A stretch of DNA of 63,895 bases, filler included, from Bipalium vagum (Eukaryota), in the NCBI GenBank assembly GCA_037834085.1. It is 3 parts of 3 records of this genome, joined end to end, with 100 filler letters (N's around TTAATTAATTAA, not from the genome) between each part and the next. Parts side by side here need not be neighbours in the genome. Positions count along the whole stretch, not along the records: positions 1 to 31,831 come from JBBMKC010245900.1; 2 more parts are not named here. One strand, written 5' to 3'. Below, one piece after another: positions 1 to 63,895 of this stretch. The number at the start of each line of letters is the position of its first letter. Position 1 is the first letter of the stretch. The translations under genes and the position numbers were made by a program. The notes under the pieces are model-generated. The model was not told the DNA's origin. It worked only from the letters and a program-made list of their open reading frames with translations, and ran no database searches.

Positions 1-269
1 ATCATTATTAGTATTTATACCTTATTTATAGTTTTTATTACTTATTTTTCCCCGGGGGGTGTCTTGGGTAAACCCAATAATATATATTTTTGATTATTAA
101 AAATAAAATACAGTTTCGAATAATGACAAGAAAAAAGAATCACTGGAGGTGTCAGAGGTTTGAATCATAAATGTTGAAATGTCAATTTTTGGATTGCTCT
201 TGGCTAGTTATCCCTTGACTGTTTGATTTGCCTGGATTGCTCTTGGCTAGTTGACCCGGTTGAGTTAAC

Positions 270-960
270 CCTGTTGATGGTTCAATTTGTCGCAGTCTCC
301 ACACATAAATTCATCCTTTTTCAATATTTTAAAATACGTTATTCCATTTTTCTGTGGTAACACTTTTTATTTCTTCGGCCCCATAAATAGAAGTCAAGAG
401 GAGTTAAATATGGTGAACGTGGACCCCATCGAATTGAACAACCTCTTCCAATCCACGTGTTCAGAAAATGGGCGTCAAGATACTGTCGTACATTTATTTT
501 AAAAATGCACAGGATCTCCATAGTGCTGAAATACCAGAAACCGTACTTTGTACATTTTCCTCACTTCAAACATAAAATAGTCTTGAAGCATTGATAGATC
601 ATTTTGGCCATTAACAGTCTCATCTTCAAAGAAATACGGACCGATAATTTTATTTTTTGACAAAGCACACCAAACATTTACCTTCTGGGATTTTCTAGCA
701 GCTTCTAAAGTAACACGTGGATTACTTTCTGAACACTATATGACCTTATCTTTATTTACTAATCCTTTTAGGTAAAACGTTGCTTCATCCGAAAAGAAAT
801 ATTTTCTTGAATATCCACATTTTCTAACATTGGAATCAGGGTTTTGTACATCTCAACTCTGTCTTGCAAATATTCTTCATGTAATTCTTGCGTGAAATGA
901 AACTTAAAGGGTTTCAGTGAAAACTGTTTGACTGCAACCGGTTTGTTCTATAATTTAGGT
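270..960 (-). mobile_element. Degenerate Tc1/mariner-superfamily transposase remnant (DD41D/rosa-like motifs)
   Basis: The minus strand gives FSDEA near 780-796 and VRQYLDAHFLNTWIGRG..RWGPRSPYLTPLDFYLWG (ORF 339..521). This is a decayed WPPRSPDLTPLDFYLWG motif with frameshifts and stops. Confidence 0.8.
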
Positions 961-1461
961 TGTAGAGGCTTTTAAATGCTAAAGGTATGCCACGATCAAC
1001 ATTTTAAACCCTTTGTCGTATGACCAGCAAAAATTGAATGCTTCCTAATTGATATAGAGGTCTAGTAGCATTTATAATCTATACATCTCCACAAATCTTT
1101 CATTTTCAGTTTTAAAAGTTTAGCACAAAATTAATATATTTTTGTGGAGTTTTTTAAAATATTTTGATCCAACAAAAATTTAATACACTGGCTTTCATTG
1201 ACAAAAATTGTCTTCAATTCATATATGGATGGAAATATATAAATTTTCTTTAACATTCTTTTTTCATACCTTTATTACCGTATTATTTAAGTGTTTTAAG
1301 ATTAAATCTTAACAATGTTAGTTAACTGATTTAAATAGTTAATTAAAAAAAAATTTCCGTTACTTTTTAATTAATTTTAAATAATTAAAAATTAAGTTAA
1401 TTTTTCAAAATCGTTATCTGTAATTTAACAAGTTTGTTTAAATATTTCAATTTAAAGAGCA

Positions 1462-2401
1462 ATGTTTAAAAAAAATTGTAAATTTTTTAAGGGTGGATTA
1501 AGAAAACGAAGAGGTAGTAGTGACAGTGACGACGAAGTGGCAAAACCTATTTATGCTAAAAGAAATAAAATCGAACCCGTTCTACAATTTGTAAGTAATT
1601 TTGATTAATTGATTAATTGATTTATTGATCAATTGATCAATTATTTATTTTAAACAGCGTACTAAAAATTCTAACACTGAAAATGCAGTTCACAAATATG
1701 AAGCAGATAAATCCATATCAAAGTCCAGGCCCGCCGATTTGGGAGCAACAGCTCATTTGGAAATCGACACAGAACTAACCAAAGACGCTCAATCGATATT
1801 TGAAAGAGTCCAGAAGGATAAAATGAAAATGGACGATGGGTTATATCACGGGTTGAAATGTTATGACACAATGACCGAGGCAAAGGATACCATAGCTGGA
1901 AACGCATCTAGTGGCTTCAACCGAAAGGGTCCGATGAGAGCACCGACGAACATTCGTTCTACGACCAGGTGGGACTATCAACCGGACATTTGCAAGGATT
2001 ACAAAGAAACCGGTTTTTGTGGCTTCGGAGACAGTTGTAAGTTTCTCCACGATCGTTCAGACTACAAGTTTGGGTGGCAGCTTGAACAGGAGGAGTTGAA
2101 TCACCAGTCCGATGATAGTGCCGATGACAAATATGAAATCCACGAATCAGATGACGAGATAAACGTTCCACACTTTTGCACATATTGCAGAGAAACCTTT
2201 AAGGAGCCAGTGGTAACCAGGTGCATGCACTACTTCTGCTCTAAGTGCGCTCTGGAAATGTATAAAAAGTTGAAAGGAAAATGTCAGGCGTGTGAGCAAG
2301 ATACTGAGGGCAATTTCAAAAACGCGGATTATATATTTGCAAAGATCCAGGCCATCGAAGACAAAAGGAACAATAAAAATGTCGACGATGATTCAGAATA
2401 A
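1462..2401 (+). CDS. RNF113A: RING finger protein 113A / Cwc24 spliceosomal CCCH-RING protein (~290 aa). Exons 1462-1590 and 1658-2401
   Basis: Contains KGPMRAPTNIRSTTRWDYQPDICKDYKETGFCGFGDSCKFLHDRSDYKFGWQLE (CCCH finger) and the C3HC4 RING CTYC..CMHYFCSKC..CQAC. A phase-0 GTAAGT...ACAG intron at 1591-1657 joins ATG 1462 in frame. Confidence 0.96.
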
Positions 2402-3014
2402 ATTTTCTTTCTCGATTTGTTTTGGATATTTTAAATTTTTACAAGTTATATAATTTTAGTTTTAAAATATTAACACGATATTTCTCGAAATTATTTGAAA
2501 ATATCTATTAAATGTTTCTGCTAAAAGTATATCACGAAAGCGGTACTATTTATTGGACATAAAAGTGGATTTCTCAATTACAAATAATGCTTTAATAGTA
2601 GTTGACAACCGAGTGAAAGAAAAATTGATTTTAGTTGTTTTTGCTTGATCATTCCAATCAAGTGCGCCTCATATTTTGCAAAATTTAAACTCCAATAATA
2701 GTAGTTTTACTTTGAACCCTTCTTTGACTACGTCGCTTTTTGAGATATTACTACTCTTCGTCAGATATAGTGCCACTGTTACTATTGCTGAATAGTGTAT
2801 TCTAACTGAGAGTTTTTCATTTATTTTTCTTGAAGTAACGTGTATTTTCTTTTTGAATATATGAAATTCCATATACTAAAATTTGTTTAATTTAAACAAA
2901 TAGCAGAATGGTGCTATTCTATGTAAAACTAATCCCTTAAAATCAATACAGGGTTATGCAGTAATATAAGGAAAAATATTCAGAAATATATAGTGGAAAT
3001 GTACAATAAATAAA

Positions 3015-3450
3015 TTAGTATCTCGCCAAGGCTTTTTCTAAAAACCACCACATGTATTGAAAATAATCACTTAAATCGATATAGTCATACATGAGTTCTT
3101 GAGTAATCAATCGTCCCGATCTATAATGGTTTTCATAAAGGATGATATTTGAGAATTGTAGTTGAGGCAAGTATGGTGGCAGAAATCTGTAAGCAATACC
3201 TCGTTCTGTCAGCAACTTAATAACATCTTTTCGGTGATGGAACATGCAATTGTACATCACCAATATATCCCCAGGATTTTGATTGAAATGATTGCATAGG
3301 TTGTCACTAATAACTGTCCCCATCGAAAGATCCATCTTTTTCGAAGCATAAAATGCCTGTAAATTTGATTTTATAAATAAACAGATGACAAAACAATGAA
3401 ACCTGTCATTTTAATAGCAACCATGCAGCTGATATTTTTGGCTGACTAAA
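3015..3450 (-). mobile_element. IS630/Tc1-like DDE transposase remnant
   Basis: ILVMYNCMFH (decayed MDN..FH) and YRFLPPYLPQL (decayed FLPPYSPQLNPIE). An upstream KNISCMVAI fragment lies in another frame. Confidence 0.65.
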
Positions 3451-3599
3451 ATGCGATTTAATTTAAAAAGAAACAATAGAATGTTTATTCTATATATTTC
3501 TGAATAATTTTCTTTTTATTTCTGAATACTTTTCTATGCATTTTGAATCGAATTATATATATTTTTGCACAGATTTCTGCATTAACCTGCCATAACTTA

Positions 3600-4212
3600 A
3601 TCGACAAGATATAAGGCTTTCATGTGGACAAAGACCTACAGTCACCCCAAAACCAAATATTCCTGGGAAAAGTAATTATTAAGTGTTTGGTGGTCCGCTA
3701 GACGTGTTATTCATTATGAGCTGTTACAACCAGGTAAAACGATAACAGCGGATTTGTATTGTGCCCAGTTAGACAGATTGAAGGAAAAACTAGAAAAAAG
3801 TGTATAGCTTTGACCAACAGAAATAGAGTAATTCCTCATTATGATAACGCACGGCCGCACACCGCAAAGAAGACGCTCCAAAAAATTAAGAACTTCGGCT
3901 GGGAACTGTTATCTCATCTTCCTTATAGTACTGACAGCGCTTTCTGACTACCGTATTTTCCGTGCAATGACAAATTTTTGGTCGGAAAAAATACAATTCC
4001 CATGAAGCTCTAAATATAGCCATCCAAGACTTCTTCATTTCCAAACCACAGGATTTTTATAAAGATGGTCTTTTAAAATTAGTTTCTAAATGGAGTGACA
4101 TCGTAGAAAACAATGGTGCTTATATATTTAGTTAATATATCTGTTCTGCGAATTCTTTTGTTATTTAAAGTTTTTTATAAAAAAAGACATTACTTACGTG
4201 TCGACCTAATAT
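3600..4212 (+). mobile_element. Mariner (DD34D-type) transposase remnant, 3' half
   Basis: VWW..RVIHYELLQPGKTI, HYDNARPHTAKKT..FGWELLSHLPYSTDSA, and a KW..IVENNGAY tail. A TIR-like end (cattacttacgtgtcgacctaata) lies near 4190-4212. Confidence 0.85.
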
Positions 4213-4580
4213 ATTGAGAATTAAACATCTTAGTTTATAAAAGATGAAAAAAATTGTATGTATAGATTCCAAAGTCATTGAAAGTAGGTTGAATTAAAAA
4301 GCCAGATTGTTCATGATTATCTTGAAATTATTTATAGGTTAAATATTTTCAAGATATTTCATAATTATCATAAAAATATTCCCATAACTGAAAATTGAAT
4401 TCAAATTTTTAAAAAATTTGTGTTAAGAAATTAACCTTAGTAAACTGGTTAAAACAAATTTTCTGTTGTCAAGAAATTTAATGTAGTTTAATCAGAATAT
4501 CTCAAGCACCATAATAGAAATTAATAAAACTACAAGAAATAGAGTTTAATTTTTATTAATAAAATTGCTAAGAAAAGCCT

Positions 4581-7500
4581 TCAAAAATCATCAATATAAA
4601 GACTGGTTGTGGACACGACTCCTCGGTAAATCGTTTCTTGTGTTTTCTTAAAAAGCGATGCCAATCCAAAGTCAGCCATCACTTTGGAAGCCGATTCACA
4701 ATGACGCAGCAGTTCATACAGTCGCAACAAGCACCGGATTATGTCACCAGACTGAACATCGGTTCGTTCGACAATATCGGAAAATTTGTGACCTAAAGAC
4801 CACATTTTCACCGATTCCACAAGAGAAGAGTTGATTTGAATCTCATTATTGAAAATATTGAAATTTTCCTGACAAGTATTAATCTGAAAAACAAGCGAAA
4901 CAATCGCTCCTTATAATATCAATCTTTGGAAAGCTCACTAAATTACCTTATCGACAACAGAAATCACTTCTTTGAGAATCTTTTGCAACGAAACACTGAG
5001 ATCCGAAAGACGAATTTCCGAACTTTGATTATTTGTTACTTTGTTCTCGTACATGAGACAAGACAAAGAAGCGGCAATATCACAAGGGGCAGCATTGAGG
5101 AACACCCCAGACAAAATGATTTCTGTAACAACGATCTCGTAGGTTTCGATCTCACAAGCAATTCTTCCTGTTTCCATGGCAATAAAAAATTAATTTTAAA
5201 TCGATTTAAACTTTATAACGATTACACCTTTCAATTTGATCGTATCCTTGTCAGCATTTATGAATTCTAAGCTCTTCAATAGCGCCAATTTGTTCCGATA
5301 TTCTGGTAGAAAGGCTAAATTATCATCAGACAGGGCTTTTTGTAAATAATCCACTTTAGACATCATTTTCTCTGTGTTGTCAATCAGTTTTATGTGATCC
5401 GACAGACACAAACAATCGATACACGGGAACGTCAACAGAGGACTTTCCGAGCTTTCAAAATGGAAATAATATGTGAACAACTGCCTCTGACGACTGTCCT
5501 AAAAAAGAAATCAATAACAACCCTGTCATTAAATTTTAGTTGATGTTCCAGTACTAATACACAATTTTCTGATTTTCTCCTTACCTTTATATTCAATTCC
5601 TTTTCATAATTTGCCGTGTCCAACTTGCTTTTGAAGCTTCCACAAATGGCCTGGATTGCATTTCGGAACGCGAAACTGTTATCGATCCATTCAGACCAGG
5701 GTGTTGAGTTGCGGAAAAATCTCGACGTCCAATACTTTTCAATATCCTGAACATCGATTCGATTCTTTGTTAAACAGACTTTATTGATGTCGTTCAAATT
5801 CACAGTAATGATCTTCGGGATCACTTCATTGATCTAAAGCGGATCGAGAAAGAAATCGGTAATGAAATGCAAAAACACACACAAGAGCAATTACCAACCT
5901 TTTTGTGGACGATCTCATCAACCAAAGGTCTGATGGCAACAATGTTCGGAGTTCCGGTGGCATTTTTTTGTTCGGAATTTTTGCTCGTATCGACACTGCA
6001 GGAAGCGGGATCGTCCTCATTTCTTAAATCGTACGTGAGAACTCTCAATTTGTATTTATCATTTCCCGATGATTGACGAATCAATGACAAAACAAGGGCT
6101 GGAATCAATAATCGATCTTTACAATGAGCAAAGTCAGCAATATCAGACGAGTCCAGCAAAATCAATCGACCGGCACACAGGAAATTAACAAGCTCGTTTT
6201 TACTTTCCATTATCTCGTTGACTGCGTTCTTTGCCGTTTTGTATTCCAGGCATTTCTGAAAGAGACAACAAAAAAGCCCAGTTAAATCCGCACACTGTTG
6301 TCATTTGCACAATCTTCAATACTTTGTAGTACTGGTTGACAACGTCGATATTGCACCCTTTGTCAAGACAAGCGAGGCCGGTACAATTGATGGTTTTCAA
6401 TTTTTCTGATATCTCTTCGAAATCCAGACAATTCTCGTCGTATTTCTTTAACCGATTTGCTTCGATAAAACTGTGTCGAATCATGTGCTAAAATCAATTT
6501 TTCAATATTTTCAAAAAAACTATAAATCATTTCCTAAAATTGATAATTTTGAAAATTAACAATGAAAATATTTTACAAAAAATAAATCACTATTACACAA
6601 AGACTTGATTTTCGACCGGAAAATCAATCAAAAATATTTATATATTGTATCGATTGATTTCATAAGAATAAAAAATTAAAATCGATTTTAAAATATTATC
6701 AATATCTCAAATTCGATAAAATTAGACCAATCGATATTCACTAAAAATTCCTTCCTTAATAAAACAAAATAATTTAAACAATCAATAGGTTTCATTTCAC
6801 CGCGGAAATGAAAAAATTAAGCAAAATACGAGAATAAGTCAATATTCGGTTAATAAAATCAATATTTCACTCAGCATTCAAAAGAAACTTACTTGAATGT
6901 TGAACTGTCGGTTTCGATAGAGACTCAAAATAATGTTGTAAGAAATCTTAAACTTTGACTCCAATTGGCACGCAGAACCGATCAATGTACGCTTTAATTC
7001 ATCTTGCGAATAGATTGTGGATGTCGGCTTAATTAAGATGATTACGGTTCCGATTTTGTCCAGACCCCTCCGACCAGCTCGTCCGGCCATTTGAGTAAAT
7101 TCACCTGTCAAAACCCAAAATCAATGATCAAATTAAAATTCACATTCTTATACTTGATATTAATAATAATAATAATAAGCAATATCATGATAATTATATA
7201 AATAAACAATAATTATCATAATAAATCAGTATAATTGTATTCTAATATTAATAAATAAAGGAAAAAATGATCGAAAAATATAGAACATTTTTTACAGAGA
7301 AAATCAATATGATAAAAATAGAAATAATTATACAAATATTATTATGATTATTTTAATTTTATGACATCAATATAGTAATATTACGTAAGGAAAAAGTTTT
7401 CGGAAAAATTAAAACTAAATAAAATTTCTAATAATAATTATATTGCATTTTTATTCGCCTTGTTTATCGAAGGTGAATCGAATTTTTAATTTTAGATAAA

Positions 7501-10500
7501 TTTAAATTTATTATAAATAAAATATTTCGTAATATAATCTTTTATTTTTATTTGTTTGAAAAAATTGCAAATTATAAAAATAATTTTCTATGAGTGACTC
7601 ATGTGATGTGTGATTGTATACAAGTCGACTGTATATAAGTTTTTCAGAAATTTCAGTTTGAAAGATGAAACACGTCATGGTCGTCCAAAAGTAATGAACA
7701 ATGTAATTTTATTGAAAACAATTCAAGCAGATCCGACAATTAGAACCGATGAATTATCTAAGTTATTCTACACAAGTTAAACGATTGAAAATAATGTGCA
7801 TGATCTTAGCCATTCGTCAGTGTGGGATAAGTGGGTATCATTCCCTTAATAAGGTTTACAAAGAAAATAGAGTGAATTTTTGTAAAGAACTGCTTGATAA
7901 AAGAAGATTTTTTCTCCAATGTGATAACTGTTGATGAGAAATGGGTGTATTATGAAAACGTATCTAGATGCAGATCATGGAAAAAGTCAGGGGGAGAACC
8001 TGTAGCAGTAGCTAAACGTGGTTTGACTCATAAGTTATTAATGTGTATTTTTTGGGATATTAGAGGAGTTATGTATAAAGAATCTCTGAAAAATAGACAA
8101 ACGCTTATTACAGAAGTATATATTCGATAATTTGATAAAGTCAATTCGGTCTTGGCCTTCACATCTAATTAGAAAAGGAATAATCTTTCAACACGATAAC
8201 CCCAAACCACATACGTCAAATTTAACAAAACGAAAGCTTGACAGACTGCGTTGGACAGTTTTGAAACATGCCTCTTATTATCCGGAAAAATCCCCTTCAG
8301 ATTATGATCTATTTAGCAGTATAGTTTATCTGGCACTAAATTCAAACCGAGTGATGAAACAATTTCACAAGTTCAATCTTATCTAAGTTTCAAAGATCAT
8401 GATTTCTTTAAAGAAGGCATTTACAAGTTGTTGAAGCGTTGGGAGCAGATTGTGAAGAACAATGGTGCATATATTTTATACTAAATGGTTTTTGTTATAT
8501 ATCCTCTAATACATGTATTATTTTCAATAAAACATTGAACTAACATTTAATTTTAATTTTTCCGAGAACGTTTTTTGTTACCAGATATAAGGTCACTCGA
8601 AAAGCTCAATGGATATTTATAATAACTATTTTCCTTGAGCTTTATTTGAATGATTTGGTTTAGTTTGAAATGTGAGTATTTTGAAATTCGATTGTTAATA
8701 TTATTTTTGAAACTTTCGAACAAAAACAAAGTTTTTGTTATTAACCTTCCAGCAGGAGTTAAATTTAAGCGATTCCGGATTAGTCAAAAGATTTGTAATG
8801 ATTGTGAAAATAATATGGTTTCAGAATATACTGGTAGAAATGCTATTTCGTAAAGGTTAAAGATTAATATAATTATATATTTTTTATATTAATATCATAA
8901 ATATTATATTAAAAGTTAAATGTAATGACAACCAAAGGAAAATTCAATTTATCTCATTATCAATGAAGCAAACGAAGATCATCAATCAATTCAAAAACCC
9001 CGAATTCTGACTGATTGATTGGTGTTTAATAGTAATAAATTTTGTTGATGGATAAACTATATTGATTTACAATAATATTTGATTTGATAAAAATTGTCCT
9101 TTTAAACTTCTATTTAGCCCAAATAAATTATGAAAAAACCAAATAACATTCTAGCCAGCTTTATATTGATTTCTTTAATAATAAAAAATACAATAATAAT
9201 AATAACAATCAGGAGAATAAACAAACCAGGCAAAAGAAGCCTCTTTTTATTGCCATCGTGTTTGGAAATACTGTCAAAGACCACAGATCTTGCTGGCATG
9301 TTCACTCCCACCGCGAAGGTTTCCGTAGCAAACAATACTTTCACATAACCTTGAGAAAACAGAATCTCAACGATCTAAGAAAAAATATAAAAATATTGTT
9401 TAGTTAACTGAAAAATATGATTAAATTTGTATTGATTATAATTTATAAGGATTTTTTGTAATTTTATTTGAAAAATGTAATTTTACTTCAATGTCAATAA
9501 CTTTAAAACTGTACGACAGAATTCAAAATAATTTTGGATTTGTACATAGCTTAACATAATCGATTAAATACTGTTCAAATTTTACGATTTCGAATTTCTT
9601 GTCAAACCAGTGTTATTCAATCATTTTTACTTAATATTGATTATCATTACAATTATGAGGTTTAATTTTTATTCGGGGTTAAAAAGGGAAAAGATTTTTA
9701 TTTATTTTATTATTTTTAAAGATCCAAAATCAATTGATTATATATAAATATATATTTCTTTAAGTAAATCAATTTAGAAAATAGAAACTGCGAAATTAAA
9801 TATCGTGTGTCAATGAAATTCTTACCAAAATCGAATGGGGAACATCAAATATCATCGAATCTTTGAAAAAAGTTTATCAAGATGATGAACCAAAGAAAAC
9901 AACAGTTTTTGAATTGGTACGAAAATTTAAGTCGGGCCTAGAGAGCAAAAAAGGTGACATCGACCTGGGTTGACCATCAACATCAATGACTGAGGAATTT
10001 GTAGTTACTGTTGAATTGATATTTGAAAACTACAAGTGAATATGGTTCCAGATTATAATCAATTCTTTGGAAATTGTATAGTATTTTGTAAGAATTCTGC
10101 CAGATGGTGCGAAAAGCGTTGCGTGGAAAATACAGAATGTCTTGAAATCCAGTTTATCAACTTATATAATGATAACCACGAGGACTTTTATAGCAGACTG
10201 GTAATAAGACATGGATTTACTAATACGATTCAGAAAGTAACAATCAGCCTAAGCAATGGTTATCAGAAATATCAAGTTTTATAATCAAGCCAAGTTCATT
10301 ATTTTATGAGATTCTTAAAGTGTAATCCTCATATACTCTCTCGAGAATCAGCTGACAGTTAGTGGTAGATACTACGAAGACGTTAGACGAAAACTTCATG
10401 TTACACTTATAATGTAACGCCCTGGAAAAAAATTCAATTTTGTTTCACCATGACACTTGTGCAAGCTGTCCAGGGCTGTACTTCAAAAATATCATTGGGA

Positions 10501-13500
10501 AATACTCTTGAAAAAGAAATATCAAGAGCACTTACTGAGAAGTAATATCGAAAATCAAGAGCTGTTTTAAAATACAAAGTAGTAATTCAAATCCAAAGAT
10601 CAAATTTTTTATAGAAATGGTTTAGAACGCTGGCGCGACACCGTATGGAAAAGTGTTACCTATTAGATGGTTTATATGTCAAAAAATACATTTTTATTAT
10701 TTATTTTTTATTTGTATGATATTTCCTGAAACTTTTTGATTCCTTTTGTATGTTCAAAAATATTGAATAAGTCAAAAACTCACTTCTTTTAGAATTGGCA
10801 ACAATCCTGAATGATGAATTGCAACTCCTCTCGTAAGCAAACATTTAAGCTCCAAAACTTGCGGCAAGTTCCGATCAGAAGCATTTGACATTTTCCGATT
10901 GATTATTTCTTTGAAATATCTTTTTACGTTAGATTTCTCAACTTAAACAAAATTTTGATATAATAATATGAACTGTTATAATCATTATCTAGATGAACAA
11001 AATAAATAAATATTGAAAATTATTCAAGAAAACAAACCAATAAAAATGAAAAAAAAATAATTTGATCAACATTGAATTTTTGAGAATTAATTAGAACAAT
11101 AATATTATTAAATAATAATAAAATAACTATCCATAAAATAAATAAATATTCAAAATTATTCAAAGAAAATATAGACCAATCAAAATAGGGGAAATTTCAT
11201 AAACAAATATTTTTTTTTGAGAATTACAATATTGACAAAAAATAACTTCGATAATAAAATTTATAAATATCAATTAAAATAAATTAAATTTCAAAATTAT
11301 TTTAATTTTTACTTTATATTATTTAGAAAATTGATTAAATTAATTAATTAAAATTAAATAAATTTATTAACAAGACAATATCTTTCAATCAAAAATTAAT
11401 ATATAAAATCAATATTTATTATTAAAAATAATTTAATTTAATAAATGTGTAAGAATTATTATTATCAATTATAATTGTTATTATTATTTTAATTATTACT
11501 ATAACTATGATTATTATAATGATTTTATAATCATTTTTTTTGGTAGAGTATAAAGTTTTTGAAATCATTCCATATCACTGGTTTGAATAAACTTAAAATT
11601 TTTGATTGATTACCTTCGTTGAGAAAATCGACCGATTTCAAATCAAGTGCCGTTTCATGGATCCTTTTGCGAGAAAACATAAAACAAATCACAGGTAAAT
11701 TGTCCTTTTCCTTTAAAGCTTCAAAAAGAGCCAGCCATTGATTGCGATCTTTGTTGGACTTGTTACAACTCTCAGACATTTTTAATTTTAATTCTAAAAA
11801 ATTAATCAATAAAGATCTGCCCATCAAACATAATAATAAATAATCATAGTAATAATAATTTCTTAATTACCTTACTATTTTTAATATGAGCGATATTATA
11901 TTTACATTAATTTTTCATATAATAAAAACTGTACTTTAATCATATTGAGAAAATTGTAAGTGGTAAATGTAGAAATCAATGAAAACTATATTTCCAAAAG
12001 AACATGACAAAATAAAATTTTATGATTCTATTAATATATATTTACCAAATATAAAAAATCGATAATTTATAATACAAAATCATATTTAAGAAAACACGTC
12101 GTTCAATTTTAATAACCAAACATCGATTGATTGAAATTAAACATTTCTTTTCAAACTATGTAAGTTCAAAAGAGATTTAATCAAATTATTATTATATAAA
12201 ATATATAATTGGCCAATAAAAAATGTTCAAATTGCCTTTTTCAATTTCTTTCCCTATCCCATTGAATTCAAATATAATTTTAAAATGAAAAGATAGATAA
12301 TCATATTTCTTTTAAAAACTGAATTTAATTAAATAATTAAAATAAATCAATTAAGCTGTGACTACCACCTGGGTTTTGGAATTTCTGATGTTTGTGAGAT
12401 GATTTCGTGTTCTGATGTTGATGATTATTGTTGTTGTTATTATTATTGTTATTGTTATTTGCAGCATTGGTGGGTTTCGATTGAAACTTTTTCATCGCCT
12501 TTTCCGTGTTTGTATTGACAGCGTCGTTGGCCAACTGATAACCTAAACAGTTTTATGTTGAAATTTATTTAGAAAAGTTCTCAGTAAATGCAATTTTAGT
12601 AAAATGCTCACCTCGACCAATGAAATTTTTATTTGCATCCATAATTTTGTACAGCTGATCTCGCCTATTACGTCCGGTTCCGGTAAATAGGTATATTTCC
12701 AAAGGAACGGGTCTTTTGACGGTACTGATCACTTGTATTTGTGTATCACGAATTCGACCGAGCCACTCGGCAAATTGCATGGTATTGGGAACTGTTGCAC
12801 TCAACATGACCAACTGAATTCGTTTTGGCAGGAGGATCATGATCTGTTCCCAAACATATCCGCGAGAATCGTCATTCAAATAGTGAACCTAAATAATTAA
12901 TTGTAATAATAATAATAATAATAATATCATATTAAAATAATAAATCAAAATTATGAATATATACTTTTAATATACCACATAAAAATGTAATGTCAGTACA
13001 GAGAAGGGTATAATTAATAGATAAAAATTATGCTAAAAATTACAAAAAAATGTTATTATTGACCAATCAAAAGCATACTATTAAAACTAATAAGGCTTTA
13101 GATCAAGGTACTGGTTACACTGAAACATTTATTTTTTATCTTTTTTGTATGCATCATAAGAATTTTTATTCAAAGTCAATATTTTATTAAATTAAATCGA
13201 TAATCAGACATTTTATTAATACTCACCTCATCCATAATGACAACTTCTAAATCCCTAATAGTCGGACAATCATTTTTCAGCATATTGTGAAGAATCTCTG
13301 TGGTCATAACCAGAATATATCTACTGGTTCCAGTTTTTATATCGCCCGTTAACAGCCCAACGTTATCATTGCCAAAAGTGATTCTAAATAAAATGATAGA
13401 AACGGTATTCCAAAGCACATGAATTTTTTTAAAAATTTAATTTATTTTACTTGAATTCTCGATATTTCTGATTGGACAAAGCTTTTATTGGACTGGTATA

Positions 13501-14343
13501 AATGACCCTGGCTCCTCGATTGTAACACATAGCAATGGCATATTCAGCAACGACGGTTTTACCGGCTGAAGTGTGGGCAGCAACGAACACTGATTTGGAA
13601 TTTGCCAGACCAACGATGGCTTGTTTTTGGAAAACGTCAAGTTCAAATTGCCATTCCCAAGCTGGATTGGGAATCAATTGATTGAGAGGTTTGGTTTCCT
13701 CAGTTAAAACGACCTGTTTTTAATAAAAATTACAGACAGGTTGTTTTTATGAATGTTAAAAGTACTTGGTGGGCAAATTTTTCATCGAAAGAATCGTGCT
13801 TGAAAATTTTTGATTTACTCTGGAAAAAACCAGGCCTCATTGATATTTGGCGATCAATGCCTGTGATTGAAGATGCTAGGGGTTTTACAACTTTTTTCGA
13901 TGTTGAACAATCATTCAATATAAAAGATTCGATTCCATTACATGGAATACCTTGACTCAAAAAATCAACTTTTTGACAAAATGGAACCTAGGAAATAAAC
14001 TTGACATTTTAATCAATATTTATTAAATACAAACTTAATAACAAAAACCAAATTAATGGATCATAAGATTAATTTAAAAAAATAAATTTCACAAAAAAAC
14101 TATAACTAATTCGCATGTATTATCATTATAAATTAGTAACCTTACTTCATTTGTACTTTCATGACAAATTACTTTGTTTCTCATAAATAAGGGCTTTACA
14201 ACAGCAGATGGACATTTTATTTCAAGAAAATCTAATTCGTCGAAATTATTATTGACTGGATTTGTATAAAGAATAGACTTTAAAGATTCTAATCGTAATG
14301 GGTTGAAATAATCAATTATAGAATCCGGAAAATCAATAAACAT
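4581..14343 (-). CDS. SKIV2L: SKI2-like DExH RNA helicase (Ski complex / cytoplasmic exosome cofactor), ~1185 aa, 16 exons: 14343-14146, 13987-13766, 13713-13451, 13383-13227, 12888-12612, 12542-12366, 11793-11614, 10941-10784, 9374-9227, 7104-6893, 6487-6323, 6255-5899, 5833-5585, 5498-5228, 5167-4947, 4883-4581
   Basis: Motifs [21 protein letters not shown]|VH (split by an intron), [44 protein letters not shown] and [12 protein letters not shown], plus a DSHCT C-terminus ([17 protein letters not shown]). All GT-AG junctions are phase-compatible; total 3558 nt. RPVPLExYLFTG and GRIACEI favour Ski2 over Mtr4. Confidence 0.93.
7380..8590 (+). mobile_element. Near full-length degenerate mariner inside a SKIV2L intron, antisense to the host gene
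   Basis: [39 protein letters not shown]. Imperfect TIRs: aaaaagttttcggaaaaattaaaa (~7391-7414) and ttttaatttttccgagaacgtttt (~8551-8574). Confidence 0.88.
9780..10750 (+). mobile_element. Highly degenerate mariner remnant in a SKIV2L intron
   Basis: [29 protein letters not shown] (HTH) and decayed LFHHD and [13 protein letters not shown] segments. A TIR-like cctgaaactttttgattccttttgta lies at ~10725-10750. Confidence 0.7.
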
Positions 14344-17036
14344 TTTTCTAAATATTTTAAGAAATACTTGTTTAAAGATATAAGATAAAAAATAAATTAC
14401 TTAGATTCAAAATTTAAAATATTTTAAATTACTTTATATATAAAAACAAACGAAATATTTCAATAATTTAAAACTTTCTACTTGTAACTTATAGATAATC
14501 TTCGAAATTTCTTCTTTTAATTTATCTGTATTAAATAATATTCACTGGTAAAATGCTAAGCAATATCAACTCGCGTGTATTGTAGTACCGATAAAATCAA
14601 GAAAAGTTTTGACTAACATAAAATTCTTTTAAGTAAAAATGACTTGTTAAGATACTTAAGTTAATCTGTTAAATAGTGTATAAAGTTGCAATTTTTATTC
14701 CCACTTTGAAATTTTTAAAATTAAAAATAAGTTTTTAATCAATAATATCAAAAAATTGGTTGAAATGTAAAGACTTTCCACGTCCAATCAAAATAAAAAA
14801 ACAATGTAAATCTTTGTGAGAACTTCAATCTTTATGCAATCATTTTTGTAAATTTTATCCTTGTGAAAAATTTTAATTCTTTTTTTATGTAAAATGTAAA
14901 TGTGAAATCGTTCTGGTTAAAATATAAATAAATCAAATAATTAAATAAAATTGTAAGATAGTTGCATTATATTTGTAATAAAGCAAATCAAGTACTTAAA
15001 TCTAAATTTTATAATTAGTATTTAAAATTAAAAAATAGAGTTGTTAAAACAATAGAAAAATAATTAAAAATAGTAAGAATAAGCATTATTTTTAAAATAT
15101 ACATGTATATAATACAAAAGAGTATAAATTTAAAAATTGAAATAAAACTAGCAACAGAAATAAAAATGGCAAAATTCTAATAATCAGCAATTCTAGTCAC
15201 TAAAAACTAGCAGAACCTCACTTTAAAACATCATACCACTAATTTTGTTTATCAGCAGACCAGTAACACGTTCATTATTTAAAGATAAAAGGAGAAGATT
15301 GAAGGAAAACCGAAAAGCCAACTATTTATGCCCAATACATTTATGTTCCAAAGTAATTTTAATTTGTACCTTTTTAAAATAGTTTATTAAATTTGTTTTG
15401 TGAACAAAACAGAGTTTAATTTGATTCAATAATAAAAAATTTTATTATGCACTTACTCAGAAAACTGTACAAATGTTTTGCAATGTTGTGTCTCTTCATT
15501 AATAAAGTATACAATAATAGTGTTTGGCTTGTCAAAGACACAAACCGCGATAAATATGATAATAATAATAATAATAATAATATTTTATCTATTGTAAATT
15601 ATCAATTATTAACATTACCATAAACAAATACACAACGGATTTATATAGAAAACAAATATAGAAAATAGAAATTACTATGAATAGAAATTAATGTAAATAA
15701 AATAAAATATGTTTCTAAAAATAGAATTTAGGTAAATAAAATAAAATGAATTTCTAAAAATAGAAATGAAGATTCTAAAATTAGAACCCACAAAAATAGT
15801 AAAAGGACGCACAATAATTCGCACGAAGGGCTCAATTATAACACAAGATAACACTCACAGAGGAACATTCACAAACAATCAGCAGAGGACGATTTCCATC
15901 AAAAAGATAAAGATGAATCACCTAAGAAAGTTTCAAGATTTGCAAAACTTAGTAAGGAATGTCTATTCATATTTTATAAACTCTGTACGAATTTCCGTAA
16001 CAACAGTTTATCTTATTATTAAAATATATTATCTACTATCAAGCAATCTTTACCGATTGACTTGGTAATTATTATTAACTAACTCTTCTAAATAAGTGCT
16101 CGAAGCTTTTCGAGAATCAATTAAAGTTGTATTTTTTCTATTTTTCTTCTTTTTATTTTATTATTTACACAGCCGCTAGCTGGTAAATTGCTGAATACTT
16201 TTGAGCATTAAACTAAGTTTGTGCCAAAAGATATATATCTTTATTTGATAAGTACATAAAGATTTTAATTGTAAAAATCAGATTTTCCAATAAATATTTT
16301 GAAAAAAATTGTGTTATCTCAGTTCATTTAAATTTTTATTTGATCGTTTATTGTGACAGTGATTTTTAGTTTTATGCCTGAACGTTCATCCTTAAATCCT
16401 TCTGATATTAAATATTTTGTTAAGTAACCTAAAAGCCCAATTTAGGTCTTCTTAATTTAAAATCAGTCACTTTTTAAGAACTTAACAAATTCATTTTTTG
16501 CGTGTTAGCTTTACTTATTTAATTTTAATTGATATTTTATTACATAAATTTCATTGACTTTTCAATAAATTGGCATTTGATATAAGCGGTATTTGATTTT
16601 ACTGATATTTGAGTGATATATTTGAGTATTTTTCCTTGAACATTTATTGTGATTTTAGTTTTGGAAATTTTTTAACAAAATTCATTTAACATTAATATAA
16701 ATAATTAAACTAATATAAACACATGGGTTCACGATATATTACAGATGACTTGATAAAAAAGTAAATAAATAAATATTATAAAAAATTAAAATCTATAATT
16801 CGATTAAGAATTATAAGTTATTAATTAATCAATTATCAATAATTAATAGATTTAATTTAAAAGTTTAATATAGATAATTTATAAATTTTTTACATTTTTG
16901 TTAAATTTAATAAAATAATTAATTTTATAATTGTTTTAAATTATTATCTATTTAATATTGAAGATTTTCACTTTTAAAACTTCATTATTTTCACTAAATT
17001 TAACTAATAAATTATTGCAGTGTTACTGAATTTTAA

Positions 17037-20000
17037 ATGGATCTCATATCCAGTAGTATAAACTTACATAAAATTCTTAATGAAATATGTACATTTTTTA
17101 TGCACATATTCAAAGACGACGTTGTACCTAATCTTCCTAACTTTGAACTCTTATATGAGTCTTGTCCTGATGAAAACAGGTTAAAAGTTATAAGCTTTCT
17201 TATTTCTGCAGCAATAGACATATTTGCTACTCAATCTCACCGAACTATTACAGTACTAATAGGTAATAAAATCGGATTGTGGCGTACACTAGTAGTTCGT
17301 TTATGTCAAAATCATTGTGCTGATAAGCATCATTTGCCATTCGAAATTGATATAATAGCATCTAGAAATAAATTAGTAGTAGAATCGTTGATATTTGATT
17401 GGGTAATTGCATAATTATTGCCTGTGAGTTTTGATAATTGATATAATTTTAGCCATTTTGCAATGAGATTGCATCGCAATTGTTACAATATTTCTGTGAA
17501 GCATTTCACGGAACCAATAACGTAAATCAACCATATATAGATGACTATGTGTCCAAATTTAAACCGAAATATAGACGGACAGAAGCTGTCAAGGTGATTG
17601 TGTTAGGAATGAAGTGGGTACACACTGTCCAAGGTAGTCCGAACTATGAACAGACGAAGCACATTTTGAAGCAGAACGTTATCAATTGCATTCTCATGTC
17701 GGACGTGCTGATGAAAAACCGTGAAGGTCAATTTGAAGAGATTTGGAATGAAATCGTTGCTCAACTGGACACGTATGACGAATTTGATCCGTCCAGAATT
17801 GATTCATTTCCGTTTTATTGTCAAATCAATCCGGTACTGAAACCGATTTGCGATTTGCTCCGAGTACTGTTCACGGAAGAGAACTCGATGACGGACTTTT
17901 CGAAAATCATCGGCAATTTCCATGAGATGAGTGAAAAGTACGAATCCGCGGAATTGTGGGGCCTAGAGTTAACCAACAACGTTCTGGCCGCTCTGAACAC
18001 AATTATGATCGAGATGGTGTTCCGAAAGTGTAAAGTTTTCCCGAAAATATCGGAAAACAACATGAAAATGTTCATAAACGCGATCGCCGTGCACGAGTCG
18101 ATCTCACAGATGGTTCTGATGTCAGAAGTCAACTATTGGGTGGATCGATTGAAGCGGAAACGTGTGGAACTGCCCGCCCAATTCCCGGAATTCTTTTCCG
18201 GAAATTGGAACATGACGACAAATGAATCAGTGTTCACGAAAATCCTGGACGATTATATTTTGAAGGTCTTGGACAACGAATCTGGCTCCGTTCCGGTACC
18301 AGGTTTAGTTGGATCAATCGAAACGAAGCCGTTCCAGTCGATGGTGACAAACAGCATCAAATCTGTAACGACGAGTCTGTTGATGAGAGATTCCTATTGC
18401 TCACCAATTGGTGACAACAAAATCTTGATGATTTCAAAAATTGTCGATAAAATGGCCCAACACCACGGGGTTCAACTGCAGTCACATTTTTTGGACAAAA
18501 TCGATCGGATTCTTCACAAATTCAACTCGACGATTTTCAAAAAGAATAACACGTCCCCGGACAAGCTGGACAGCAAATCGTTCATCGTTCCTCTGATGGA
18601 CGGTGTTGATTATCGGAAATTCGTTACGGAGATCTGGAAATTCGTCAATCAGTCGAATATTTTCCTGAAACCAATCAGTATTCAAGATTATCTTATCGAT
18701 ATTCGACAGGAATTGATGTCGCAAATACCACCGGATCAAGCCGATCGAATCGTTTCACGGATCATGTTCTACACGGGATGGCGGTTCCGGTTGCGATCTA
18801 TGGAAGTGATGTCGTCGGAAATGTTCCGATTTCATTTGGTGTTCAATTTTCTCAGTCAAAACTTACCCTCGAAATCGCTGGTTGAGGAAAATATGAATTT
18901 TTGGATGAGAAAACTGTCCGGTATCGATTGTTCAAAATCAGTCACCAAGGGTCAAACACCGTCTCCATTTCAGATCAACGAGTTCTTCATGGCTCAGAAA
19001 TTGGAAAATGTCCAATCTCACATTGTCCAAGTTCTCCGTGGCTCAAAAAACATTTCCATTCCTAATCTGACCGATGTTCCGTTTTCGTCGTACAACAAGG
19101 GTCTCGAAAGCACCAAGGCGATTTTGCAGATTTTGCGTTCTGTCTTTTCGCTATTGAACGAAGATTCGTCTCGTCGACACAAACACGACAATGTCAAGAA
19201 CTGGTTGAGTCATATGAAAACATTGGAAACGGATTTGCACATAATTTGCAGTAAGCTGGACGCCGATCGACTCCAGGTGTTGGCAGAGTTGACGTTCTTG
19301 ATTTCGTTCATTGTCACGTCGTTGGGAGCCGACGATAGCACTCTGGTGAACAGCTACAGAAAATTACCGTCCAATTATCACCAGACGATCTATTTGGATC
19401 GTGACGTCAGTGATGAGGAGCTTTTGAAATTACCCGCAAAACGTGGAGCAGTGAAACAGGAGGCTCACGACAGGTTAGTTGGGTTTTAAATCGATAACAA
19501 TTTTACGAATAATATTTTCATAAGAATTCACAATTAATCAAAACTCGATTGAATTTTCTGTCTATATTAGAAATCACCATATCTTTCAATTAATAATCGA
19601 TTTTTTTGAAATCAATATTTAACAAAAACATATTATTAGTTGAATTCCATGAAATAGATTAATTGTTATCAATTTAGACAAGAAATCGATGGAAAATCAA
19701 AATTGGGTCTGAAAAAAAAGCTCATCGACATGGAACAAGAGGAGCCGAAAATGAAAAAACTCTGCCGAGGCGTCTCTAGTCTTGATGATAATAATTATCG
19801 CGATGGTGATGACATTGATGAGGTTGACTATCCGATAAAATTCGAGTCTCGAATTTCCGAAAAACCGACGATTCATTCCAAAGTGAACTTTATTAATTCG
19901 TCCAGCGATATTACAATCGGAGAAATGATCGAATCGAGAATAACCTACATCAGTGAACCGAATCTGAAATCGATATGCATCGATCCCGGTAAAGGAAAAT

Positions 20001-22379
20001 CAAGACCGCCGAAATATATCCAGATCTCCGCTTGTCCCAACAGAAATCCAATCACAATTGTGAAAAAACCAGTGTTAGTTTTGAAATGGTTTTCGTAACA
20101 TGTGATGATTTCATTCTTTTCTGTGAACCCAGCATTTCGTTTTCTTAATATTTTGCTTTATTAACCCTTTTTCTTATTATTATAATTATAATAACAATAA
20201 TAATAATTACTACTATTACTATTACTAAAATATTATTAACTATATTTTGAGCAGACTGACTCAAAAGAGACACAAGACCAGTCCCGTTAAATTGAACGAA
20301 TCAAAGATCCTTTATAATTTCAATATCATTCGTGAAGTCGGCAATGGAACGTTTGGGAAAATATTTGAGGCCGTGGATAAATTTTCCAGTATGGGAGTTT
20401 TTTTGTTGATTATTTTCCCTTTGAAATTGACACTGGTACTGTAAATTTTTTGCAGATCGAAAAGTTGCACTTAAACGAATCACACTCACCAATAGAGAAA
20501 ACGGTATTCCTCAAGCGATTTTGAGGGAAATATTTCTCTATAAATCCGTCAACCATCCTAATTTGATCCAGTTCATCGATATTGTGGTCAATGAAATCGA
20601 ATCAATAAAGTCCAAATTTTCTGATCTCGGTAAAATCGATTTTTGTCTTAATTTTTTTTTCGTTGTATCAATAAATATTTTCTTTCCATCGTCATTCTCG
20701 TTGGGCTCCTTGTGCGCGCTCTGTCCGTCTCGTAATTCCGTTTTCCAGAAGTCATTGTACCGAAATCGTTCTATTTCGTGTTCGATTATGTGGAACACGA
20801 CCTGCACGGCCTGCTGAAATCGAAGAGCATGATATTCTCGCTCACTCAAATCGGCTTTCTTAGTAGACAATTGTTCAGCGGTCTGGCATATCTGCACGAC
20901 AAAAACATCATCCACCGTGACATCATTCCGTCCAATTTGATGATAACCAATCAGTAAGAGATAAAATATCGATTTTTAAAAAAATCGATTAAATAAATTT
21001 TTATTGATTCATAGTAGTATTGATATTTTAAAATTTATGGATTTTTTAAATTAAATTTTTCAAAATTTGTTTTTTTACAGAGGCATTTTGAAAATTGCTG
21101 ATTTTGGAAACGCACGTCTGCTGATAAAAGACGTTCAATTGGACAACAACCTGTCTCTGACACCGAAAACCGTTCCGTTTCTCTATCGGGCCCCGGAGAT
21201 TCTGATGGAATTGGAAACTTACGGAACGGAGGTGGATATGTGGTCGGCCGGATGTGTCATTTACGAATTGTTCACTGGATCAATATTGTGGAGTTCTGAA
21301 AAGGAAAATTCCGATGGCAGCGAATCAGTGTTCGAACACATTTCCAACATTGCCAAAGTTCTGGGCAGTCCCAATTCCGTCGTGTGGCAATCGGTCAATC
21401 AGTCGAAGCATTATATATCATTGGTCAATCGTAATATTGTGCTCAATTACAGTCGGAAAATCGATGATCATATGAAAACGTGATTTATTCTTTTTATTAC
21501 TACTACTATTATTATTATTCTTAATTATCGTATTGATTAATTATTCATAAATTCTTAAATGTCTAAACAAGAAAAAAATCAATAAAATTTAATGTTTATT
21601 TTAATATTCATTGTTATATTGATTTTATTCCGATAAAATTGGACATTTATTCTTTCTGTCAGTATTCCATACGATGCCGCCGATGTTCTCAAGCAAATAT
21701 TCCAATGGGATCCAGCCAAACGGATGACGGCAAGAAATGCACTCGGTTCCAATTGGTTGGTGGATATCGAAATGGAATCGATAATGTCTACGGAGTATTG
21801 TTTATTTTCATCTGTGCCTCTCAAATCAGTCTTTGTGCTTGTGATTTAAGATTTCCCGACAAGGACTGTCACGAGCTATTGCTTCTGGAGACTGACAGAA
21901 CCAATGTTGTTCCATTGGCCATTGGAGAGGAAAGTGAAGACAGTCGATCGAAAACTACCACCATCACTACTACTGCAGCAACAAAAGCAGCTATAGTCGA
22001 TGACAGTCATTTGGCGAACATATACGACTCGACCAACAACAATGGTGGAATCGTTGTCGTTGCCAACAACAACGGAGGTGGAAATGGGGGTTTAATTATC
22101 AACAACACGAGCAACGAAATGGTTGGTGCAGAAGACGAGGAAATCAAGGAAGAGGACTTGATGAGGTTTGTCGATTCGTTATCGGGGCGCATTTTGGAGC
22201 TGGCAGACGTACTGGATCGCATGAGGAATGAGCCCGTGTGCACCGCCGATATTGTAAAGGGCGTCGTCATGAGAGCGGCTAGGGTCTGGAGCGGGACGGA
22301 AGCCATCAGACTAAGAATGGTGACGTTCATGTTGGACTATTTACTGAAACCAGACGAGAAACAGAAACTCGGATTCTGA
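17037..22379 (+). CDS. Putative ~1451-aa fusion protein: INTS5-like helical N-terminal region, linker, divergent CDK12/13-like kinase, and unknown C-terminal helical domain. Exons 17037-17402, 17453-19473, 19678-20073, 20255-20388, 20456-20629, 20749-20953, 21081-21479, 21663-21794, 21851-22379
   Basis: All 8 GT-AG introns are phase-compatible; total 4356 nt = 1452 codons. Kinase motifs: [71 protein letters not shown], and the CDK12/13-specific DCHEL extension. The N-terminal motifs align by eye with INTS5. The junction at 19473/19678 needs transcript evidence. Confidence 0.72.
20255..21890 (+). other. CDK12/CDK13-family protein kinase domain (divergent), spread over exons 4-9 of the gene above
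   Basis: Spliced translation ...[52 protein letters not shown]... and [54 protein letters not shown]. This parallels CDK12 as recalled: [48 protein letters not shown]. Confidence 0.9.
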
Positions 22380-23569
22380 CCTTTGTAGTGTGTTCTATTT
22401 TTTTGTTATTTTATCAGTAATCGTCCCAATTTAAAGAATGCTGATCGATTATTACGAGAGAGAATATTAGTAAATGGTTGTAGAGATGTATACTTCACGA
22501 GATTTTCGCCAAGTTCCATTGTTATTTTTGTAAAGTTTTCGTTTTTGAAAAATGTAAATTTAATGTGTAGTACAAAAATAAATTTATTTTGTGTATTTTT
22601 TTATTTTTGGAAAAATGAATATTAGTTTTTTTGTGACAAAAGGATTTTCTTTTTGACATTCTGACAGACACATTTCGATTCTAAACTGGCTGCCAAAGTT
22701 GAGGCCGTCGCTAAAGTTTCAGCACCTCATAGAGTTGTGATACGAATGTTTGATATTAATAATGCCTTCAACCCACACAAAGTTAAAAATCTAAAACGTT
22801 CTTATTACCTTCGATTATAACGGATAACTTCTGGGTCTTGTTTCTTTTCATTTAAATACTGGAAAAATATTTATATCAAATTTTTTTACAACGGATGTGT
22901 TCATTACAATATTAATATCTTGATTTTATGGCTTACGTTGGGTGGCAATCAATATCTGTGTTTCTTTAAAAAATTCTGTTCTGTAATACTTGTTGATTTG
23001 ACGAAATGGCCATGAGAAGAAAATTGAACATCTGAAAATTATTGAGAACAAGTTGCCGTTTGAGAGATTGATTATTGTGCAGAAAATGCAAAAATAAAAT
23101 TACCACGCGAGGAAATCGTTTTTTTGTCAATTGGGAATATAAAGGCTTCTCAAAAAATCCCAGAACATGTTTTTAAATGTTGTCTAAATAATTCGGTGAA
23201 GCGTTGGTATTTATTTATCGCATCACACACTTTGAAGGTGATACAACAAATTTGGATGCTTAGTCAAATTCTTTTGTTTTATTTAAAAATTCAAGTTACT
23301 TTTGTTGTTTATATGATTTGATTTTTTAAGGAAAATTTGAATTATAAACAAAAATAAATTAACAAATAAAAATTTTGCTTATCACAATAATACTACTCCG
23401 GAAAATTGAAGATTCTAAAGAAATATTAAAAAAAGAAGTAATTTTGGTTTGGAATTTATTCAGCAATTTCATATGAAAACATCTTGAAGGCCAACAGTTG
23501 ATTCAGTTTTAATTATAAATTATACAGTAGGCGAAAACAAATGAACTGAATAGTTAAAGACAATAAAAG

Positions 23570-23990
23570 ATACTCTCACCCATAGCGACAATAGGTACCC
23601 GGGTGTCCTCTAGGTCCTTTTCGGTCCCCTAGGATTTACAAAGCTCGATGGGCCCAATGTAAAATCCTGTTACTTGTTCGTCATCATAAAAAATGTAATT
23701 ACTGAAATCTTTCAACAAAAAATCTTTCACAAAAGTCGTCTTCTTAAATAATCTTAAGCCAAAAATGTCTTCGATATCTTGCAATACATAATCTTGAATA
23801 ATAACACTAATTATTCTCGCGATTTTTTGTGCGAACTTATGGAAATAGCCGTCTTCTTATATAGTGATAGAGATTGGTTTACGATCATCAAGCTCTACGT
23901 TTTAACGGCTATTTTCCTTAATGGCCCATAAATTCTAACTTTATTTCTATGCTGTCTCGATCGCGGGACACAATTCTTTTTTTTATTAAT
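23570..23990 (-). repeat. Inverted copy of the interspersed hairpin-rich (LTR-like) repeat found at 61400-62780
   Basis: Its reverse complement contains aaggaaaatagccg..tgatcgtaaaccaatctctatcactatataagaagacggctatttcc and gggcccatcgagc..aggacctagaggacacccggg..gtcgctatgggtgagag. These match ~61567-61645 and ~62688-62772. Confidence 0.8.
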
Positions 23991-24069
23991 TTATCAAATA
24001 TATACTAACTCTATCATAAAAAACCAGATTTGTTAAAATTAATTATAGATTTGCTTTCAAAAATAGAAG

Positions 24070-24420
24070 TCAACGTTTCAGGTTCAGTTGATCAGAAATT
24101 CTCTGGTAATGAAAACAATAATTTGTCAAGATTTTTAAATTTATTCCTAAGAATTCGCTTATTGAGAGACATGAAAAAACGATGTCGTTTGCATTTAAAT
24201 CTGGTTGGTTAATAGTGATTATGCTGGGAATAAAACTATCTCCAAAGTCATTGAAGCGTTCAACATTATTCTTTCCAATGTGTGAACGAGCATTGTCCAT
24301 TTGCACAGTCACTTTCTGACACGACTGCATTTTGTTACAAATCATAGGCATACCTTCAATGGTCATCAATTCTAATAATTATTAATAATATTATTTCAGA
24401 CCCGTAATTGTATCTTCAGT
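24070..24420 (-). mobile_element. Tc1/mariner DDD transposase fragment
   Basis: VTVQMDNARSHIGKNNVERFN..ITINQPDLNAND, a decayed QQDNARPH...QPxxSPDLNxxD. Confidence 0.65.
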
Positions 24421-24449
24421 TCTTGTCTGAGGAACCCAATAAATACTGG

Positions 24450-24680
24450 AACATTTGCATTATTCACTAGATCGAACATCATCTGATTTCTATCTGTTCC
24501 CATATCTTTAAAAGTTTCTACGTAGCAAGTGGTTCTGATCAGATAATGAGCCTATAGCAGCTGTAAATGAGTATTTTGAAGGATTCATAATATCATTTTC
24601 CAGCTGACATAATTAAATTGGAGAACCACTAGACCAAATACATTGAGCTTTTCGGAAAATATTTTCATGAATAAATTTTT
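24450..24680 (+). mobile_element. Mariner C-terminal remnant
   Basis: LEHLHYSLDRTSSDFYLFPYL..IAAVNEYFE..KYIEL.GKYF. Confidence 0.65.
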
Positions 24681-25129
24681 TTGAACTTTAAATTTGTTTA
24701 TTGTTTTTCCTTCGACCAGCTTTCCAATTATCCAAATATATTCAAATTTACAGATAAAAAGAAGAATCGGCTCCGGCTAAGCTAAGTGCATAATACTCTA
24801 AGAAAACATGTACACATTCATAGTAATTGATCGAGTACGTAGATAATAAATTGAGGAGATAAATTATATATATAATACTAATATCTGAGGTTTACAAAAA
24901 TTTTAATTTGTTTATATACATAAATATTATTTGGCGTATTTCTGAAAAAACAAATTCAAATTATGTATATTTCACTTTATTACTTTAAAAAAACAAACAC
25001 CAAAAACTATGTAGAGTCTATGGCATAGATAGAATAAGAGAACGCACTTACCAGATTTGCTTTACCAAACTTCATTCCTGAAATTTCTAGATTCAAGATG
25101 CATCATACTCTAGTAGACCATTTCAACTT

Positions 25130-25645
25130 AATGAAAACCAATTAAAGGCAATTATCGAGAATTACAGACCGTTCGTGAGATCGCAAAGAAGTTGGATTTA
25201 TTGAAAACAATTATTATCTAAGAAATATGGGATTTTTAAAAAAACTTAATATCTGGGTCCTACAAAAACTGCATAAAATTCAGTTAACTCAACGTGTTAA
25301 GATTTGTAATATGCTCCTTAAACAAAATCAAAGCAATCCATTCTTGAAAAAGCGGTAACCGTTGACAAGAAATAAATTGTATACAATAATGTCCATCGCA
25401 AAAGATCATGGTCAAAGTCCGATGAGACCAGTAAAAGAATATCAAAACCTAATAACAACCAAAAAAGTTATGCTATTCATATGATGGGATTACAAGGGTA
25501 TACTTTGAGCTCATATCATTTAGCCAAAACAAATTGATTCAAATGTATACTGCCAACAACTATCGAAATTAAGCAATTGCTTGCAGCAGAAACGTCCAGA
25601 AATGGTAAGTCATGCAGGTGTTGGGTATCATCACGAAAACGAATA
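25130..25645 (+). mobile_element. Mariner transposase remnant (central part)
   Basis: LNIWVLQKL.KIQLTQRVKICNMLLKQNQSNPFLKK..DKK*IVYNNVHRKRSWSK..WDYKG..SNVYCQQL. Confidence 0.8.
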
Positions 25646-27654
25646 AGTATATGAGCATCGGTTTTTTATGTACGGATGATCCAAATTAGAAAGTGTAGTA
25701 TGGATTATGCAAAATAAGATTAAATAAAAGTGTTCAATGTTCATCACATGGTGAAATCAAGTGAAAAACCAGCTAAAACAAAAATGACACAGTCACGAAA
25801 ACAGTGAGCTATGCACTATAGTATAATTACAAAGCCTATCTTATTACAAATAGAATTTATTATTGCATTCGAAAGTATGAGTTCTTATACTCACACCGCG
25901 TTCCCATAAAAACATTCTAATCTCCACTTTAGAATAATTTTATCAGGTGAACTTTAGAATTATGTGGGTGTGTCCTGAAGAGAGCTTTGCAATTAACACG
26001 CTTACCAATGCTAACATCAGATTAGAAGAAGAGCTCCAAAATCCCGATCCCAACAGTTAATTTGGAGTCACTAGTTCTACCGGCTTCATCCATTTATGGG
26101 AATATCGGGACTGTTACTCTGCACTATTACCATTATTATTTAAAAATCTATCTTATCTTAAAAATTCTAATTAACTTTATTAACCAATAGTATGCTATAC
26201 TACTAAGATTATTAAAAAAGAAAAATTCACAGATTGTTCTGTCCGATTAATAGGTTTAATAAAATACCACATAAAATTTAAGTCAAATAAACATATTCAC
26301 ATAAATTAAAAATTGGTGTTTTGTGTCGATTCTTCACAACTAGAATGGTTTTTAATTTCTTTATTTGATATTTTTAACAGATCGTTGCATCAAAATAGAA
26401 CGATTTTCACTACCGTTATTAAAATCATTATATTTTTTACAATATATTGGGTTGTTCTTAAAGTAACTTCGCATTATTTAGTAAAAAGTAAGACCAAAAG
26501 TTTTATTATTAATAGTAATAAAATATTTTAATCAATGATGCATTGTCCTTTTTGGTCCAAGATCTTCTGCCATCTACCAGTCAATTTAGAAATCCCAACC
26601 TTTAAAATGACTTAAGTGCTTTAAATTAAGATTTAAAGATAGGTATAAAAAGCGAAGTGACTTTCCGAACAACACAATATTTGGATGAATTTATTACCAG
26701 ATAATTAAGAAAATATTTTACTTGTTATAAATTTATTATTATTATATTTTCAGAGAATAACCATTTTTGATTTCTATTTTTATGCAGATAATGGGAAAAT
26801 ATAATTTGTTCTAACTAGGAAATGACATTATTTTACTAAGTAGTTTTTAATTAATACATTTTTTATTATTTTCACAAGTGTTAGCTCTCTTATATTACTA
26901 TGAAACCCTTTCGTAACACTTAAGTCGTAAATCTAATGATCCTTTCACTTTTGCCATTAACATTTTCGACAATAATTGAACCAAAACGACCAAAATAAAA
27001 CTTTATTTTATTAACACAGATACAAAATGGTGATCACACAATAAGACAGTTTCAAATGTAAAATTTCTCAATTATTAAAAATCAATAAAACGATACTGAA
27101 AATCAGAACAATCAATAATAGTCAAATCAAATAATCAAATCAATGTAAGAGTTAGATCAAAATAATATAGTCGCACAAAAATTTCAAAAATCTAATCAAC
27201 AATTTTTATAATCGATAAGTTAATGTTAATTTTTAAAAGGAAAGAAAAATAAAAACAAACAAATAGATATCTCACGGTTTAAAAAGAAGATAGGTCCTTC
27301 GGTTGTTTGATAAGTCCGATCTGGTATGTTCATAAACACCCTTAAAGCACAGGACCCATCGTTATGTCCTATTGCATAAAAATGGACATCATAAATATTA
27401 ATCAAATTGAATCTTCCGACAATAATCACAAATAAAATTAAGATGAAAATTTGTGGCACTTCATTGAGGACTCCAGTGTCTTTTATACTGATAAGACGAC
27501 TACTCAGTCGTACAACCGTATTCTTAATGGGGAATGCAAATTCTTTTTTTAGCCACTTGATCTTAAATCGATTCTTAATTGCTAGCTCTTGTCTAATCTT
27601 GGTAATTCGACATTCATCGTTGTCAAGATTAGGTTATTTAATGATAAAAATATA

Positions 27655-27685
<31 letters not shown>

Positions 27686-28788
27686 TTATGTACTTTAAAA
27701 ATAATTATAATTATTATTCAATTATCATTTTTAATACTAATATTATTATTAATATTAATATTATTACTCCATTTTTGACTCTTAAGTCTTTTTAATTAAT
27801 TTATAATTATTATAGACCCTTTTATGGTCTTCAAAGAATAGTTCAAAGGATTACAGGGATCAGTACATGAAGGTAACAGTTTAAAGTATAATTATAAAAC
27901 ATCCTTTCCTGACAATATACTAAACTTTTTACACCTTCAAATAAAAATATAATTTGTTTCTTAATTTTGATAAAATTTTTTAAATTTGAAAAGGCGAGTA
28001 ATTTTATTGGAAATAATAATTTATTATTATTATGTGACTGTACAGGGCTGAGTTCTAAAGTAAAGTTTAGAAAATGGTAAAGAAATAATTTTTGCATCAA
28101 TAGTTATATTATAAAATAAAATCTAAAGTATTGTGAAAGAATATATAACAGTAGGAGATAATATTTCTGTGCTATGAAAACAACGAAAAAAGTAAAAATC
28201 ACTGCAATATTGAAGGTTGTCTCATGAGATATTGTATTCGTACTCGCTCAACCTGGTCGCTCAACTTAATACTCTTTATTGAATTGTTAAAAAATAGTTT
28301 TCTAATCAAAATGCTGAGAATAATAATAATTTTTAAGTAGCCAAATGAAAAATAGTAGAATAAATACAGAAATATAATCTGTAATGATCTGCGATTATCT
28401 CAACATAAGTAACAGAAGCCAGACAAGTGAAAAAAGGATAACTAAAATGAAACTAAATTGGAAAAATGAAAATTATTATGAAAATTAAAGGATTTTTGGT
28501 GAAGCTGTCATCCAATGAGGGACGAAGTTTTTTTTGAATATGCACTTTGTGACACTGTCACTTATGTTATGAGATTTCAAATCTGAGTGAAATATTGTCT
28601 TCATCCTTTGTTTCTTCAAATAAAACTATTACAATACAACCAGATTGTCCAATTGCACTGCACTCAGTTTTTATCAAGAGATGCAAAACGTTTCACCAAT
28701 CAAATAAAAATTTTCGGTGATACTTGAAAAATTATTGACATTAATGTCAATATTCTCATAAATGTGGTCCACTTTTAAACAGTAACTT

Positions 28789-29430
28789 TTAAATATGATA
28801 TGGATTATCTTCCATTCTAAGAAGTTCATCTATTGTGTGTTGTCGCAAGTTTGTTATCTTCCTGTCATTGTTATACAGTTTTTGTGAACGATATTTGGCG
28901 GTTGAATGCTTTTTATCGTTTCTGTTTGGAACCATTGAAACTTTGTATGATTTCAGACCTTCCTCTTTGCGGACTTTTTGAACATAACTAGTCGACATTT
29001 TAACTTTTTTAGCCGTATCACGAATAGAGATTCCGGGATTTTTATGAAATGTTCGTATCACTTCCTTGGCCTTTTTCTCTGAGATAAATCCCTTCTTTCG
29101 TCCACATCCAACTTTTCTTTCTGTGCTTAATCGTTTATCGAAGTTTTCAAGCACAAGTGTTACCGTTGATTTGGAAACATTTAGGCTTTTTGCAACATCT
29201 CTGTGAGATAAATCCACATTTTCCAGCTTTTTGCGCACAATTAATTCACGAATACTTTTTTTTGTTGAGACCATTCTTCTAAATTTTATAGAAACTAAAA
29301 AATTATAGATTCTTTATTATAAACTAATGATTCAGTTATAGATCCGTGTACTGACCTATATTTTTACAATTATATCTGAGGTGTCAAATGTGTTTGTATG
29401 CGACCATTTTTTTTCGAATACACTCTTTAT
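28789..29430 (-). mobile_element. Tc1-like element 5' portion (N-terminal HTH of transposase, DDE domain lost)
   Basis: ORF 28789..29274: LSHRDVAKSLNVSKSTV..RKVGCGRK..NPGISIRDTAKKV..GLKSYKV. A TIR-like end lies near 29403-29428. Confidence 0.75.
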
Positions 29431-29699
29431 TTAAAATTACTTTATTTTCATATTTTTAAATGTATTTCCATGCTTCCGAATTTAGTTGTTACTCGATGGG
29501 GTCATGAATATTTTGTGCCGTTTATTACCACCTAGACTTTTACATTTTTTCTAAATTTATTAAGGCCTTACCAGATAATTCATTATTTTGTTATATATGC
29601 AAAAAGATGATTGAGTGTTAAATTTTAAAGGCTGAATTGTTTAACGTTTCAAGATACAGTTTTCTTCAATAATTGATAGAGAAATTGGAAAAGCTGAGT

Positions 29700-29990
29700 A
29701 TGCTAAATGGAAATCTCTGGAAAATATTTATCGAAGCGTACGAAGGCTTAGAAGGGCATGCAGAAGAAAAATTAACTACACGCATTGGCAAAAATCCTGA
29801 TGCCGAAGAATTGGTATATGGAAAAATCCAGAAATTCGACATATGACACAATATGCATCTTTAGTATTTGTTGATGTTGAAAGCTCATTTTCTCATCATA
29901 AATTAATGTTATCTTATCGTAGACAGAATATGACAATAGAGAATATACAATATTTAAATGTTATTGCATATAATCAATTCTTGTTTGATT
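29700..29990 (+). mobile_element. hAT-like transposase C-terminal remnant
   Basis: QYASLVFVDVESSFSHHKLMLSYRRQNMTIENI resembles the YAPxTSxDVERSFSxYKxxLxDRRxxxxxENL tail of hAT-family transposases. Confidence 0.6.
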
Positions 29991-30858
29991 GGTATTTGTT
30001 TAAATTTGTGTTGAACATAATGTATCACATAATCCACAAAAACCTAGTACAAAGTTATGCACATAAGTCTCAAATTGGTAGCACATAAAAATCCGGTCTC
30101 TAATAATAAATCAATAATTCTATTTAGTTTATTCATTAAACATTGTAAAATTCCAAATCTGTATTAAATTCTTTTCATCAACAACAATAACCTTGAATTA
30201 TTTAAACAATGAAGTGGTATGCATGATACAACTGATCTAAAACAAAGTCGATAACCACTAGTTTACTAAAATAGCTCGAATCGATTCCTTGATCCAATTT
30301 CCAAGTGTTCAATTTATTTTGAATCTTTTTTAATTGTTTCTTTGAACAATGATAGAATGAAACAATAAAAAAATCTCCGTCCGTTTTGGAAACGCCAATA
30401 AAGATTAAAACCCAACAATATTACTATAGTGGAAGAGAAACGATTAATATTTAGAAATATTTTTTTATTGCACATGAAAAATGCAAAATAATTGCTTTAA
30501 TGCAGGCATAATAAATAATATTTTCTTTAAATTATTATCAAAGATAAATTGCATTAAATTCGCCCGTTTCCCTTTCATTTCAAAATATTAATACCAGTTA
30601 TGATTGAAATGAAATTTACTGTTTAAATAATAAAATAATATTATTAAAATTATCTGTCTAAATTCAAAAAAAATAAATAAATGAAAATTTTAAATTCAGT
30701 AATTTTTTATAGGAATATTTTTTCGTGAAAATTACGTAGGAAAGATTTCTCATTTATTTCTTGGTACAAATATCGACACTTAAACATTTATAAATAAAAA
30801 ATGAATTAATTTTATCTTCATTTCCGTTATGCTACTATTTAACTCTGTCTAAAGAGCT

Positions 30859-31681
30859 TCAATGGAGGTTACAGGAAAATATTTTCACCATGTGGGGTTC
30901 GTTTAAAGAATATTCTGCCGCTACCAATTTATTGTCCCGGGAAATCACAGCAGCCTGGACACAACCTAGACCACTTTTTCCGTTAAGCACAATTTCCGTA
31001 TAACCACCATCCGACGAGTTGAATACAGAGATACATCTGTTCACAGAATCAGACACAAGTATTCTGTTATTTATGAAATAAATACTGTTAATAAACACGT
31101 GTAACCCAGATCCAGGAATGTATAACTTCATTCTTCTTAACGGCGATCCCGCCTTGTTAATGACGAATATTTCGTTCGAATGAGATTCGCTGAGATATAT
31201 CTCGTCACGGGCGGTATTAACAGTCATTAGGGTAAAATATCCTTCGTCATTAATCGTAATAGTTGTAAGTCTTTCCCCACATAGTGAAAAGCATTCAATC
31301 GTCTGGGATTTGGTCAACACGAGAATGGTATTAGAGAAGCCAGATGTCAAACAGATAGGGTTAGATTGGCAGATGAATACACGTTCACTTACTCCAGACG
31401 AGGTTATTAGATTAACAACTGAATTTCCATAGTTAGCAATAGCAAAGTACAATTTTCCCACTGCACAAACGGAAAGTGGACTAGAGAAAGGAAATGTTTC
31501 GTCTTGTATACTATATTGTTTTATTGAGAACGTCTGAATCCCTCCAATATTGAATCCAATAATTCTATTATTACCAGAATCACAGACAGCAATCAAACCA
31601 TTGTTCATTACAGATACGGATCTTGGGAACGATAATGGAGATTCAGAATCATTTAACTTTGCTCGTGTCAATAATCTGTTT
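30859..31681 (-). CDS. Terminal exon encoding an NHL-repeat beta-propeller (TRIM-NHL/Brat-like C-terminus). The 5' exons are missing, and an assembly gap lies upstream
   Basis: LSFPRSVSVMNNGLIAVCDSGNNRI, FSSPLSVCA, NPICLT, EIYLSESHSNEI, RILVSDSVNRCISVF. The AG acceptor at 31682-31683 is phase 2; the stop is at 30859. Confidence 0.85.
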
Positions 31682-31758
31682 CTAAAATTAAAAAATGTTT
31701 AAAGAAAATATTATATTTCTGAATTATTTTTGTTTTATTGTGATTTACTCAGGGACGA

Positions 31759-31759
<1 letters not shown>

Positions 31760-31831
<72 letters not shown>

Positions 31832-31832
31832 N
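31760..31832. repeat. (AAT)n microsatellite running into an assembly gap
   Basis: About 24 perfect TAA/AAT units followed by Ns. Confidence 0.95.
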
Positions 31833-31931
31833 NNNNNNNNNNNNNNNNNNNNNNNNNNNNNNNNNNNNNNNNNNNTTAATTAATTAANNNNNNNNNNNNN
31901 NNNNNNNNNNNNNNNNNNNNNNNNNNNNNNN
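31833..31931. other. Assembly gap with an artificial TTAATTAATTAA spacer (same design at 47927-48027; plain N gap at 46018-46154)
   Basis: N-run, then the 12-mer with stops in all six frames, then N-run. Occurs twice. Confidence 0.95.
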
Positions 31932-32403
31932 GTCCAATAAACTTGACCAATTATTTATATTTAAAAAACTAAAATGTCTACTTCTTTTAATTAGACTATA
32001 AAAACAACTCAGTACTTTAACAATATTTTTAAAAAATATTTAACGTTTATTATTCATATTTTCATAAATATCGATGCAATTATAATTGCTCTTATATAAC
32101 AAAAATTTTAAAGCAAAATGTCATGTGTTCAATAAACTTGACGAGGACTATATACGCCAGGATAATAATAATTCATTTATATTTGCATAAGTCTTAATAA
32201 ATAATTTATAATAAGTTATAGTTTAGTTATAAATCACTGTTTATAATATATATATAGAACATAATATCACAAGAAAATCGAAATAAAAATCAAAATTTCG
32301 AAAAAATAAAAAGAAAAATAGTTTTAAAAATAATTTTAAAATAAATATTGTCAAATAGGATGGTATTGAAAACGAATTCCTTTATCCAATTTAATGAACT
32401 CAC

Positions 32404-35400
32404 CACAATGATGGACTCTTTTCGTATAATCGGTGAATACTGATTTGTATATTTATATTGTAGGAAAGATTTCTGTCTTTTCCAAAGCTTTCTGACATCC
32501 GTAAAAAGTTTATAACTTCTGAAGACAAATAGAAAAATATCAATGACCATCATCGCGATTCTTAAAGACAATGTGCTAAATACAATTTCTGGTTCTTTTG
32601 TCAAAATATTTGGAAAATCTTTGGAAGCTGCCATCGAAGCTTTATTGAAAGGGGACTTTCCTTTCCGCGGAATATAACTCAGATTTGATTCCATATAGCG
32701 AAATGAGGATGATAAGTTGATATGTAATGGAATTGTTTGGATAGGATGCAAATTGGTCAATTGCAAAGAAACGTCATTCAGGAAATCATATCTGAGAAAA
32801 AAAATATTATTATCATTATTATTATATTATTATATTTTTATTATTGTTATTATTATTGTTATTAATTTTTTTATATTATCAGGTTTGAAAAAAATAAATT
32901 GCGGTTCTTAATTTTGAATTTCAAATAACAAATCACAAATTAAACAAAATTTCTTTATCAAAAAAAGAAACCGTTACACTGTACCATTTTCTCACAACGA
33001 TTCACAAGCTTACTTATCCAGATTTAAGAAAAATCTCGAGTTCTACATTAAAAAATTTTCAAAGGCTTTAATTATTATTATGGAAGATTTTCTCCGACCA
33101 AATATTTTGAGAAATAATAATCAGTAATTGAGAGGTCTGGTGAGTAGGCTGACTGAGGCAGAATTTCAATATCAAGCTGATTCAATTTTTGTAAGGTAGG
33201 TCATGGAGAAGCAATGAGCTTTTTCTATTGACCAAGGCTAGGTAGATGCACTTTAGTTTTGATACATTTTTTCGATTTCCACACAGTACATTTTGGTGGT
33301 AATTTTTTGACCATATTTCAAGAATTTATAATGGATTAGATTAGTGGAACACCATCAGACAGTCCCAAATGCCCTCCATTGGTGAAATTTAGGTTTAAAA
33401 AAGATTTAGGAAGCTCATTTCGATAAAAAAAAGTTCAAAAATAATAAAATAGAATAATTAATAAAAAATATTTAATAATTAATGAGAATATTGATTAAAA
33501 TTTTATAAAGTTCTAATTTTTTATTATAAAATTGAAAATTAACTAAAATTGATCAATTAAGATTGGAAAATATGCCTAGAGAAAAGAATAAAAATTAACA
33601 CTAAATAAGAAATAATTATTCTATTACGATTTTAAATAATTTTTAATAAAATAATAATATCAATAATAATAAATAAATAATAATAAAATAATAATCAAAT
33701 TATTATTATATTTGTAAACGTGTGGTGTATATATTGACAATCATTAAGAATATCAATATTATTGAAAAAGTAATTAATGATATCACTCTTAGTAAAAGAA
33801 TATAGATTATAAAATTCAATTATTCAATTAGTATAAATCGAAGTTGTTAAATTTTTCATTTTATATTTCATATTGTCTTAATAATAGATATTTTAAATCA
33901 TTAAATTATATTTAAATTATTAATAGACCAATCAAAATGGAAAGAACTAATTTTGAAGGAAATATATTTATAAATTTTTAAAGTGTTAATTTGAATTTGA
34001 TTAAGAAAAAATAAGTCAGTCTTATTTATTTCTTTATCCAAATTATGGTCAGGAGACCATCAGGTTTCTAAGGACATGACCGAGTTCTAATGTGAATACC
34101 AATTGTACTTCCTTAATTGCCAAGTTTACATGATCTTATAAGATCATGCAAGAGGTCTGAGTTCCGAAATTGCTGATTTATATTTATTTCTGCTTTATTT
34201 AATTAAAATAAATTTGTTATTAATACTAAAATTCAACTGGCAGTTTGATTTAGAATGCAACATTAAATAAATTATTCTTCTTCGATATCTATTTTCAAAT
34301 AATATCACTATCATGATTTAAAAATATTATCTACATTATTATTGAACAAAAGTAAAAAAAACCTATTTTAATTCTAAAAACTTTGAAAATACCATTTTTT
34401 AAGATTTTTAAATTATTTTTTTAAAAAATAATTTCTTTTCTTTAAAATATTAATTAAAGAAAACAATTATCATCCATTGATTTCTGCTTTTTCCATTTTG
34501 TGAATTAATTTTTGGTTTCGGTTTTTTAATAACTAATGATTTGCATATTTTCTTTCTTTATCGTTTATGAAATCATTACTACTCTAAACCCATTCTCATT
34601 GGCATATTTATTTCCTCGTCTTTCTTTGCAACTAAAAGTAAGATCCAACACGTTACTTATTCTAATTTTTTGAGAATGCTCACTAATTCGTGTCTTTAGG
34701 TGATGTTGTGTCTCCCCTATGTACAGATGACCACACCCATGTCATTGGAATTTGTAAACGATATTAGCTTGCATTGGTTTTGAAGTCACTGTTTTGATTT
34801 TTAAAATATTCTTAGTTTTGACTGTTAGAGTTATTACTTTTAGGCCTTCTTCTTTTATTGTCTGTAATATTTAACTTTTAAAAATCTTGAATCCTTCTGA
34901 ATAGGGAATTTTAATAATTTTTTTATATTCATTTTTCTCTTTATCTTCTTATTGTATTCTTGATCTTTTATAAATTTATTGACGGTACTTTCCATCGTCT
35001 TTTCAATTTTCCAATTTGGATACGCATTATTTTGTAATATTCTCTTTAGTTCATTCAACTCTATATCAATCTGTTTATAATCTGATGTTAAGGACTAAAC
35101 TCTATGTATTAAACTATTCATTAAACCGCATTTATACTTTTCCTCACAGTAGCTGTTATTTGACGTGTATAAACCGGCTTATATTTTATTATTTTAAGGA
35201 AACTTAGCACGCAGTTAAGCCAGTCAAATGATGTGTTTTGAAAGGTTCAAAAAGTGAGTAGATTTTTTTTTAAGGATGCTTAACTCATACGATTTATGTC
35301 TTCAATTTACTCAGTTTTAGCATATATTTGTATGTCATTCCTGCTTATTTTTAACAAGTATAACATTCTTTTCTTTTTCATTATGAATAAATAAAGGGAC

Positions 35401-38400
35401 ATATCTTGTAAATAATTGATAATGATTATTGATGAAACATTACTTATATCTATTGAATGAAAAACCCAGGTAATTACTCAACTATGAAGAATGAAAAATA
35501 TTGTAATACTGGAATAATATTCAGTTAAGGTAGTTATTATTGTAAAACTTCAAATTTAAGCCGAAACATAAAAAAATAGATTGAAACAAATAAATGTTTC
35601 AGATAATCACAAAAACCGTATATTGCAATGTTATCTTATATCTTCTCTCATTTTCTTTGATAACGAAGAATTAATAAAATATCGAAGAAAATATTTATAA
35701 TAAATTTTCCATAGAAAAAGATTTTTACTTCTTTGACTCTAATACAATTCACTTTATTTTAATTTTTCTTTCACTACTTTTGTTGAAAGAAAAGTATATA
35801 AATAATTTAAACGGATATTTACATTTTGTTTAAATAATTTTGTGAAATATGAAATTGACTCTTAGGGAATTTGTCATGTCGAAAATTAAGATTTTCATTA
35901 CAAATGAAGATTCACTTAACCTGTTTAATTGTTTACAATTTTCGTCAATTAATTAATTGAAAACTTCTATAACACAATGTTATGCATGGAATGAACATTT
36001 ACAGTTCTACTGTGACTTATTTAAGTAAAATGGTTCATATTTAAAACATTATTTGACAATTAATTTTCTCGTTACTTTATTAACCTTTTACAGGATCACA
36101 TGGGTATCTAAGTATTTTAACTAAGTATTTTAATCATTAGTATTAAATAATTTAAAATATAGAATTCAATTTTCTGCAATTGTATTATTTAATTTGAGTT
36201 TAGCATGTAAACATAAACAACTAAATAATAAATAATTACCAAATAAATTTATCTAAATAAATTATATTGGCAAATCCGGGAATACCAAAATTCAACCAAT
36301 ACATTTATCTTATTTCCAATAAAATTGAAATAAAAAATCTTAATTATCTTTTTTTCTTTTTATACTATTTATTGTTATAGTAGATTTATTTAATCATTTC
36401 AAAATCATTCATAACACAATTATAAGTTTGACTAAGACCCTGGGATACTTTGAAAATAAAAATAGTAAAGTCATGGTGTTTTTCTCAGTGTTATTTACTT
36501 TATTACTAGTTTCCATGTCAGTAAGAATTCTTTATTTTTATTAGGTTAAATAATAGTGTCATACAACTTCATCAGTTTTAAAAAAGTTTATGGAATAAGT
36601 TATCGAAATATGCAAGATACTAAAATATCAGGACAAAACGAAAATAGACAGTTATTAAAAGAATATCTTTAAGATCCTCAAATTATAAAATAAGGATAAG
36701 AAAATTCCATTATTGGAAGGTTAGATGCAACTAGAGGCTAAAATCACTTTAAATTGGGAAAACTTTCAATCGTCGATGTATAAACCGATCTTGACAAACC
36801 CTACAATGAAGGGAGATATAAGAGTGGACGGAGGGACGAAGATCAAGCACCTTGAGGGAAGTTAGACTTAAGACAATTCAAAAACATAGGAGGTTAAAGG
36901 ATTTATGTAGATTTGCCAATTAGTAAATTCTTGTGATATTCTGTAAATAATAAAAATTTTGAAAAACTACCTAGATAACAATATAACTGAGAGTAACAAA
37001 ATTGACCTAACAGGCCTTTGTAAAGTTGTAAATTAACCTTAAAGCAAGCTCGAAATAGAAAAATCTGAAAATTATGTACCGTTGATCACTGGAAGATTGT
37101 GAGAATTAATTAATATTTTACCAGTTTAGAAGGATTCTTTAAAGCCAAACTTCAATAAAAGAGTCAATCAAAAGTTTTATTTACCTTATAACATCCTTTA
37201 AGGCACACTGAACGTCGAATAAAACAAACATTTGAAAAAAACTGATGCTGACTGTCTGTTTAAGCACATGAAGAAACATTTTCAGGCTGGAGATTTGAAT
37301 CAAAAGAGGATCTAAAGAAAATTATTTATAAAAAGAAAGGAATAAAACAGTTCGAAAACCGTTGAAAAAGACATTTTCATAAGAATATCATTGAAAGTTA
37401 TATTTACATAAGATATATTAATTGTGCTATTTTTACTCTCTGTTCATAGATCAGTTAAGTCTTCTTTATTTCAAAAAGTATATTCTATTATATTTATTAT
37501 AAATAAACCACTTTGATGGTGAAATCTGCATAATATGCAAACCTCACTATTCAACTCTTCTAAGATGTTCATCGAAGTTTGGTAGTTCCATCATATGTCA
37601 TTATAAGTGATATTAATATGGTTGATTTTAATTGCTGCTCTCGCTTCTGGATTTATATATGTCCAATTTTAAACCCCTCAAATTAAACAAAAACCTTCAT
37701 AAGAAACCATAGATATTTCAGTAAACTCTTTCGTAAAGACTAGCAAATGATCTTTGTTAAAAATTATGGAGCATTGTTTCATCATCTTAAACTAGATTAA
37801 TCTCAACAACTGAGTAATATGGTTTCAAGATTAAAGGTTCGTATGATAATCATTTAGAGCGCAAAATAATCGAATTTAAAATTCAAAGTTACAAGTTTCA
37901 AGTGAAAGCCAAAGACCTGTGGAGAAGCTTGCTCCTTAAAAACAAGATAAAGTCATTTTCATACTAAAATGCTTCGTTTTATGATAAAGGTCAATATTCA
38001 AAATAACACATCAAATATGTAAGGAATGGAACAGGAAAATCGTAAATGGTACTCGTACTAATGGTAGGTTTCAGTGAATGTATTCTTTCTTCTTCAGAGT
38101 AGCATAACCTCAGTGAATTTAAAATTTATGATAATTTCATCATATAATTAGAAAAGATGTAAGAAAAATATATCAATACTAATTTTTAACAAAATTATTA
38201 TAATTAATTATATTGATCAGATTCTGTGTAAAAATTAAGATATTCTTTTATTGTATATATTATATTTAAGAAAAATTTAGGCAATTTCTTTTTTTATTTT
38301 TCAAAAGAAATAAAATTTCTGTTCAAGAAAGACCCAAAAAAATCAAATGGAAAACATTTTGTATTTCTAATATTTTGTATTTCTAATTAATTTTACATTC

Positions 38401-41001
38401 AATAATTAATGCTTTAAATTGATTTAATAAATGATATCAAATCAAATTCCAGCTTAATTAATTAATTAAAAAAATCATTAATTCTTAATAACGACAATAA
38501 TTTGTCTGATTCTGATGAAAATGATAAAAATTAATTTTTAATTTTTTAAAATAATTTTATGTCAACATTTTGTCATTGAATCGATTGAGGGAAATTCGTA
38601 AATTATTCAACAAATTCCCTAAATATTTCTTGATGAATTAATTGAGCATATAATTAATATAATTAATATAATTAATTATAATTAGTTGGAAAGAATTTTT
38701 ATGTATATTTTTTTGCAAGTTAAAACAAATCGACATTTCAAATATACACATGAAATTTAAGTTTACAGAAAAATAATATTTACAAAAAAGAATATTTAAT
38801 ATTTTCAAGAATAAATTTTTTTTAGAATATGATTAATATTAATATTTACAAAAAATTATTTTATATTATTATTCATATAAATAAATATATTTTATTCATG
38901 TTTTTATTTTATCATCATTATCTTTTGTTAATTAAAATAAAATCTTATAACGTCAAAAATTCCGCAATTAATAATTAATAAAATATAATTATTTTCGAAT
39001 TAAATAATAATATTAAAAATAGTAATTTTATAATTTTTTTCAAAATTATATAGTATAGAAGAAAAAATATAAATAAATATTTATCAACTATGAAAATTAT
39101 GTACATTATTTAAACAAATGATTTAAATTGATTTGTGATAACTTAAAAATGACATGTTTGACTTTGTAATAATCTTATTGATTTTATTGCTTGTTGAAAC
39201 ATATTATATGTAAGGTTATATATACCTATATATGTTAATAATATTATACTCGTAATATATAATATTATGAACAGAGTTTGCCCTATAAGTGACCTAACTT
39301 TTAAATCAATCATTTATTGTAGGTCATTTTGCATAATTGAGTAAATATTTAATTTTTGTTTCAATATTTAATGGAAATTTATGAAAATTATAATAATTTA
39401 AATTTTTAAATCGTTTATTTTTAGATAATGCCTTCACGTTCCCCGGAGCTGTCTCATCTCGATTACTACTTCTGGTAAATACTAAAACCACGCATTTATC
39501 ATCACTTCAAACCAACTAGCATTTAATCGTTGAATGGAAAAACGTGTAAAGAAATTTCAGCTATAACAATTGATGAACTTGGAGGATCAGTTGAACATTT
39601 GAAGATAAGTAGTCAGCTTTAATTAGATAATAATGGTTCATATATCTAACCGTTTTTTAAAAATATTAAGTCCCTGTCTGGACATGTATTTTGTATAATT
39701 TTGGTTTGCTTAAATAAAAGATATCTTCAAAATTTTTAAAGATAATTTAGAATTTTAATTTAACTGAAGTCACTTGTGGATTTATAAATATTATTATAAA
39801 TATATTATTATAAATATTATAAATATAATAATATCCTGCATTTATATTTATAAAAATTATTATATATTAAATTGTATTAAATCTTACCGTTCTTTCAATA
39901 AGCTTAGGGATTGGGTGAAAAATATAATCTCCGACAGATTGATAAGTTCAAGAAACTTCATGTTTTCCGCTGACAAGTTCATGTGCTTTATAAAGGAAAT
40001 GTCATCGAACTTTTTCATGTAGAAAACCTTAGAATGGTTGGCAATATCAAAAGGTTGACTGAACCAGTTTGAAGTCATTATCTGATATAAATTCATCAGA
40101 TAAATGTTCTGATAAATGTTCCTATTGAGAATAATTGATCCCACCACGGATAGTCTTTGAGAGTCTTTGATATTTTGCAAATGTTGATTAAAGATGGATA
40201 TCGCTCCCAAAGATTCATTCTGAATAGACTGTCGACTTTGATAAAATATTTCATTATTTTCCAATCTTTTAGTTCGGAATTTCGATACCAGATTTTGTAA
40301 ATCAACTTTCAAGCTATTGGAACAGTTGGCCAAGAATGACTGATGAATAGGGGCGAAATTTGGAGTGGAAAGTATGGAGAAGTTTCTTTGGTCCATTAGT
40401 TTTAATGGCTGTTCATGATTAGTACTGAGAATCAAAGATAGAATCGTTGTGAAAGTAAAGAGAAATGAATATATTATCTTCAAAACAATATAAATGATGA
40501 TGATGGATCTTTTCTTCAAGGTGATTTTGGAATTTGGTGATTTTTGATTGGTGAACAATGACAGTTTTGTTTTGTGAATAAAGTGAGACGTCCATATAAT
40601 AATTATGGAAGAAAAAAGAATCAGGAAACAAATCAGGGATATCCATCCGGTTACCTTGACATTGGCTGAGATTTGCATGTTACTTCCTTTGTTGTAATGC
40701 TCAAATGAAGACGTATAGTTTTTGACAATCATTTTTTGTTTTTTGTTGCTTCTTGATCGTTCTTCAATATTTATATAACGTGTAAAGGTTTGATAATAGT
40801 CAGACAAGATCAGAACGAGAACGAAGGGTGACTTCAAGGGTTGACTTGGAACAGTGAAAATTTGAAATTCCAACCAGAAGAAATTTCTTTTATTAATATG
40901 ATTAGAGAAGGATTTGTAAATCAACAGGTCCAATTGTTGAAGAAGCCTATGCTGTTTTGTTATTGTCAGATTGAGATATGCAACGGGTTTTGAAACATGT
41001 C
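32404..41001 (-). CDS. Uncharacterised multipass membrane protein (partial). Exons 41001-39888 and 32791-32404 (GTGAGT donor), with a ~7.1 kb intron
   Basis: A long open exon with hydrophobic segments WISLICFLILFSSIIIIW and IIIIYIVLKIIYSFLFTFTTILSLIL. The phase-2 donor (cg|gtaag at 39888) fits the acceptor at 32791 (R-YDFLNDVSL). A third TM-like segment is LRIAMMVIDIFLFVF. No family recognised. Confidence 0.7.
33000..33420 (-). mobile_element. Highly decayed mariner remnant
   Basis: Minus-strand HLP*PWSIEKA / KLNQLDIEIL.QSAYSPDLSITDY segments. Similar to 49230-49400. Confidence 0.65.
34560..35210 (-). mobile_element. Penelope-like retroelement remnant (RT thumb plus GIY-YIG endonuclease)
   Basis: Minus strand: NELKRILQNNAYP and IVYKFQ*HGCGHLYIGETQHHLKTRISEH (GIY-YIG). 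Confidence 0.8.
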
Positions 41002-42610
41002 CTAATTATAAATATTAAGCAAAATATTAATAGAGAGAAATATTATATTTAATATTTTTATTACATTTTTTAATTATACTTAATGTAATAATAATAATAA
41101 TAATTCAATAGTAATTAATTGATTATTAATTAATAATAATTATTAATAATATATAATTAAACTACCCGACATGGAAAAAATTACTTACATGAGATAAACA
41201 TAATATAGGTGAAAAATGTACTCTGATTACGAATCTGCAGTCCTATCTTTCATATCGGTTTTAATTTACTAGATACAGACCAAAAATATCAAAATCGATA
41301 TATTGAATTTAAGTCAAAATTATTCTCCTTAATAAACCATACTATAAGATTGTTTAAGTTAGTCTAACTATTATAATTAATTTAACTAAGAATGCGTAAC
41401 ACTTAAATCGTAGGTATGTCTTGAATTATATATAATATTATTATAAATTAATAATATATATATATATAATTAATTATAATTAATATTATTACATATAATT
41501 AATAATATTATATAAAATTAGTTATATTTAATGGTAATATGTTTAATTAATTATAAATAATAATTATGATTATAATTTTATAATAATTATTAATTTATTT
41601 AATTAAAATATTAAAAAATGGTATTTTCTATTTAAAAGACTATTTAATTTTTTCAAGAAATAGCATAATTTATAGTAAAATATTTAGTATTTGTTTGTAA
41701 AGACCACGAATTTCGACTGTATTGAGTACTGTTATGACAATAAAAATTGAATTATGAAAATGATTTTTTATTTTGCATTTCGGATTGGAAATTTTCTTAA
41801 TTAATGTGAAATTGCTTCTCATAATTTTTGTTTTATTAAATTTTCAATAAATCAGTGCGTTTTTATTACACAGTTTAGACTCATTTACTTAATATAACAA
41901 AATCAACACAAATTTAATATATATTCCTCATTTGACCAATCACATACTGCATCTCTGTGGTTTCATTACTCTCCCTAGATAGAAGTGTCCATTTTTCTCT
42001 GCAATGAACCTCTCAAAGTGTTGTTTTATAAGAACGCTTCACCAATCAATGATGAATTGTAGGACAATAAGATATAAAAACTTGTCAGATTTATAAGCCT
42101 GTTTGAGGTTAATATGAAACGTTTCTCTAGATTTCTGAATTTTGTTTAACTAGAGTTTTTCAAGAATAAAGGATTGGTTAAGTCACTGTTAATATAACAC
42201 GTTTGCATTTTTGTAAATAAAATTTGCTAAAATGCATTTATTATATTTAAATTCATATTAATAAATTAAATTTTACATTATTTTATTTAACGATGAATTT
42301 CTTGTCAGATTGTTAACCAAAATGTTCTGAAAATGCTAAATAGTTGTGTAAGTAAAAAAAATTAATATTTAAAACACTTCATGACTGACCAATCGGAGTC
42401 GTTAAATCATGCAATCAAACCAGCTAAAAATGATAATTCTCTCATCAAACAAAGTTCAGAGAAAGACAAGGTTTTGCTGGGAACTTTTATTATAATACTG
42501 ATCAGGTAGATCATTTAAAGTAAAATAATATGTACTTTGTGATCATTAATATATTATTGACAAATTGTTTTTTGTGTTTTGATTTAAAAGGTCTGTCGGC
42601 TTAGCACAGA

Positions 42611-42620
42611 GTGACGTCAC
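42611..42620. promoter_or_regulatory. Perfect CRE palindrome GTGACGTCAC with nearby CCAAT boxes; candidate cis-regulatory module
   Basis: TGACGTCA at 42612-42619 and a near-CRE ttacgtca at ~42645. CCAATC occurs at ~41936, ~42042 and ~42389. The island is locally less AT-rich and lies upstream of the membrane-protein exons. Confidence 0.3.
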
Positions 42621-45600
42621 AGTCAGTCAGATTAACCTTGCGTGTTACGTCAATAATTTTATATTGAAATTAGAAAAGGAAAATATTTGCTGAAAGGTTA
42701 CAAAGTTACGTTCAAGATAAATATTTCAAGAAAATAACAATATTGATTTATTATTGATTTATGTAAAATTTAAATCATTAATTTTTAATCTAAGAAAGTA
42801 AAATTTCTGTTTAAAAATATCAACAATTAAAATAAATTAAACTTTTCTAATTTTCTATTTAATTATAATATTATCTAATAAAAAATCAATTATGATAATT
42901 TTTTTAATTACATTTTTGTACAATAAGCTGTGAATTAATTAATTTTATAAATGATAATAAAAGTAAAAAAACAATTAAATTAAAACATGAAATAAAAACA
43001 ATAAATTCAATAGTGCAAATAAAATATAAAAAGTATTAATGATTTTTTTAAAAATCTTTTTCACATATACTATATTTTATACATTTAATTTTTTATATTT
43101 ATTCAACATTGAAATGATTTATTAATTTTTCCTAAAATCTGATCACATAATTAGAAAAAATTTAAATTAACATTATTAAAGAAATTTAAAAAAGGAAATA
43201 ATAATTGCATATCAAAATTATTTCAAATTTATTTTTATCTTTAATAAATTAAAAATTTTCTTAAGAATTCGGGGCAGTTCGAAATTAATTTTAGGGAAAT
43301 AATTTAAATTTTTTTCTTTTATTAAATTTGGTATTTTAATTTTTTTCAAAATCTTTTAAAAATATTTTTTGAGAAAAAATATATAATAAAATAAATTTTC
43401 TGATAATGATAAATAAATATTTTTGTAACAGTTTCTAATTAAATATTTATCCGAAATCAGATATTAAAAATAATGTTCATCTCAAAATATTAAAATTATT
43501 TTTGCAAAAATAATAAATGTTTGAAAATAATAATTTTAATGAGGTAGACTGACATAAAGGAATTAATAAAAATTTATTAAATTTTGAATTAATAAAATTA
43601 AATCAAATTTGAGATCAAATATCTGATCAAAACTTAATTTTTAATGAAAAATCTAATTTATTCTCAAAATCATTTAAACAAGAAAAAACATGGAAAAAAA
43701 GAAGAATTGATAAATAGAATTTAGCAAAATAATTTGTAAATTTGATTTTTAACAAGAAAAATAAATATTATGGGTGATTTATTTTTTATTGAAAAACAAA
43801 AACCATATTCTGTTAATATTAATGAATAAATTCCAAGTTAATTATTATTTTTGATATATTTTCATAAAAAAATAAATAAATATTAAAATTTTACAAAGTT
43901 AATTAATTTAATTATTAATTGTAAATAATTAATTATTATCCATGCATTTTTTCTCTCCATACATTTTTTTTACTTAATTAATGTTGAAAAAATCATTTCA
44001 TTAAATATATTACTGTGAAAAAAGTCCAGTAATTAATTTTAATGTTATATAATCCATAATTCTTATATTATTTTATTTAAATAATTTTCAGGAATAATAT
44101 TAATTATATATCGATAATAATTTTTTAATCTGTTTAAAATAATGAAAAATTTATTATAATAAGTAAATTATAATAAATAAATTAAAACTAAAAAATATTA
44201 TAATAAGCCCAAGTAAACAAATTAAATAATATACATATACAGTTAATCCTCATAAATCCGAAAAAGGAAGGAATCTTAAGTATAAATCACCAACGAATTA
44301 ACATTGAAATTATTAATCAATTAATCAGTAATAAGACAATATTTAAAATAACGATTATTTATTTTTTAAAAAATCTCTGACGTCTTTTAAGCTCTTAAAC
44401 TAAATCAATGGTTAGATGAAATATGAAAATATATAAATAAAAAAAAATAAACATGAATCTTTACTATTAATAAAGATATATTATATATTATTATATAATT
44501 ATAAAGGAAAATATATAATATATTTTCATATTATTATTAATAAAAATATATTATATATTATATATCATAATATTAAATATTTAAAATAGTTTTAATAAGT
44601 TTTTAATTGTTATGCATATTCCCAAAATATTAATAATTTAATTCTTACATTTATTATATTTTCTTGAGATATTAAAAAAAAGATATTTATAAATATTCAA
44701 TTTTATTAGAAAAAATTTCCAAAAAAATTAGAAGATATTTTTATACACATTTTTATTAAATTTATTTTATATATATATTTTTGTCAGGTTATATTAAAAT
44801 TTTCCATTGAAGTTTATTAAGCCAACCAATTCTTTAATTTTCTTATTGAGATGTCTACAGTATCCTTTGAAGAATCATAGCACATATAAATGAAATATGA
44901 AGTTTCAATCTGTCTTGAGAGACTTTTGTATGACCAGACGTCGTTGAAACGTGATTTATTGATAATGGGAATTTTCAGTATTTCGGTATTAGCAGCTTTG
45001 CTTTAATACCAAACGTCGAGGTAATATTTCACGCAATTTCTTCACAGTTGCCTCTTTATTAAATAAATTATTAAAGTATTACTTAATAAAATAACTTTAA
45101 GGATTTGTAATAATTGACTGACGTTGCAATCATGGGGACGTTTTCCTCATTAATTGAATACTGTAATTTAATAAGGGAATATGGAAATAAACTAAAATTA
45201 CTAAATATTAAATAATGTTAATTATAACCGCTAAATTAAAATTAATAAAATCTAATGAAACACCAGAAACACATTTTTTATATTTTTTTGTGAAAAATAT
45301 TTATTACAATTACAATTGAAATTACTATTAAAAATATTATTTTATTATTTTATTATTATTATTATTGTTATTATTAAAACATTGCTAAAAAAGCTAAGAT
45401 TGCTGAAACTTAAAGAAACGTTAAATTATTTATAATACTTTATGCATAACTGTCGGAAAATCATATAATGGATTGGATGATTCGACCCAGTTGAACGCCA
45501 ACGTACATTTTTTTGATTGGTGTTTAAGAGTTAATATAACTTTATTTTATCATTGCATTCTTTTTATCATATCTCACATAGTTGTTTAAATGGTGCACAT

Positions 45601-47217
45601 AACGTTCTGTTTAAATAAATAAAATTTAAATTCATAAGTAGTTGGAATTTTAATATGTACAAAGTAAACCTTGTTTTTCAAAGGTTGATAGCTATTTCCT
45701 GTTCCAAATTAACTTTTACTCATTAAGTAGATTCCTCTGCGTCATTGTAGAACGAAATATAACAAATTTACTTTTTCTTTGTTGTTTTAATCAGTGAATC
45801 AAGTTAAGTAATTAAAATAACTGAATGAAAATAATTTTATAAATTTAGTAACTCAAGCATATAAATCTATAAAATAATTATATATTTTTTAAATCATTCT
45901 CATTTGTTTATTATTCTCATCTGTAATATATATGTAGTTAGTAAACAATAATTTAATAATAATAATAGAAAATCCCCTTTCTTTACTAAAACTTTCAAGA
46001 TGCAAAATTTTCATAATNNNNNNNNNNNNNNNNNNNNNNNNNNNNNNNNNNNNNNNNNNNNNNNNNNNNNNNNNNNNNNNNNNNNNNNNNNNNNNNNNNN
46101 NNNNNNNNNNNNNNNNNNNNNNNNNNNNNNNNNNNNNNNNNNNNNNNNNNNNNATTATTATTTATGATATTATTATTTATATATATTTATTTACATTATC
46201 ATTAGTTAGTCAATATCTCCGAATAATTGGCATTATTGGTAATTCAGATTTTCATTTCCCAAGAATATAACAATATTTAACAATTTCCTATCAAAATGTC
46301 TTTAATGAAACAAAAAATAAATCGTATTACAATTATTTTCTAATCTTGCAAAATGTTTATAATTCTAAAAAGTATTTTCGAGACGTGAAATGTTAGAATC
46401 ATCACCATTTAAGTTTCCTCAGAGGTTCTCTCAAGGTAAATGAATGTTTATCCAATCAACCAGCCAAACCAATTATTAAATAAAATAATTAATTTTTTTT
46501 ATTCCTTTTCAATAAAACAATGAATGCGCGGATAAAGTGGATTTAATTTGATTAATGAATATCTCATTTCTTCTGCATTTATAAATAATATAAAGCCCTG
46601 GTTTTATACAATTCACCGATTTTCGTTGCAATAGACCACCATTTATTAAAGTTATAATGTTATTTTATTTATTTTAAACATCGCATGACATAATTTATTG
46701 AAAATTATTTTATTTTAATTTAATTCTATAAAGAATTAATCGTATATTTTCAATTATGAGACAATTTCATTTATGTTAAAACTCGTAAATATTATACTAT
46801 TCCATATAAAACCTTCAAGTAAATGTTTTTAAATGTTATATATAAATATATAAATAATATAAATATAACATTTTAAAAATATTTAAAATCTTCACTACCA
46901 ATGAATAATTTCAATTTCTCCACTTTTCATATTTTTAAATAATCTCGTTTTTGAGTAGAATGAAATGTTTTTGAGGCTGTTTTAAACTGTTAGCTGCGAT
47001 ATCAATAAAATCAATCAGAGTACAAACAATATATTTTTGAAAGCTTTTTAAAACATTAATACTTAAACACATTTTCCAATTAATATATTGTGCCACTAAA
47101 AATTAAAATAAATTTTTTTTAAAGATAAATATTAAAATTAAATTTACAATTAATTAAAAATTAAAGTTATGCACATCATAAAAATTAAAGAATTAGAAAT
47201 CAGTTTAAATACTCACA

Positions 47218-47926
47218 TCCCTCCTTCTCAAGAATTTTTTATTTTTTTCCACATTCCTTTCAATTGTTTTTCCTTCTCTGTCTTTCAATGCATATCTCCT
47301 GTCATGAATATTTCTGTTCACCGTGTATGGACCTTCGTATCTCTCTTTTTCTTTCGTTTTTGTCCATGTTTTTGTTTATCCTTGTTGTTGTTACTTCTTG
47401 TTGCTGGTTTATCTTGAACGTTTTCTTTTTTCAAATTCTTCTGATATTTTATTACCGACCCAAGCCTCTCTGTAAATTTTTCTTCTAAGTATGAGTTCAG
47501 TTGGGCTGTATTCTAACGTTTTCTGAAATGTTGCGTTTAAGGCAAACTCAATTTCTGGTAAAAAATTTTTCCAACCATTGTTTCTTCTCTCAGCCATAGT
47601 AGTATTCATATAGTCACGTATTGTTCGGAATTGCCGTTCTATTATGCCGTTGGTGCCATGATGATATGGATTAGAAAAACAGAATTTTGCGTTACTCTGT
47701 GTGACTAGTGTCTTAAAAACTCAAGATTCAAAGACTTTTCCACAGTCTACAGGGATTTCCATTGGTGCACCATATTTATAGATTCTATTTTCCATTATTA
47801 CTTTTCTGGTTGTTTCCTTATCTTTTTTCATTATTGGTCTTAATTAAATGTACTTATTATACTGATCTATAATAGCTAGTATGTATCGTTTCCTTCGAAA
47901 AGTTTCTTTTAACGGACCGCAAATGT
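47218..47926 (-). mobile_element. Ty3/Gypsy LTR retrotransposon 3' end (integrase, PPT, start of 3' LTR), truncated by a gap
   Basis: DICGPLKE..RYILAIIDQYNKY..FSNPYHHGTNGIIERQFRTIRDY..WKNFLPEIEFALNATFQKTLEYSPTELI. The PPT GAGAAGGAGGGA (47229-47218) is immediately followed by TG at 47217. Confidence 0.9.
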
Positions 47927-49099
47927 NNNNNNNNNNNNNNNNNNNNNNNNNNNNNNNNNNNNNNNNNNNNTTAATTAATTAANNNNNNNNNNNNNNNNNN
48001 NNNNNNNNNNNNNNNNNNNNNNNNNNAACTTTTACAAATAAATAAAATTACACAAATTATATATTGTTTTTTATACAACAAATGAATCACTAAATAATCA
48101 CTATATAATCAATAATGTTATCGTTTTGAATATTTGGATTGCTTTGGAATCGAAGTTTTTGAAGGGTTTGGTTGAATTGGTTGATCCGAAGGTGGGTGTC
48201 TCCACAGGTCTTTCCAGATAAGAATATTGATCTTTGATGGAGTAGTCAAAATATAAAAGGGGCGGAAGCGCTCATTGGACTGCTGAGAAATTTATCTGCG
48301 TTTTATAAAAAATTCGTTTTGTTGTCAAAGAAAAAAGTGTACTGCGTCAAATGAAATTTATTGGTGATGAATATATTTTTTCTTTCATGTCTGTTTTGCG
48401 ACAGGAGTCAACGAATAGTCCTGTGGTGTTCGAAATAATCTAACAACCCGAGATCTCATCGTCTTCAAAACGATGAGCATTTTATTTATTGCTATTTCTT
48501 GTTTTACTTTAAATAATATTTTATCTTTTATTCACATTTTGATTAATATTTGTGATAATTTACAGTTTTCATATTTATTGATTTATTGTTATACTTCATT
48601 TGTATTCATATTCATTGATTATTTATTTCATATTTCGTGACATTTGAGAGTTAGGATTGATTTATTTACTGTGATAACGTGTTTATTTTAGTACATTCGT
48701 TTGCATGATGTACTCTTACTAAACAAAAAAAGAGTGAAAAAGGCAGTAAAATCACGAGCTAAGCCTTACGAAGTTTTCTTAATGGTATGAAAGGTAACAA
48801 ATACATTAATGAAAAAAATAAATTACCAAAAATTGGTGTTATCTCGCTTTTGCTTCTCAACAACAACTAACTGATAGGACACAAATAAAGACTTTGATAT
48901 CGAAAGCAATATTAAATAAAACGATAACAAATAACTGATTAAACGCAAAAAACAACATTTAATTAGCATTAATAGGTTAAACTTACAAAATAACGAGTTA
49001 GTGTTATTAATAGGTTCTAAATAGCGGTTTTGAATATTGACCTTCAAATGAACAAATCACAGCTTAAACAAAATTTTATTTATCAGAATAGAAATCATT

Positions 49100-49400
49100 A
49101 CACCGCACAAATTTCTCCTATCGAGTCACAAACTTATTTATCTCGATTCAATAAAAATCTGGATTTCTAGTTGTTAAAAAATATTCAAAGGCTTTAAGGA
49201 CAGCATCATCATTGTGGAAGATTTTCTACCTGAAGAACTTGTCCAAATGTTTTAAAAAATAAACAGGCGAGAGATTTGGTGAATAGGTTGGGTAATGCAG
49301 AATTTCAACATCAAGCTGGTTCAATTTTTGTACGGTAGATTGCGCGAAATGTTGTCTTGCGTTACTTCTATTGACCAAGGCTGGGTAAGTGCAATGAAAA
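49100..49400 (-). mobile_element. Mariner remnant
   Basis: SNARQHFAQSTVQKLNQLDVEILHYPTYSPNLSP.YFLKHLDKF. Confidence 0.75.
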
Positions 49401-50299
49401 TCTTTGACATTTTTCTTTCTGTTTAAAAATTTATATTTAATAAGTTTCGATATTAAAGAACTTCCAATACGACTAGAAGAAAAATACAAAGGATCAATTA
49501 CACTAAGATGCCTGAAATGAGCAATGTTATTTTCATTGACCACTTCAGTAATTTTTGTTATTTATCTTTTTATTTTATGAAATGAATACAAATTTGAGAT
49601 TTCATTTTTGTAAAATTTATTTAATTTGGGCTTATCTGGAAGCAAATCGCACTACATTTCATTGAACGATCTTTATATTCAGTAAAGTAACTTTCCTTTT
49701 TGTAAAATGAAATTAATAAAATACTAATTAATTTAATATTACTGAGAATAAATGAAATGAACAAAACCGAACGATAATTTTCTAAGGACACAAAAAATCT
49801 ATAAAAAATGTGACAGGTGAAAAAAAAATTGCCAAAATAGAATAAAGGTTCGTGAGAATAAAGAAGAAAAATTGTTATGCTGATTTCGTAAATCCTCTGC
49901 GTAGGATGGATAAGAGTCAACGCGACCTATTATTAAATTGCACTGATTCACTGAACTTCGCGGGTGTGTGAAAATCATTTCAGAAAGTCGTTTCAACAAA
50001 TACCGAGACAATATTTTTGGAAAAAATTAATAAAAAATTTAAATATGAAAAAATAATATTTTTTTCTTTATTTCTTTAAAAATATTATTTTTTCATATTT
50101 AAATATTATTTTAAATTTTATCTTGGTTTGTTTTTATTAATTAAAAATATTTTTTATGATAACATATTTTTGAAAAAAAATTTTAATATTGGATTTTAAT
50201 GAAGTTATGTTCTGTTTTTATATTTATTATATTTTCGTTATATTTTTTCTATATGCTCTAAAACGTTAACCATTACGAAACACACGGACTCCTCATTTA

Positions 50300-51540
50300 C
50301 AGAGTGTGTCAGAAGAAAATCCGGACAAAAAAAAACAAAGATATATAAAATAATATCATAATTATTTAAGCAATAGTTATATTTTTGGATTAAAAATATG
50401 TTCCGTGCTTCTATTGCTCTATATAACCACCTTCTGCTTCTAAGACTTTCAAGATTCTCTGCCTGAAGCGCATGCATACACCGACTTGGTTCAATTTGGC
50501 AAACGCTTCTCTAACGGAATTCTGTAGATATGTCAGATTAGGGTGTCTCGACTTTTTAGTAAGCTTTTGAAGAACGCTCCATACATAATAGTCCATAGGG
50601 TTTAAATCTGGACTATTTGGGGGCCAGAATTCCTTGCTCCAATACATATCAACATTATCGGACAGCCAGTTTTGAACTAAATAACTTGTATGAGCGGGCA
50701 CTCCGTCTTGTTGAAAGATGTACGGTCTTCCAGAAGCAACGGTTTTCATCCAATGCTTCACTACTGTACTAAGAATCTATACGTAGACTTCCTTGGTATG
50801 GTTTCACCCTTTTTCAAGAAGTGTTGGGGCATGACATCACCTTCACTAGCCTATTACCAGAACATTGGCTGGAAACTTTGTCCTTGGCACTATTGAGACA
50901 TTTTCAATATCGTGGGCAATATCAATATCAACGGTCATTCCGCCGGTTAATTTTGGCATTAACTGTAAAAATTTTCTCATCAGAGAAAAACTTAAGACGA
51001 CTCGCTGCTTTATTCTTCAATGATTTGAGTAACAAGTTGCACCGAACAACTCTTTTAGTTTTCGCAGCCTCAGACAATATTTGTCGTATTTTTAGAACGT
51101 GTGAAGTATATCTTAGGTCTTCTTCAGCTATCCGAAGCATTGTTGTTATACTTATCTTCAAAGTTGTTCCCAATTTTCGAAGAGATATCCGAGGATCTTC
51201 CATTATTAGCTGCTGAGCTCTTTGAACAACTTACACGGTTTTTATTTTCCTTTCTTTGTCATGTATTTTTCTTTTCGGTGTACTAGAGGTTCCTCCAGAC
51301 ATCTCCGATTCTCCGATATCTTCGTACACTGTCAATCGTGGGTACCCAAAGAAATTAACTATTTCAGCCGGTGTTCTTCCAGCGCTAAGACTTTCGAGGA
51401 TCGCGACTCTTCGATAATATTCCACATCTGATTTTTGTAAACTTGCCATTTTGAAAATTGTGCGCAATTTAACTAGTATAATTAAAATCAAGCATAAATA
51501 TAAATTTCAATTAAACTTTGTCCGGATTTTGATGGCAAGA
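50300..51540 (-). mobile_element. Near-complete maT-type (DD37D) DNA transposon, frameshifted
   Basis: Three ORFs (51231..51491 HTH, 50928..51203 FFSDEKIFTV, 50411..50761 FQQDGVPAHTS...WPPNSPDLNPMDY). There are 37 residues between the 2nd and 3rd Asp. TIR core aaaatccggacaaa (50316-50329) / tttgtccggatttt (51517-51530). Confidence 0.92.
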
Positions 51541-54500
51541 AAAACGAAAGGAATCAATGCATTTTTTTCGTCTTTTCTTTTGCAAGAACACAATGAACTC
51601 AGCAATTCTCAGTTGAGATGAATAGATTGCAAAAATAATAAATAATCAGAAGTGAATCTGATTATTTACGGAAATTTATTTAACGGTAATGTGAAAGAAA
51701 AGAAATCGAAATAAAAATTAAAACGCTCAATTTAAGTTCGCCATTGTCCAGATCAGATCCCTTAAAAATAATAATTCATTACTAAATCGGTCCCTCCTTG
51801 CGGACCCTGATCTAATCTTGGCAATTTTGGTTCGCCATTGTCAAGATTAGATCCTTTTTAGAAATAATTAATTGCCCCTTTTTTTCTTTAGATGTACTTT
51901 ATAATTAATTAATTAATAATTTTTATTATTATTATTTCTGACCCTCTTGCGGTCTTAATAATTAATTGATAATAATCAATTTAAACCCTATTGTGATCTC
52001 TACCATATACTTTAAAATGGTTGGCAAGGATGTGTCATTGGATAACCTAACAAATGTAATACCACAAAATATATTTAACATAAGACTTCAAATTTTTGAA
52101 ACAGTAACATTTATTTATTAAAATTTAAAATTTTTTTACCGAATGACGATTAACTTTAATATACTTGTTTAAGCGAAGTGAGGTGATTTGAGTGACTGAT
52201 TCCATCATAGTTATAAGTAAAACTATCTATATTTTTTCTTCAATGAAAACTATTATTAAAATTAAAGTTTACTGTAATTAAATTCGGTATCAACACCTTA
52301 TTAAAACAATTAAACACTTAATTAACTCGATTAAAACAAAATAAAATATTAAATTTGAATATTTTTATATTACTGAATAAATATTCAACTTGAAATAGTA
52401 AAACAAATTTATATAGAATTTTAAAACTTGTTTGATATAAAATCCTTGTGAGAGTTAAAATGATTTTAATTACTTACAAAATTACCGATTCTGACTCTGA
52501 TTATTGTGATGATGTTCATATAATGACTGCTTTATTATGAAGTATCAACCAGGTACATATATATAAAAATATACTAAGATAAAAAAAATAATACCGTTAG
52601 CCAATCAAGTCCAATCCTTGTATTTATTATTTTTGAAAATGTATAATTTTATCAATCTTTCACAAAAGTTTTATCAGGATAATAAATATCCATAATAACT
52701 ACCACTTGAGAAAATACATCTACACTTGGGACGACTCAAAAATAAGTAGTAATTATTATTATAAGCATTAATATAGAAATTAATTTATATTATTATAAGT
52801 TAATTGGTGTTTTTTATTATTATTATTATTGTGTCGTTGTTGTTATTAATATTAATAAAATTATTAGTGACCCTGTGGTGCTCCTGAGAGGTGCCTTTGG
52901 CAAACCCAATAATTTTCTTTTAAGTATGTCGTGTTAAACAGTCGACATAAAGAAGCACTTGATTTAATGGTGTGCAGTATCCGAAATATATCATGCGGGA
53001 AGAAGACAACTATGGAAATATATTACCTATGAAAATAATTTCAGTCATTGATGTAATGTACATCAGAATAATATTGGCATAATCAAGAACTATAATGAAG
53101 AGTCTAAATTTGGAAGTCAAATTAAGATATTATCCAAGAGAAGTAATCACCTTAGCGGAAACCATACTCAAGTCGTCAAAAAAGAATATTTAATTCGTTT
53201 CAATTTTGAATTCAGTGCTTTTATTATTATTAACTCATTCAGCTGTGTTCAGGGAACCATTAAAATTTTTTATGCATACACCAAAAACTAACCTTTAAAA
53301 TAGCTTTTGAAAATAATTTAATAAATCCTGATCCTCTTTATTGGAATTCTTCGTTCGATGAATTATTATGTTCACTTTTATCACTTGATTTTCTTTTCGT
53401 AGAATTCTTCAAATAGCTTCTTCATCAATCACTTGATGAGACTGATTTTGTGATGTAGGAAATAACTCTGATTTTCTTTTGTGAAGATTAATTATTTACT
53501 GTTTATTAAAAGCTATAGAAACTAACAAGGAAGTGAACAAAATGCTCACTGTTCAGAGATCAATGAGTCCTAGGATCGTCAACTATGACTGTTCGGTTTT
53601 CCTAGAGATGATCGAACTGGACAGTACCCATTGAAAATCATGTTACACAGAAAATCATAATTATGGGGTTCACCCAAAAGCATCTCCCAAGAGAATTTAA
53701 TGAAGGACAGACTGCCAAGGAGGTCAGTTAATAATAATATTAACAACAAAATACTTCTAAAAAATATTAATAATTTAAAAATTCTTTTTATTATTGACAT
53801 TGAATTTCCTGAGTGATGCCTATATTGAGTATTATACTGCCACTCACGAAATTCAAGTTTATTTTTGAGAAATTTTCCCATTTAAGACGCCATTGCTCAG
53901 ATAACGAGCACTTGGCGATTTTCTATAGATGGAGTAAAGAATTACGAAGTTTTGTTCAGAAGAGTTATTAAGATTTAGTAGATTTTTTTTAATTTTTGGA
54001 GAAAGTTGTTATTTGGAAGACGATTTGCCCAGAAGAAAGACGACAAGAAAATTTCAAGATTTTTTCCCTGGTTATTATTTAGGCTAATCATCCAACAATG
54101 TAGAGTTCAGACGTCTTTAGACGAGTCTAACTGACAACCCAGGGGTTGGTTATATCTCACTAATTGGTAAGGTTTTTTGTTTTTCTTGGTGTTTTTTTGA
54201 GATGGATTTACATTTTTAATTATTTTTATCATAACCACTTTGTGATCTGATATTTACATTCTGATTTTTTCATTAATTTATCATTATGGTTTAATAATCA
54301 TAAATAATTATTTGGTGATCTGATCGATTAGTGTCTTTACTTTTAAATTATTGTTTCATGATTTTATTGTTAATTGGGTCATTATTTGTCATTGATCGAA
54401 ATTTATAAATTGATTGTGAATCAGTTGATGAGAGGAATGAAGTTCGGTATTTCGGAACATTTAACGTTGTGCAATAACGTTGTTGATAAAATTTAATTGT

Positions 54501-57500
54501 TGAACTGGTTATTTTTCTTTCATCGAGTACACCAGCCACCAGTAAGAAGAAATATCGCGACGTAAGACTAAAAAATTGGTTACTGGTTGGTAACATAATT
54601 GAAAATTCACTAACTTAAATGAATTGATCGTCTTCTTAATAACACCTCAATTTTCTAAACTCGCAGCGTTAATTGAATTTCGTTGAATCTTTGAAACACA
54701 ATAATGTTACAAATGTAAATAATAATGTGATACCTTATTCGTTGCTGATCAAAGACGTTTAAACAATAAGAATCTAACCATCCAAAACTTAATCAAGCAT
54801 TTCAAAGTAATTATTAAAACTGAATGATATAAGGTGACGACACCATACTTTAACTTTTAATAGTGATCAAATATTTTTACAAATTTATTTGGTTTTATTT
54901 TGATCACGTCTTATCACAACAAAGAACGGGAATCAAGAGAAAGCTAAAGGTGATCAACACACTGTTAGAACTACATATATATTAGATCAAAAATGTAAAT
55001 AAAAGAAACTAGTTTTATGGTATAAAACAGTGATGCTTAAAGTTTTGATTCACTGGTCAATTATGGAAATTAATAAGGAGTCTAAGCCACTTATGGATGT
55101 TGTTTATGTATAAATAGTTAAATTATTTTTAAGAGTAATGAAATGCAATTGTCAAATATGACAACATCAGTACTACGTCAAACAGCCTAACAGAAATGAA
55201 TAAACGACCACAAGTAAATAGAGAGCAGTGAGAACGTGAATGTGAGATGTGACATATTATAGAGAAGCTAGAACAAAATGTTAATATTTAGGTTTACCAA
55301 GTTCATTAAGAAAATTTTAAACATATCTTATGGTTGTGCTCTTTAATGTCTAACACCCATTTGCAAATCATCAACACAAGTTTAAAAAGATGGTCACAAA
55401 GTGTCTCGATAATGTCTAATCGTTATTCCGCAACTATTAGAATTTTTAACTATTATTTATCGCTTATTATTATTATTAGAAGTAGTAGTGGTAGTAAGAC
55501 TTTTATAGTTTTATGATCCTTCAAAATGTTTCTCATTTTCCTTTCAACACTTATTTTTTACCTTTCTCATCTTTTAATCTCATCTTAATCTTCGAGTTTG
55601 TTCAGAAACTATGGAAATGGAAAGGTAATGGGCCCTTGAATCAAGCCCGACCCGTCTGATGGGCAGGCGGCCAATGTCTTTAACTCTTTGGCGGTCATTA
55701 TGGTAGTCGAAAGGTGATTTTTTTTAACTAAATGGGCTATAAAGAAGACTGTTTTAAGATGGCTCAAAAGTGTTACATAACCTCAATTTTGTCTTTCAAA
55801 ATGTTTGATGGCCGTCCTTTTCACCATAGCAATCAATTGGCCATCGAAACTGACGACTGAATGTATCATTTTTGCAGTAATCCAGGCCAAAGCATGTTTT
55901 CCATACACATTACAAATTTACTGAATTGCATCTGTAACATTGTGACCCCAATTAAAATAAAATAGCAATAGGTGACGGAAATTCCATTTTTGATAAAATT
56001 GGAACTGCAAATCAAAGTTATCATATTACATAAAATGACATAAAATACTTTACTATACCCTTGTACAGCTGAAAAAAAAGATCTTTCAAATAAATTTATT
56101 AAATAAATGATACCGTAAAATATTAAAAACACGAAAAATTATACTATAAAGTTCACAATTCGTGACAGATATGACTTCTAAAAGTGGATAAATTTCGAAC
56201 TTCATTAAATGTTTGGGTAAATATATTTAACTGTGGACCTTTTTATTTGAAAAAAGTTGATTCTGGGATCAAATATTTTTAAAATTGAAGTATTTCCGTA
56301 TTACAATGGTTTTAAAAATGAAAAAAAAATTGTTGAGAATAATATTTCGTGTTATAGAGAACTTTTTTGATAAAAATTGATGCTTGGCATTTTTCGATAA
56401 TAAAATATATTATATATCATATTTTACAAAATGAAGATCATTGTTAAGAAAATGTATCAAATGTATTAAAATTATCAAAAAAATGTGAAAAAGTTAATAA
56501 ACATGACCATGTGATAATGAATGTAAATCATTAGAATTAATACAACCTAAACACTGGAGAGATAGCGATATTGAAGCTTCTCAAAAAAATAATATCAGTA
56601 CCACTATTATTTGCAAAAGATTGATATGTAAAATCATCATTAATGAGATAGAAAATGTAAAGTCAAATTTTATTTGTAACAAGATGCAGTGGATCTTACA
56701 ATTATTTCAATTTGTAAAGATATTTTATTTAATAAAGCTACAATAATGCCTCACAACTCGTAACCTGACCATACACTCTTGTATAATAAGTTTTCCAAAA
56801 AACCAAAAAACTGTCTTAATGATAATAGTTCCAAGTATTTATTATTCCAACCATTTCTAGAATTTTCTTAATATAAATAAATGTTAAATTATTAAAATCT
56901 ATAAAGGTGGATCTTAATTTTTATAAGTAAACTAATATGATCCTATTCAAAAGTAAATTTGATCTTATACTCGGATATTCCATTAAAATGCAGTATTCCT
57001 TTGGTTTTAATTAACATAAAAATAAAAAATATAAAGAGCCAACATAAAACCAATAGTCACATTAAGATCAATTAAACGCTGATCAAAGTTTATTCATATC
57101 AGCCACCAAGCTTTTACATAAGTCAATGTTATCATTTTTTATCTAGACATATTAAAAGCATTAGTATAAGAACAAATGTAAATGTGAAATGCTCTTCAAA
57201 ATTTTCTGTAACTTCTCTAGGGTTTTGTTATAACTCAAATGATTGATGTGAAAATCTGTCAATTATTGTTTGAGCATATATGATGGATCAGTAAATCTAA
57301 AATAAATAATTATTTTTATAATTATATATATTCAACTTGTTATTTGTCGTCTTTCCGTCAATATTAATTTGACGTTTTCAGTGGTTCTTGGAGAAAGTTA
57401 ATTGTAAAACAAGAGAAAATTAAGTAAGCCAGACGTCAATTTTATTTCTAATATTAAATTTACAAGTTGGCAAGAAAAAAACAGATAATAATAGTAATAA

Positions 57501-57591
57501 TAATATAGAAATAAAAAAAAACTATTTACATAAAATCTCTACAAGAAGGCAACGAAATGCCACAATTGTACGGTTACTTGAAAATGATAAA

Positions 57592-57948
57592 TTAACTGAG
57601 AAATTTGAAATCTCTCAGACAGAACGTACAAACTGGTCTGACACTTTTGAAATCTAAAAAATATTATCAATAATTATTGATTAATAACATATTTCGCAAT
57701 CTACCTTTTTCTAAATTATCGTCGGATATGCCTCTCAAGCATGGCTGATCAACAGAGCATGAACCGGTAATCAACAGTGTATGCAAATGGCTGATATAGC
57801 TAGCTGCTAGGCGCAAAGTTTCAATTTTTGATAGTTTTCGATTAATTGGTTCTGTGGGAATAATTTCCCGTAACGCTAAAAATGCATCGTTCACACTAGC
57901 AGTACGAGATCTCTCTCTTTCCTTTGCCGAACGCTTATTAATTCCCAT
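57592..57948 (-). CDS. tcf15: Paraxis/Scleraxis (TCF15/SCX) family bHLH transcription factor, ~101 aa. Exons 57948-57705 and 57653-57592
   Basis: [48 protein letters not shown]. After a 51-nt phase-1 intron comes RPVCTFCL, the paraxis/scleraxis CTFCL motif. Confidence 0.88.
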
Positions 57949-60779
57949 TCGAAAATTAGCTTGTAAAAAGTGTGATATTTTGATATAAATTTATTTAAAA
58001 TAAGCAAAACTTTTCTGACCAATAGAAATAAACTGAAAATGTACACTTCGTTTTCATTGGCTGTTTTAATTGAATTTTCCTAAAATTTCATGTTTTACCT
58101 AATTGACATTTTTTACATTGACCAATATTTACAATCAAATGATGATTTACAACCATTTGTTGTGTTGATCGATTTTTTGGTGATGTTCCATGAATTTTTT
58201 CTTTTGGAAGGAGTCATGACATGAATCGTGAAACTAATCTTTTCATGGAGTTTTGAGTCTGTTTTTAATATCAAAATATGCTAGGAAACCTCTGAACTTA
58301 ACCGAAATTTCTTTCATCTTTTAACATGGGTTGTCATTGTCTAACACTTTGATGTATTTTGTATATGTATACAATAGTCGAAGACTAATATTTTCCAGTT
58401 CTACGACTACATATTATGATTTGATTTTTGATAACTAAGTTATGAAATTAAATATAAAAAATGATTATTTAATGTAATTGATTTTCCATATTAATTTTAA
58501 TTTTAGAAAAATTAATGATAGTTTAGACCAGTTAGATCTTTTTAACTACAGGTAAGACAGTTAAGACTTTTTAAACTATTTTTTATTTATGTTAAATTTA
58601 ACTTTAAAATTCTTTATAATTGTTTATATAGCTATATTATATATTTCAGTTGATAAAAATTAATTTACAGTTCCAAGAAAGCATATATAAATTCAATAAT
58701 TACCTTCAGGTCGAAGAAAATTTTTTTTTCACTTTAGCAATAAAAATACATAAATCAATGTAGAACGACGTTCAAAGTCACTGGCTTAAAATTCATCATG
58801 CGTGAAAAAGAGGAAACTGATAAAGTTTTCATATTTCATAGATCTCAGAAAATGTTTTTTTATGAAAAATCTATACATATTTTTGTATCATATTTTAAAA
58901 CCATTCAAGTTTTTTCAACACTTATCATTGCTTAAACCCTAAATATTTCTTTTGTTCTACCAATGTTCTTCACGGACTTGAGAATCATCCAATAAAATCT
59001 TAATATGAATCCGGGACGACGTCAGAAACCAAAGCCTAAAGCCAATAGTGATCAATAATTTCACATTAAAAATTAATTTTTTTCTGAAAAGTTCCAAGCT
59101 AAAAAATATTTGTCTGATTTATCAAGTTATTTGCATCATAGGAAAATTTTATTTTTGTATCTCCTAGAAAATATTTTTCCAAATTTATTATATTTTGTTT
59201 TTCAGAGATTATACAAATACCAATATAAATAAAACTGAAAAAAAATGCGGATATTTTATTTTCCGTTCAACAGTTCACTTGATTATTTACAGCTGAATTT
59301 AATGTGCAAAATGAGAATATTTTATTTATTTATTTTATATCTTATCACAGAAAAGAATAATTATTATCTGTTATGCTTACTTTGGACGGTACCGTTCAAT
59401 ATAATATAAAAAGATATTCTTATTTTCAGATTTTCATTAAATAATAAAAGTTTAACTTGGAAAATTTTAATCACATAATAATGAAAAGTTAATTTTAAAT
59501 TTATTTTGTGAAATATTTTAGTGTTACTTTTAATTTACATTTCATTATATATTTTGAAAATATATTATAATTAATCCTTGAAGTAGGTTAATATAGACAG
59601 AAAAAGCTTAGGGAAATGTGAGGATTGCTAATTCATAATGACATTAGCAAATATTCTCCAGTGTGAAAAGAAAACCATCCATAAAATTAATTGATAAAAC
59701 TCCCATTCGGTTTCTCATAAAAACCCACCATAAAATCAAGATCATTTGATTTAATAATTCCAAAATATTAATAAGTAATTAAACGATGGACATCGTAATT
59801 TCCAAATTGGTTTTCTATAAAATCCATCGGTTCCAGAACCATTCCTGTTTGCAAACATCATTGATTGCAATTTTATTATTATTATTATTTATATTTTTCA
59901 TAAAACGTGTGACAAATAAATCATTAATAGTGCGTCTGTCTCTACCATTAAAAATGTCTGTTCCAGATGAAACCTGTTTATTCTTTGAACATTGACCTGG
60001 CCACTCTTCAGTTGCAACCGGTTCGTACATGTGTTGATTCAATCACAATGTCAAAGATAAGAAGCTGCAATTTCAATTAATAATATTATTATTATATTAT
60101 TATTTCATTCATTCCTGAATCGTTAATTCTTATAAACAACTGTCATTTAATCTTATCATTTTTTTAGTAAACAAAAGGTAATAAATTCTCCTTCAATAAA
60201 ACAATGTGATGGTCAAATGAAAAAAGACAAGAAAAATCTGATCAACTGTGACTTTTTTTCGTCTCTTGTTTTTCCAGAAATTTGTTTTATCAGAAAAAAA
60301 TGCCTTCTGTTTGACATTTCTATTCAATAAATGTTTTTCTTAAATTTAATTTTCAACTTGGTTCTGTTAAAAGAATTAAAATCGTTTTCCCACTGATAAT
60401 TATCAATGGGAATTTTTCCGTGTGTGATTGGCATGGTATAAAAATTTATTCCAATTGTAACTTTTTCCTTTTTTGTATAACTAGGGAGAAATTTGGGGAG
60501 ATTTACATTTTTTTATTAATTTTATTTCGATAGGTAAATAAAACATGATACATTTTATAAATATATTATTTTTTTAAAAAAAATTATCAATTGAAAATTA
60601 AGAAAAGAATTTAAAGAATCCAAATTGAAAAATTTCTCTTAAATTTCAATAAAGATTTTCTGCAAATCTTTGATCTGTATTTTGAAAGATTTCAGTACCA
60701 TTTTTTGATAATATTAAATGTGTGCGTTGAAAGTGATCCTTTCTTAACAGAGCAATATCTTTATTTATAAACAAAATAG

Positions 60780-61090
60780 AATTAATCAAAGTAATAAATA
60801 TCGTAAACAATGATTAAAGCCCATCTTCCAGGAAGCTGTTGATTTCCGCGGCGACAAAATCCTTATCCCTGTTGGTTGCCTAGTGTGTGACCCATTTTTC
60901 AATCTTTTCAAAGTATTTTAATTTCTGCTGGACAATTGAATCATCCATCGACTGAAACAAATGACAGTCTGTATGCGCACAGTCAAGTGAGTAAACCGCA
61001 TGGGTAGAACTTCCAATCAAAGGATCGCTAATTTTGCCGAGCACTGTTTGCACAAATGGCCATTATTTAGTGCGTATTCCGCCTTTAAAA
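60780..61090 (-). mobile_element. Mariner C-terminal remnant
   Basis: Minus strand VLPHAVYSLDCAHTDCHLFQSM..KYFEKIEKWV..QQLPGRW (decayed PHPPYSPDLAPSDYHLF). Confidence 0.75.
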
Positions 61091-61399
61091 GTATGTATGA
61101 AATAATAAAAAAAAAGTAAGAACAAATTGTTGTTAAGATAAGAAGTGTTTACTGAATTATTTTGAACAATATTCAAACATAAAACGAATTACAATATTCA
61201 AACTACATAACCAAGTTACTCGTTTTTATTAATAGTTATTTTTAAGAAGACTCACTTTCAGTTAAAGTTAAGCTTTTTCTTTTACCTCGTTTTACTATTT
61301 TGTTATGGTTCTTGATGTTGGATTTCTCAAAGGCGTGAAACCCGTTATGATAGTATTTATGAGTTGAATATTAATATTAATTAAACTTTTAGAATTTCG

Positions 61400-61719
61400 A
61401 AAAATTACTAAAAGTAATATATCGAAATCTCGTCGTCGAGATTTTGATATATTGAGTTAATAAAAGGCTAAGTAAAGAACTATAACCTGTCATCGGGGTA
61501 ATAAATTATTTTTGTTTCTAACTTTATTTCGGCGTGGAGGTCAAGTTAGAATTAATTAGCTATTGAAGGAAATAGCCGTCTCAAAGCGTAGGGATTGGTG
61601 ATCGTAGACCAATCTATACGACTATATAAAAAGACGGTTATTCCCAGAAAGCCGCCCAGAAAAATAATTAATGTAAAAATTAGAAGGGTTGTTTTATATT
61701 CTTGTGAAGTGTTGAGTTG

Positions 61720-61759
<40 letters not shown>

Positions 61760-62780
61760 AAACATTAATTAATAATGTGAAAAATTATTTTTAAATGGAT
61801 AAATCGAAATAATAATAATAACAATGGGAGTAATGATAATAATGAATATTAATTAATTATTAAATGGATACACCGAAATCTCGGCGTCGAGGCTTTGATG
61901 TGTTAGGTTTATTTTGTAAAGGGAAAATTAATAATTGATAGGGAAATAGTACTCCGTCGTTGGAGTTACTAAATTCATGTCTCGGCGTGGAGACAGAAAT
62001 AGCGATTAGCGGCAATTGATGGAAATAGCGGTGCCGAAGTGTAGAGATTGGTGATCGTAGACCAATTTTAAGTGAATATGACTTTGCAGGAGGATTCTAC
62101 AAGGGGACCCAGCGAGCTTGGGAACCCCTGGATGACCTGATAAGGAACAAGAGGGCGACCTGGAGACCCCTTGTCGCTTTTGGTGAAACCGATCATTATT
62201 TTTGTTTGTGTTTATTTCTAGTATTACTCTTTATGAATTTCTCTCTTGGTGATTATCTTTTTCTTTCCTCTCATTAATAATAGTATATTCATTTTATTAT
62301 TATTTATTGACGGATATATTTTGGGAACTTATTCTGGTGATTGTGATTGTGATTTTGTTCAATAAAGTTTTACTGAAAAGTTTTGATTCAGTTTCTTAGG
62401 GTGTGGATATGATATTATAGTAGGTGTTTTGCTTCGATGCGGTTAAGAGGAGTTACGGACAAAACGATTTATAAAAAGTGAGGAGTCAAGAGCACAGGAG
62501 AACATGTTACTACGGCTAAGTATAATAGTAACAGAAGTAAAAGACTTTATTCGAAGAAGATTTTTACCAAGAAAACTTTATTCGATATTTTTGTAAAGAG
62601 GATTTTTGCTACGAAGAAGATTTTTCAAAGAAATTCAGATTTCAATAATGATTTTTAGTTTACTAATATTCCAAAGGAGTTCGCAATGGGCCCAGCGATC
62701 TTGGGAATCCTTAGGTGACATGAGAAGGACCTAAAGGACGACCCGGGGATCCATTTTCGCTCCGGGTGAGAATATTTTCG
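61400..62780 (+). repeat. Tandem or nested diverged copies of an interspersed hairpin-rich, LTR-like repeat
   Basis: cgaaatctcg(t/g)cgtcgag at ~61423 and ~61873. attggtgatcgtagaccaat at ~61595 and ~62047. GC-rich gg(g/a)cccagcga..ggtga modules at ~62090-62190 and ~62675-62775. An inverted copy lies at 23570-23990. Confidence 0.8.
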
Positions 62781-63895
62781 ATTTTTGTTTTTTGTGATTC
62801 TTCTTTAATTTTTTGTTTTAATCATCATATATTTCATTTAACTAATATTGTATTGATGTCGAATTTTGCTTTTAATTATATATTATTTAATTTGACGATT
62901 TTCTTGCGTTGATTTGTGCAGATATTGAATCAATTTTGTTATAGTGACTTTTTTAGGTGTTTGATTCTTTGGTGTATCGATTGGAATTTTGTTGTGATTT
63001 GTCTGACGATCGAAATTTTTAATAAAGTGTTACTCTGATTGCTTTGATTCAATTGGAGTACGAAAAAGGTTTTACTTGGGAACTTTTCATTCAAATTGAA
63101 TTTAAATTTGTGCAGCAACAATAGTAAAACGAACACAGCATTGAATATTGAGGAATTATTGATTTGCGAACGAAGGTTGCTTGTTTCAGTTTAGGGTATA
63201 ATAGTAACATTGAATATGAGGATTGCGTTTGAATTATCTTCAAAATTCTTTAAAAAGCTTTTATAACTCTTTAAACTTCCTTTAATTACTATAAACAGTC
63301 CTTATTATAATTAATAAACTATTTTCCAAAAATAAATTATCTTTTAATCTCTTATTAAAAAGTACTTATTTCTGGTTAATTTTTAAGTGGAATTTTCTCT
63401 TATTATTTGAACTATTATTATTATTCGAACCATTTCTAGTGGTTCGCTTAATTAACCATACTCAGGTTATGTCTTCGGTAAACTCAACAATATTATATTA
63501 TTTATTATTTACAATTTAATACAATTTAACATTATAAGTATAATGTAACCTGAAAATTCATAAATACATAACAATTATTTTAAAATTAATATATACAGGG
63601 TGTTTATTATGTATGTTAACATACTTTCACTTTAAATATTTTAAAAAACAATAAAGATATAAGTTAGTTAATACTTCTTATTTTAAATAACATATTTAAA
63701 AACAAATACAATATGTAATTATATAATTCGACGCCCGTTATAATCTAGGCAATGGCTTAATCGAGACAGTAAATTTAGACATGCTCGCTGGCACATTCCA
63801 GTATCTACTTCATTACAAATGTTAGATAATAATTTAAAGTATTTGTTTATATGAATGATTTTTGAGAAATAAACAGTTTTTAAAAAGTAGTTAGT

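What the first reader, a model, noticed from the sequence alone, without database searches (positions are those of the whole stretch)
17037..22379. Putative INTS5-like / CDK12-13-like kinase fusion gene
Seen: nine exons splice in frame into one ~1451-aa ORF. The ~800-aa helical N-terminus is joined by a 204-nt phase-2 intron (CAG|GTTAGT 19473, TTTAG|A 19678) to a linker and a CDK12/13-type kinase, where CDK12/13 normally has an RS/Pro-rich N-terminus. Inference from my recollection of human INTS5: (a) [28 protein letters not shown] (17531-17614) aligns without gaps to [28 protein letters not shown]; (b) [21 protein letters not shown] aligns to [20 protein letters not shown]; (c) [13 protein letters not shown] aligns to FIRANPKAWAPVI; (d) [12 protein letters not shown] aligns to TVPFLLQLAVMSPAL. 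These motifs are collinear with INTS5. Established: INTS5 with INTS8 forms the Integrator shoulder that positions PP2A, which opposes transcriptional CDKs on paused Pol II. I know of no protein physically linking INTS5 to a CTD-kinase fold; it could be a lineage-specific pause/termination switch.
Basis: partly seen in the sequence, partly recalled or inferred. Interest (0 to 1): 0.9.

Follow-up and report, generated by a model that had tools for sequence, protein, structure and literature searches.

The report
Orphan helical domain joined to CDK12-like kinase
A nine-exon gene model joins an ~800-residue helical protein of no recognisable family to a fast-evolving extra copy of the transcription kinase CDK12/13; the claimed likeness to Integrator subunit 5 fails every test I could run, and the join is supported only by comparison with a relative, not by RNA.

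Summary
Nine GT..AG exons (17037-22379, + strand) read as one 1451-codon frame with no internal stop.

The kinase half is a divergent paralogue of CDK12/13:
- Its closest copies in the same genome are clear CDK12/13 genes.
- It shares at least three exact intron positions with them.
- It keeps the family's DCHEL tail motif and the alpha-D glycine.
- It lacks the catalytic-loop lysine (HRDIIPSN; HRDITPSN in a relative) and the polybasic cluster.

Canonical CDK12/13 genes lie on other contigs.

The ~795-residue N-terminal half is conserved in two related organisms (63-68% identity). It matches no Pfam family, no solved-structure sequence and nothing else among 1.8 billion representative proteins.

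INTS5 is not supported. There is no INTS5_N or INTS5_C profile hit and no match to human INTS5. Two of the three reader motifs I scored are at chance level. A better INTS5 candidate lies on another contig.

The join across the 204-base gap is likely (about 0.8) but unproven:
- The gap looks like this gene's other introns.
- A relative keeps a phase-2 donor and a phase-2 acceptor at the same places.
- No RNA data exist.

The fold of the N-terminal half could not be modelled.

The parts
17037..17402 (+). Exon 1 (122 aa), start of the N-terminal helical region. The ATG at 17037 follows about 1 kb of DNA with GC 0.20.
   Evidence: 79% identical to the relative's contig L001, with the same intron position after ..FDW. 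No Pfam hit above noise and no hit among solved structures.
17453..19473 (+). Exon 2 (673 aa), the bulk of the orphan helical domain. It ends at the phase-2 donor CAG|GTTAGT.
   Evidence: Relatives P0001 and P0002 are 68% and 63% identical. No Pfam family. Nothing else among 1.8 billion representatives. No solved-structure match. About 26 helices in a low-confidence model.
18146..18175 (+). Basic motif [10 protein letters not shown], invariant at 8 of its 10 positions in three species. It looks like a nuclear-localisation signal; that reading is inference.
   Evidence: Invariant columns R232 L233 K234 R235 K236 V238 E239 P241 in alignment A1. The nuclear-signal reading rests on general knowledge and was not tested.
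19474..19677 (+). Proposed intron 2 (204 nt), the gap that decides between one gene and two.
   Evidence: GC 0.21. Stops in all three frames. No polyadenylation hexamer. Length is within the range of the gene's other introns, 50-183 nt. The relative keeps a phase-2 GTGAGT donor at the end of exon 2 (L001) and a phase-2 acceptor ahead of exon 3 (L004).
19678..20073 (+). Exon 3 (132 aa), a poorly conserved charged linker. The first in-frame ATG is at 19730.
   Evidence: 63% identical to P0003/L004. Similarity starts 6 codons upstream of the ATG at 19730, and that Met aligns to Ile in the relative. No Pfam hit.
20255..20388 (+). Exon 4, the kinase N-lobe start with glycine loop GNGTFG.
   Evidence: Conserved in L020.
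20456..20629 (+). Exon 5, with strand beta-3 Lys (VALK) and the alpha-C helix (PQAILRE).
   Evidence: Pfam Pkinase. Best solved-structure matches are CDK2/CDK1-type, E about 1e-7.
20749..20953 (+). Exon 6, with the alpha-D glycine (EHDLHGLL) and the catalytic loop HRDIIPSN at 20913-20936. Ile (20925-20927) stands where the conserved Lys should be.
   Evidence: Pfam Pkinase 2.9e-14. Best solved-structure matches are CDK13, CDK12, Ctk1 and CDK9. The relative has HRDITPSN. Canonical copies in the same genome have HRDIKCSN.
21081..21479 (+). Exon 7, with DFG (as DFGNAR), the T-loop Thr, APE and the C-lobe.
   Evidence: Pfam Pkinase 1.8e-18. Best own-genome paralogues are the CDK12/13 genes on C203687 and C265235. 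Their exons begin at the same point and are aligned over 130 of this exon's 132 residues.
21663..21794 (+). Exon 8, the end of the kinase domain (..[12 protein letters not shown]..).
   Evidence: It matches the corresponding exon of the canonical copy L006 by eye and ends at the same place before FP..DCHEL. My Pfam query for this exon was one base out of frame, and tblastn gave no match to L006 for it, so neither tested it.
21851..22379 (+). Exon 9. It holds the CDK12/13-type C-terminal extension with DCHEL at 21864-21878, then a low-complexity stretch and an unexplained C-terminal segment of about 70 aa. Stop at 22377-22379.
   Evidence: DCHE found at 21864, and in the canonical copy L006 as FPKDRDCHELSSKKRRK. 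The role of DCHEL in CDK12 is described in PMC3973122. No Pfam family. Single copy in the genome.
22577..22582 (+). AATAAA, the likely polyadenylation signal of the whole gene.

Best explanation
Proposal: this is one gene of nine exons that encodes a 1451-residue protein in four parts.
1. An N-terminal all-helical domain of about 795 residues. It belongs to no recognisable family, is restricted to this lineage, and carries a conserved basic motif that looks like a nuclear-localisation signal.
2. A poorly conserved charged linker of about 190 residues.
3. A kinase domain that arose by duplication of CDK12/13. It keeps the ATP-contacting DCHEL tail, the alpha-D glycine, the beta-3 Lys, the alpha-C Glu, HRD, DFG, APE and the T-loop Thr. 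It has lost the catalytic-loop Lys and the polybasic cluster.
4. A tail of about 165 residues.

The structured helical domain stands where canonical CDK12/13 carries its low-complexity K/S/E-rich arm.

Inferred mechanism: a nuclear, cyclin-dependent, ATP-binding kinase of reduced or altered activity (or a pseudokinase). The helical domain would target it to partners, instead of an RS-type arm.

Shown: the exon structure, conservation in relatives, CDK12/13 paralogy, the residue changes, and the absence of any INTS5 signal.
Inferred: the splice across 19474-19677, nuclear location, cyclin binding and activity level.
For: Frame and splice sites.

The gap looks like an intron:
- GC 0.21, stops in every frame, no polyadenylation hexamer, and a length like the other introns.
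- The flanks of the gene are about 1 kb or more of AT-rich DNA.

Comparative support for the join:
- In the relative, the exon-2 frame ends in GAT|GTGAGT, also phase 2.
- In the relative, exon 3 is preceded by a pyrimidine tract and CAG|G, also phase 2. The local sequences and lengths differ between the two species.
- Strong donor hexamers occur about 4e-4 per base here.
- The window's first ATG in exon 3 is not conserved, and similarity begins upstream of it.

CDK12/13 paralogy:
- Exon 6 is closest to CDK13/12.
- Exons 6 and 7 are closest in the own genome to C203687 and C265235. C203687 (L007) hits CDK13/12 at 1e-45, 17 orders ahead of other CDKs. C265235 (L006) is nearly identical to it in these exons.
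- Intron positions are shared with the canonical copy.
- DCHEL is present in both, and its meaning is given in PMC3973122.

Loss of the Lys in two species.

Orphan status of the N-terminal half.
Against: - No RNA run holds this locus, so no junction read exists.
- The relative's contigs are too short to show exon 2 and exon 3 on one molecule. There the gap exceeds 470 nt and its content is unknown.
- ATG codons lie early in exon 3 in both species, so a separately started kinase message remains possible.
- Exon 5 resembles CDK1/2 more than CDK12, and exon 7 alone is unspecific.
- The fold of the N-terminal half is unknown because the model has pLDDT 39.
- No known CDK has this architecture.
Confidence: 0.68

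Rival explanations
1. Two neighbouring genes on the same strand. The first encodes an orphan helical protein of about 800 residues that ends at TAA 19487-19489. The second is a divergent CDK12/13-like kinase gene that starts at ATG 19730 or nearby. They would be transcribed separately or as a dicistronic message.
For: An in-frame stop lies 4 codons after the proposed donor, and ATG codons lie early in exon 3. There is no RNA evidence for the junction. Gene callers on the relatives' contigs reported the pieces separately, although they do not model introns. In the relative the two pieces are more than 470 nt apart.
Against: - Only about 240 nt would have to hold a 3' end and a promoter, and no AATAAA or ATTAAA is present.
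- A consensus donor sits just before the stop in both species, and a phase-matching acceptor sits before exon 3 in both. This holds despite sequence and length divergence.
- The candidate start codon is not conserved.
- No nematode-type spliced-leader RNA was found, but that search was weak.
Confidence: 0.2
2. One reading: the N-terminal half is an INTS5 homologue, so the protein physically links an Integrator shoulder subunit to a CTD-kinase fold.
For: INTS5 evolves fast, and the genome shows no strong INTS5 match anywhere. A language-model look-alike search lists other large helical nuclear proteins, but none above 0.88.
Against: - No INTS5_N or INTS5_C hit in the window at E up to 10.
- No match to human INTS5 chains at E up to 10, with a profile of three species or with exon 1.
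- Motifs (b) and (c) are at chance level. Motif (a) was picked freely among many segments.
- The same human motif is matched far better (score 55, 0 of 2000 shuffles) by an open frame on contig C264218. That frame also hits Pfam INTS5_N (E 0.0024) and human INTS5 residues 209-251 (E 0.011).
- The window protein shows only noise against that contig.
Confidence: 0.04
3. A decaying or non-functional duplicate: a kinase pseudogene lying next to an unrelated open frame.
For: The catalytic-loop Lys is lost and the residue differs between species (Ile against Thr). The polybasic cluster is lost. Divergence from the canonical copies is fast.
Against: All nine exons are intact. Exons 1-7 are 63-87% identical to a relative, with splice sites in the same places and no frame breaks. 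All other catalytic motifs and DCHEL are kept.
Confidence: 0.04

Closest known systems
[quoted passage not shown]
   Same: - CDK fold.
- The FYxVF-[DE]Y-x-[DE]HDL-x-GLL segment with the alpha-D glycine.
- T-loop Thr.
- C-terminal extension with DCHEL at the same distance from the end of the kinase domain.
- At least three exact intron positions shared with this genome's own CDK12/13 gene.
- A long region ahead of the kinase domain.
   Different: - The catalytic loop lacks the Lys (HRDIIPSN against HRDIKCSN).
- DFGNAR instead of DFGLAR.
- PQAILRE instead of PITAIRE.
- No polybasic cluster after DCHEL.
- Only 35-47% identical to the canonical copies in the aligned exons, whereas those copies match human CDK13 far more strongly (E 1e-45).
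- The N-terminal arm is a conserved, predicted-helical domain rather than a low-complexity RS or K/S-rich arm.
- It is an extra copy, not the orthologue.
INTS5 (Integrator complex subunit 5)
   Same: A large helical protein of roughly similar size, and one 28-residue segment with weak similarity.
   Different: - No profile or sequence match.
- Two of the three reader motifs I scored are at chance level; motif (d) needs a gap and was not scored.
- A better INTS5 candidate lies on another contig.
- Fold not testable here.
Pseudokinases and low-activity kinases that lack the catalytic-loop lysine
   Same: The Lys of HRDxKxxN is absent, while the nucleotide-binding elements are retained.
   Different: Every other catalytic motif is intact and conserved, so residual or altered activity cannot be excluded. 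No such case is known to me within CDK12/13 (own knowledge; not searched exhaustively).

Membership tests
INTS5 | Match to Pfam INTS5_N (PF14837) | tested here: not met
   No hit for exon 1 or exon 2 at E up to 1, or at E up to 10 for exon 2 and the two relatives. The six-frame scan of the whole genome found two weak places, neither in this window.
INTS5 | Match to Pfam INTS5_C (PF14838) | tested here: not met
   No hit. The model rang nowhere in this genome or in the controls, so this test is weak.
INTS5 | Sequence similarity to human INTS5 as in solved Integrator structures (7cun_E, 8rbx_e) | tested here: not met
   A profile of three species and exon 1 alone were searched at E up to 10. No INTS5 chain was listed. 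A 63-aa open frame on another contig does hit those chains.
INTS5 | Being the genome's best INTS5 candidate | tested here: not met
G000:C264218 (L017 5449-5640) hits INTS5_N at E 0.0024 and human INTS5 209-251 at E 0.011.
INTS5 | INTS5-like helical-repeat fold | tested here: inconclusive
   The AlphaFold2 model from a three-sequence alignment has mean pLDDT 39.3 and pTM 0.24, so no fold search was justified.
INTS5 | Binding to INTS8 and positioning of PP2A | not testable with these tools
   This needs co-purification or a confident complex model.
CDK12/13 | CDK-type kinase domain | tested here: met
   Pfam Pkinase on exons 5, 6 and 7. The best solved-structure matches are all CDKs.
CDK12/13 | Closest relatives are CDK12/13 rather than other CDKs | tested here: inconclusive
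   In favour: exon 6 is closest to CDK13/12 by a small margin. The best own-genome paralogues for exons 6 and 7 are the CDK12/13 genes, by margins of 4 to about 22 bits over the CDK11-like copy L009. Against: exon 5 is closest to CDK2/1 and exon 7 alone is unspecific against solved structures. No tree with reference sequences was built.
CDK12/13 | C-terminal extension with the DCHEL (HE) motif that contacts ATP | tested here: met
   DCHEL lies at 21864-21878, 16 residues after the end of the kinase domain, at the start of an exon. The canonical copy L006 has the same arrangement. The motif is defined in PMC3973122. A phmmer search with this short stretch alone found nothing.
CDK12/13 | Polybasic cluster after the HE motif | tested here: not met
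   The window reads [12 protein letters not shown], while the canonical copy reads DCHELSSKKRRK.
CDK12/13 | Glycine in helix alpha-D (xHDLxGLL) | tested here: met
   EHDLHGLL in the window and in the relative. The feature is described in PMC3973122.
CDK12/13 | Catalytic loop HRDxKxxN with the Lys | tested here: not met
   HRDIIPSN in the window and HRDITPSN in the relative. Canonical copies have HRDIKCSN.
CDK12/13 | Gene structure shared with the genome's CDK12/13 gene | tested here: met
   The same intron positions occur before G-x-x-K-x-ADFG, after the exon-7 equivalent, and before FP..DCHEL. A nearby position occurs before FYxVF.
CDK12/13 | Low-complexity RS or K/S-rich N-terminal arm | tested here: not met
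   Upstream of the kinase lie a charged linker and, if spliced, a conserved helical domain. The canonical copies have K/S/E-rich N-terminal exons.
CDK12/13 | One-to-one orthology with CDK12 or CDK13 | tested here: not met
   Clear CDK12/13 genes lie on C234186 (1e-53 to CDK12) and on C203687 (1e-45 to CDK13). C265235 (L006) is nearly identical to C203687 in the aligned exons.
CDK12/13 | Binding to cyclin K and phosphorylation of the Pol II CTD | not testable with these tools
   This needs biochemistry.

The most novel reading that the evidence does not exclude
The splice is real. The lineage then carries a CDK12/13-derived kinase fold whose disordered RS-type arm has been replaced by a large, conserved, structured nuclear domain of a new family. 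That kinase fold has also lost its catalytic-loop lysine. It would act as a differently targeted, weak or non-catalytic CTD-kinase module, for example one that competes for cyclin K or scaffolds other factors.
Probability: 0.45. Interest if true: 0.55.

Novelty: new variant of a known kind. Interest (0 to 1): 0.4.

Why it matters
CDK12 and CDK13 are central regulators of transcription elongation, and they are known with disordered RS-rich arms. A natural copy with a folded N-terminal domain and an altered catalytic loop would show how a CTD-kinase fold can be re-targeted or turned into a scaffold. It would also give the orphan domain a functional context. Without RNA evidence, and in an unnamed, poorly assembled genome, this remains a lead. 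The eye-catching INTS5-kinase link is not supported.

Tried and rejected
**INTS5 and the N-terminal half**
- INTS5 profile and sequence tests were negative.
- tblastn of the N-terminal half against the INTS5 candidate contig gave only noise.
- Remote homology found only two close relatives. This covers the word-indexed search, full HMMER over 1.8 billion representatives, the ESM Atlas (generic helical proteins, best 0.88) and a JGI metagenome scan (nothing).
- There are no paralogues of the N-terminal half or of the tail in the own genome.
- The AlphaFold2 model of exon 2 had pLDDT 39, so no fold search was run.

**RNA and read evidence**
- The only run that holds the locus is a DNA run.
Local scripts still read the whole window file (for example).

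**Other searches**
- The nematode SL1 search in the genome found nothing and was weak.
- The region upstream of exon 3 in the relative has no match in this genome.
- The Atlas on the INTS5 candidate contig gave only generic HEAT-repeat look-alikes.
- phmmer with the DCHEL stretch alone found nothing.
- A literature search for the relatives' accession numbers found nothing.

All searches were exon by exon, by reference. Exons were concatenated only inside one script, to count length and stops.
- My Pfam query for exon 8 was one base out of frame, so it says nothing about that exon.
- No tree with reference CDKs was built, because no reference sequences were available by id.

Full report
**What is in the sequence**

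The window piece is contig C245900 of a 440-Mb assembly in 272,664 contigs. It is AT-rich (about 20-43% GC per kb) and eukaryotic, with short introns.

The nine exons are 17037-17402, 17453-19473, 19678-20073, 20255-20388, 20456-20629, 20749-20953, 21081-21479, 21663-21794 and 21851-22379. All introns are GT..AG. The total is 4356 nt, which gives 1451 codons plus a stop, with no internal stop.

- Donor CAG|GTTAGT, with GT at 19474.
- Acceptor TTTAG|A, with the exon starting at 19678.
- Phase 2.
- TAA at 19487-19489 if the gap is left in.

The joined protein was never searched or folded. The exons were concatenated only inside the script, to count length and stops.

**One gene or two**

No RNA run holds this locus. 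The question therefore rests on the anatomy of the gap and on comparison with a relative.

Anatomy of the 204-nt gap:
- GC is 0.21, against 0.31-0.48 for the exons and 0.14-0.38 for the other seven introns.
- Its length is close to two other introns of the gene (181 and 183 nt).
- It has 5-7 stops in every frame.
- It has no AATAAA or ATTAAA, whereas an AATAAA follows the final stop at 22577.
- Upstream of the ATG at 17037 lies about 1 kb at GC 0.20, so real intergenic DNA here is much longer than 204 nt.
- The donor hexamer GTTAGT occurs four times in 31.8 kb. Two of those are the donors of exons 2 and 3.

Comparison with a relative:
- A related organism, known from genomic Logan contigs of run SRR33002330, carries exon 1, intron 1 and exon 2 on L001. 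There the exon-2 frame ends in GAG AT|G TGA GT. That is a consensus GTGAGT donor in phase 2, the same phase as in the window.
- Its exon 3 lies on L004. It is preceded by a pyrimidine tract and CAG|G, also phase 2.
- The last ~40 residues of exon 2 and the first ~20 of exon 3 differ in sequence and length between the two species. Even so, both keep a strong donor just before the stop and a phase-matching acceptor.
- Strong donor hexamers occur at about 4e-4 per base. Chance is therefore a poor explanation.
- The window's first in-frame ATG of exon 3 (19730) aligns to Ile in the relative, and protein similarity starts six codons upstream of it.

Caveats:
- The relative's contigs do not link exon 2 to exon 3.
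- The gap in the relative exceeds 470 nt. Its content has no match in this genome.
- Both species have ATG codons early in exon 3.

I put the single-gene reading at about 0.8.

**The kinase half**

Exons 5-7 match Pfam Pkinase. Against solved structures, the exons give mixed answers:
- Exon 6 is closest to CDK13, CDK12, Ctk1 and CDK9.
- Exon 7 is unspecific within CDKs.
- Exon 5 is closest to CDK2/CDK1.

The stronger evidence comes from the genome itself:
- The best paralogues of exons 6 and 7 are on contigs C203687 and C265235. For exon 7 the match covers 131 of its 133 residues.
- The C203687 copy hits human CDK13/12 at 1e-45, 17 orders of magnitude ahead of any other CDK. The C265235 copy is nearly identical to it in these exons.
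- A further CDK12/13 gene lies on C234186 (1e-53 against 2e-33 for CDK9).
- The window gene shares intron positions with the canonical copy on C265235. These lie before G-x-x-K-x-ADFG, after the exon-7 equivalent, and before the exon that begins FP..DCHEL. A nearby position lies before FYxVF.
- Exon 9 begins FPDKDCHEL, and the canonical copy has FPKDRDCHELSSKKRRK. DCHEL is the motif of the CDK12 C-terminal extension that reaches the bound ATP. It goes together with a glycine in helix alpha-D (PMC3973122), and the window keeps that glycine (EHDLHGLL).

So the kinase is a duplicate of CDK12/13.

Derived features:
- The catalytic loop is HRDIIPSN, and HRDITPSN in the relative, against HRDIKCSN in the canonical copies. 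The catalytic-loop lysine is therefore gone in both species.
- The polybasic cluster after DCHEL is absent.
- DFG reads DFGNAR.
- The glycine loop, beta-3 Lys, alpha-C Glu, HRD Asp, the Asn, DFG, APE and the T-loop Thr are all kept and conserved.

I infer an ATP-binding kinase with reduced or altered activity, or a pseudokinase.

**The N-terminal half**

Exons 1 and 2 encode 795 residues. They are well conserved in two relatives: 79% identity for exon 1 and 63-68% for exon 2. Intron 1 is in the same place.

Nothing else is found:
- No Pfam family at E up to 10.
- No other protein among 1.8 billion representatives by full HMMER.
- No solved-structure sequence.
- No JGI metagenome locus.
- No paralogue in the genome.
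- The Atlas look-alikes are generic large helical proteins, all below 0.9.

The AlphaFold2 model built from three sequences is all-helical, but its confidence is very low (pLDDT 39).

One feature stands out. The motif [10 protein letters not shown] (18146-18175) is invariant at eight of its ten positions in three species. It looks like a classical nuclear-localisation signal, but that reading is inference.

**INTS5**

The profile part is met:
- INTS5_N and INTS5_C give nothing in the window.
- Human INTS5 chains are not matched at E up to 10.

- Motifs (b) and (c) are matched or beaten somewhere in 66% and 100% of shuffles.
- Motif (a) is reached in 0.7% of shuffles.
- Motif (d) needs a gap and was not scored.

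The same human segment is matched far better elsewhere in the genome:
- An open frame on contig C264218 (L017 5449-5640) scores 55, reached by 0 of 2000 shuffles.
- That frame hits Pfam INTS5_N at E 0.0024.
- Its best solved-structure match is human INTS5 residues 209-251, at E 0.011.
- It sits in a multi-exon locus of about 4.7 kb.

That locus is only a candidate, but it is a better INTS5 than the window gene. The window gene shows only noise against it. I put the INTS5 reading at about 0.04. The structural test remains undone.

**Comparison with what is known, and verdict**

The closest known family is CDK12/13. The kinase works like, and descends from, that family. It fails three family features: the catalytic Lys, the polybasic cluster and the RS-type arm. 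It is also not the orthologue.

I know of no CDK with a large folded N-terminal domain of this kind (own knowledge). If the splice is real, this is a new variant of a known kind, restricted to a small lineage.

Interest is moderate, for three reasons:
- The striking INTS5 link falls away.
- The fusion lacks RNA proof.
- The function of the orphan domain is unknown.

Noticed in passing
L017 (G000:C264218) 4354-9037, + strand; key open frame 5449-5640: Multi-exon locus whose 63-aa open frame hits Pfam INTS5_N (E 0.0024) and human INTS5 residues 209-251 (E 0.011). It is the genome's best INTS5 candidate. The other exons gave no hit.
   Followed up: partly
L006 (G000:C265235), L007 (G000:C203687), L008 (G000:C234186): At least two distinct canonical CDK12/13-type genes, both with HRDIKCSN. 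L006 and L007 are nearly identical in the aligned exons (alleles or a recent duplicate). L008 has a different exon layout. L006 also shows DCHEL followed by a polybasic cluster. The lineage may therefore have expanded this kinase family.
   Followed up: partly
L010, L011, L012, L015 (G000:C21597, C40256, C228593, C194907): Several divergent CDK-like open frames with FYLVFEY and HRD[LI]KP[ED]N motifs. L012 and L015 hold most of the kinase domain in one long open frame. They look like a family of extra transcription-type CDK copies.
   Followed up: no
L009 (G000:C68185): A 430-aa open frame that looks like CDK11 by its motifs (PITSLRE-like helix, VEHDLKSLM). It was identified by eye only.
   Followed up: no
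window 1739-2401 (+): A 220-aa open frame with a CCCH zinc finger and a C3HC4 RING finger (Pfam). This is the domain pair of RNF113/Cwc24-type splicing factors.
   Followed up: partly
window 3015-3335 (-), 28789-29274 (-), 24070-24369 (-): Transposase remnants. They include a DDE_3 fragment and a helix-turn-helix N-terminal fragment. The third open frame gave no Pfam hit but looks transposase-like by eye.
   Followed up: partly
window 30859-31671 (-): A 270-aa open frame with an NHL repeat (Pfam 1.2e-10).
   Followed up: partly
window about 5200-12900 (-): A string of open frames that looks by eye like a Ski2/Mtr4-type RNA helicase (for example ..LSATVPN..). Pfam gave no hit at E 0.001 on the four pieces tried.
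   Followed up: no
L004 1-446: In the relative, the DNA ahead of exon 3 has no match in this genome. It holds the start of a short open frame on the opposite strand that runs off the contig (88 down to 2). This could be chance, a mobile element inside the intron, or a neighbouring gene.
   Followed up: partly
They were kept out of all later searches.
   Followed up: no
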